DNA of 39,974 nt from Blastocatellia bacterium (GTDB lineage Bacteria; Acidobacteriota; Blastocatellia; DASRDY01). Shown here piece by piece: positions 1 to 39,974 of the stretch. The notes beneath the pieces were generated by a model. That model was given only the letters and a program-made list of their open reading frames with translations. It searched no databases and was not told the DNA's origin. How positions within the stretch are numbered: position 1 is the stretch's first letter; every line of letters starts with the position of its first letter. Made by a program: the position numbers and the translations under genes. Location of the stretch: assembly GCA_035652355.1 (NCBI GenBank), contig DASRDY010000355.1:1-39974 (forward strand), read 5' to 3'.

Positions 1-3000
1 TCGCGCCTTCCACGATCTTCTCCCTGACGCTCTCCTGGTCTGGCGGCCTGACGCTGGCGATCATCACGCGGACGACCACCTTCTTTGCGCTGCTGATCTC
101 GTCGTCGACCACGACCATCGCCCTGTCCGCGCCCAGGGCGACGATCGCCTGCTGCTGCGCCAGCAGCTTCGGCGCCTTCAGCCTGACCGCGAGCTTCCGG
201 TCTTCCACGCTGCGGTCTCGGTCTTGGCGGCGGAGCCGGCAGAGCATCTTTGACGGATAAACCTATTCGACGACGCTCGGTATCAACCTCGATGACTTTG
301 ACCTTTACCTTTTGTCCGACATGGACAGCCTCGTGCGGATCCTTGATGAACTTGCGGCTCAGATGCGATATATGAACCAATCCATCCTGATGCACGCCGA
401 TGTCGACGAATGCTCCAAAGTTTGTGATATTCGAAACGATTCCTTCGAGCTCCAACCCGACTTTCAAATCGCTGATGTCCCGAATGTCTTCCCGGAAATC
501 AACAGTCTCGAACGGCTGACGCGGGTCACGACCTGGATGCCGCAATTCTTCAACAATATCGCGCAGAGTCGGCAATCCCGTCTGCTCGTCGGCATAATCC
601 TGAAGATGAATTTGATCTATCAGTTCTTTGTTGCCTAAAAGATCCTTTACTGAGGTATTCAGCGCAGCCGCCATCCGTTCGACCACCGGGTATTTTTCCG
701 GATGAATCGATGTATTATCCAGCGGATTATTGCCTTCACGAATTCGGAAAAACCCTGCGGCCTGTTCGAAATGCTTCGGGGTGAATCGCGGAACGTTCCC
801 AATTTCCTGTCGATCATTGAAACGGCCAAGATTATTGCGATACCCCGAAACTTCGCGCGCCAGCGATATTCCTACCCCTGATACGTAACTGAGCAATGCT
901 ACAGACGCCGAATTAATATCGACCCCTACACGATTGACGCAGGATTCGACTACGGCATTCAGCGCTCTTCTCAAACGCCCCTGGTCAACATCGTGTTGAT
1001 ACTGACCGACGCCGATGGATCGAGGCTCGACCTTAACCATTTCGGCCAGCGGATCCTGCAATCGCCTGGCGATGCTGATCGCGCCGCGTACCGCAGCTTC
1101 AACTTCGGGAAACTCTTCCCGAGCCGGTCTCGATGTTGAGTAAACGCTCACCCCGGCTTCGTTCACCAGAGCCACCTTCACGCCTTGCATTTCGTGGGCG
1201 ACCTCACGCGCGAGTTGCAGCGTTTCTCTTGAAGCTGTTCCATTTCCAATAGCAATAGTCGAGACCTGGTATTGCCCGATCCACGCACGGAGCTCCGTCT
1301 TCGCCTCATCCCACTGTTTCTGCGGAGCGTGTGGATAAATGCTGCCGTGGAATATGAACTTTCCTGTTTCGGTGACGACGGCGACTTTGCAGCCCGTGCG
1401 CAACCCAGGATTTATTCCAAGAACGCGGACCGCGCCGGCCGGCGGCGCCAGCAAAAGCTCGCTTAAATTCTTCGCAAAAACATCGATGGCATCCGCATCC
1501 GCGCGACGCTTGATTTCGTTGCGCAGCTCGTTTTCAATCGCGGGAAACAGCAATCGATCAAAAGCATCATTGATGACAACTCGCAAAAACTCGGCCGCAT
1601 TAACTTCGCTGCTGGCCGGATGCAGCGATTGCGGTTTCTTTGGTTGTGACTTCACTGCCGCCTGGGTATCCGCAGCCAGTTCAGCAGAAGTTTCAGGCTG
1701 TTCGGGTTGCGCCTCTGTCGATGCCGTTTCGGTCGGAGCTGCTTCAGTCCCGGTGTGGGAACCAGCAACTTCAGTCACTGCTTCTTCAACCGAGCTTTCA
1801 CCCGTGGGGTGCTCCTCTGTTGATTGTGTTGAAGGCTCAGCGTTTTCGGACTGAGAGCCTTCTTCAGATATCGCCTCTGGCGCCGCGCTGGCTGTCGCAG
1901 CTTCAGGAACTGTTTCCACGGCATCCGTGATTTGCGGGTTAACTGTGGTCGGTTCGGCTGCTAACTCGGTCGGCTGCGCTGAGTTTGAATCTGCCGTCGC
2001 TTCTGTGGCTGGCTCCACCTCATCTGTTTCCGCTCCCAACAATGCCGCAGTACTGCTCTCGCTTGGTGGTGAGTAGGGAGCGGCAACATACTTCTCGTTC
2101 AGATAACGCAGCACTTCGCCGCGATCTATCTCCAAAGCAACGTTCAGGAACTTCTCTTTCTCTCCACGCCTTATGGCCAGAAATCTGTGAGAAGGAACTT
2201 CCTTGATCGCCTCGCTGAAGTTATAGAACGATTCGTACTTGCTCCGTTCCGTCTCTTTGCCTTTCGTCGCTTTCGCTACCAGCTTTCCGGATTTGGCAAA
2301 CTGATCTCTAAGGAAACGACGATTTGCGGTATCTTCAGCGATCCATTCCGCGATGATGTGCGCGGCTCCGGCCAGGGCTTGCTGTATCGTGTTAACACCT
2401 CGACGCGGGTTCAGATAGTTTATCCCAAGCTCGTGCAACGGTTCGCAATCACCACGAGTCTCAAAAATCCTCTTTGCCAGAGGTTCGAGCCCGCGAGAAT
2501 GCGCCACTGTAGCCCTGTTCTTGCGCTTCGGTCTGAACGGAAGGTAGATATCATCCAGTTCAGTTCGACTGTTTGATTCGCGGATTCGTTGTTCAAGCTC
2601 GGGCGTCAATTTGCCCAGCGCACCAATCGTCATCAGAACGGCCTGTTTGCGAAGTTCGAGCTCGAACAAAGTTTCCCAACGATCTCTCAGCTCGCGGATG
2701 ACCGGTTCATCCATGCTGCCGGTCAATTCTTTGCGATAACGAGCAATGAACGGCGCAGTCGCTCCCTCTTCCAGAAGCGAAATCAGATTGGTTACGTAAG
2801 TCGATTTTCGCTGAGTCTCTTCCAGCAATCTTCCAAGGGTTTTGGCCATCAACTCGGCGCGAACCTCTGGCGGAAGAGTAATCGGCGCTTCGTGCTCTTT
2901 AGCGTGCTCGCCCGCTGAGGCATCAGTTGATTCGGCTTCGCCAGCCTTGGCGTGGGCTATGCTGGAATCAGACGCAAAGACAGAATCGTGCTCGTGCTCA

Positions 3001-3368
3001 TCGTGACCTCCGGTTTCGTGAGAAACAGCCGTCGGTTCTGCTGGCGCTGCATCTTCCTGAGCCGATGTTTCCTGAACTGATTCCGACGCCGGCTCTGCCG
3101 CCGCAGTTTCAGTTGCCGTTGATTGCTGAGACTCTGTTTCAACAGGCGACTCTGTCGCAGCGGTATCGCTGGCGCTGGCAGGCTCGTCCGCCACGTGGCT
3201 TTCCGATGCGCTCTCAGCCGTAACCGGTGTCGTCTCCTGCGAGCCATTATGCGCGTCGTGGTGAGCATCGTGTTCTGCGGGTTCGGACGCAGAGGCGTGC
3301 TCAGGGACGGAAGCCTCGGTCTCTTTAGCTTCAGGTTGAAGATTTTCGGGCTGTTCTACTTCACTCAT
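1..3368 (-). CDS. tex: Tex-like transcription accessory protein, 3' end runs off the window. It carries an acidic His-rich N-terminal extension, a ~170-aa Glu/Thr/Ala/Pro-rich insertion and an Arg/Gly-rich C-terminal tail.
   Basis: Reading the minus strand from the ATG at 3368 gives one continuous frame. It contains IARYRKELTGSMDEP (Tex N-terminal helical region), VLGINPGLRTGCKVAVV (YqgF/RuvC-like fold), an HhH region, and an S1 domain (GLELEGIVSNITNFGAFVDIGVHQDGLVHISHLS). The frame stays open to position 1. The ORF track omits it because it has no stop inside the window. Confidence 0.8.
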   Translation of the reverse strand, partial: MSEVEQPENLQPEAKETEASVPEHASASEPAEHDAHHDAHNGSQETTPVTAESASESHVADEPASASDTAATESPVETESQQSTATETAAAEPASESVQETSAQEDAAPAEPTAVSHETGGHDEHEHDSVFASDSSIAHAKAGEAESTDASAGEHAKEHEAPITLPPEVRAELMAKTLGRLLEETQRKSTYVTNLISLLEEGATAPFIARYRKELTGSMDEPVIRELRDRWETLFELELRKQAVLMTIGALGKLTPELEQRIRESNSRTELDDIYLPFRPKRKNRATVAHSRGLEPLAKRIFETRGDCEPLHELGINYLNPRRGVNTIQQALAGAAHIIAEWIAEDTANRRFLRDQFAKSGKLVAKATKGKETERSKYESFYNFSEAIKEVPSHRFLAIRRGEKEKFLNVALEIDRGEVLRYLNEKYVAAPYSPPSESSTAALLGAETDEVEPATEATADSNSAQPTELAAEPTTVNPQITDAVETVPEAATASAAPEAISEEGSQSENAEPSTQSTEEHPTGESSVEEAVTEVAGSHTGTEAAPTETASTEAQPEQPETSAELAADTQAAVKSQPKKPQSLHPASSEVNAAEFLRVVINDAFDRLLFPAIENELRNEIKRRADADAIDVFAKNLSELLLAPPAGAVRVLGINPGLRTGCKVAVVTETGKFIFHGSIYPHAPQKQWDEAKTELRAWIGQYQVSTIAIGNGTASRETLQLAREVAHEMQGVKVALVNEAGVSVYSTSRPAREEFPEVEAAVRGAISIARRLQDPLAEMVKVEPRSIGVGQYQHDVDQGRLRRALNAVVESCVNRVGVDINSASVALLSYVSGVGISLAREVSGYRNNLGRFNDRQEIGNVPRFTPKHFEQAAGFFRIREGNNPLDNTSIHPEKYPVVERMAAALNTSVKDLLGNKELIDQIHLQDYADEQTGLPTLRDIVEELRHPGRDPRQPFETVDFREDIRDISDLKVGLELEGIVSNITNFGAFVDIGVHQDGLVHISHLSRKFIKDPHEAVHVGQKVKVKVIEVDTERRRIGLSVKDALPAPPPRPRPQRGRPEARGQAEGAEAAGAAAGDRRPGRGQGDGRGRRRDQQRKEGGRPRDDRQRQAARPGERQGEDRGRR

Positions 3369-3597
3369 GAGCAGATCAAATCCTTAAGTCGTATTTGGGC
3401 GAAATGGGCATTATCTAGCAAAAACCGCTGATTGGCAACCCACGGATTAAAAAGCAGATGAGCCGATTCGACCACCGACAGTTCAGAACGAACGAGGTTC
3501 GAATTCTTGCGCTGAGAAAGTAGCGGGGGGGCAGGGGTCGGGGGTCAGTGGTCGGAGGTCGGCTGAGAACTGTCTCACCCGGTGTCCGTGTCTTAAC

Positions 3598-4277
3598 GTG
3601 ACATCAAATGGCCAAATTCTTCGTTTAAGTTCACTGTCACAGCAGGTGTCACAGTGTTACTTATACACAACAAAGAGCTTGCGTTGCTGTGACAGATGTG
3701 ACATCACTTGGCCAAACTCTGCGATTAATGGCGATGAGCCAGACTAGAACCCTCTTCTCCGACCCTCGATCCCTGACCACCGTTTTGGTGTTATATCCGT
3801 TGCCACAAATTCCGCTGCGACGCTCAGGTGTCACAGTTTTATTCACAGATTTTAAAGAACTTAAGCCGTTGTGACAGGCGTGACAGCAGTTGGCCGAACT
3901 TGGGGGTTCGGTGGGAGGATTCGGTCTGGAACCTTCTTCCCCGACCACTGATCCCTGACTACTAGTCACTGTTTTTGGTGTGACAGCGAATGGCCGAATT
4001 CTGCAGTTTAAGTTCACTATTACGACAGGTGTCACAGCGCTACCTATAGACAATAAAGAAGTTGCGTTGCTGTGACGGCTGTGACATCACTTGGCCAAAC
4101 TCACTCCGCGGTTAGTGTTCGCGGATCAGGATTCGCTTAAGAACCTCTTCCACCGATCACCAATCTCTGAAACCTGACCTCCAGTTTTGGTGTTACACCT
4201 AAAGGCCGGTGAATTCATTATGATACTTAAGCGTCACAGTTTTACTCTCGGAAAACAAAGAACTTGCGTGACAGAGA
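3598..4277. repeat. Nested tandem repeat, about 1.8 copies of a ~382-bp unit, assembled from four recurring modules with GTGACA/TGTCAC cores.
   Basis: The 23-bp module GTGACAnCAnnTGGCCnAAnTnn occurs at 3598, 3698, 3880, 3980 and 4081. Module gtttaagttcact...gttgcgttgctgtgacrg occurs at 3621-3690 and 4003-4078. Module ccyyctycyccgayc...gatccctgac...gttttggtgt occurs at 3750-3793, 3932-3985 and 4143-4198. Module gygtcacagtttta...gaacttr.gcgtgacag occurs at 3828-3877 and 4231-4276. All were read directly from the sequence. Confidence 0.85.
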
Positions 4278-4587
4278 CAAGTGTGGCACTACTTTGCGTG
4301 CCCCGCAGATACAGAATGCTCCCCAAAGCGGGGATGACGTGTCTTACACTATTCGGATGCGCAGCATCCCGCCCCCCGATCGCGCAACCTTGGTACTGCC
4401 TATGCGCTCACCGACGCGACGTTCTCGACGCTCAGTAGGTTGCTTGATGGCGCAGATCACCGCGTACTTTCGCCGCTCGGTGGGTGCTTTGTGGTTTCCT
4501 GATAGCTAGATTTTCTTGGTGTGATAACAGAAAAGAGCAGCCCGATTGCCGCCCTCTCTATTGATCTGTGTATTAACCCTGCCGTTG

Positions 4588-5085
4588 TCATTTGTCTACA
4601 ACCTCGAAGTCTCCCTTCTGTAGCGTGTAACACTTTAGCAAGTAGTGAGCGGAAGGCTTGATGTCTTTGAATTTATCAACATAGGCAATCCCACCTAGCA
4701 CGGGTTTTTGTGAGTCTTTCTCCCGTATCACTGGCGCTGTCGAAACAAACTGGTCGTAGGTTTGATCGCAGCTAGCGTTTCGTGTCACCTTTAACCTTAG
4801 CAGTGGCGCGTTTTGCAATAACTCATCTGTAATATCGGTATGGTCATAGTGCCGATACTCGACCTTGATTATTGTGGGCACCTGGCCCTGTTTAATAGAC
4901 TCTATCCTCATTAGAAATGCTTCTTGGTTTGGAACATCAGCCCCAGGACCTCCCTGCATAACCGTGTCGCTCGGACGATAAGCGATTATCCTGGCGCTAA
5001 TCGTTGTTTTGCCCTTAAAGACAATTCCAGAGGCAATAACCGTGAACATTAGGACCGTGGAACAAACTCGTAGAGATCTTCTCAT
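4588..5085 (-). CDS. Putative RHS-associated immunity protein, 165 aa, with an N-terminal signal peptide or membrane anchor.
   Basis: It lies 54 bp downstream of the RHS toxin gene on the same strand. The N-terminus MRRSLRVCSTVLMFTVIASGIVF is hydrophobic. A GGAGA sequence sits 8 nt upstream of the ATG. The sequence looks AT-richer than its surroundings. The immunity role is inferred from position only. Confidence 0.5.
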   Translation of the reverse strand: MRRSLRVCSTVLMFTVIASGIVFKGKTTISARIIAYRPSDTVMQGGPGADVPNQEAFLMRIESIKQGQVPTIIKVEYRHYDHTDITDELLQNAPLLRLKVTRNASCDQTYDQFVSTAPVIREKDSQKPVLGGIAYVDKFKDIKPSAHYLLKCYTLQKGDFEVVDK

Positions 5086-5139
5086 GGTTTCTTCTCCACA
5101 CTGGTGGGATAACCCGTATAGGGTTTGCCTTTCCCTTTA

Positions 5140-7896
5140 TCAAAATCCGCCTTCGGAATAGGGGTGTCCAATGTAACGGTAATTCTCAGTTATTTTGGTC
5201 CCAGCGATTGCGGTGTTGCCTATCATGCCGATTACCAAAGTCCCTCCTTGAATCACTGATGTATCAAATTTTGGAAATTCATTAAATCCAGGAAACATGG
5301 GGTTAACACGCACGTGTGCATCGTCATGGCTCATCCCTGTAGATTCATAATAGCCTTCAAGGGTTTCATGTCCCACCAATTGCGCTGATGTAACTCCTCC
5401 GGCATTTTGAGGTTGATCCAAAAGCTCGGCTTGGCCAAACGCGATAGTGTGCGTTCCATGATGATCTGAATTGCCGAACAAAATCGACGAGTCTGTTGCG
5501 CCATCTATTGCGTGAATTGTTACATGATGTTTTGTGTCCGTTATTGCGTTGAAGATTTCTTTATCTCCGCCACTCAATGTCTTGCCTAATGCTTTTAAAT
5601 CCTTATTGCTTAATTTATTTCCTTTCGCGTCGACAATAATCACTTTGCCTTTTTCATTTGATATTTTAAATGAGGCGTCCTGTTGAAGGCGCTTATAATA
5701 GTCATCCGCTCTCGCGCCATCGACCGAAATATCAAGTCCGGTTGGATCCGTAAATTTCAACGGATTGTTGCGGGTGTAGGCATAGAGATTCAGTTGCTGT
5801 GGATCGCTCAACCTCTTCATTTCAATGTAAAGCGGGTCCGATGAAGTGAACCTTCCTTGGCTGTTCGAATAGTACCTGGCCTCGAAGTAATCCAGACCAG
5901 TTTCAGCATCTCTCTCTTTGCTAGTAAACTGCTGTCTTGCAGAGTCGTCCTGCGGGAAACTCAGATACTGCATTGACGTTGACCTGATGTTGTAAGGATA
6001 CGTTCCTGGTCCGATCAGTATCTCTTCCCCGAACGGCATGTAATCGTGCTTGCTGTAAACCGCTCCGCTCGAATTTGTAATCATCCTTATCGATCCCAAA
6101 TGATCAGCTGTCAAAAAGAGCGTCCCGTTTGTCGAGTCAACGGTAGCCAGTAAACCGTTCACACCATATATATACTCCTTCTTTAGACTGCCGCTCGTCA
6201 TATCGCATTCCATTAACAGCTCCCCACCGATTCCGTACACCATATACCTATTCGTTTGGCTTGTCGAAATTCGACGTCCTTCTCCATCGTAATGGTAAGC
6301 GAATCCCAGATTCACTGGTGCCGGTTGCGGATGAGTCGGGGTCGGTCGATTTGTCACACTGGAATAAAGACTTGCTCCAGCCACATAGTCTCCAAGCACT
6401 AACCGGTTCTCTGCATCGTAAAAATAGTGATGTCGACCATCATAGATAACATTCCCGGTCGCATCAAAGGTGTGTTCGATTACCCGATTGTCAGTCGCAG
6501 AGAAATTATTATCCGGCAACTGTCCTGATGTCGGTGAAATCGCGTCGGTCCCACCGGTTAAAGTCGAATCCGATGCAGCCGCGGTAAATGATGGATCATC
6601 AAAGTCACTGTCGTCATAGGCCACAATCAATGAAACATCATAGTTGCCGTTGTTGACATCATCCACACCCCTGGCGGTTAGATTGAGTGTTGAGCCAAAA
6701 ACTGTGGCAGTTACCGGCGAGTAATCGTCGCTATTGAGGTTATTCGCCAAAGCAACGGCCAACAGATGACTTGTGTTATTTGTGCTGCCGTCGTAATAGG
6801 CGGTCGTCTCGTAGCTGTTTATTTGGATCGTAATATATCCGCTATCTGCCGAATCTGATCCTGAACAGCCGAAAAGTGTATCTTCAGAGCACTGCAGCTC
6901 ACCACCGATAGACACGCTTCCGACCGCCAGAGATTCCGATGTGCCTGTGCTGGAGGCCGTTAATTTGGAACGGTTGCCGTATCTGTCATAGCCAAAGTTT
7001 TGCTGCCACACAATGTGGCTTCCATTGGTCTCCTCAGCCATAGTCAGGCGATTCAGCGAATCGTAGGTAAAATCCTGATTGATCGTCTGCGAGCCGGCGG
7101 AAATCGTAGCCGCTGTTACATTGCCGTTGTTTGCACTTGTTGTTCCGTAGGTGTAGCCCAGTTCCAGGGCGGAAGTTAAGGCTCCGCTTGTGCCGAGTTC
7201 TATGTATGTGGGCTGCATACGGCTGTTATAAATGATCGAATGGATCAATCCGTTGCCGAGGGTCTGTTGCTGCAAGGCTCCATTTGGCATGTATTGTATC
7301 GTGCTTGTTGAGCTGCCGGCGTAATACGGACTGTTACTTGGCCCGTGTATCTTCGTAATTCTTCCGGCATCATCATAATCTTTGTTCACAACCCTGCTGG
7401 ATGGTGACGGGTATGTATCGCTGGTAACTTCGCCGGCTTTATTGTATGAAGCCGAAATCGTGTAGTTCGTACTGTTGGTGCGCTGGACTTTGGTAACAAC
7501 CTCGCCAAGCAGATCATAACCATAATAGTTGCCTTCGGCCGACGAAGATGATGTGCCATAGGTCACCGCAAGCAGGCGTCCGTACGACGCTCCGTGGGTG
7601 TATGTGGGTGCGCCGCTCGGCAATGTCTGAGCATCATAATAATAATAAATGTTTGGTGTCTTACCGTCATTGTAAGTCTTGGTTTTGACACGATTCAATT
7701 GATCGTACGTCATACTGGCAGTTACATTGCCGCTGATAGCCGGCCGTTGATCGGATTTGCTCGTCAAATTTCCGTTATTATCATAAGTATAATTAATCGT
7801 GTGGCTTTCTGGATTTGTTGCCGAGGTGAGCCGCGAGAGACTGCTATAAACAAAGGTGCGTGTCTGACTTCCCTGAGTTACTCCTGTCAAATGCAA
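5140..7896 (-). CDS. RHS/YD-repeat protein, N-terminally truncated, 918 aa. It keeps part of the repeat core, the PxxxxDPxGL end-of-core motif and a ~200-aa His-rich C-terminal toxin-type domain.
   Basis: There are many YD repeats, for example NYTYDNNGNLT, FGYDRYGNR, FTYDSLNRL, HYFYDAENRL and YHYDGEGRR. The hallmark core terminus YAYTRNNPLKFTDPTGL is followed by a variable tail containing HHVTIH, DHHGTHT and GHETLEGYY. The frame begins with TTG directly after an in-frame TAA at 7897-7899, so the N-terminal part is missing. Confidence 0.8.
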   Translation of the reverse strand: MHLTGVTQGSQTRTFVYSSLSRLTSATNPESHTINYTYDNNGNLTSKSDQRPAISGNVTASMTYDQLNRVKTKTYNDGKTPNIYYYYDAQTLPSGAPTYTHGASYGRLLAVTYGTSSSSAEGNYYGYDLLGEVVTKVQRTNSTNYTISASYNKAGEVTSDTYPSPSSRVVNKDYDDAGRITKIHGPSNSPYYAGSSTSTIQYMPNGALQQQTLGNGLIHSIIYNSRMQPTYIELGTSGALTSALELGYTYGTTSANNGNVTAATISAGSQTINQDFTYDSLNRLTMAEETNGSHIVWQQNFGYDRYGNRSKLTASSTGTSESLAVGSVSIGGELQCSEDTLFGCSGSDSADSGYITIQINSYETTAYYDGSTNNTSHLLAVALANNLNSDDYSPVTATVFGSTLNLTARGVDDVNNGNYDVSLIVAYDDSDFDDPSFTAAASDSTLTGGTDAISPTSGQLPDNNFSATDNRVIEHTFDATGNVIYDGRHHYFYDAENRLVLGDYVAGASLYSSVTNRPTPTHPQPAPVNLGFAYHYDGEGRRISTSQTNRYMVYGIGGELLMECDMTSGSLKKEYIYGVNGLLATVDSTNGTLFLTADHLGSIRMITNSSGAVYSKHDYMPFGEEILIGPGTYPYNIRSTSMQYLSFPQDDSARQQFTSKERDAETGLDYFEARYYSNSQGRFTSSDPLYIEMKRLSDPQQLNLYAYTRNNPLKFTDPTGLDISVDGARADDYYKRLQQDASFKISNEKGKVIIVDAKGNKLSNKDLKALGKTLSGGDKEIFNAITDTKHHVTIHAIDGATDSSILFGNSDHHGTHTIAFGQAELLDQPQNAGGVTSAQLVGHETLEGYYESTGMSHDDAHVRVNPMFPGFNEFPKFDTSVIQGGTLVIGMIGNTAIAGTKITENYRYIGHPYSEGGF

Positions 7897-8810
7897 TTAA
7901 AGGAACGATAGCTATAAGAGTAACTTGCGTCATTCGTTCCCTGATGTATATACTGCTAGGCTTCGTAACCTCCTCCATGCCGCTCTATGAGTGAACGGCC
8001 ATCGAGACGTAAACTTGCTGTTAATTTTCTGGCCGGTTCCGGAAAGCGGCCGGTTTTGATATACCCTTCCAACTTGATATCAGAAAATTACGAAACTATT
8101 TCGCTACTACTTTGGTAGCTGCGCGCAGGGGCCAAAAAGTGTCTGCTTTTATTTCGGTTTTCCATCGCGAAAGAGCCCATTGCGAGGACATCGATTAATA
8201 AGGAGCAACAATGATCTTAAAGACGGAGCGAACAGTTGAACGATAACATCAGGCCGGCCCCTGCTGCGAGAAAATTCCCAGGAACATTACTATAGTCGCT
8301 GCAATAATTTTCTTGCAGAGTAACTAATGATGTTAACTGACTTAACACCTCGGGACTGAACTCGCTCGCAAATCAAATCTAGTGAAATCAATATGATGGC
8401 CCCCCTGATGATTCGTGGCCGCATCAGGCACAACCATTGCCTAATAGATTGCCGCTCGCGGGTTTTGGCCAAGACGAAAAACAGAGCTCGACTGTGTGTT
8501 AACAAATCGAGCAGAGTTGCGGAGCTAGATCGCCCCCATTATCTATCGCCTATCCGGTAAGCGGCCCGTATGGCGGTAGCGCGATTTCGCTGGCTCCGTT
8601 GTTCAAAGCCGAAATCCGCGAGCCTCACTCATTATTTTGAATTTTCCTGTTCAGGTAATCCAATATTGGGTATCATGAGCCTGGGCCAGTCAAAGGCTTC
8701 CGACGGTGTCGTATTATTCGCCGACGTTTCCGCCACAAGACTAGACGCCAATCCGGTCTAAGTGCTTAGGACCGATCAATTTGTTTATCTTCTTGGTTCT
8801 CAAACCTTGA

Positions 8811-11342
8811 ATGGGGAGTTCTATATTGGCAGATGAGTTAAGAGAGTCGACTGCATACCAGCGTTTGCGAAAACTTGTAATCTGGCTGCCCGCGGCTCTT
8901 ATCATAATTCTTATATCGCTCCAGTCCTTGAACCTGTATGTAAAACGGCGCGATGTAATCAACAACACGCAGATACGGACCACTGAGCTAACACGAATAC
9001 TGGCGGATCATATGGACAGCTCGGTTGTTGCAGCCGACACGTCGCTGAAACAACTGGCAATTCACGGCGCGAGAGTCGGCGGTCCTACCGCGCGGGCTGA
9101 GGCATGGCTTCCAATACTTCAGGCCGCAGTTGCGGGTATGTCGTACATTGGATCGCTGACCGTGACGGACGAAAACGGGATTATTCGGCATTCCACTGTG
9201 CCTGCCCTGATAGGTCAGTCTCGACACGATGATTTTCTCTTTAAAGAATTGTCGTCCAATCCGAACGCCGATCTTCTGGCGGACACGCCTTTCCTGAGTC
9301 CGTTCCATCATCAAATAATCATTCCATTAGGTCGTCGTTTGACCGATTCGAATGGCGTATTTAAAGGCGTGGTTGTGGCCACCCTTATACCAGAGATGTT
9401 TCGCGATTTTTACAAGACGATCGGTGTCGATCAGGGCGGAATAATATGGGTGATTCATTCGACTGGAATGGTGCTGTTTCGACATCCTTCGGTTGCAGGC
9501 GCAACAGAATCATCTCCAGGAAACGCGCCATTATTCTATGAAAACATCAAGCGCGACGACAGCGGCCCGTTAATTTCACGAGTCGATAATGACGGACCTG
9601 AATATATCAACGCCTGGCAATCCTTACGTCAACCGCCGATCGTGGTTGCTGTTTCGGTGAATTTAACGAATCCGCTTGGTATATGGCGACGTAATGCCAT
9701 CATCATAATTCTTCTGACCAGTTTGGTAGTTTTAATTTTGGCCGGCGCGTCGTTCCAGGTTCTAAAACAGATTGACGGGAGAATCTCCGTCGAGCGCGCG
9801 TTGTTCCAGCGCGAGCAGGAACTGGACGAGGCCCAGCGAATCGCAGGAATTGCTTCAGCCAGATTTGTGTTGCCCGGTCTGGTTGCCCGTGCGTCCTCTC
9901 AATTGTCCAATTTGCTGGGGTTTTCCGCCAGTCGAGAAGAGATATCCGTCGACGAAGTTATGGAAAAACTGGTAGAGCAGGATCGCGGCAGGTTAAAGTC
10001 CGCCTTTGACAGTTGCGTTACATCAGGCACCAGGTACCAGCTTGAGGTGAAAACGCTGGCTGACGGCGGCGACGAAAGGATTCTGTGGACAGAGGGGGCT
10101 TTCACAAAGGCTGGCGACGGGCAAGTTGCCAGCATCCTGGCAATTTTTCAGGATGTTACCAAGCAAAGGCAATTCGAACAAAAATCTGCTCAGTCGGATC
10201 GTCTGGCGGCCATCGGACGACTCACCGGCGGCGTGGCGCACGACTTTAATAATCTTTTGACGGCGATCATCGGTTACAGCGATCTGCTGATGCTGAAATT
10301 CAAGTCAAACGCCGCCGCGCGCGCAGAGATTGAAGAGATTTCAAAGGCTGGCAGGCGAGCCGCGGATCTTACCAGGCAGTTGCTTGCTTTCAGTCGCAGA
10401 CAGGTACTTCAGCCAAAAATAATCAATCTTAACCGAATCATAACTGATCTTGAGAAAATGCTTCGACGACTGATCGGCGAAGATATCGAACTGATAATCG
10501 GCCCGCATCCGTCACTGGAATTGATCAAAGCTGACCCTGGCCAGATCGAACAGATTCTAATGAACCTGGCAGTTAATGCGCGGGATGCCATGCCGTACGG
10601 TGGCAAACTGATAATAGAGACGCATAATGTCGACCTGGACGAAAGCTACGCCGAAGGACAATCAAGCGCGCATTCGGGTCGTCACGTAATGCTGGCCGTC
10701 AGCGATACCGGTTGTGGCATGGATAAGGAAACGCTTGATCACATATTTGAGCCGTTTTTCACAACCAAGGAGCAAGGCAAAGGAACCGGTCTCGGTTTGG
10801 CCACAGTTTACGGAATCGTCAAACAGAGCGGAGGCCAAGTCCGGGTTTACAGCGAAGTCGGAAAAGGCACAACGTTTAAAATCCATCTGCCGTGCACGGT
10901 CGAATCCGCGACGAAAGACAACAATGCCGTTGCGAGTCAACCAGTGAAAGGGTCGGGTTCCATCCTGGTGGTGGAAGATGATGATTCCGTGCGCAAACTG
11001 GCCAGCCGTATCCTGAACGCAAACGGATTTACGGTTCTGGAAGCAAATCACCCTGAAAAAGCGATCAGTCTTTATCGAGAACACCAGGGTAAGATTCGCC
11101 TTGTGATAACAGACGTCATCATGCCTGGCTTAAGTGGCCGTGAATTATACCAGCAGCTGATGACAATCGATGGCAATATAAAAGTGTTGTATATGTCGGG
11201 ATATACCGATGATGCGATAGTTCATCTGGGCGTGCTGGAAGCGAAAGTTCCTTTTGTCCAGAAGCCCTTCACGCCTGAAGTGTTGATGCTGAAAGTACAC
11301 GAGACGCTAGCAACGACCATGTCAAGCACGACTGCCCCTTGA
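8811..11342 (+). CDS. Hybrid sensor histidine kinase/response regulator. It has a TM-flanked periplasmic sensor, PAS, HisKA, HATPase_c and a C-terminal receiver domain.
   Basis: Two hydrophobic segments flank a ~250-aa extracytoplasmic region. The H-box is HDFNNLLTAIIGYSDLL and the G-box is GTGLGLATVYGIV. The receiver is ILVVEDDDSVRKLASRIL...ITDVIMPGLSGRELY. Confidence 0.9.
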   Translation: MGSSILADELRESTAYQRLRKLVIWLPAALIIILISLQSLNLYVKRRDVINNTQIRTTELTRILADHMDSSVVAADTSLKQLAIHGARVGGPTARAEAWLPILQAAVAGMSYIGSLTVTDENGIIRHSTVPALIGQSRHDDFLFKELSSNPNADLLADTPFLSPFHHQIIIPLGRRLTDSNGVFKGVVVATLIPEMFRDFYKTIGVDQGGIIWVIHSTGMVLFRHPSVAGATESSPGNAPLFYENIKRDDSGPLISRVDNDGPEYINAWQSLRQPPIVVAVSVNLTNPLGIWRRNAIIIILLTSLVVLILAGASFQVLKQIDGRISVERALFQREQELDEAQRIAGIASARFVLPGLVARASSQLSNLLGFSASREEISVDEVMEKLVEQDRGRLKSAFDSCVTSGTRYQLEVKTLADGGDERILWTEGAFTKAGDGQVASILAIFQDVTKQRQFEQKSAQSDRLAAIGRLTGGVAHDFNNLLTAIIGYSDLLMLKFKSNAAARAEIEEISKAGRRAADLTRQLLAFSRRQVLQPKIINLNRIITDLEKMLRRLIGEDIELIIGPHPSLELIKADPGQIEQILMNLAVNARDAMPYGGKLIIETHNVDLDESYAEGQSSAHSGRHVMLAVSDTGCGMDKETLDHIFEPFFTTKEQGKGTGLGLATVYGIVKQSGGQVRVYSEVGKGTTFKIHLPCTVESATKDNNAVASQPVKGSGSILVVEDDDSVRKLASRILNANGFTVLEANHPEKAISLYREHQGKIRLVITDVIMPGLSGRELYQQLMTIDGNIKVLYMSGYTDDAIVHLGVLEAKVPFVQKPFTPEVLMLKVHETLATTMSSTTAP

Positions 11343-11356
11343 GCTTAATGAACCCT

Positions 11357-11381
11357 GTGGCGGACCATGCAGGTCCGCCAC
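11357..11381. terminator. Perfect 10-bp stem, 5-nt loop hairpin between two convergent genes; possibly a bidirectional terminator, but it has no U-tract.
   Basis: The sequence is gtggcggacc-atgca-ggtccgccac. It lies between the histidine kinase stop at 11342 and the MCP stop at 11396. Confidence 0.4.
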
Positions 11382-11395
11382 GATCGTGAATTCGA

Positions 11396-12940
11396 TTAGT
11401 GTATTTTATCCGAGGAAATTCCCTTAAAGCCGTTAGATGATCCTGCGGTTGTTACAACCGGTCTTTGGAGATTCGAAGCCAATTTGAACTCCGCAACCAA
11501 ACCGTGCAGTTCGTCCGCCTGGCTGCTCAATTCCTGAGCCGCGCTGGAAGATTCCTCGGCAGCCGCAGCCGTTTGTTGAGTCACCATGCTTACCCGGTCT
11601 ATCGCCTTGCTTATCTGATCCGCGCCATGTTTCTGCTGCTCGGATGAGCCTTCAATTTCTGACATAACGTCTCTAACTTTGGCTACCTGTTTGTTAATCT
11701 CGGAAAGGTCGTGTAATACCTCTTCGTTTACACCGCCGCCGCTTTCGGCGTTCTTTACCGATTGTTCGATCAGGCTGGCGGTGTTTTTGGCAGCTTCGGC
11801 GCTACGGATTGCAAGATTTCGTACTTCTTCGGCCACAACCGCAAAGCCTTTACCGGCATCGCCGGCGCGCGCAGCCTCGACCGCGGCATTCAAGGCCAGC
11901 AGGTTTGTTTGAAACGCGATTTCGTCGATTGTCTTGACGATTTTTGCGGTCGATTTTGCTGACGATTTAATCTTGTCGATGGCGTCCGACAGCTTTTGCA
12001 TGCTTTCGAACCCGCGTGTTGTCCATTCGTTCGCCGACTCTGTCAATCGCCTGGCTTCTCTGGCGTTGTCGGCGTTTTTCCTGGCAATTGAAACCATTTC
12101 CTGCGATCCGCTTGACATTTCCTCGACCGAGGCCGCCTGCTGCGATGATCCTGTGGCAAGGCTCTGACTGCTCTCGTTAATTTGGTAGGCTGCCGAAGTA
12201 AATTCTCCCGCGGCGATGGAAACCTGTTGAAGCACGGATGATAGTTGGTCCAGGGCAACATTCAGGCTGTTTTTGAGGGCTGCATATTCCCCTTTGAAAT
12301 TTCCCTGAATTCTGGCGGTCAGATCCTGTTTTGCGACTCGATCGAATACCCGCGTGGCCTCATCAAACAGTTTTGCCCGTGATTCGCTGGCGGCAGTGGA
12401 GCAAAGGGCCATATCCAGATGAACCAGTCGGCCAAAGGCTCCGCTAAATTCTTCCAACTCATCCATCGAAGCTCCGGCTGTTTTTACCGCGTCATACATA
12501 AAGCGTTTGATGATCTCGTACATCGCTATGTACCAGTTCATATCCAGATTTATATTGTCGTGTGCAACCGCGACCGTCGTTCGGTACGAAATGTACTCGT
12601 CATCGACACGTCCGTTCAACATCGTACGCAGGTATTCGGTTATGCGTGGCCTTTGCTTTTCGACGGTTGTATATTTATTAAGAATGCCAAGTGTTTTCGG
12701 CGTCCCGCTTACATGCCGATAGAACTCCACGATCATTGGCTCAACGAATTTCTCGCACGTCGGCTGCCAGGATTTGATGACACCCAAATCCTTCTCGGTT
12801 AAGCCATGATAATTGATTTTCTCTCGGAGCTCTGGATTGCTTACGTTAATTGTTCCAGGTGTAACTGTTCTTACCGGTTTTGAGGACAGAACTTCACTAT
12901 CTTGCTGTTTGGGTTGTCCTTTTCGCGAGAAAAGCCGCAT
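11396..12940 (-). CDS. Globin-coupled sensor, HemAT-like: a protoglobin domain fused to a methyl-accepting chemotaxis signalling domain.
   Basis: The C-terminal MCP signalling motif is [34 protein letters not shown]. The N-terminal domain with [28 protein letters not shown] resembles protoglobin sensors. The start was moved to the ATG at 12940 (MRLFSRKG), which has GGAGG 7 nt upstream; the ORF track starts it earlier, at 13024. Confidence 0.8.
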
Positions 12941-13508
12941 AAACAACCTCCTTGTTCGTAGTTTTTGTCCCCATTTTTGCGAACGGTTTTGTGTCCGCTT
13001 GTCAGGCAACCGAAACTTACACAAGTTGCCACCCCACGTCCCTTATCGGTTGTTACGGAACGTACATTAGTGAGCGTTCCACCAATTATGAGTTTTATGA
13101 AGCTGTTTCAAAGGGTTAGAGACACACCCGGCATTCTTATGTCGTGAAGTTAGCGCAGAACCAGCTTCGCCAGCAAATCTTCATTCAGCCGTTACCGGAG
13201 ACTGTCAATCAACTTGCTGGCAAGGACCAAAAGACGGCAGCAAGTATCGAATTCCCGTACCGGCACGACTTGTATATTTATTCGTAAACGCAATCCGCCG
13301 TGGAGAAGAATGGATCCCTCCGAAGTCATAGCCGTTGAACGGCTTACAAGCGGACTGTCACTCGCCGAATTCCGAATCCTGCAAACGAAACCGAAACCGG
13401 TGGACGGAACTTCCTGCGCGGCATTTCGTATACTATAATGCATACGCTCACGGAAACGCGGCAATGCAGTAGGTCGAAAATCAACCGCGACGAGCGTAGG
13501 GCGTAAAG

Positions 13509-14207
13509 ATGAGCGCCTATTTCATTATACCAATTCTCCTCCTCGCGATTGTCGCACTTGCGATTTATCAGTGGCAGCGAACCTTATCCAATAAAGCCAA
13601 TGATAGCCAGATAACTCCCGCGCGACACGGCGGACTTTTTTCGGTGGAGGAAAAATCTGAAGCGCGTGTACGCCCGCTGAAGAACAAGCAGGAACAAGAA
13701 GCGGAAAGACCTGGCGATCTAATTGCGCGTGCACGCTCAGGCGATATGACTGCGCTGGTCGAGGCAAATGAAAAGGGAGATCGTAATCTTTATTATAACG
13801 TGCTGGATGCCCTGGCGGACTGGGCTTCCGAATCGCCTGAGCAATTGAAATCTCTAGCCTCTTACGTCATTGAGAATGACGGGCTGCGCTCGAACAGAAA
13901 TCTGGCGCAGAGCCTGATTGAAATCTGGCAATCCGCCCCCAGCCGCCGATTGACTGCCGATATGCTGCGTGTCGCTGCTCTTTCGGACGATGCTGATTCG
14001 TATGAAGAGGCTGTGGAAATGGCGCTGTTGTTCTGGCGCAATGATGCGTTCAGGATGACGGCGGACGAGCTTCGCTCGCTTATTGAAGCCGAGTACTGGT
14101 TACTGTCGGCGGAAGCGCGAAGCTCTGGCGCAGGGTTTATGTTGAAACGCAAGCTTGCCGAAGCTCGTCGCGAGTTAAGCGCGGCAGATCGTCGAGCTGT
14201 CAATTGA
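13509..14207 (+). CDS. Hypothetical protein, 232 aa, with an N-terminal TM anchor and a helical remainder; possible partner of the flotillin gene that follows.
   Basis: This is a long ORF. The N-terminus MSAYFIIPILLLAIVALAIY is hydrophobic. It sits just upstream of the SPFH/flotillin gene on the same strand. No recognisable catalytic motif was seen. Confidence 0.5.
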   Translation: MSAYFIIPILLLAIVALAIYQWQRTLSNKANDSQITPARHGGLFSVEEKSEARVRPLKNKQEQEAERPGDLIARARSGDMTALVEANEKGDRNLYYNVLDALADWASESPEQLKSLASYVIENDGLRSNRNLAQSLIEIWQSAPSRRLTADMLRVAALSDDADSYEEAVEMALLFWRNDAFRMTADELRSLIEAEYWLLSAEARSSGAGFMLKRKLAEARRELSAADRRAVN

Positions 14208-14303
14208 GAGATCATTAATCGCTCTATTCAGAAGTGCTCTCTCATCTTCTAATGAGAAACTGAAAAGCATCTCTAACAGTCCGATATTAAATCGAGGACA
14301 ATT

Positions 14304-16508
14304 ATGAACAATTCCAGTTTGGAAACTATTCTTCCGTTCCTTTTCCTTGGGTTCATCGCCCTGATTGTATTGCTCATCATATTGAGCCGCGTTCTGGTCA
14401 ACGTCGGTGCGCGCGAAATCGCGATCAAGGAACGGCGTTACGTCGGGGCAAAGATGCCTCCGGGTCGAGTCGTGGCAACCGAAGGAGAAGTTGGAATTCA
14501 GGCCGATGTGCTGAAACCAGGGCTTCACTTTATTCGATACCCGTTCGAACGTGTTGTTAAAAAAGTGCCGCTTATCGAGGTCGGCTCTGACGAGCTCGGC
14601 ATTATCGAAGCAGTAGACGGCGAGCCGATGCCTCCGGGGCTGATGTTCGCGCCGGATCGCGCGCAAAACGCTCATAATAATTTTCAGGATCCGATCGCGT
14701 TTATCAAACGCGGCGGTGTGAAAGGCATCCAGTTACGCGCGCTGCCGCCGGGACTGTGGCCGATTCACCCCTATCTGTTCAGGGTTTCTGTAGCCAAGAC
14801 GACTGTTATTCCACAGGGTCAAGTGGGAATCGTTACCGCTGCTGGCGGCGCTCCGCTGGACTCGGGCAGACTGCTTGCTAAGGCAATCGAAGGCCACCTG
14901 GATTTTCAGAACGCTGAGCAGTTTATTGCCTCCGGCGGACAAAAGGGACCGCAGGTCGATATCCTGACGCCGGGCACATACAGGATTCTGACGGATTCGG
15001 TCTCTCTGGAAGACAAGCGGATTATGAAACCAGGGCTTTTCACGATCAAACTTTGGAATGCGACGGTCATCAGTGAGAATCAGATTGGACTGGTTGAAGC
15101 GCTGGACGGCGCGCCGCTCAATCCAAAGAATTACGTGGCCGAGCCTGTCGAAGGGCATGATAACTTTCAGGATGGACACGAATTCATAGGCCGGAACGGA
15201 CAGCGCGGGCCGCAAAAGGATATCCTGCTGCCTGGCACTTACTACATCAATCCTTTGCTCTTTAAGGTAATCCCGGAAAGCGCCAAGGAAGTAAAGCCCG
15301 GCGAGGTCGCGGTAATTGTTTCGAACGTCGGCAAAGATCCATCCGAAGATGTGCGCAAACGGATGGCGGACAAAGTCCGGGAAAGAATGGAGCGCGAGGA
15401 AAAAGAGCAAGTCGCTACGATCGTCGCCAAACTGGACAAACTGGACGACTCTCGAAACATGGAAGAGATTAAAGAGGAGTTGATGGCTGGCGACCCGGCT
15501 GATCGACGCCTTGATGAAGGAGCCCACGAGGCATACGTGGTACCTGACGGCTATCGCGGCATACAGGAGACGGTCGTGGGTCCGGGACGCTATTACGTCA
15601 ACACTCTGGCTGTAAGTCCCATCGTATTACCCACAACAAACCAGACGGTCGAATGGACAACTGAAGATACCGCGAACACGTTTAACCCATTCGAGGTGAT
15701 TTCCAAGGACGGCTTTACGATGCAGCTCGAAGTTCGCGTAGTCTTTCGCGTGAAACCGGAAGACGCGCCGTTCATGGTTGCCAAAATCGGCTCGATAGAC
15801 CGATTGGTTCAAAATGTGATGCACCCGCTGATTGACTCGATTTTCCGTAACCAGGCGTCGGAGTCATCGGCGATGGCGTATCTGCAAAACCGTCACGAGG
15901 AACAGGAACGAGCTGAAGCCAAGGTAAGGGCGCATCTGCTCAAATATCATGTCGATGTCGTGAATGTTCTGATCTGTCATATTCACCTTCCGGAAGAACT
16001 GATGAAGACGCAGACAGAGAAGATCCTGGCTGAACAGAAACAGGGCATGTTCGACGCACAGCGCGAAGCCGAAGAGAAGCGCATCCAACTGGAGAGAACA
16101 AAGGCCCACGCCGACAATCAGAAAGACCTGATGCACGCGACAGTGGGTGTCGAAATCGCCGCTAAGCAATCAGAGCAGCGTAAGAACCAGGCAGATGGTG
16201 AGGCGCATTACATTCTGGCAACCGGTAAGGCTGAGGCTGAAAAGGTCCGCCTGATGGGTGAAGCCCAGGGTGTTGCCTATCACGAGCAAGTTGCGGCTCT
16301 TGGTCCACAAGGGGTTGCTTTGATCGAGACCTTAAAAGTGATCGGCTCTGGCGGGATACGTATCACTCCGGATGTGATGGCATCCGGTGGTAATGGCGAT
16401 TCCGGCGGCATCGGACAGCTGTTGTTATTGAATCTGTTCAAGGAGCGGATGGGTGGTCAGCTCACTGCTGAAAACGGAGCCGCAGCCATCGCGAAGAAGG
16501 GCAACTAG
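14304..16508 (+). CDS. SPFH/band-7, flotillin-like membrane protein (YqiK-type) with three internal ~45-aa repeats.
   Basis: It has an N-terminal TM segment. The C-terminal region EQKQGMFDAQREAEEKRIQLERTKAHADNQKDL...GEAHYILATGKAEAEKVRLMGEAQG is flotillin-like. The unit GHxNFQDxxxFIxxGGxKGPQ...LxPGTY occurs three times. Confidence 0.8.
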   Translation: MNNSSLETILPFLFLGFIALIVLLIILSRVLVNVGAREIAIKERRYVGAKMPPGRVVATEGEVGIQADVLKPGLHFIRYPFERVVKKVPLIEVGSDELGIIEAVDGEPMPPGLMFAPDRAQNAHNNFQDPIAFIKRGGVKGIQLRALPPGLWPIHPYLFRVSVAKTTVIPQGQVGIVTAAGGAPLDSGRLLAKAIEGHLDFQNAEQFIASGGQKGPQVDILTPGTYRILTDSVSLEDKRIMKPGLFTIKLWNATVISENQIGLVEALDGAPLNPKNYVAEPVEGHDNFQDGHEFIGRNGQRGPQKDILLPGTYYINPLLFKVIPESAKEVKPGEVAVIVSNVGKDPSEDVRKRMADKVRERMEREEKEQVATIVAKLDKLDDSRNMEEIKEELMAGDPADRRLDEGAHEAYVVPDGYRGIQETVVGPGRYYVNTLAVSPIVLPTTNQTVEWTTEDTANTFNPFEVISKDGFTMQLEVRVVFRVKPEDAPFMVAKIGSIDRLVQNVMHPLIDSIFRNQASESSAMAYLQNRHEEQERAEAKVRAHLLKYHVDVVNVLICHIHLPEELMKTQTEKILAEQKQGMFDAQREAEEKRIQLERTKAHADNQKDLMHATVGVEIAAKQSEQRKNQADGEAHYILATGKAEAEKVRLMGEAQGVAYHEQVAALGPQGVALIETLKVIGSGGIRITPDVMASGGNGDSGGIGQLLLLNLFKERMGGQLTAENGAAAIAKKGN

Positions 16509-16536
16509 GTTTTTTTTGGTTCACAGTTAAACTGCC

Positions 16537-16568
16537 GGCCTGCTCGAAAGGGCAGGCCTTTATTTTTG
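16537..16568 (+). terminator. Rho-independent terminator after the flotillin gene.
   Basis: The stem is ggcctgc/gcaggcc with a tcgaaagg loop, followed by tttatttttg. Confidence 0.75.
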
Positions 16569-16633
16569 TCATCGTGCCGATATGTTCTTTGAAGAGTTTT
16601 TTAAGGCCGCTTCGGATCTCAATTACGTAACAC

Positions 16634-17551
16634 ATGGTAGTGGCAGCCAAGCTACAAACAGCGAAACGAGCGATTCCTGCCTATCAAGGCTGGGCGCCGT
16701 TAATTGTGTTTCCCGCGGCAGTATTGATCCTTACGCCCGGCACGTGGCCACGCTGGGCTTTTATGTGGCTGCTGGCGTTTGTAATTTTTGCAGGCTGCAA
16801 ATGGCTGACCTGGCGGCGCACTCCTGCGCCCGATGCAAAATGGTGGCAACATGCAGGGTATCTTTTGGCCTGGCCGGGACTCGATGCAAAGGCGTTTCTC
16901 AGCGCGCAACGATTGCCTAAAGATGCCCGTCCCTCTGCGCGTGAATGGTTGTCGGCGTTTATCAAGATCATCATTGGCGTTTTTACGTTGTGGATCATCG
17001 CACCACGCGTTTCAGTCGATCAGGTCATCCTGCGTGGCTGGCTCGGAATGATTGGATTGATTTTTATTCTTCATTTGGGTTCGCTTCATTTGCTCAGTTG
17101 CGTGTGGCGATCGGTAGGAATCGACGCGCGGCCATTAATGAAATCGCCATTGCTGTCCACCAGCGTCAGCGAGTTCTGGGGTCGACGATGGAACACGGCA
17201 TTTCGTGATTTGACTCACCGCTTTCTTTTCAAACCGTTGAGTTCCAGTATCGGCCCGAAATGGGCAATTATCGCGGGCTTCATATTCAGCGGATTGGTTC
17301 ACGATCTTGTAATCTCAGTGCCCGCTCGCGGAGGCTATGGTGGGCCAACGATATTCTTCGTCGCGCAATCGTTGGCGATCTTTATTGAGCGCTCGTCTTT
17401 CGGCCGGACGATAGGATTAATGCGAGGCTGGCGCGGCTGGCTCTTTACCATGGCGGCGCTGATTCTGCCGGCGTACGGATTATTCCATCCGCCGTTCATT
17501 AGAAACATAATTATTCCGTTTCTGCAGGCACTTGGCGCGCTCAAAAATTAG
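16634..17551 (+). CDS. Polytopic membrane protein; possibly an MBOAT_2/wax-synthase-like membrane O-acyltransferase.
   Basis: It is a 305-aa multi-TM protein. It contains FWGRRWN followed by a hydrophobic segment bearing a His (GLVHDLVIS). The family assignment is recalled from memory and was not searched. Confidence 0.55.
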   Translation: MVVAAKLQTAKRAIPAYQGWAPLIVFPAAVLILTPGTWPRWAFMWLLAFVIFAGCKWLTWRRTPAPDAKWWQHAGYLLAWPGLDAKAFLSAQRLPKDARPSAREWLSAFIKIIIGVFTLWIIAPRVSVDQVILRGWLGMIGLIFILHLGSLHLLSCVWRSVGIDARPLMKSPLLSTSVSEFWGRRWNTAFRDLTHRFLFKPLSSSIGPKWAIIAGFIFSGLVHDLVISVPARGGYGGPTIFFVAQSLAIFIERSSFGRTIGLMRGWRGWLFTMAALILPAYGLFHPPFIRNIIIPFLQALGALKN

Positions 17552-17566
17552 CAGCCGGAGGCAACG

Positions 17567-17980
17567 GTGAAATTAAGTTTGGTCACATTGATCTATATCG
17601 CCGGAGCGGGACAGCTATTCATTCTGATCGCCTCGTCGCTGGTGCCATTTCAATTAAAGTGGAAGACTGAGCTTGCTGTTCTTTCTCGATTGCATCGCCA
17701 AATGTATTGGGTATACGGCGGCTATGTTGTACTGTCTATTATCGCATTCAGCCTGATCAGTCTTTTCAACGCTAAGGAACTTGCCAGTGGCAGCGGTCTT
17801 GCCCGCGGCGTCTGCGCATACATCGCGGTTTTCTGGGGCATTCGTCTCGGGCTCCAGGCCATATTTGATGTTAAGGAGCACCTGAGCGCCTGGTGGTTGA
17901 AACTGGGATATTGCGGTCTCACTGTTTTATTCGCCTTCTTCACTATCTTGTACGGCTACATCGCTATCAGAACACTATAG
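17567..17980 (+). CDS. Small four-TM membrane protein, hypothetical.
   Basis: GTG start with GGAGG 5 nt upstream. The product is predicted to have four hydrophobic helices. Confidence 0.5.
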   Translation: MKLSLVTLIYIAGAGQLFILIASSLVPFQLKWKTELAVLSRLHRQMYWVYGGYVVLSIIAFSLISLFNAKELASGSGLARGVCAYIAVFWGIRLGLQAIFDVKEHLSAWWLKLGYCGLTVLFAFFTILYGYIAIRTL

Positions 17981-18079
17981 TTGCCAAAAACGTAGACGCC
18001 TGCCGTAAAATCGCGTTACCATGATTTTCGCAACGGTCCACGCAACGATTCTCGAACATCATCATTAAGGCTGGGCACT

Positions 18080-20473
18080 GTGGAGGAAAAACGGGAACAA
18101 CATGGCGCAGTGGCGCAACGAGTGCGCTCAGAGGAACCACTGGAGCCGAAGTTTTCTCTCGATGAGATTACTGAGATAAAAATTACTGCTCCCCAAAATT
18201 ACGCTGGGGGTGTGCCTGCCATCATTGCCTCGATGAAACACGCCATCGGCGAGATGGGCGTGTTGCGCAGCGCGAAGACGTTATTAAAATTGAATCAGAA
18301 GGACGGTTACGACTGCTCCAGTTGCGCCTGGCCGGATCCAGACGGTGAGCGCCATACAGCAGAGTTCTGCGAAAATGGCGCCAAGGCTATTGCCGACGAA
18401 GCCACACTCTCGCGCGTTACGCCAGAGTTTTTCGGCCAATGGAGCATCGCTGACCTTGCGCAGAAATCCGATTACTGGCTTGGGAAACAGGGCCGTATCA
18501 CAAATCCGATGGTGCTTCGCCACAACGCCACCCACTATGAACCGATAGGCTGGACAGAAGCTTTTGCTCTGATTGCAGGAGAACTGAATGCGCTCTCGTC
18601 ACCGGATGAAGCGATCTTTTATACATCCGGTCGCGCCAGCAACGAAGCTGCGTTTTTATATCAGCTCTTCGTTCGTCAATTCGGCACGAACAATCTGCCG
18701 GATTGCTCCAATATGTGCCACGAATCCAGCGGCTCTGCCTTGAATGAAACAATTGGCATCGGCAAGGGAACCGTTAAGCTGGAAGATGTCGAAACGGCCG
18801 GGGTGCTTTTCCTTGTCGGCCAAAACCCCGGCACCAATCACCCTCGCATGCTCACGGCCCTGGAGAAAGCTAAACGAGGCGGCTGCAAAATAATCAGCGC
18901 GAATCCGTTGCCCGAAGCCGGTTTGATGAGGTTCAAACATCCGCAGGAAGTAAGCGGCATTCTTGGCAAGGGGACTTCACTCAGCGATCTTTTCCTGCAG
19001 GTGCGAATCAACGGCGACGCTGCTCTTATGAAAGGCATAATGAAACAGGTGCTGGAAGAAGAGAGCAAGCGTCCCGGACAGGTTCTGAATCATAGCTTCA
19101 TCAAGGATAAGACCGCGGGTTTTGATGCATTTATCAGCGCCCTTCGCGAGGCCGATTGGAATGTGATTGTTGAAGAGAGTGGCATCGCGCGCGAACAGAT
19201 TCGACAGGCGACTGAGATCATGTTGAGTACGGATCGTTTGATTACCTGCTGGGCAATGGGATTGACTCAGCACAAAAATGCCGTGGGTACAATTCAGGAG
19301 ATTGTTAACCTGCATTTGATGCTGGGACAGATTGGCAAGCCGGGTTCAGGGCTTTGCCCGGTGCGGGGACATTCTAATGTGCAGGGAGATCGAACCGTCG
19401 GTATATGGGAAAAACCAAAACCCGCGCTTCTGGATGCCCTGGCGAAAGAATTCGATTTCGAGCCGCCACGTCGTCACGGTTACGATACGGTCAATGCGAT
19501 CAAGGCGATGCACGAAGGAAAAGGAAAAGTCTTTTTCGCGTTGGGCGGAAACTTTCTTTCCGCGACTCCGGATACCGATTACACGGCTGAAGCGCTGCGC
19601 CGATGTCAGTTGACCGTTCACGTTTCTACGAAGCTCAATCGCGCACATTTAATCACCGGCGAACAGGCTCTGATACTTCCGTGCCTGGGCAGAACCGAAG
19701 TCGATGTGCAATCAGAAGGCGATCAGTTCGTCACAACTGAGAACTCGATGGGAGTGATTCAAATGTCCAGAGGTATTTTGCAGCCTGCCTCTGAAGAGCT
19801 TCGAAGCGAACCGTGGATACTGGCAAATCTTGCGATAGCGACGCTTGGCAACCGAACGACCATCGACTGGAAGTCGATGATTGCAAACTATGACCGGATC
19901 CGCGAATCGATTGAACGGGTTGTACCCGGATTTGAAAACTATAATAAACGCGTTCGTCAACCTGGTGGTTTTTATTTGCCGAACGCGGCTCGGGACGGAG
20001 TTTTCAAAACTGCAAACGACAGGGCAAATTTTACAGTTCACGACATACCCCGCCATAAACTTTTACCTGGCCAGTTTATTATGATGAGCGTGCGCAGCCA
20101 CGATCAATTCAACACGACGATTTATGGTCTTGATGATCGTTATCGCGGGATTCATAACGGACGTCGAGTTATTTTCCTCAATAGAGAAGACCTGCGCGAA
20201 ATGAATTTGAAAGAGGGCGACATCGTCGATCTGACCAGTCATTACGAAGATGGGCAGCGTCACGCTCACCATTTCATGGTCGTTCCCTATGACATTCCAC
20301 GTCGATGCGCGGCGACTTATTTTCCAGAAACGAATGTTTTGGTTCCGATAGGAAGCGTGGCGGAAAAGAGTAATACTCCTACATCAAAATTCGTGATTAT
20401 CACTATCGAGCTTGCCAAAGAACAATCAACGAGATTTGATTACGAGCATGCCGACGGCGGCGTTCGAGCGTAA
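18080..20473 (+). CDS. FdhF/YdeP-family molybdopterin oxidoreductase.
   Basis: The N-terminal Cys cluster is YDCSSCAWPDPDGERHTAEFCENGAKA. The region NNLPDCSNMCHESSGSALNETIGIGKGTV...FLVGQNPGTNHPRM matches formate-dehydrogenase-like MopB proteins of the YdeP type. An alternative ATG start is at 18112. Confidence 0.85.
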   Translation: MEEKREQHGAVAQRVRSEEPLEPKFSLDEITEIKITAPQNYAGGVPAIIASMKHAIGEMGVLRSAKTLLKLNQKDGYDCSSCAWPDPDGERHTAEFCENGAKAIADEATLSRVTPEFFGQWSIADLAQKSDYWLGKQGRITNPMVLRHNATHYEPIGWTEAFALIAGELNALSSPDEAIFYTSGRASNEAAFLYQLFVRQFGTNNLPDCSNMCHESSGSALNETIGIGKGTVKLEDVETAGVLFLVGQNPGTNHPRMLTALEKAKRGGCKIISANPLPEAGLMRFKHPQEVSGILGKGTSLSDLFLQVRINGDAALMKGIMKQVLEEESKRPGQVLNHSFIKDKTAGFDAFISALREADWNVIVEESGIAREQIRQATEIMLSTDRLITCWAMGLTQHKNAVGTIQEIVNLHLMLGQIGKPGSGLCPVRGHSNVQGDRTVGIWEKPKPALLDALAKEFDFEPPRRHGYDTVNAIKAMHEGKGKVFFALGGNFLSATPDTDYTAEALRRCQLTVHVSTKLNRAHLITGEQALILPCLGRTEVDVQSEGDQFVTTENSMGVIQMSRGILQPASEELRSEPWILANLAIATLGNRTTIDWKSMIANYDRIRESIERVVPGFENYNKRVRQPGGFYLPNAARDGVFKTANDRANFTVHDIPRHKLLPGQFIMMSVRSHDQFNTTIYGLDDRYRGIHNGRRVIFLNREDLREMNLKEGDIVDLTSHYEDGQRHAHHFMVVPYDIPRRCAATYFPETNVLVPIGSVAEKSNTPTSKFVIITIELAKEQSTRFDYEHADGGVRA

Positions 20474-20481
20474 ATGAAGAG

Positions 20482-20565
20482 TTTCACCACAGAGGCACAG
20501 AGAAAGACAGGAAGGATTTTAATATCTGATTCTTACCTCCGTGTCTCTGTGACTCTGTGGTGAAT
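20482..20565. terminator. Long near-perfect inverted repeat (20 of 21 bp, ~37-nt loop) between two convergent genes; probably a bidirectional terminator or other structured element.
   Basis: The left arm tcaccacagaggcacagaga pairs with the right arm tctctgtgactctgtggtga. It lies between the oxidoreductase stop at 20473 and the small-ORF stop at 20570. Confidence 0.45.
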
Positions 20566-20569
20566 TCTC

Positions 20570-20695
20570 TTATTTGAATAGCGCCACGGATTTCAGGTAC
20601 GTCTGATAGATTCCCCAAACCAGAGGAATGCCGACCCACAACCAGGCGATTACAAGCATGATAATGGTGTTTCCGCTTATTCGATCTTTGCTCAT
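20570..20695 (-). CDS. 41-aa hydrophobic small ORF, translationally coupled to the upstream MFS gene by an ATGA overlap.
   Basis: MSKDRISGNTIIMLVIAWLWVGIPLVWGIYQTYLKSVALFK. Its ATG overlaps the MFS TGA stop. It is below the ORF-track size cutoff, so this call is by eye only. Confidence 0.4.
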   Translation of the reverse strand: MSKDRISGNTIIMLVIAWLWVGIPLVWGIYQTYLKSVALFK

Positions 20696-22098
20696 GCCAT
20701 TTTCCCTTCCGATTTTTGATAGTGCTTCTGCTCGACAGGGCTAACCAGGAAGTTGCAGATAAAACCGATCACCAGCAAACCGGCCATTACGTACATCGTG
20801 AAATTATATGAATCTGCCTTTGCGACTCCGTGATTGATCTGATATTCGCGAATGTAGTTCACCAGCGAAGGGCCGGCTATTCCGGCTGCCGACCACGCCG
20901 TCAGCAGGCGACCATGAATTGCTCCGACCTGGATCGTTCCAAACAGATCGCGAAGATAAGCAGGAATGGTTGCGAAACCACCGCCATACATGCTCAGAAT
21001 CACCCCGAACGTCAGCACAAACAGAATGATGTTTCCCGATTTACCCAGCGTCGGGATCAATGCGTAAGTCAAAGCTCCCAGCGCAAAATAGATCATGTAA
21101 ACATTTTTGCGCCCCAGGAAATCCGAAAGCGATGACCAGAAAAATCTGCCAGCAATATTGAACAGACTCAGCAAAGCCGTAAATCCCGCGCCCGCCGCCG
21201 TCACCGCGGCCAGCGCTGCTTTCTGGTCGGTGATTCCAGTCGTCAGTCTGCCTGAGAAAATTTCCTGCAGCATTAATGACGCCTGTCCGAGAACCCCAAT
21301 GCCAGCGGTCACATTTAGAAACAGGACTAACCATAAGAGCCAGAATTGCGGAGTCTTGATGGCCTCGTCCGCGACCACCTGGCCGGTGGTTACCAGTTTT
21401 TCAGATTTCACCGGTGGCACGAACCCTTCGGGCTTCCAGTCTGGCGGCGGCACCCGAACGACCAGCGGACCCATCAACATGAACACAAAATATATGGCGC
21501 CCATTGCATAAAAGGTCGGAACAACGCCGGTAGATTGCGGTGTTGCGAATTTGGCCATCAGATTTGTTGCCAGGGGCGAGCCGATCAGCGCTCCGCCGCC
21601 GAATCCCATTATGGCCATACCTGTCGCCATTCCAGGTCGATCGGGAAACCATTTGATCAACGTCGAAACAGGTGAAATGTAACCAAGACCCAGACCGATT
21701 CCACCGACAACGCCGTATCCAAAGATGATTACCAGCAGCGAATGAATGCTGGCGCCAAAGCCGGCAATCATAAACCCCGCGCCGAAACAGCACGCCGCGA
21801 CAAGCATCGTTTTGCGCGGACCTGACCGTTCAACCCATTTGCCGAATATAGCGGCCGACAGTCCCAGGACAACGATTGCCGTGCTGAAGATCCAGCCAAG
21901 GTCCGAGATTTTCCAATCGACGCCGTCCAGTGATTTCGTGATGCCGATCATCTGGCTGAGAGGTTTGTTGAATACGCTGAAGGCATAGGCCTGACCAATC
22001 GCCAGATGAACAGCCAAAGCTGCGGGCGGCACCAGCCAACGCGTGAATCCGGGTCCTGCTACTGTGTGCTCGCGATCCAGGAATGAAAAAGCTGACAC
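20692..22098 (-). CDS. MFS transporter of the oxalate:formate antiporter (OFA) family.
   Basis: It has twelve predicted TM segments. The motifs AFSVFNKPL and LIKWFPDRPGMATG resemble OxlT/OFA-family signatures such as WFPDKRG. Confidence 0.8.
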   Translation of the reverse strand: MSAFSFLDREHTVAGPGFTRWLVPPAALAVHLAIGQAYAFSVFNKPLSQMIGITKSLDGVDWKISDLGWIFSTAIVVLGLSAAIFGKWVERSGPRKTMLVAACCFGAGFMIAGFGASIHSLLVIIFGYGVVGGIGLGLGYISPVSTLIKWFPDRPGMATGMAIMGFGGGALIGSPLATNLMAKFATPQSTGVVPTFYAMGAIYFVFMLMGPLVVRVPPPDWKPEGFVPPVKSEKLVTTGQVVADEAIKTPQFWLLWLVLFLNVTAGIGVLGQASLMLQEIFSGRLTTGITDQKAALAAVTAAGAGFTALLSLFNIAGRFFWSSLSDFLGRKNVYMIYFALGALTYALIPTLGKSGNIILFVLTFGVILSMYGGGFATIPAYLRDLFGTIQVGAIHGRLLTAWSAAGIAGPSLVNYIREYQINHGVAKADSYNFTMYVMAGLLVIGFICNFLVSPVEQKHYQKSEGKMA

Positions 22099-22202
22099 GC
22101 TTCACCTCCGGTAATCGACTGCTGTTAGGGCAAAAACAGGGAGTAATTGATTGCTCTGACTAAACAATCGCCTTCAAATCAAAAGCGATTTGCATAGAGC
22201 AC

Positions 22203-22236
22203 CTGGTTCACGAAAACAGAGCCCGCAGTTCGTGAA
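22203..22236. promoter_or_regulatory. Perfect 10-bp inverted repeat with a 14-bp spacer, about 100 bp upstream of the MFS start; operator-like.
   Basis: ggttcacgaa-aacagagcccgcag-ttcgtgaacc. There is no U-tract on either side, so a terminator is less likely. Confidence 0.3.
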
Positions 22237-22432
22237 CCGTTTAATTACCGGCGGTAAGGCTTTTCCGGTATTGTTAGAGACAAAAGATAAAAATCTTTGG
22301 ACTGCAAAACGAAAACGTAATCTATCACAGTCCGGGTTAACAGATGATTCGATCTTCGGTAAATTCTATGCAACAAAAAATTCACATAAATGTCACGAAT
22401 CGCGGAATTAATGTTCGGAAAAGGCGGCTTGG

Positions 22433-24022
22433 TTAATTGCCTGGTTTTCTTTGCCAGACACTGAAAGAGGTCTCTCGACCAGCACTGTAGACCTGTTGAA
22501 ATAATTGGTTGACTTGAGGGTCGCGCAAAGCAGCGGCCAAATTCGAACGATCCTGAACGACTATCATTTGCTTATCGTTTGTCAGCGCTGAAAAGCTGTC
22601 AGGTTTCCATTGCTCGTTAAGGTAATAATCCAGGTCGCGGAACCGAAGACCGGATGGTGCCACTATGCCTTCCGCTTGAACATCCAGGAGTGTTCGCCCT
22701 TGCGGTAAATGTTTGGCTATATAATCCGCGACCCCATACCGCGCCTGCCATTCAGGATTGATGTAGTTCGACGCGTACGGTTCCTGAAATACCTTGATCG
22801 AATGAATTCCGTCAGCCCAGATTCCGATGTAACCGATCAGAATCAATCCCGCGGTTGCCATCAAGGGAATTATTTCCCTGCGGGAATAGACGTATGCAAC
22901 AGCAGGGATAAATAGAGCTATCGGTACAAGGTAAGGCAGTCCGTAGCGAACGTTTTCAAGTCCGAGAAACACCTGAACTCTGATATTGCCGGTGTAGAGA
23001 CTATAAAGATGAAAGAGTAGAGGAAACAGGTAAAGGAAAGTCGGTAGATATGAAATCAGTTTTCGACGATTGTGTACCAGGAAACTGCCTAGTCCAGTAA
23101 TGCTGAGAATCGTCGCGACGACCCCGGCGCAAGACAATACCGCGCCAAGGCCCTCAATCGATGTCCACAACAGACTATGAGTCGTAATCGGATGGACATT
23201 CTGCCGCGCGTAGATCATTTTGGCCGAATAATAACCGTTGTAAAACTCGAGCGCATTCCCTGAAATCGCCCAGTTATGCCAGAACCAGTAGATCCATACT
23301 GCTGCGACAATCGATCCCCAAATCGCGCCGTCAATTGCCTTGCGCCAACCCACGCGGTTAGATAGCAGCAAGACGACCAGCCCCGCAAAAGGTGCAAGCG
23401 ACCAGGCTTCGTATCGGGTCAGCTCTGCTAAACCTAGACAAACGGCCGATGCCAGCAACGTCTTTAGCTGATAATTGAATGCCCATTTCTGTAAGAAATA
23501 GATTGAACTGGCAAGAGTGCAGATAAAAAGCGACTCGGTCATTGGTGTCGTCTGCATGTAAAGCATGCTGGGATTAAGAACAAAAACCAGCGTGGAAACC
23601 AGCCCAAAAAGATATCGGTTTCGTTCAGACCGATAGATGAGACCGGAATGCTTATAAACAATTATTGCGGTAATGATGAAAGAGATACCGGAAACAATAC
23701 TGCCAGCGAGACCGGTGCGCCACAATCGCTCAATCGAGACAAATGGGGCCATCACGAAATACGGCAGCGGCAACCAAGGGGTTCCGATTTGTAAATACCG
23801 TGACCACAAATCGGGATAATCCCAGTCAAGCAGTTTGCGGGTTCCGTTCAGCCGCGAAATTCCATCACCATAGATATTCGCCCAACCGTGAGAATAGAAA
23901 TACCAGAGAGAAATCGCAGCAGCCAGCAGAGCGAAACCCGCAACAACAAAGGTTCCCGATCGATCCAGAAACGCAAAGTTGTTAATTTGAGGTACTGACT
24001 TGGAAGGTTGCGAGGATGCCAT
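22433..24022 (-). CDS. Polytopic membrane protein, 529 aa; tentatively a GT-C-fold glycosyltransferase of the PMT/ArnT type.
   Basis: It has about 12 predicted TM helices and sits directly downstream of manC-manB and the RDD gene on the same strand. Family membership is a guess from topology and context. Confidence 0.45.
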   Translation of the reverse strand: MASSQPSKSVPQINNFAFLDRSGTFVVAGFALLAAAISLWYFYSHGWANIYGDGISRLNGTRKLLDWDYPDLWSRYLQIGTPWLPLPYFVMAPFVSIERLWRTGLAGSIVSGISFIITAIIVYKHSGLIYRSERNRYLFGLVSTLVFVLNPSMLYMQTTPMTESLFICTLASSIYFLQKWAFNYQLKTLLASAVCLGLAELTRYEAWSLAPFAGLVVLLLSNRVGWRKAIDGAIWGSIVAAVWIYWFWHNWAISGNALEFYNGYYSAKMIYARQNVHPITTHSLLWTSIEGLGAVLSCAGVVATILSITGLGSFLVHNRRKLISYLPTFLYLFPLLFHLYSLYTGNIRVQVFLGLENVRYGLPYLVPIALFIPAVAYVYSRREIIPLMATAGLILIGYIGIWADGIHSIKVFQEPYASNYINPEWQARYGVADYIAKHLPQGRTLLDVQAEGIVAPSGLRFRDLDYYLNEQWKPDSFSALTNDKQMIVVQDRSNLAAALRDPQVNQLFQQVYSAGRETSFSVWQRKPGN

Positions 24023-24039
24023 GCTTTTAACGATTCAGA

Positions 24040-24687
24040 TTATATCTTGTATACATGGCTATTGGCGACCTTGTCGTGGAGCGTTTGTTTTTCAGGATCA
24101 CTGAGCATCCACAGATTATCAATAAACAGGAAGATAACGCACGATTGCGCTATCAGGTGTTTAACCAATTCTCTTAGAAATGATTTGCCGAATCCCAGCG
24201 GCAACCCGTCGTTCCCCAGACACCTCAGCCCCGCCATACTTTTCCCGATCGTGGCTCCATTTTTGCCCTGTAAATAGGTGTTGAATAGAACAAAGATCAG
24301 TGCCCCAAGCGCGCACCCCAGAAATGCCATTGATCCTTCGAAACTAGGTCCCTCATTGTTCATTCCAGATCCCACAAGGAAAGCATATCCAATAGCCAAT
24401 AGCACTGATGGAATGATGCCATCGAGAAAATATGCCAGGAATCTAATCCAGAATCCTGCCAGTGGCGCAGTCGGAACCGGGGTGTAAGGCTGCTGAAAAA
24501 TCGGACCGTAATCCGGTAACGGCGAAATGTCAGGTGTCGAAATTGGAGGGAACATTTCGCGAATGGGCGACGTGTCCACTTGCGTTTTGAAGTCAGGCCG
24601 GGTTTCCTGCAATACAGTTCCACATTGTCGGCAAAACCGGGCTCCGTCGATGTTTTGCGTGTGACAATTTGGACAATTCTTTGGCAT
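24040..24687 (-). CDS. RDD-family membrane protein with an N-terminal zinc ribbon.
   Basis: The zinc ribbon is CPNCHTQNIDGARFCRQCG. The RDD-like region, with a hydrophobic core, is WIRFLAYFLDGII...GATIGKSMAGLRCL. Confidence 0.75.
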   Translation of the reverse strand: MPKNCPNCHTQNIDGARFCRQCGTVLQETRPDFKTQVDTSPIREMFPPISTPDISPLPDYGPIFQQPYTPVPTAPLAGFWIRFLAYFLDGIIPSVLLAIGYAFLVGSGMNNEGPSFEGSMAFLGCALGALIFVLFNTYLQGKNGATIGKSMAGLRCLGNDGLPLGFGKSFLRELVKHLIAQSCVIFLFIDNLWMLSDPEKQTLHDKVANSHVYKI

Positions 24688-24715
24688 GCGAATTTCCGAT
24701 AGCCCTCAGCGAGAG

Positions 24716-26065
24716 CTATGCTATCAGCCCGCTCAGCCTTGATTCAACCAATTGCCGCATCTCGTCGAGATGCTGCTGGTTGTCAGCCTCGAATCTAAGC
24801 ACCAGAACAGGCTGTGTATTAGATGAACGAATCAATCCCCATCCATGTTCAAAAAGAATGCGCGCACCATCGATGTCTATGACTTCATTTGTTTTGCGAA
24901 ATTCGTCGGTCAGTTGCTTAACCACGTCGAACTTTTTGTCGTCAGGACAATCAACTCTGATTTCCGGAGTATTCACTGTCGGAGGAAGATCACTGAGAAG
25001 CGCGGATAGCGGTTGATCCGTATTCGACAAAATCTCCAGCAGCCGTGCGCCTGCATAAGGTGCGTCATCATATCCAAAATACCGATCGGCGAAAAATTGA
25101 TGACCGCTCATTTCACCCGCGAGCGCCGCTCCCGTTTCTTTCATTTTGGCTTTGATTAACGAATGCCCGACCTTCCACATAATCGGCTTCCCGCCGTGTT
25201 TTTTAATGTCATCGAAGAGAGTTTGAGAGCATTTGACCTCAGCAATAAACGTTGCGCCCGGGTTTTTCTTTAGAATCGACCGAGCATAAATGATCATCAG
25301 TTGATCGCCCCAGATTATTCGGCCATGCTCGTCGACAACACCAATCCTGTCGGCATCACCATCAAATGCTATTGCCAGATCGGCTTTGTGCTCTTTCACT
25401 GCGTCAACGGCGAATCTCATGTTCTCGACTACCGTCGGATCGGGATGGTGATTCGGGAAACGGCTGTCCGGTTCAGTGAACAGATCAATGACATCGCAGC
25501 CTAATTGGCGATAGATCGGAACGGCGACATAACCTCCCATTCCGTTGCCACTGTCGACAATGACTTTCAGCGGTCGGGAACCGAGCTTCACATTTGACGC
25601 AATGTAACTGCTGTATTCCGGTATCACATCACGTTCTTCCGCAGAGCCGGCGCCGCTGGCGAATTTTCCTGATTCAGCAATATCTCGGATCTGACGAATA
25701 TCGTCGCCAAAGATGGTGCCTTTGCCCAGGCAGATTTTGAAACCATTATTGTCGGCCGGGTTGTGACTGCCGGTGATCATCACGCCGCCTTCGACCAATT
25801 GTGTGAACATTGTGAAATAGAGGACAGGAGTCGGCACCATTCCGACATCCAGAACGTCGCACCCGGTTTCGTTCAGTCCGCGAATCATCAAATCGCGAAA
25901 TCGCGGAGAGCTTTCACGCGCGTCCCGACCAAGGCTGATTCTGCGAGCGCTGTTGTTTCGAAAATAAGTTCCAAGCGCTCGCGCCAGATCGTAAACGGCA
26001 TCGTCAGTCAGATCGCGGTCGACAACTCCGCGAATGTCATATTCGCGAAAGATCTGCGGGTTCAT
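24716..26065 (-). CDS. manB: Phosphomannomutase/phosphoglucomutase.
   Basis: The active-site loop ITGSHNPADNNGFKI matches the AlgC/ManB TGSHNPPDYNGFKI motif, and the 449-aa length is typical. Confidence 0.9.
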   Translation of the reverse strand: MNPQIFREYDIRGVVDRDLTDDAVYDLARALGTYFRNNSARRISLGRDARESSPRFRDLMIRGLNETGCDVLDVGMVPTPVLYFTMFTQLVEGGVMITGSHNPADNNGFKICLGKGTIFGDDIRQIRDIAESGKFASGAGSAEERDVIPEYSSYIASNVKLGSRPLKVIVDSGNGMGGYVAVPIYRQLGCDVIDLFTEPDSRFPNHHPDPTVVENMRFAVDAVKEHKADLAIAFDGDADRIGVVDEHGRIIWGDQLMIIYARSILKKNPGATFIAEVKCSQTLFDDIKKHGGKPIMWKVGHSLIKAKMKETGAALAGEMSGHQFFADRYFGYDDAPYAGARLLEILSNTDQPLSALLSDLPPTVNTPEIRVDCPDDKKFDVVKQLTDEFRKTNEVIDIDGARILFEHGWGLIRSSNTQPVLVLRFEADNQQHLDEMRQLVESRLSGLIA

Positions 26066-26075
26066 AATTGCCTCC

Positions 26076-27152
26076 TCAATACAGTCCGCTTCGCCCGGCG
26101 CGTTTTAACATCTCAGGAAATTTCTTCACATCCTGCGAGCGATTCATATCCGCTATTAATAGTCCATCGGGCGTATCAACTATGACCAGCCCCTCAACAC
26201 CGAGCAATGCAATCAGGCGCTCCTTGTTTGAATAAACCAGGTTGTTCTTTGAATCGATAGCGAGGGCGTCCGCGAGCAACAAATTCTGCTGGTCGTCGTA
26301 TTCTTCTCGTCTCAGTTCATATAGAGCCTGCCAGCTTCCGACATCGCTCCAGCCAAAATCGGCTTTGAATACGTTTATTGGTGCTTTAGCTCGCTCCATC
26401 ACTCCATAATCGATGGAAACCGATTCCAAGTCGGAATAAACGCTTTCAAGCACTCGATCGTAACTGTCTTTGCCAATGGCCTTGGCGATTGTATGAAGTC
26501 CGGCGTACAAATTCGGCAAGCTTCGTTCAATTTCCGCGAGGATCGTCTTTGGCGTAAAAATAAAGATGCCGCTATTCCAAAAGTAATTGCCGCTGGCCAG
26601 ATATTTGAGTGCGGTCTCCAGATCGGGCTTTTCAACAAATCGATTCACCGCGAAAAACGGAGTCGACAGTGCCTCACCCTCGGCCTTGCCTGATTCTATA
26701 TACCCGTAGCCGGTCTCTGGACGGGTTGGCGTAATTCCCAAAGTGACGATTGAACCGGATTTCGCAGCTTCCGCTGCTGCCCTTAAAACTTTTATAAAAC
26801 CATCCGTGTCCGCAATGAAATGGTCGGATGGCAGCACAAACATGGGCGCGTTTTCGTCGAGCCTGGCAATATGAACAGCGGCAAGACCGATTGCCGCGGC
26901 AGTGTTGCGACCTATCGGCTCTGTCAGTATATGTACGCCCATTCCACCGATAAGATTATCAGTCAACTTCGCGTGGTTTTTGCCGACGACTACATAGATA
27001 TCCTCTTTGTTGACTAAGGGGCTGATTCGGTTGGCGGTATCTTCCAGCAGAGAATTCGCGCTGGTTATGTTCAGAAATTGTTTAGGGAGACGTTCGCGGC
27101 TTGCCGGCCAGAACCTTGTGCCTGACCCACCAGCCATAATGACAGCGAACAT
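26076..27152 (-). CDS. manC: Mannose-1-phosphate guanylyltransferase.
   Basis: The N-terminus [27 protein letters not shown] is the nucleotidyltransferase G-loop of ManC-type enzymes. It lies immediately upstream of manB on the same strand. Confidence 0.85.
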
Positions 27153-27380
27153 CCGATATCTCCTGTTTCTGAAAGAGTCAAATATTTCGACGGGTACTTT
27201 AACAGGTTATTTAACAGTGAGGCAAGGTGAGCTTACCGCCGGCCGCTGGAGTAATTCAATAATTGATAATCTACTTCTGCCCATCGGTTTTCTGGGAATC
27301 CAGAAATTGTTGCAAGAGCTTTTCTGATGCTCGGAAACTGGTTTTCCTCAGTTTATCAATCACGGTGGGTAAATCATCGA

Positions 27381-27755
27381 TCATCCTTTTTTTGTTGCGA
27401 CAGCCAAGACGCCTAAGGTACCGGTAACGTTCTGTCCATACTCGAGAGCCGCGCGCCTTGCCTTGATATCATCCATTAGAAGCAGATCTGCCTTTAATTC
27501 CAATCCGAGTGCTATGGTCTCTCGTTCACCAGCTCCCAATCCCAAGGATAGATTGAGTGCCTGAACTGTTCGCATCTCCAACCATTCTGGTTGATGCTTC
27601 GTCCAATTTCGTACTTTTTGAGGGGTTCTGGGATTTTTCAGTTCGTTATGGACCGCCAATGGGATAATCACCCGCTTATACAGACGACGCAAAATGTCAG
27701 CCTGATCGATTAGAATTAGATAATTCAGGGGAGTAGTATCAGAGACGACAATCAT
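27381..27755 (-). CDS. PIN-like DUF3368-family putative toxin.
   Basis: It is 124 aa and starts MIVVSDTTPLNYLILIDQADIL, with acidic residues spaced as in a PIN fold. Its start overlaps the upstream UPF0175 gene by 4 bp. Confidence 0.65.
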   Translation of the reverse strand: MIVVSDTTPLNYLILIDQADILRRLYKRVIIPLAVHNELKNPRTPQKVRNWTKHQPEWLEMRTVQALNLSLGLGAGERETIALGLELKADLLLMDDIKARRAALEYGQNVTGTLGVLAVATKKG

Positions 27756-28015
27756 CCCGGCAGAACTCGATCATTAGCGACTATATCCTGACGAAGATCT
27801 TCATCACTGTAGAGAAGATCAACTCCGCGCTCTTTCAGGAAAGATTCCGCTTCCAAAATAGACAGATTCAGCATTTCCGCTATCTGGCCGACACTTAGCG
27901 CCTCTGAGCGGTATCCTTCGATAGCTAACGCTTCCAATGCGCGGCGCGACAGGTTTCCCCATTCCGCTTGCAACTGGCGCTCGATCTCTGCCGGAATGTT
28001 TAATGTTATAGACAT
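27752..28015 (-). CDS. UPF0175-family antitoxin.
   Basis: It is 87 aa with EALAIEGYRSEALSVGQIAEMLNLS...FLKERG, characteristic of UPF0175 partners of DUF3368 proteins. Confidence 0.65.
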   Translation of the reverse strand: MSITLNIPAEIERQLQAEWGNLSRRALEALAIEGYRSEALSVGQIAEMLNLSILEAESFLKERGVDLLYSDEDLRQDIVANDRVLPG

Positions 28016-28056
28016 AAATCAACTTCTTCTAAACCATATTACCACGTTCAGCAATC

Positions 28057-29193
28057 TTACACATCTGATGAACTTTTGCGCTGGAGCGTGAGCAATGTGT
28101 TCACCACATCAAACGCTGCGCGAGGTCGCGCCAGCCGCTTCGCTTGCGCCTGCATGTTTGCGAAGCGATCCTTATCATCAAGCAATCTGTCGATCTTGTA
28201 TGCGAGCGTAGGAAGATTGTTGCAGCGAATCGCCACGCCTTCTTCAAGCAAATGATCCGAGTTGCGTTCTTCCTGGCCGGGTATTGGATTGACTATCACG
28301 AACACTAAACCCCGCGCGAGAGCTTCGCACGTGGTAAGTCCGCCTGGTTTGCCCAGCAGAATGTCCGAAGCCGCCATCAGCTCATCCATCTCTTTCGTAA
28401 AGCCCACGATCTTTAAACCGACATTTTCTGATGGCTTCATCTTATCCAGGTTCGTTTTTAGTTCTTCGTTGCGACCGCAGATGGCGATGATCTGGGCGGG
28501 ATGGCGCAGTTCCAATAACGTTTTGATCAGCGGCTCAATCGGACCTACACCGAGACCTCCGGCGGACAACAGGATTGTTGTCAGGTCGGGCTTCAGTCCG
28601 TGCCTGGAGCGCATCTGCACCCTATCTTTCGGTCTGGCAAAAACCGTATCTATTGGAATCCCGGAAACAGTGATTTTGTCCGGTAAAATTCCAAGTTTTT
28701 CCATATGGCAGCGAGTCTCGTCCAAAGCGACGAAGTAGTGCAAATAATGACGGACTAACCAGAATGCGTGAACATCGAAATCGGTGACTACAATTGCCTG
28801 CGGACAGTTAAGGTTTTCTTTTGCTGAAAGCCACGAGATAATCTCCGCTGGCAGGAAATGTGTGCAGACGGTGATGTCCGGCTGATATTCTTTCAACATT
28901 TTTACAAACGGCCGGGTATTTAATTTATCTAATGCCAGCCGCCGCCGTTCGTTCTTCCACGGTTTATCCATGTGATCGTAAAGCCACCCGAGAAAGTCCG
29001 GCGCTTTGTTCACCGCATCGATGTACGCTTTGGAATAAAGGTTCCTAAAAACTTTATTTGTGAATTGCAGGGTATCGACGTTGCGAACTTCCTCGGCCGC
29101 GTTCGATTCAATGAATGCGTGCTCAATAGCTTCGGCTGCGCGAAGATGTCCAGCACCGGCCGAAGCGGAGAGAATCAGAACCTTTTTGAACAT
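28057..29193 (-). CDS. MGDG-synthase/UgtP-like diacylglycerol glycosyltransferase (GT28 family).
   Basis: The N-terminus KKVLILSASAGAGHLRAAEAIEHAF resembles the UgtP/MGDG synthase N-terminal domain. The C-terminal region is GT-B-like. Confidence 0.75.
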   Translation of the reverse strand: MFKKVLILSASAGAGHLRAAEAIEHAFIESNAAEEVRNVDTLQFTNKVFRNLYSKAYIDAVNKAPDFLGWLYDHMDKPWKNERRRLALDKLNTRPFVKMLKEYQPDITVCTHFLPAEIISWLSAKENLNCPQAIVVTDFDVHAFWLVRHYLHYFVALDETRCHMEKLGILPDKITVSGIPIDTVFARPKDRVQMRSRHGLKPDLTTILLSAGGLGVGPIEPLIKTLLELRHPAQIIAICGRNEELKTNLDKMKPSENVGLKIVGFTKEMDELMAASDILLGKPGGLTTCEALARGLVFVIVNPIPGQEERNSDHLLEEGVAIRCNNLPTLAYKIDRLLDDKDRFANMQAQAKRLARPRAAFDVVNTLLTLQRKSSSDV

Positions 29194-29355
29194 AAATCGA
29201 TCCTTGCTAAATCTAAACTGCCCACGATCATACTATGGTTTCGGAAATCGCTGCTTGTCATTTTCTGTTTTCAGTAAACGATTTCCCGATTCTTATCGTA
29301 CTGGGTTATGATGCAGAGTTAAGACTATCCAGGAACGTTGAAAGCGAGGATTTGT

Positions 29356-29799
29356 ATGTCTCCTGTTGCAAAAGTCGTCATCGGTATAGTTGTGAGTGTC
29401 GTCTTGATCGTCATCGTTTGTGTCGCTCTGGCTGCTTACTGGTTTGTCAGCCACAAGGATCAATTAAGCAAGCAATTTGTCGAAGGCCCTCAGAAGGCTA
29501 TGGACGAGGGAAAGAAATACGGCAGAACAACCGACAATGATGGCTGTGTTGATAAGGCTTTTGAGAAGGAGAAAGAAGACAACAGCTTTGGCTCCGCAAT
29601 CTCGAATGGAGTCTTTTTAAGAAGCTGCCTCGATAACAGTAAATCGACACCAAACTTCTGCGCCAGCGTTCCAAAACCTACCTCAATTCTCGACAGTTCT
29701 ACGTGGTTAAAGCAGCAGTGCCAGAAGCGAGCGCCGGGCGATCAATACTGCACTCAACTGTTTCAGCAGGTCCAGCAGTTTTGTTACGTTGGCCATTAG
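29356..29799 (+). CDS. Hypothetical membrane-anchored Cys-containing protein.
   Basis: ATG at 29356 with GAGGA 7 nt upstream. The N-terminal TM is VVIGIVVSVVLIVIVCVALAAYWFV. It contains several Cys residues. Confidence 0.45.
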   Translation: MSPVAKVVIGIVVSVVLIVIVCVALAAYWFVSHKDQLSKQFVEGPQKAMDEGKKYGRTTDNDGCVDKAFEKEKEDNSFGSAISNGVFLRSCLDNSKSTPNFCASVPKPTSILDSSTWLKQQCQKRAPGDQYCTQLFQQVQQFCYVGH

Positions 29800-29948
29800 A
29801 CCGTATTTAAGCGCAAACCAAACAGTCCGAAAACGTATTGAAGAGCTGTGAGCTCGGAAACGGTAGCAAACCGCGTTATTTCCGCTAGAATTCCTGCATA
29901 GATAAAATTCTCTGCCAAGCAGATAAACTTATTTCCGATAGGAGCGCC

Positions 29949-31478
29949 GTGAAACCGAAATACAGCCGCGCGTTGTTAACTGGCCTTACTCTAATCAGTC
30001 TTTTGTTTACGCTGGGATCGCAGGCAAAGCAGGATGCTCCATCGCCGCTGCAAATCGCAGAAGAAGCCTTCAGTAAAGGAGACTATAAAAAAGCGAAAGA
30101 GCAATTTGAGCTGGCTTTTATGAGCGGGACCTCACTCGAGGCAGGAACCGGACTGGCAGAGACTTTGCTGAAACTGGACGATTGGAAAGGCGCCAGAGAT
30201 ACCGCAATGAAGGCGATGCGGATACGATCGACTTCGGCGGACGCAACTGCGATCTATGCCGACGCGCTGTTTCGCGGAGGCGATTTAAATGATGCGGGAC
30301 TGCATTATTTGAGAGCGTTAAGTCTGGATCAGCAAAACGCGCGAGCCCTGGTCGGTTTGGCGGTAATGAAGCTGAGCCGTGGCGAAAACAGTGAAGCTCT
30401 TTCCTACCTGCGCGATGCCATTGCCGCCGCGCCGCAAACCGCGCGTGCCTATTATTGGATGGGAGTCGTTTTTCAAAATGAAGGCCGCTGTTCCGAAGCG
30501 GCTGACGCTTATGAAAAGTTTCTTTCGTTCAAACAGACAGGTTATCCTGAAAATCTTCTGTCGGGCCTGGATGTTTTCGCTATACCCCCGCTTCGTAGTC
30601 TAGGGCAGGCCACCCCATTCGCAGTCTCAGGACCTTCGACGATTTCAATTCCATTCGATTTTTCACAGAACGTCCCCGTTATCACTGCGGTAGCAAATGG
30701 CATTACGGTGAAGCTCCTGGTTGATATGACAATTCAGAACTTCGTCTATTACGATTCAGACTCGATTTCAAAGATAAAAGCAACGAAGTTCACTACTCAT
30801 ATTGCCGAGCACGGCGCTGACCTGGGAATCGGCATTTCGGGCAATCTTCGAGTCGGTGATTTAACTGTCACCAATATCCCTGTCCTTTCCGCGAATCGTG
30901 TCATGCTGGAACAGGATTTAGACAAGAAGCTAACCGGTATTGACGGCGCCATAGGACTGACGTGGCTGCGTTCGTCAGTAGTTACTTTCGATTATCAGAA
31001 TCACACGCTCACGATCTCGCCTCCGTCGTTTGCGGACTCTTCACAAAGACTGATTGCTCCTAAGTTAAATGGCGCAGCGCCAAAGGTTTCTCTTCGGTTG
31101 CCATTCCAGTTGATTAACGGGAAGATTGTGTTACCTGCTTCAATAGGGGATACCAACATATCGGTGCTGCTTGCCACAGGGCAGGTTAATTCAACCGTCT
31201 CCGCCGATTTCGCGAACAATAACTTCAAACCCGAAGAGATAGTGAAAAGCGGCGATGCAAATTACGTTAAGAGCATGGTTCTGAATTTCGGCGGCCAGGA
31301 AATCGCTTCACCGAATGTCGATATATCCCAGAAGCTGGACGATGTAAGCAAGAGGACCGGAGTTCAGTTCGGCGCGGCGTTAGGCCAGCAGTTTTTACGC
31401 AACCTGTCAAAACTGTCCGTCGATTTCGCGAATATGATCGTGACATTCGAAATCGATCAGTCAAAACCCGCGAAATAA
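29949..31478 (+). CDS. Secreted TPR-repeat protein with a C-terminal domain of unknown function.
   Basis: GTG start with AGGAG 5 nt upstream. It has a signal peptide. TPR-like helices include AEEAFSKGDYKKAKEQFELA, YYWMGVVFQNEGRCSEAADAYEKF and others. Confidence 0.7.
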   Translation: MKPKYSRALLTGLTLISLLFTLGSQAKQDAPSPLQIAEEAFSKGDYKKAKEQFELAFMSGTSLEAGTGLAETLLKLDDWKGARDTAMKAMRIRSTSADATAIYADALFRGGDLNDAGLHYLRALSLDQQNARALVGLAVMKLSRGENSEALSYLRDAIAAAPQTARAYYWMGVVFQNEGRCSEAADAYEKFLSFKQTGYPENLLSGLDVFAIPPLRSLGQATPFAVSGPSTISIPFDFSQNVPVITAVANGITVKLLVDMTIQNFVYYDSDSISKIKATKFTTHIAEHGADLGIGISGNLRVGDLTVTNIPVLSANRVMLEQDLDKKLTGIDGAIGLTWLRSSVVTFDYQNHTLTISPPSFADSSQRLIAPKLNGAAPKVSLRLPFQLINGKIVLPASIGDTNISVLLATGQVNSTVSADFANNNFKPEEIVKSGDANYVKSMVLNFGGQEIASPNVDISQKLDDVSKRTGVQFGAALGQQFLRNLSKLSVDFANMIVTFEIDQSKPAK

Positions 31479-31482
31479 GGCT

Positions 31483-33900
31483 CTACTCATATCGAAGCGC
31501 GATCATCGGGTCGACTTTGGTTGCCCTCCGGGCTGGTACAAAGACTGCCAATAATGCGACGAGACTAAGGATTGCAGATACTCCAAAGACCGTTTGTGGA
31601 TCAGTGCTGCTGACGCCGAACAGTAACGTGGTCATAACGGAATGCAGGCCTAGTGCTCCTATCAACCCCAATCCCACACCTATCAGAACCAGGCTCATTC
31701 CCTGTCCGATGACAAGTGCCAGAACTTTGCTTGCCTGAGCCCCAAGCGCCATTCTGATTCCAATCTCGTGTGTTCGTTGCGATACGGAATAGGCCATCAC
31801 GCCATAGATTCCGACTACCGCGAGTATCAGGGCAATCGAAGCAAAAATGCCGAGTAACATCATCGTGAACCTTTGAGGTTTAATCGACCCGGTTAATCTA
31901 TCCTCCATTGTACGGACGTTGAATACAGGTTGATTGGGATCCGCCGCCTTAAATACGTCCCGAATCATCGGAGCAAGCCTCTGCGGATCATCCGCCAGGC
32001 AGACAGCGACTAAATGATTAGCGTAAGTGTTTGGGTTCTGGGTGTAGGGCGCGTATATTTCCAGAGGCTCCTCGGCTTCAAGACTCTCGAATTTCATATC
32101 TCCAACGACTCCGACAATCTCTCGTCCGCCCTTTTCGACGGGCACGCCAGCAAATGCAATATGACGTCCCAAAGGACTCTCATTGGGAAAATAACGTTGC
32201 GCCATTTTTTGATTTATGATCGCAACCGGGTGCGAGTCCGCGCCATCGCTTTCATTAAACTCGCGCCCAAGCAAAAGCGGAATACCCATCGTTTTGAAAT
32301 AACCGGGCATCAAACGCTGATCATGCGCGCTGAGGCTCTCGTCGGGGTCTTCGGGTCGTCCCACAATTACGAAAGATGTTGTTGTAATTGAGCCCTGGAA
32401 CGGCAGTTCGTTTGTCGCCCCGACAGATCGCACTCCTGGCAAGACAGACAGGCGCTGTAATATGTCTTTAGCGAAGGCCACTCGCTGATTGCTATCGTTG
32501 TACCTTGGCTGAGACATCGTGAACTGCATCGTCAGGACGCCTTCAGGCCTAAAGCCCGGATTGATATTAGATAGCTTCAAGAAACTCTTTATTAAGAGAC
32601 CGGCGCCAATCAGCAGGACCAATGCGACAGCAATCTCTGAGACAACCAGCATATTCCGCAGCCATTGCCGGCGAAATCCGACGGCCGAGCTGCGCCCTGA
32701 CTCCTTAAGAGTCTCCTGCAGGTTCGTTGTCGACGCCTGTATGGCGGGCGCAAGACCGAATACTATCCCGCTCAGAACAGCGGCAGCGAAAGTGAACCCT
32801 AAAACGTAATGATCAATACCTATCTGATTTATCCGGGGTATATTGCCGGGAGTGATCCTTGTCAGCAGCGATGTTGCCCACAACGATAATAATAAGCCCA
32901 GTCCGCCACCGGTAAGGGATAAAACCATGCTCTCGGTAAGAAGCTGTCTGATCAATCTCCAGCGACTGGCTCCAAGCGCCGTTCTGACCGCAATCTCTTT
33001 TTTCCTGGACGCCGTTCGGCTCAGCAATAAATTTGCGACATTAGCGCAAGCGATCATTAATACTAATCCCACCGCGGCAAACAGGATTATCAACGCTGGT
33101 CGGATGTTCTTTACCATCTGATCATGCAGGCCGATTATGTAAACGCCGGTGTATTTGTTATTATTGGGATGTTCCTCTGACAATTGTTTCGCTACGTTAC
33201 TTAAATCTGTCTGTCCCTGACTAACGGTGACTCCAGGCTTCAATCGACCGACCATCGACAGGTAATGGTTTCCCCGAGTTTCTTTGCTGAGATCGAGAGC
33301 CAATGGGATCCACATTTCAGCGCTATTGGGAAATTGAAAATCACGGGGCATGACTCCGATGACAGTGTATTTCTCCGTGTTGACTATGATCGATTGTCCG
33401 ACGATCTTTTCATCCGAGCCAAAACGTCGTTGCCATAGACCGTAACTCAGAACTACCTCGTGATTATTTCCAGGGTTATCCTCATCCGCAGTAAATGTTC
33501 GGCCGATGGCAGCGCTGGACCCGAGCACTCTAAAGAAATCCGCCGAAACTGAATAAGCGACTAAACGCTCCGCCAAATCGCCGCCTGTCAAACTCAAATT
33601 CGAGCCTTTATAAGCCGACATGCACTCGAAACTTTTGTTCAGTTGTTGCCAATCGGTAAAGTTGTAGGGAGAAATGGACCCATCTTTCTCGCCGGTTCTC
33701 AGGTTCGCTTCCGATACCTGCATTATTCTTTCAGGATGATCATACGGGAGAGGCTGCAACAGGACCGTGTTTACCACGCTGAATATCGAGGTATTCGCCC
33801 CGATGCCGAGCGCCAGAGTAATTAAGGCAACCACTGTAAAACCCGGTCTTTTTATCAGCATTCGTAACGTGAATTTAAGATCCTGAAATAACGTTTCCAT
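31483..33900 (-). CDS. ADOP-family permease with duplicated FtsX domains (MacB-like).
   Basis: The N-terminus [53 protein letters not shown] is the ADOP hallmark. It has two FtsX 4-TM modules with large periplasmic domains. The start was set at the ATG at 33900 with GGAGGA 6 nt upstream; the ORF track starts it at 33945. Confidence 0.85.
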
Positions 33901-34181
33901 TATCAGTCCTCCGTACGCGTTAACATTTCCTGATTTTCGCCGCAAGGGTCCGGCATAGTCTGACCAACAACCGTGCCACTGCTGAGCTCCCGTTTAACCC
34001 TTTACTATCAAGGGGTTAAGCGGATCCGCAACCGGAATTAGTTTCGCGGAGGTGCCCGTTTCTGGGAAAAAATTTTCCCGCTACTGAAAAGTGTCAGAAT
34101 CGAAAGTGTCACAGTCAGGTCCAACTGTTTTGTCACGGTTTTACAATTGATGTTGACGAGGCGTGGTCATGGATTATTCAA

Positions 34182-36734
34182 ATGAAGCGTGAGACTCTAC
34201 TGAGTTTTCTGGATGATTGCATTGCGTTTGGTGATGCCACCGCAGTCGTGCGCAAAGTTGGAGTCAGATTCACTCAGTGGTCGTATAAAGACCTGTCAAC
34301 GTTGGCCTATCGAATCTCTCGCGAGCTGGAACAAAGAGACATCAACAAGGGAGACCGGATTATTCTGTGGAGTCAGAACGGTCCGGAATGGCTTGCAACA
34401 TTCTATGGCTGTATGTTGCGCGGAGCTATTCTGGTTCCGATGGATGTACAGAGTACCCCTGATTTTATCAGAAGCGTTAACGCGCAAGTCAGGCCCAAAC
34501 TGATAGTAACAGGAAACGGACTGAAGTCGGGCTTCGACTTTCAAAACTGCGTCGAGCTCGCACATTTCATCGAAAGCGCGAACAAAAGATCTGGCGAGCC
34601 GTTCAAACCTTCGAACATCCAAAGCGATGACTTGATCGAGATAGTATTTACCTCAGGAACGACGTCCGAACCCAAGGGCGTATGTCTTTCTCATCATAAT
34701 GTCCTTGCGAATCTGAACCCAATCGAAAACGAGATCGCAAAGTATCGTAAATGGGAGCGATTCGTACATCCCGTCAGGTTTCTGAATCTGGTTCCGTTCA
34801 GTCACGTCTTTGGCCAGATCATGGGAATCTTTATTCCTGTGCTGCTTGGTGGCGAGATTGTGCTGCAGGAATCGCTGAATCCCTCAGAGATAATCGAAAC
34901 AACAAAGAGAAACCACGTCTCTGTAATAGTTGCGGTGCCACGAGTACTGGAAACGTTGCGAGAAAAGATCAAACGGGATTACGCGTCCCGCAATCAGACC
35001 GAGAAATTTGAGCGCGAGCTTGAGGCGTCTGAATCATGGAATCCACTGAAACGCTGGTGGAGGTTTCGCCGGATTCATCGCCAGTTTGGATTGAAGTTCT
35101 TCGGGTTTGTCAGCGGAGGAGCAACGCTTCCCACAGAGATCGAAACATTCTGGGATCATCTGGGATTTGCCGTGATTCAGGGCTACGGCATGACAGAGAC
35201 CGCGTCGTTGATAAGCGTAAACCATCCGTTTGGAAAGAGTCGGGGGTCAATCGGCAAAGTACTGCCTGGCCAGGAGGTGCGGCTGTCCGATACCGGGGAG
35301 GTGACGGTTCGCGGGGACAACATTTCCCGGGGGTACTGGAACGCATCCGAGCAAGCGGCGCAATCGAATGGTGACTGGCTTCATACCGGCGATATTGCGG
35401 AACGAGACGAAAAAGGAAATCTGTTTTTCCGCGGACGGCAGAAAGACGTTATCGTTACTGCGGCAGGACTGAATGTGTATCCGGAAGACCTCGAAGCTGC
35501 CCTGTTGAAGCAACCGGAAATTCGAGACGCATCGGTGATCGGAGTCGATGGACCGAAGGGACCGGAACCGCTGGCGGTGATTATCCCTCGCAATGAAACG
35601 TCGGAAATTGAACAAGCGATTAAAAGTTCGAACGATATCCTGGCTCCACATCAACAAATTCGCCGGTGGCATGTTTGGCCAGAACCTGATTTCCCGAGAA
35701 CGGCTACCCTGAAAGTGGTTAAGCGAGAATTGGCAAGGAGGATTCAGTCAAAGCCAGCATCACTGACACCGGGGAATTGTCAGGATCAAGTCCTGGCCGA
35801 AGTGATAGGTAAAGTCGGTGGCGAGATCAATGGTGAGCTTTCACCATCGGCAAACCTGACAACTGATTTGAAACTGGATTCCATTGGTCGCGTTGAACTG
35901 CTGAGCGCACTGGAAGATCGTTATCAGATCGAACTTGATGACTCTGCCTTTACGGCAGCAACAACTTTCGGGGACGTTGAGAGGCTAATTCGCGAAAGTC
36001 AAAGCGACGAAACAAAATATTATCCATATCCAAAATGGGCTCTGGGTTTTCCCGCGACCTGGATTCGGCCGTTAGCTCTCTATCTGCTGATATTTCTGCC
36101 GACAGCGATACTGGGCTGGCCGAAAATTCGCGGTAGAGAAAATCTTCGAAATGTAAAAGGACCCGTACTGTTTGTTTCGAATCATATCGCGCGAGTCGAT
36201 CAGGGACTGATTCTCTTCGCTCTGCCTTTGCGATTCAGTCATCGGCTTGCAATTGCAATGGACGGAGAGATGCTTCGCGGCTGGCTTCGTCCGTCGCCCG
36301 AAACGGGATTTTTCTCACGCGTCCTTTGGCAAGTCGTATATGTGCTGGTAGTTACGTTCTTCAATGTCTTTTCGCTGCCAAAAGCAGGGGGCTTCAGGAA
36401 GAGTTTTGCCTACGCTGGAGAAGCTATGGATCGTGGTTATAACGTTCTTGTATTTCCCGAAGGCATCCGTGCCGACCATGATCAAATGAATCCCTTCAAA
36501 AGTGGGATTGGAATATTGGCAAAGGATTTAGATGCCACCATAGTTCCAATAAGGATCAAAGGATTGGCAGATTTGAAAAGCCGCAGGAAACACTTTACAA
36601 CTCCAGGACGAATATCGGTTTTCTTTGGGGAACCAGTACATTATCACGAAGATGTGGACGCGGCCGGTATTACTCGAGATTTAGAGAATCGAGTGAAATC
36701 ATTAGGTGACCACAGCTTTATATCTAAACAATAG
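34182..36734 (+). CDS. Tri-domain fusion: AMP-dependent acyl ligase, acyl-carrier (PP-binding-like) domain, and a PlsC-type lysophospholipid acyltransferase.
   Basis: The adenylation motif is TSGTTSEPKGVCLSHHN, with GYGMTETAS. The carrier-like segment is LDSIGRVELLSALEDRYQIELDD. The acyltransferase motifs are SNHIARVDQG (NHxxxxD) and FPEGIRADH (FPEGTR-like). Confidence 0.85.
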   Translation: MKRETLLSFLDDCIAFGDATAVVRKVGVRFTQWSYKDLSTLAYRISRELEQRDINKGDRIILWSQNGPEWLATFYGCMLRGAILVPMDVQSTPDFIRSVNAQVRPKLIVTGNGLKSGFDFQNCVELAHFIESANKRSGEPFKPSNIQSDDLIEIVFTSGTTSEPKGVCLSHHNVLANLNPIENEIAKYRKWERFVHPVRFLNLVPFSHVFGQIMGIFIPVLLGGEIVLQESLNPSEIIETTKRNHVSVIVAVPRVLETLREKIKRDYASRNQTEKFERELEASESWNPLKRWWRFRRIHRQFGLKFFGFVSGGATLPTEIETFWDHLGFAVIQGYGMTETASLISVNHPFGKSRGSIGKVLPGQEVRLSDTGEVTVRGDNISRGYWNASEQAAQSNGDWLHTGDIAERDEKGNLFFRGRQKDVIVTAAGLNVYPEDLEAALLKQPEIRDASVIGVDGPKGPEPLAVIIPRNETSEIEQAIKSSNDILAPHQQIRRWHVWPEPDFPRTATLKVVKRELARRIQSKPASLTPGNCQDQVLAEVIGKVGGEINGELSPSANLTTDLKLDSIGRVELLSALEDRYQIELDDSAFTAATTFGDVERLIRESQSDETKYYPYPKWALGFPATWIRPLALYLLIFLPTAILGWPKIRGRENLRNVKGPVLFVSNHIARVDQGLILFALPLRFSHRLAIAMDGEMLRGWLRPSPETGFFSRVLWQVVYVLVVTFFNVFSLPKAGGFRKSFAYAGEAMDRGYNVLVFPEGIRADHDQMNPFKSGIGILAKDLDATIVPIRIKGLADLKSRRKHFTTPGRISVFFGEPVHYHEDVDAAGITRDLENRVKSLGDHSFISKQ

Positions 36735-36764
36735 GGTATAATAGAAGCAAGAGCAGGGGATTAT

Positions 36765-36962
36765 ATGGAAAGAACCCGGGAAATCGCCAAAGTTGTAACC
36801 AAGCTACCTATTGATGATGTTAAAACCGATTTCGCTTATTGGCAAACCCGTTCCTGTCAGGAGCGCCTGGAAGCATTAGAGCAAATTAGACGCGAATATA
36901 ATATTTGGAAATATAATGTTGAGCCAAGACTTCAGAGAGTTTATCGAATCGTTAAAAGATAA
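36765..36962 (+). CDS. Small hypothetical ORF, 65 aa, overlapping the next gene by 47 bp in another frame.
   Basis: ORF only. It may be an antitoxin-like partner, or the N-terminal part of a frameshifted gene. Confidence 0.3.
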   Translation: MERTREIAKVVTKLPIDDVKTDFAYWQTRSCQERLEALEQIRREYNIWKYNVEPRLQRVYRIVKR

Positions 36963-37359
36963 TGACGTTCGCTATCTGATTGTCGGCGGTTACGCGGTAG
37001 CGATCCATGGTTACCCACGTTATACGAAGGATATTGATATCTGGGTCGAACACGATCCAGAAAATGCTAAGCGACTCATAAAATCGATTGTACAGTTCGG
37101 ATTCGGAGCACTTGGTCTACAGGAGAAAGATTTTCTTACTCCCGGTCAAGTTGTACAACTCGGTTACCCGCCAAATCGAATTGATATAATCGGTTCACTG
37201 TCAGGCGTTGATTTCAATGATTGTTATGAACGCAGGCTTAAGGTGACAATCGATAACCTGGAAATAGACTTTATAGATATTGAGAGCCTGAAAAAGAACA
37301 AGAAAGCCTCTGGCAGGTTTCAAGACCTTGCTGATTTAGAAAATCTGGGCGGAATCTAA
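36916..37359 (+). CDS. Small nucleotidyltransferase-fold protein (MNT/AbiEii-like GG...DxD motif).
   Basis: VRYLIVGGYAVAIHGYPRYTKDIDIWVE carries the GG...[ST]xDxD signature of minimal polymerase-beta-type nucleotidyltransferases. Confidence 0.5.
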   Translation: MLSQDFREFIESLKDNDVRYLIVGGYAVAIHGYPRYTKDIDIWVEHDPENAKRLIKSIVQFGFGALGLQEKDFLTPGQVVQLGYPPNRIDIIGSLSGVDFNDCYERRLKVTIDNLEIDFIDIESLKKNKKASGRFQDLADLENLGGI

Positions 37360-37370
37360 GAAGTTGATGT

Positions 37371-37646
37371 TTGTTTATGCTTTTTATGGTTATTGAAACC
37401 TTCAAAAACGGAGACGCTCGACCGGTTTATGATCGTTTCAACGACAAAGGCCGTCTCGCGCCAGAGGGATTGAACTACATATCAAGCTGGGTAACTACCG
37501 ACTTGAAAAAATGCTATCAAATCATGGAATGCGAAGACCGCCACCTCCTCGAACAGTGGATCGCACAATGGAGTGATCTTGTCGATTTCGAAGTCGTACC
37601 GGTCATTACTTCAGTCCAGGCCGCTGAAATGATGTCGAAGTCTTAG
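37371..37646 (+). CDS. Small hypothetical protein, possibly DUF3303-like.
   Basis: It is 91 aa and starts MFMLFMVIETFKNGDARPVYDRFNDKGRLAPEGLNYISSW. The resemblance to DUF3303 is recalled, not checked. Confidence 0.4.
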   Translation: MFMLFMVIETFKNGDARPVYDRFNDKGRLAPEGLNYISSWVTTDLKKCYQIMECEDRHLLEQWIAQWSDLVDFEVVPVITSVQAAEMMSKS

Positions 37647-37724
37647 TTGTCCTTTCCACCGAACCAGTTTCGCATTATATTAATCGCCCATTTCTGTAGT
37701 CCTTGTCGTTTTCAGGAGCTTCGT

Positions 37725-38786
37725 ATGATCCGGATATTTGCAGCACTTTCGGTGTTATCATTTGTCGTTTTGCTTTCTCTCGGAGTTTGCGCGCAGGAGA
37801 GACCGAGCTTCACCGTCGGCACGGCCACCGCGTTCCGAGGAGAGAAAGTCTCGGGGACGATCGAAGTTCCCGCGGGAGTCGATCCTGCTCTTCACATACC
37901 GGTCGTAGTCGTAAACGGAGCGAAACCGGGCCCGGTGCTCGCACTGGTTTCCGGAGCACACGGAACTGAGTACGCATCAATTATCTCTCTCGAGAAACTG
38001 ATTCAAACGCTCAATCCCGATGATATATCGGGAATCGTGATAATCGTTCCGCTGATCAATACTAATTCATTTGAAGAAAAACGGCCACACGTCAATCCCA
38101 TCGATAACAAAAGCATGAACGGCTTCTATCCGGGAAATCTGGAAGGAACACAGACGGATCGCGCCTCGTATATGATCACGAAAGAAGTCGTCGAGCGATG
38201 CGATCATTTAATCGATCTGCACGGCGGTGATTTGGACGAAAGCTTGCGTCCTTACAGTTACTGGACCGTCACGGGAAACCAAAAACAGGACGATTTTTCG
38301 AAACAGATGGTTTTGGCCTTTGGTCTCAATCACATTATTATCTCGGCGGATCGGCCAAAAGATCCAAAGGCGTCGCGATTTCTGGAAAATACTGCATCGA
38401 CTCGCGGCAAACCTTCAATCACAGCGGAAGCGGGTCACGCAGGAACAGTCGAGGCCGAAGACGTGGACGCCCTGGCAAATGGTTGCCTTGGCGTTATGCG
38501 ATATCTGAAGATGCTGCCCGGTCCCGTTACAATGGTCGAACACCCGGTCTGGATAGCAAAGGTCTTAACCGTTTCCAGCGAGCAGACCGGCATATTCTAT
38601 CCTTCAGTGAAACGGGGAACCTACGTCGAACAAGGAATGAAGATCGGTTACGTAACCGATTATGTGGGAAAAGTGATTTACGAGGCCCACGCTCCTTCGG
38701 CGGGAGTTGTCCTGTACGTGTGCGCAGTTCCTTCAATGAAAAAAGGCGCGACGGTCGCCAATATCGGCGTGATCGGTCATCAGTAA
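37725..38786 (+). CDS. Succinylglutamate desuccinylase/aspartoacylase (AstE/AspA) family zinc hydrolase with a signal peptide.
   Basis: ATG at 37725 with AGGAG 7 nt upstream. The signal peptide is MIRIFAALSVLSFVVLLSLGVCA. The regions GPVLALVSGAHGTEYAS...IVPLINTNSFEEKRPHVNPID..NMNGFYPG...HLIDLHGGD fit the AstE_AspA zinc-ligand arrangement. Confidence 0.75.
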   Translation: MIRIFAALSVLSFVVLLSLGVCAQERPSFTVGTATAFRGEKVSGTIEVPAGVDPALHIPVVVVNGAKPGPVLALVSGAHGTEYASIISLEKLIQTLNPDDISGIVIIVPLINTNSFEEKRPHVNPIDNKSMNGFYPGNLEGTQTDRASYMITKEVVERCDHLIDLHGGDLDESLRPYSYWTVTGNQKQDDFSKQMVLAFGLNHIIISADRPKDPKASRFLENTASTRGKPSITAEAGHAGTVEAEDVDALANGCLGVMRYLKMLPGPVTMVEHPVWIAKVLTVSSEQTGIFYPSVKRGTYVEQGMKIGYVTDYVGKVIYEAHAPSAGVVLYVCAVPSMKKGATVANIGVIGHQ

Positions 38787-38810
38787 ACCATCAATTCCGT
38801 AGCCGTTTGG

Positions 38811-39350
38811 TCATTCGTGAACCCACTGAAGGGTGATGACCGGACTGTCAGGATCTTTTACCTTGCGTAGTTCCACAACTATTTGTTTGCCAGGTTTCCA
38901 AAGCTTTGACAGGTCCAAAGAGGTGTCGCTTTCGCTGGCAATGTCTCCGTATTTTTCCGAAAGCGCCCTTTGCAGATCGGCAAAGACTTTATCCTGCTTT
39001 TCTGCGCAATAAAGCAGAACACCCATTTGACTAATGCCCGACTCGTTTGTCCGTACAGTTGCCCGTCCGGCAGTACCAGAGAACTTTCCGTCCCACGCAA
39101 TTTCATTGTTATTGAATGTTGCCGGTGATGCGCCTGATTTGGTGATAACAGCAACTACGTCTTTGAAACCCATTTCCCATTTCAGGGCTGGAAAGTCCTT
39201 TATGACATCTGATGGGCCGGCCGTCGGTTTATCCTGAGTTGAGTCGCTGGTCTTAACAGTCTCCGCTGACGAAAGGCTAAGAGCTGCGAGAACGAAAATC
39301 CAAAAGAAGGCAAACCGAACCCTGGTGTTAAGCTTTACGGAACCGTTCAT
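38811..39350 (-). CDS. Secreted hypothetical protein.
   Basis: The start is placed at MNGSVKLNTRVRFAFFWIFVLAALSLSSAE, read as a signal peptide. It runs convergent to the AstE-like gene. Confidence 0.5.
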   Translation of the reverse strand: MNGSVKLNTRVRFAFFWIFVLAALSLSSAETVKTSDSTQDKPTAGPSDVIKDFPALKWEMGFKDVVAVITKSGASPATFNNNEIAWDGKFSGTAGRATVRTNESGISQMGVLLYCAEKQDKVFADLQRALSEKYGDIASESDTSLDLSKLWKPGKQIVVELRKVKDPDSPVITLQWVHE

Positions 39351-39570
39351 ATAAATAATCCTAACCTTGACGGTGCAAGCGCGGATCACACTCGATGTTC
39401 TGACGAGCAAAAGCAGAACTGGCTATTATTGTCCGTAACTTGCTATAACTTTGCAACAAAGAACCAGTCATTCAAGCAATTGCATAATGTAGTCAATCGC
39501 TGTATCTTTTCGGCTCCAATCCAGTTATTACAAGCGACAACTTTCATCAATCAGGGAGCTTGGACTTGCA

Positions 39571-39974
39571 ATGATAAAACGATTAGCGTTTCTGGCTTTT
39601 CTCTTTGCGGCCTTTTCAATCGTTTCGTTTGGTCAGAATTATCCCGCGCCAGTCGAAGGCGATTTCGTCATTAACGATTTTCATTTCGAAGACGGCGAGG
39701 TGCTGCAGAAACTGAATATTCATTACCGGACTATCGGCACTCCGATCAAGGATGGATCTGGTATTGTTCGCAACGCTGTATTGATAATGCACGGGACCGG
39801 CGGAGCGGGGACACAATTCCTCAGTCAAGGATTCGCCGGACAACTCTACGGACCGGGGCAATTGCTGGATGCGACCAAGTACTACATCATCCTGCCGGAC
39901 GGCATCGGTCACGGTCACTCCAGCAAGCCGAGCGACGGAATGCACGCGCATTTTCCGCATTACGGTTACAACGA
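39571..39974 (+). CDS. Alpha/beta-hydrolase-fold protein (homoserine O-acetyltransferase MetX-like family) with a signal peptide; 3' end off the window.
   Basis: ATG at 39571 after AGGGAG. The product begins MIKRLAFLAFLFAAFSIVSFGQ...NAVLIMHGTGGAG...KYYIILPDGIGHGHSSKPS. The frame stays open to the window end. It is absent from the ORF track because it has no stop. Confidence 0.55.
   Translation, partial: MIKRLAFLAFLFAAFSIVSFGQNYPAPVEGDFVINDFHFEDGEVLQKLNIHYRTIGTPIKDGSGIVRNAVLIMHGTGGAGTQFLSQGFAGQLYGPGQLLDATKYYIILPDGIGHGHSSKPSDGMHAHFPHYGYN

Follow-up and report, generated by a model that had tools for sequence, protein, structure and literature searches.

What occupies the space upstream of tex in this genome of a soil Blastocatellia bacterium? 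The window that we analysed, the whole stretch of 39,974 nucleotides, contains no credible open reading frame (ORF) between positions 3369 and 4587. The initial annotation had pointed out this ORF-free gap and the nested tandem repeat within it, for which it offered three readings: an array of binding sites for OmpR- or LytTR-type regulators, a structured non-coding RNA or a MITE-like element. On one side the gap is bounded by tex (1–3368, minus strand, running off the window; Pfam Tex_N, Tex_YqgF, HHH and S1 domains), the product of which has an unusual N-terminal extension of ~175 aa. The 5′ end of this gene (ATG at 3368) faces the first module of the array. On the other side, an ORF of 165 aa from the ORF list (VFC63_29095; 4588–5085, minus strand; no Pfam match) turns its 3′ end toward the decayed end of the array. 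This ORF lies downstream of a gene for an RHS-repeat protein (5140–7896, minus strand; Pfam). Both borders are thus where the initial annotation had placed them, although its description of the 165-aa ORF as "immunity-like" is a positional inference with no Pfam hit behind it. The remaining genes of the window have ordinary metabolic and envelope functions, and a hybrid histidine kinase and a protoglobin-type MCP are also encoded (Pfam). Neither a transposase nor an integrase was found in the window, and since it also contains no tRNA genes we discarded the possibility of a tRNA/att site.

To describe the array we began with its shortest recurring parts. The pattern GTGACANCNNNTGGCCNAA matched the plus strand exactly at 3598, 3698, 3880, 3980 and 4081, where shuffled sequences predict 0.20 matches; these are all five positions initially listed for a 23-bp module. 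The box TGTCACAG occurs seven times in the window (0.88 expected), six of these within 3635–4086, and the reported direct repeat of this box with a 12-bp offset corresponds to the pair at 3635/3647. The array had also been described as about 1.8 copies of a ~382-bp unit. Alignment of 3598–3979 with 3980–4300 (79% identity) indeed reveals a 382-bp higher-order repeat. However, the module also occurs in degenerate form at 3788 and 4190 and as a remnant at 4281, all additional to the original five, which allows a simpler parse into four units of ~190–208 bp. Each unit consists of a 125-bp element, which we call E, and a C-rich linker of 65–87 bp, which we call S. The array is a local cluster of four tandem non-coding copies of E joined by the linkers S1–S3.

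All parts of this cluster are given in plus-strand orientation. E1 (3598–3721) is a full copy (nhmmer HMM positions 1–125, 101.5 bits, and pattern matches) comprising a first module M1 (3598–3619), a linker, TGTCACAG boxes at 3635 and 3647, a centre, a right arm (3687–3703) and a second module M2 (3698–3719). It is followed by S1 (3722–3787), a C-rich linker (..CCCTCTTCTCCGACCCTCGATCCCTGACCACC..) that ends in GTTTTGG and belongs to direct-repeat family D1. In E2 (3788–3902; nhmmer 3802–3902, HMM positions 25–124, 80.7 bits) the first module is degenerate (GTGTTA...TTGCCACAAATTC), whereas the centre, the right arm and M2 (at 3880) are intact. Linker S2 (3903–3979), delimited by direct repeats and alignment, leads to E3 (3980–4102), a second full copy with 86% identity to E1 (HMM positions 1–123, 100.3 bits). 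Linker S3 (4103–4189), recognised in the same way as S2, precedes the most decayed copy, E4 (4190–4300; nhmmer 4194–4294, HMM positions 3–113, 33.3 bits; D2 family copy at 4233–4297 with 72% identity). E4 retains a degenerate first module and one GTCACAG box (4233), and its last module has shrunk to GTGTGGCACTACTTTGCG (4281–4298). Ahead of E1 we located an inverted, G-rich copy of the S linker (3519–3562; inverted repeats I1–I3; TRF period 7), in which the heptad GGGGGTC is repeated five times and complements the CCGACC..GATCCCTGAC core of S1 and S2. Acidobacterial TIRYT inverted repeats carry a GGGGWSAS motif (PMC3733652). We considered a link between S and this motif, found by eye a single exact match (GGGGTCAG, ~3539–3546), and treated it as chance.

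The array copies are connected by direct-repeat families of 138, 65, 31 and 12 nt, and their similarities record the order in which they arose. E1 and E3 share 86% identity and S1 and S3 share 82%, compared with 73% for E1/E2 and 70% for S1/S2. The array therefore formed by two rounds of local tandem duplication, of which the older copied E+S and the younger copied E-S-E-S. As a side effect of this repetitiveness, the array breaks short-read assembly: the Logan contig L002 terminates within E3. Since local duplication did occur, one might see in the array nothing but a one-off duplication of the tex or RHS regulatory region without wider significance. We give this idea practically no chance, because the same unit is found at more than 40 other loci of the same genome; this dispersal, described below, refutes it.

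Two further interpretations could be dismissed from the layout of the repeats. The modules are spaced irregularly (100/182/100/101 bp) and the intervening "spacers" are themselves repeated, so the array is not a CRISPR array, in agreement with the initial annotation. A coding function was also rejected: the lengths of the repeats are not divisible by three, and no Pfam match was obtained for the ORFs that run across them, namely one of 130 aa (3661–4053, minus strand) and small neighbours. Arrays of this E+S type are open to misannotation as CRISPR-like arrays or sRNA loci.

The initial annotation had suggested a genome-wide search for the module. To find E elsewhere, we ran a 19-base pattern that spans the right arm and the module (TGTGACNNNNGTGACANCNNTTGGCC) on JGI metagenomes and obtained 46 loci, 41 of which reside on 39 long contigs of a single metagenome, Ga0070741. 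An HMM of the 125-bp element was then searched against 380 kb of these matched loci plus the window. This search returned 72 hits in 48 clusters with one to four copies each, and in the stacked matches the ends of E are sharp. Tandem E arrays with C-rich linkers like those of the window recur at loci L132, L141, L152, L154 and L168. Exact-sequence look-ups assigned the window's Tex, 165-aa ORF and phosphomannomutase, two RAYT proteins discussed below and eight proteins flanking E (from L131, L132, L134, L135, L136, L141, L144 and L156) to accessions HZS43634–HZS49173, which constitute one NCBI TPA metagenome-assembled genome (MAG) of a Blastocatellia bacterium. All three hypothetical proteins with a displayed locus tag have the prefix VFC63_ (VFC63_29095 in the window, VFC63_10275 at L132, and VFC63_19925 for one RAYT). 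The shared accessions and prefix place nine E loci in the same genome as the window; MAG membership, which rests on binning, was checked for these 9 of the other 47 clusters. The module is thus multi-copy and dispersed, and E occupies more than 40 other intergenic sites of the window's own genome.

The copies in the window are most similar to those at L132 (86–88%), despite different flanking genes. No homology was detected between the window's 165-aa ORF and the ORF beside the L132 array, which argues that these arrays were not carried along with a common gene. Weaker E copies appeared in three other metagenomes, so the family is not confined to one population, and no E match was found in viral, plasmid and phage collections. 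A scan of genome contigs (596 Gb) with a 14-base version of the module was discarded as uninformative: ~4,000 chance matches were expected, and the 115 loci that it returned were single hits in unrelated phyla, none of them with E.

E opens with module M and a linker, which lead to two TGTCACAG boxes; the conserved centre of 33 bp then separates these from two inverted GTGACA boxes, and another copy of M closes the element. The left part of the consensus reads GTGACAnCAnnTGGCCaAAyTC, then 18–27 nt, then tGTCACAncagGTGTCACAGcg; the right part reads from the centre (TTA..ATAGA.A..AAAG..CTTA) into cTGTGACnnnnGTGACAnCAgTTGGCCaAAyTC. Each E thus holds five GTCACA boxes, arranged as one, then two inverted, then, beyond the centre, two more, in addition to TGGCC boxes and the conserved A/T-rich centre. 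We compared the conserved blocks by eye with sites for sigma54, sigma70, ECF sigma factors, sigma28 and IHF, and rejected all five because the spacing does not fit. For sigma54 (TGGCAC-N5-TTGC; GG-N10-GC), the sequence TGGCAC TACT TTGC at 4284 has a spacer of four nucleotides, and module M, when aligned to it, has an equally short spacer.

The dispersed copies made it possible to ask which parts of E are under constraint. Their pairwise identity has a median of 67% and never exceeds 88%, which speaks against a recent burst. Across 57 copies, the 105 alignment columns that were not fixed by the search pattern include 22 columns above 1.5 bits and 16 below 0.3 bits. When a model of uniform decay with an equal mean was applied, 0.9 columns on average (maximum 6) rose above 1.5 bits and none fell below 0.3 bits. 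In other words, the motif blocks are nearly invariant, and changes in the intervening spacers have reached saturation. The same contrast is visible between alleles of the cpsB–rpoD locus from two samples: the flanks are identical and a patch of ~500 bp around E has diverged, with intact E boxes and differing spacers. Block-wise conservation without covariation is the pattern that sequence-specific recognition of double-stranded DNA would produce, and the presence of near-invariant boxes in copies at ~67% identity argues that each copy may still be read by a protein. A constraint pattern of this kind could also come from many master copies that are selected only for mobilisation, without any function for the host.

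Could the array instead act as RNA, either as tandem small RNAs, of which S would be the body and the box region the promoter, or as one structured non-coding RNA? The ~200-bp units do resemble tandem sRNA genes, and the G-rich strand of S displays GGA-type motifs. The gap also gave one weak Rfam hit (Ocean-VII, E=1.9; the next best sub-threshold hit has E=5.7). Nonetheless, we regard an RNA function as very improbable. No sequence in the window matched Rfam 15 at gathering score, and the Ocean-VII hit, the best below threshold, reached 12.5 of the 53.5 bits needed. The folding z-scores of E and S on both strands (−0.3 to −1.7 relative to shuffles) are unremarkable. In 64 aligned copies of E, two candidate stems showed single-sided changes and zero compensatory pairs, and the complementarity of the stems ends at the edge of the invariant box. 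Moreover, no terminator follows S, S is poorly conserved, and what follows E at most loci is not S but unrelated sequence. With no Rfam match, unremarkable folding and no covariation, the sequence does not support E as an RNA or hairpin, nor the structured RNA proposed initially. S by itself was also considered as a CsrA/Rsm-type sponge or as an anti-Shine–Dalgarno sRNA; this idea was abandoned because of the missing terminator, the poor conservation and the absence of a structure signal.

The MITE-like reading survives in part. E is a dispersed repeat with more than 40 other loci, but it is not a classical MITE, since terminal inverted repeats and target-site duplications are lacking and no related insertion sequence was found in the 380 kb of loci searched. 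Both termini of E are the same 22-bp module in direct orientation, and its inverted boxes are internal. The 43 full copies have no flank in common that would represent a target-site duplication, and within 380 kb we found no long repeat common to the loci that could represent a parent element.

RAYT-like Y1 transposases occur in Acidobacteria (PMC3733652), and we searched the sequences from that study against the E loci. This search identified a RAYT-like gene at L154 (6956–7630). Its product has an HUH motif but a Pfam Y1_Tnp score below threshold, and its homologues carry the name REP element-mobilizing transposase RayT. Two E copies and part of a third immediately precede the gene, with E on this upstream side only, and hairpin pairs of a GT(A/G)G-tagged repeat family, R, border it on either side. 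The genome contains at least two RAYT genes, one of them for HZS48838.1, an IS200-type TnpA and a second REPIN family, H; the repeats of both families begin with GT(A/G)G. At L134, L138, L140, L148 (twice) and L155, an R or H REPIN follows immediately on the M2 end of E; degenerate versions of this junction are present at L147 and L154. At L148 an H REPIN serves as the linker between E copies, and similar mosaics exist at L134, L138, L140, L154 and L155. The window, however, contains neither R nor H, and its linkers are S modules, so the analogy to bacterial interspersed mosaic elements (BIMEs) rests on the other loci.

By its sequence, E appears to join BIME-like mosaics with the REP/RAYT system of its genome, yet it does not look like a REP itself. 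We found no REP or REPIN palindrome (a stem-loop of 20–40 nt) in E, the arms of which pair only across the invariant box of 6–8 bp and the fold z-scores of which lie between −0.45 and −1.67. E has no GTAG/CGTC end tag either: it starts with GTGACA, preceded by (g/c)T, and ends with TTGGCCaAAyTC. Finally, the repeats that flank the RAYT on both sides are R REPINs rather than E.

These observations bear on the view that E is a selfish, non-autonomous mobile element driven by a Y1 (HUH) transposase of the RAYT/IS200 type or by another recombinase. On this account the boxes would be recognition sites for the enzyme, and the proximity to promoters would reflect where insertions are tolerated. The available transposase genes, the RAYT next to E at L154, the abutting REPINs and the close similarity between the window and L132 copies beside different genes are all consistent with such an origin, and HUH-mobilised elements typically lack terminal inverted repeats and target duplications, as E does. 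The account is possible but not probable, for several findings conflict with it. The 88% ceiling on identity gives no sign of recent transposition, and two features recognised by RAYTs, a hairpin and a GTAG tag, are missing from E. The RAYT at L154 is bracketed by R REPINs, and neither the second RAYT paralogue nor the RAYT loci of other Blastocatellia have E within 10 kb. Neutral decay after insertion would not keep the boxes in every old copy.

We also examined where E is located. Based on crude longest-ORF gene calls, 36 clusters have neighbours on both sides, with 17 in divergent, 2 in convergent and 17 in tandem arrangement. A gene 5′ end adjoins the cluster in 34 of these 36 cases, compared with an expectation of 75% (p=0.003). 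In the tandem regions the first module faces the 5′ end of the downstream gene 12 times and points the opposite way five times, a weak bias (p=0.07). Among 42 clusters, seven have a strong sigma70-like match that reads away from E on the first-module side, and one has a match that reads inward. At tex itself, a promoter scan predicted a sigma70-type promoter outside the repeat (TTGCCA-17-GATAAT, 3410–3438, minus strand, 10/12), which is situated between the array and the gene; the array begins 160 bp upstream of this promoter. Hence E usually lies upstream of its neighbour's promoter, as it does at tex.

The genes next to E are functionally unrelated. Among their products are Tex, RuvB, L13, GcvT, GAF kinases, VWA proteins, a tricorn protease and a dipeptidase, as well as CpsB, whose locus has RpoD on its other side. 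The GTCACAG box occurs 146 times in 12 kb of E and is not enriched outside E (44 observed versus 65 expected in 0.53 Mb). Unrelated neighbours and a box that is at chance level outside E argue against an ordinary regulon.

A possible hint at the binding protein comes from the box. The OmpR-family regulator MtrA of mycobacteria recognises a direct repeat of GTCACAgcg (PMC4285127; PMC13189361), and a passage in PMC2945938 that cites Rajagopalan 2010 also describes the MtrA box. The best-conserved block of E is GTGTCACAGcg, with a second TGTCACA 12 bp upstream, and the opposite strand has another pair of boxes ~9–10 bp apart. The consensus tGTCACAncagGTGTCACAGcg contains the direct GTCACAgcg-like repeat with a separation of ~5–6 nt expected of an MtrA/OmpR site, which is a resemblance only. 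Being a 9-mer likeness across phyla, the identity of GTCACAGcg to the MtrA box is only a lead on a candidate binder. The two box pairs of E point inward, away from the flanking promoters.

One reading of these data is that E is a regulatory module of the host. The paired GTCACAG boxes would be dimer sites for an MtrA-type regulator of the OmpR/PhoB family or for a nucleoid-associated protein, and the dispersal of E would have wired ~50 promoter regions, including those of tex, rpoD, ruvB, rplM and gcvT, to one protein. This proposal overlaps with the explanation that we favour and adds to it a regulatory function for the host. It draws on the MtrA-like direct repeats in the best-conserved block, the motif constraint in each copy, the location of E upstream of sigma70-like promoters and the concentration of the box in E. 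We nevertheless consider it rather unlikely. The neighbouring genes have no common function, the box stays at chance level outside E, contrary to ordinary regulons, and its pairs face inward rather than toward the flanking promoters. Moreover, the proposal leaves the TGGCC boxes and the 33-bp centre unaccounted for, and MtrA is an actinobacterial protein. The site array for OmpR- or LytTR-type regulators that the initial annotation envisaged is compatible with the constrained motif blocks and with the match to the MtrA box, but the genes beside E do not make up a functional regulon and boxes do not exceed chance elsewhere.

It is also conceivable, but unlikely, that E is a domesticated repeat that provides a standard binding platform for one global protein, either an MtrA-like regulator of the OmpR family or a nucleoid protein. 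In that case each E would offer two opposed dimer sites and a half-site, and the number of copies per locus (one to four) would tune occupancy. As the repeat spread, it would then have wired some fifty promoter regions of unrelated housekeeping genes to one factor.

How the array relates to tex can be judged from the nearest relative that we found (L118/L119), whose Tex shares 67% amino-acid identity with that of the window. Synteny is held downstream of tex. Upstream, the relative has a gap of 229 bp without an array, followed by a nitroreductase gene, and the sole part of the window's gap that aligns to L118 is a stretch of 41 nt around the tex promoter (83% identity). Because the relative's gap has no array and only the promoter stretch aligns, the array appears to be lineage-specific, upstream of an independent tex promoter, and to mark a synteny break beside the RHS module.

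The explanation that we favour, and hold to be probable though far from certain, is that the window contains a local four-copy cluster of an old dispersed repeat family in which E functions as double-stranded DNA for protein recognition: one or more sequence-specific proteins would recognise the duplex rather than an RNA or a hairpin. In the past, E may have spread through a recombinase or transposase acting in trans, or through recombination. The copies would persist because their boxes are still bound, be it by a host protein or by a mobilising enzyme. At the tex locus, where the array lies at the border of an RHS island, any effect of it would be that of an upstream protein-binding platform or of a recombination-prone boundary, and not that of the tex promoter.

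How does E compare with repeats of known type? Its closest counterparts may be the BIMEs and the REP/REPIN sequences of Proteobacteria. In E. coli, BIMEs serve as binding DNA for proteins (IHF, gyrase), and REPs are found mainly at gene 3′ ends. Like these sequences, E is short, non-coding, extragenic and present in high copy number; it has several module types in varied order, forms local clusters and keeps its motifs in old copies. Its genome also houses REPIN-flanked RAYTs, and E often abuts those REPINs. In contrast to BIMEs and REPs, E is non-palindromic, has no GTAG/CGTC tag and shows neither hairpin stability nor covariation. It lies beside gene 5′ ends, the RAYT is flanked by R REPINs, and the array in the window has no REP.

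BOX, ERIC and Correia elements, which are often located near promoters, have terminal inverted repeats or long imperfect palindromes, and Correia elements also generate TA target duplications. E resembles them in size (~125 bp compared with ~100–150 bp), in its modular build with a variable number of modules, in its intergenic location and in its lack of coding capacity. It differs in being bounded by the same 22-bp module in direct orientation and in having no target duplication. With the mycobacterial MIRU/VNTR loci E shares tandem arrays, copy numbers of one to four and many dispersed intergenic sites. MIRUs, however, are located inside operons and may include small ORFs overlapping the ends of genes, whereas E is found upstream of promoters and has no reading frame. 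The MtrA boxes of Mycobacterium and Streptomyces have the identical GTCACAgcg and form direct repeats a few bases apart, but they belong to another phylum; the boxes of E are embedded in a 125-bp repeat with further conserved blocks, lack a regulon-like gene set and have no isolated counterparts elsewhere.

Proteobacteria and Firmicutes are well known to harbour dispersed intergenic repeats, and a full-text literature search returned no description of them in Blastocatellia. Should the protein that binds E turn out to be a regulator, the family would be a bacterial case of network rewiring by the spread of a repeat. Judged by analogy, E appears to be a new family of a familiar kind of bacterial dispersed repeat, comparable to the mosaic clusters formed by BIME, BOX and ERIC sequences. 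It stands apart from them on three counts: it has no hairpins or terminal inverted repeats, it is located next to gene 5′ ends, and its boxes are near-invariant in copies that are otherwise only ~67% identical.

The E array in the window lies exactly at a break in synteny with the nearest relative. At the array-free locus of this relative (L118:9158–10000), tex is preceded by a nitroreductase gene 229 bp upstream, and the relative lacks both the RHS gene and the 165-aa ORF of no known family that occupy window 4588–7896 (minus strand). A Logan contig from an independent short-read assembly of the window locus (L002, SRR5581483) stops at position 4031, within the third copy (E3), as expected since E is a multi-copy repeat. 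Two neighbouring hairpin-capable stretches, GGCAC-N8-GTGCC and CCCCGC-N21-GCGGGG (4284–4335, plus strand), were observed just past the array at its decayed end. They lie downstream of the 165-aa ORF and may form the terminator region of this ORF. Elsewhere in the window, three GTCA-type boxes, GTGTCAG, GTGTCACAG and TTGTCACGGTTTTAC (34086–34145, plus strand), lie in the intergenic region from which a MacB-like permease gene and an AMP-binding/acyltransferase gene diverge. These boxes may be a decayed fragment of E; the profile HMM of E returned no match in this segment.

The cpsB-rpoD locus could be compared between two samples (L134:1–1700 and L138:820–2922). The flanks are 100% identical, whereas around E the two alleles differ over a patch of approximately 500 bp with roughly 65–70% identity, and they diverge again over about 60 bp within cpsB. 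This pattern suggests that diverged lineages have undergone mosaic recombination, which repeat loci may favour. At several loci, E is followed by a further recurrent module consisting of GATTTTTGTGCCAC with two or three TGCCAC/TGGCAC boxes behind it, spaced by about 10 bp (L136:9776–9830, L161:6822–6870, L162:2910–2962 and L129:4719–4760). This module is reminiscent of a sigma54 promoter, although its spacing is too short.

The same MAG also contains a REPtron (L154:6816–7786), in which a gene for a RAYT-like Y1 transposase (HZS48838.1, L154:6956–7630) is flanked on both sides by hairpin pairs of approximately 100 bp built from a repeat with a GT(A/G)G tag (GCGCATTCGTCCCGATTGCGC). REPINs of a second family (GTGGCGCAGACATTCAGTCTGCGC) are present at L134, L140, L148, L156 and L161. 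Directly upstream of a second RAYT paralogue (VFC63_19925), another locus (L170:8602–10702) encodes a reverse transcriptase of the group II intron type (RVT_1 and GIIM domains). Separately, an IS200-type TnpA gene (L152:6111–6599, minus strand; Y1_Tnp, E = 1.7e-23) is bracketed by an unrelated, approximately 170-bp direct repeat (L152:5900–7050).

In the Tex protein encoded next to the array (window 1–3368, minus strand), the Tex_N domain is preceded by an N-terminal extension of approximately 175 aa that is acidic and of low complexity, a feature shared with the relative P0002 (1121 aa). With 1149 aa, the window protein compares with a typical length of 720–790 aa for Tex proteins in the list of homologue matches.
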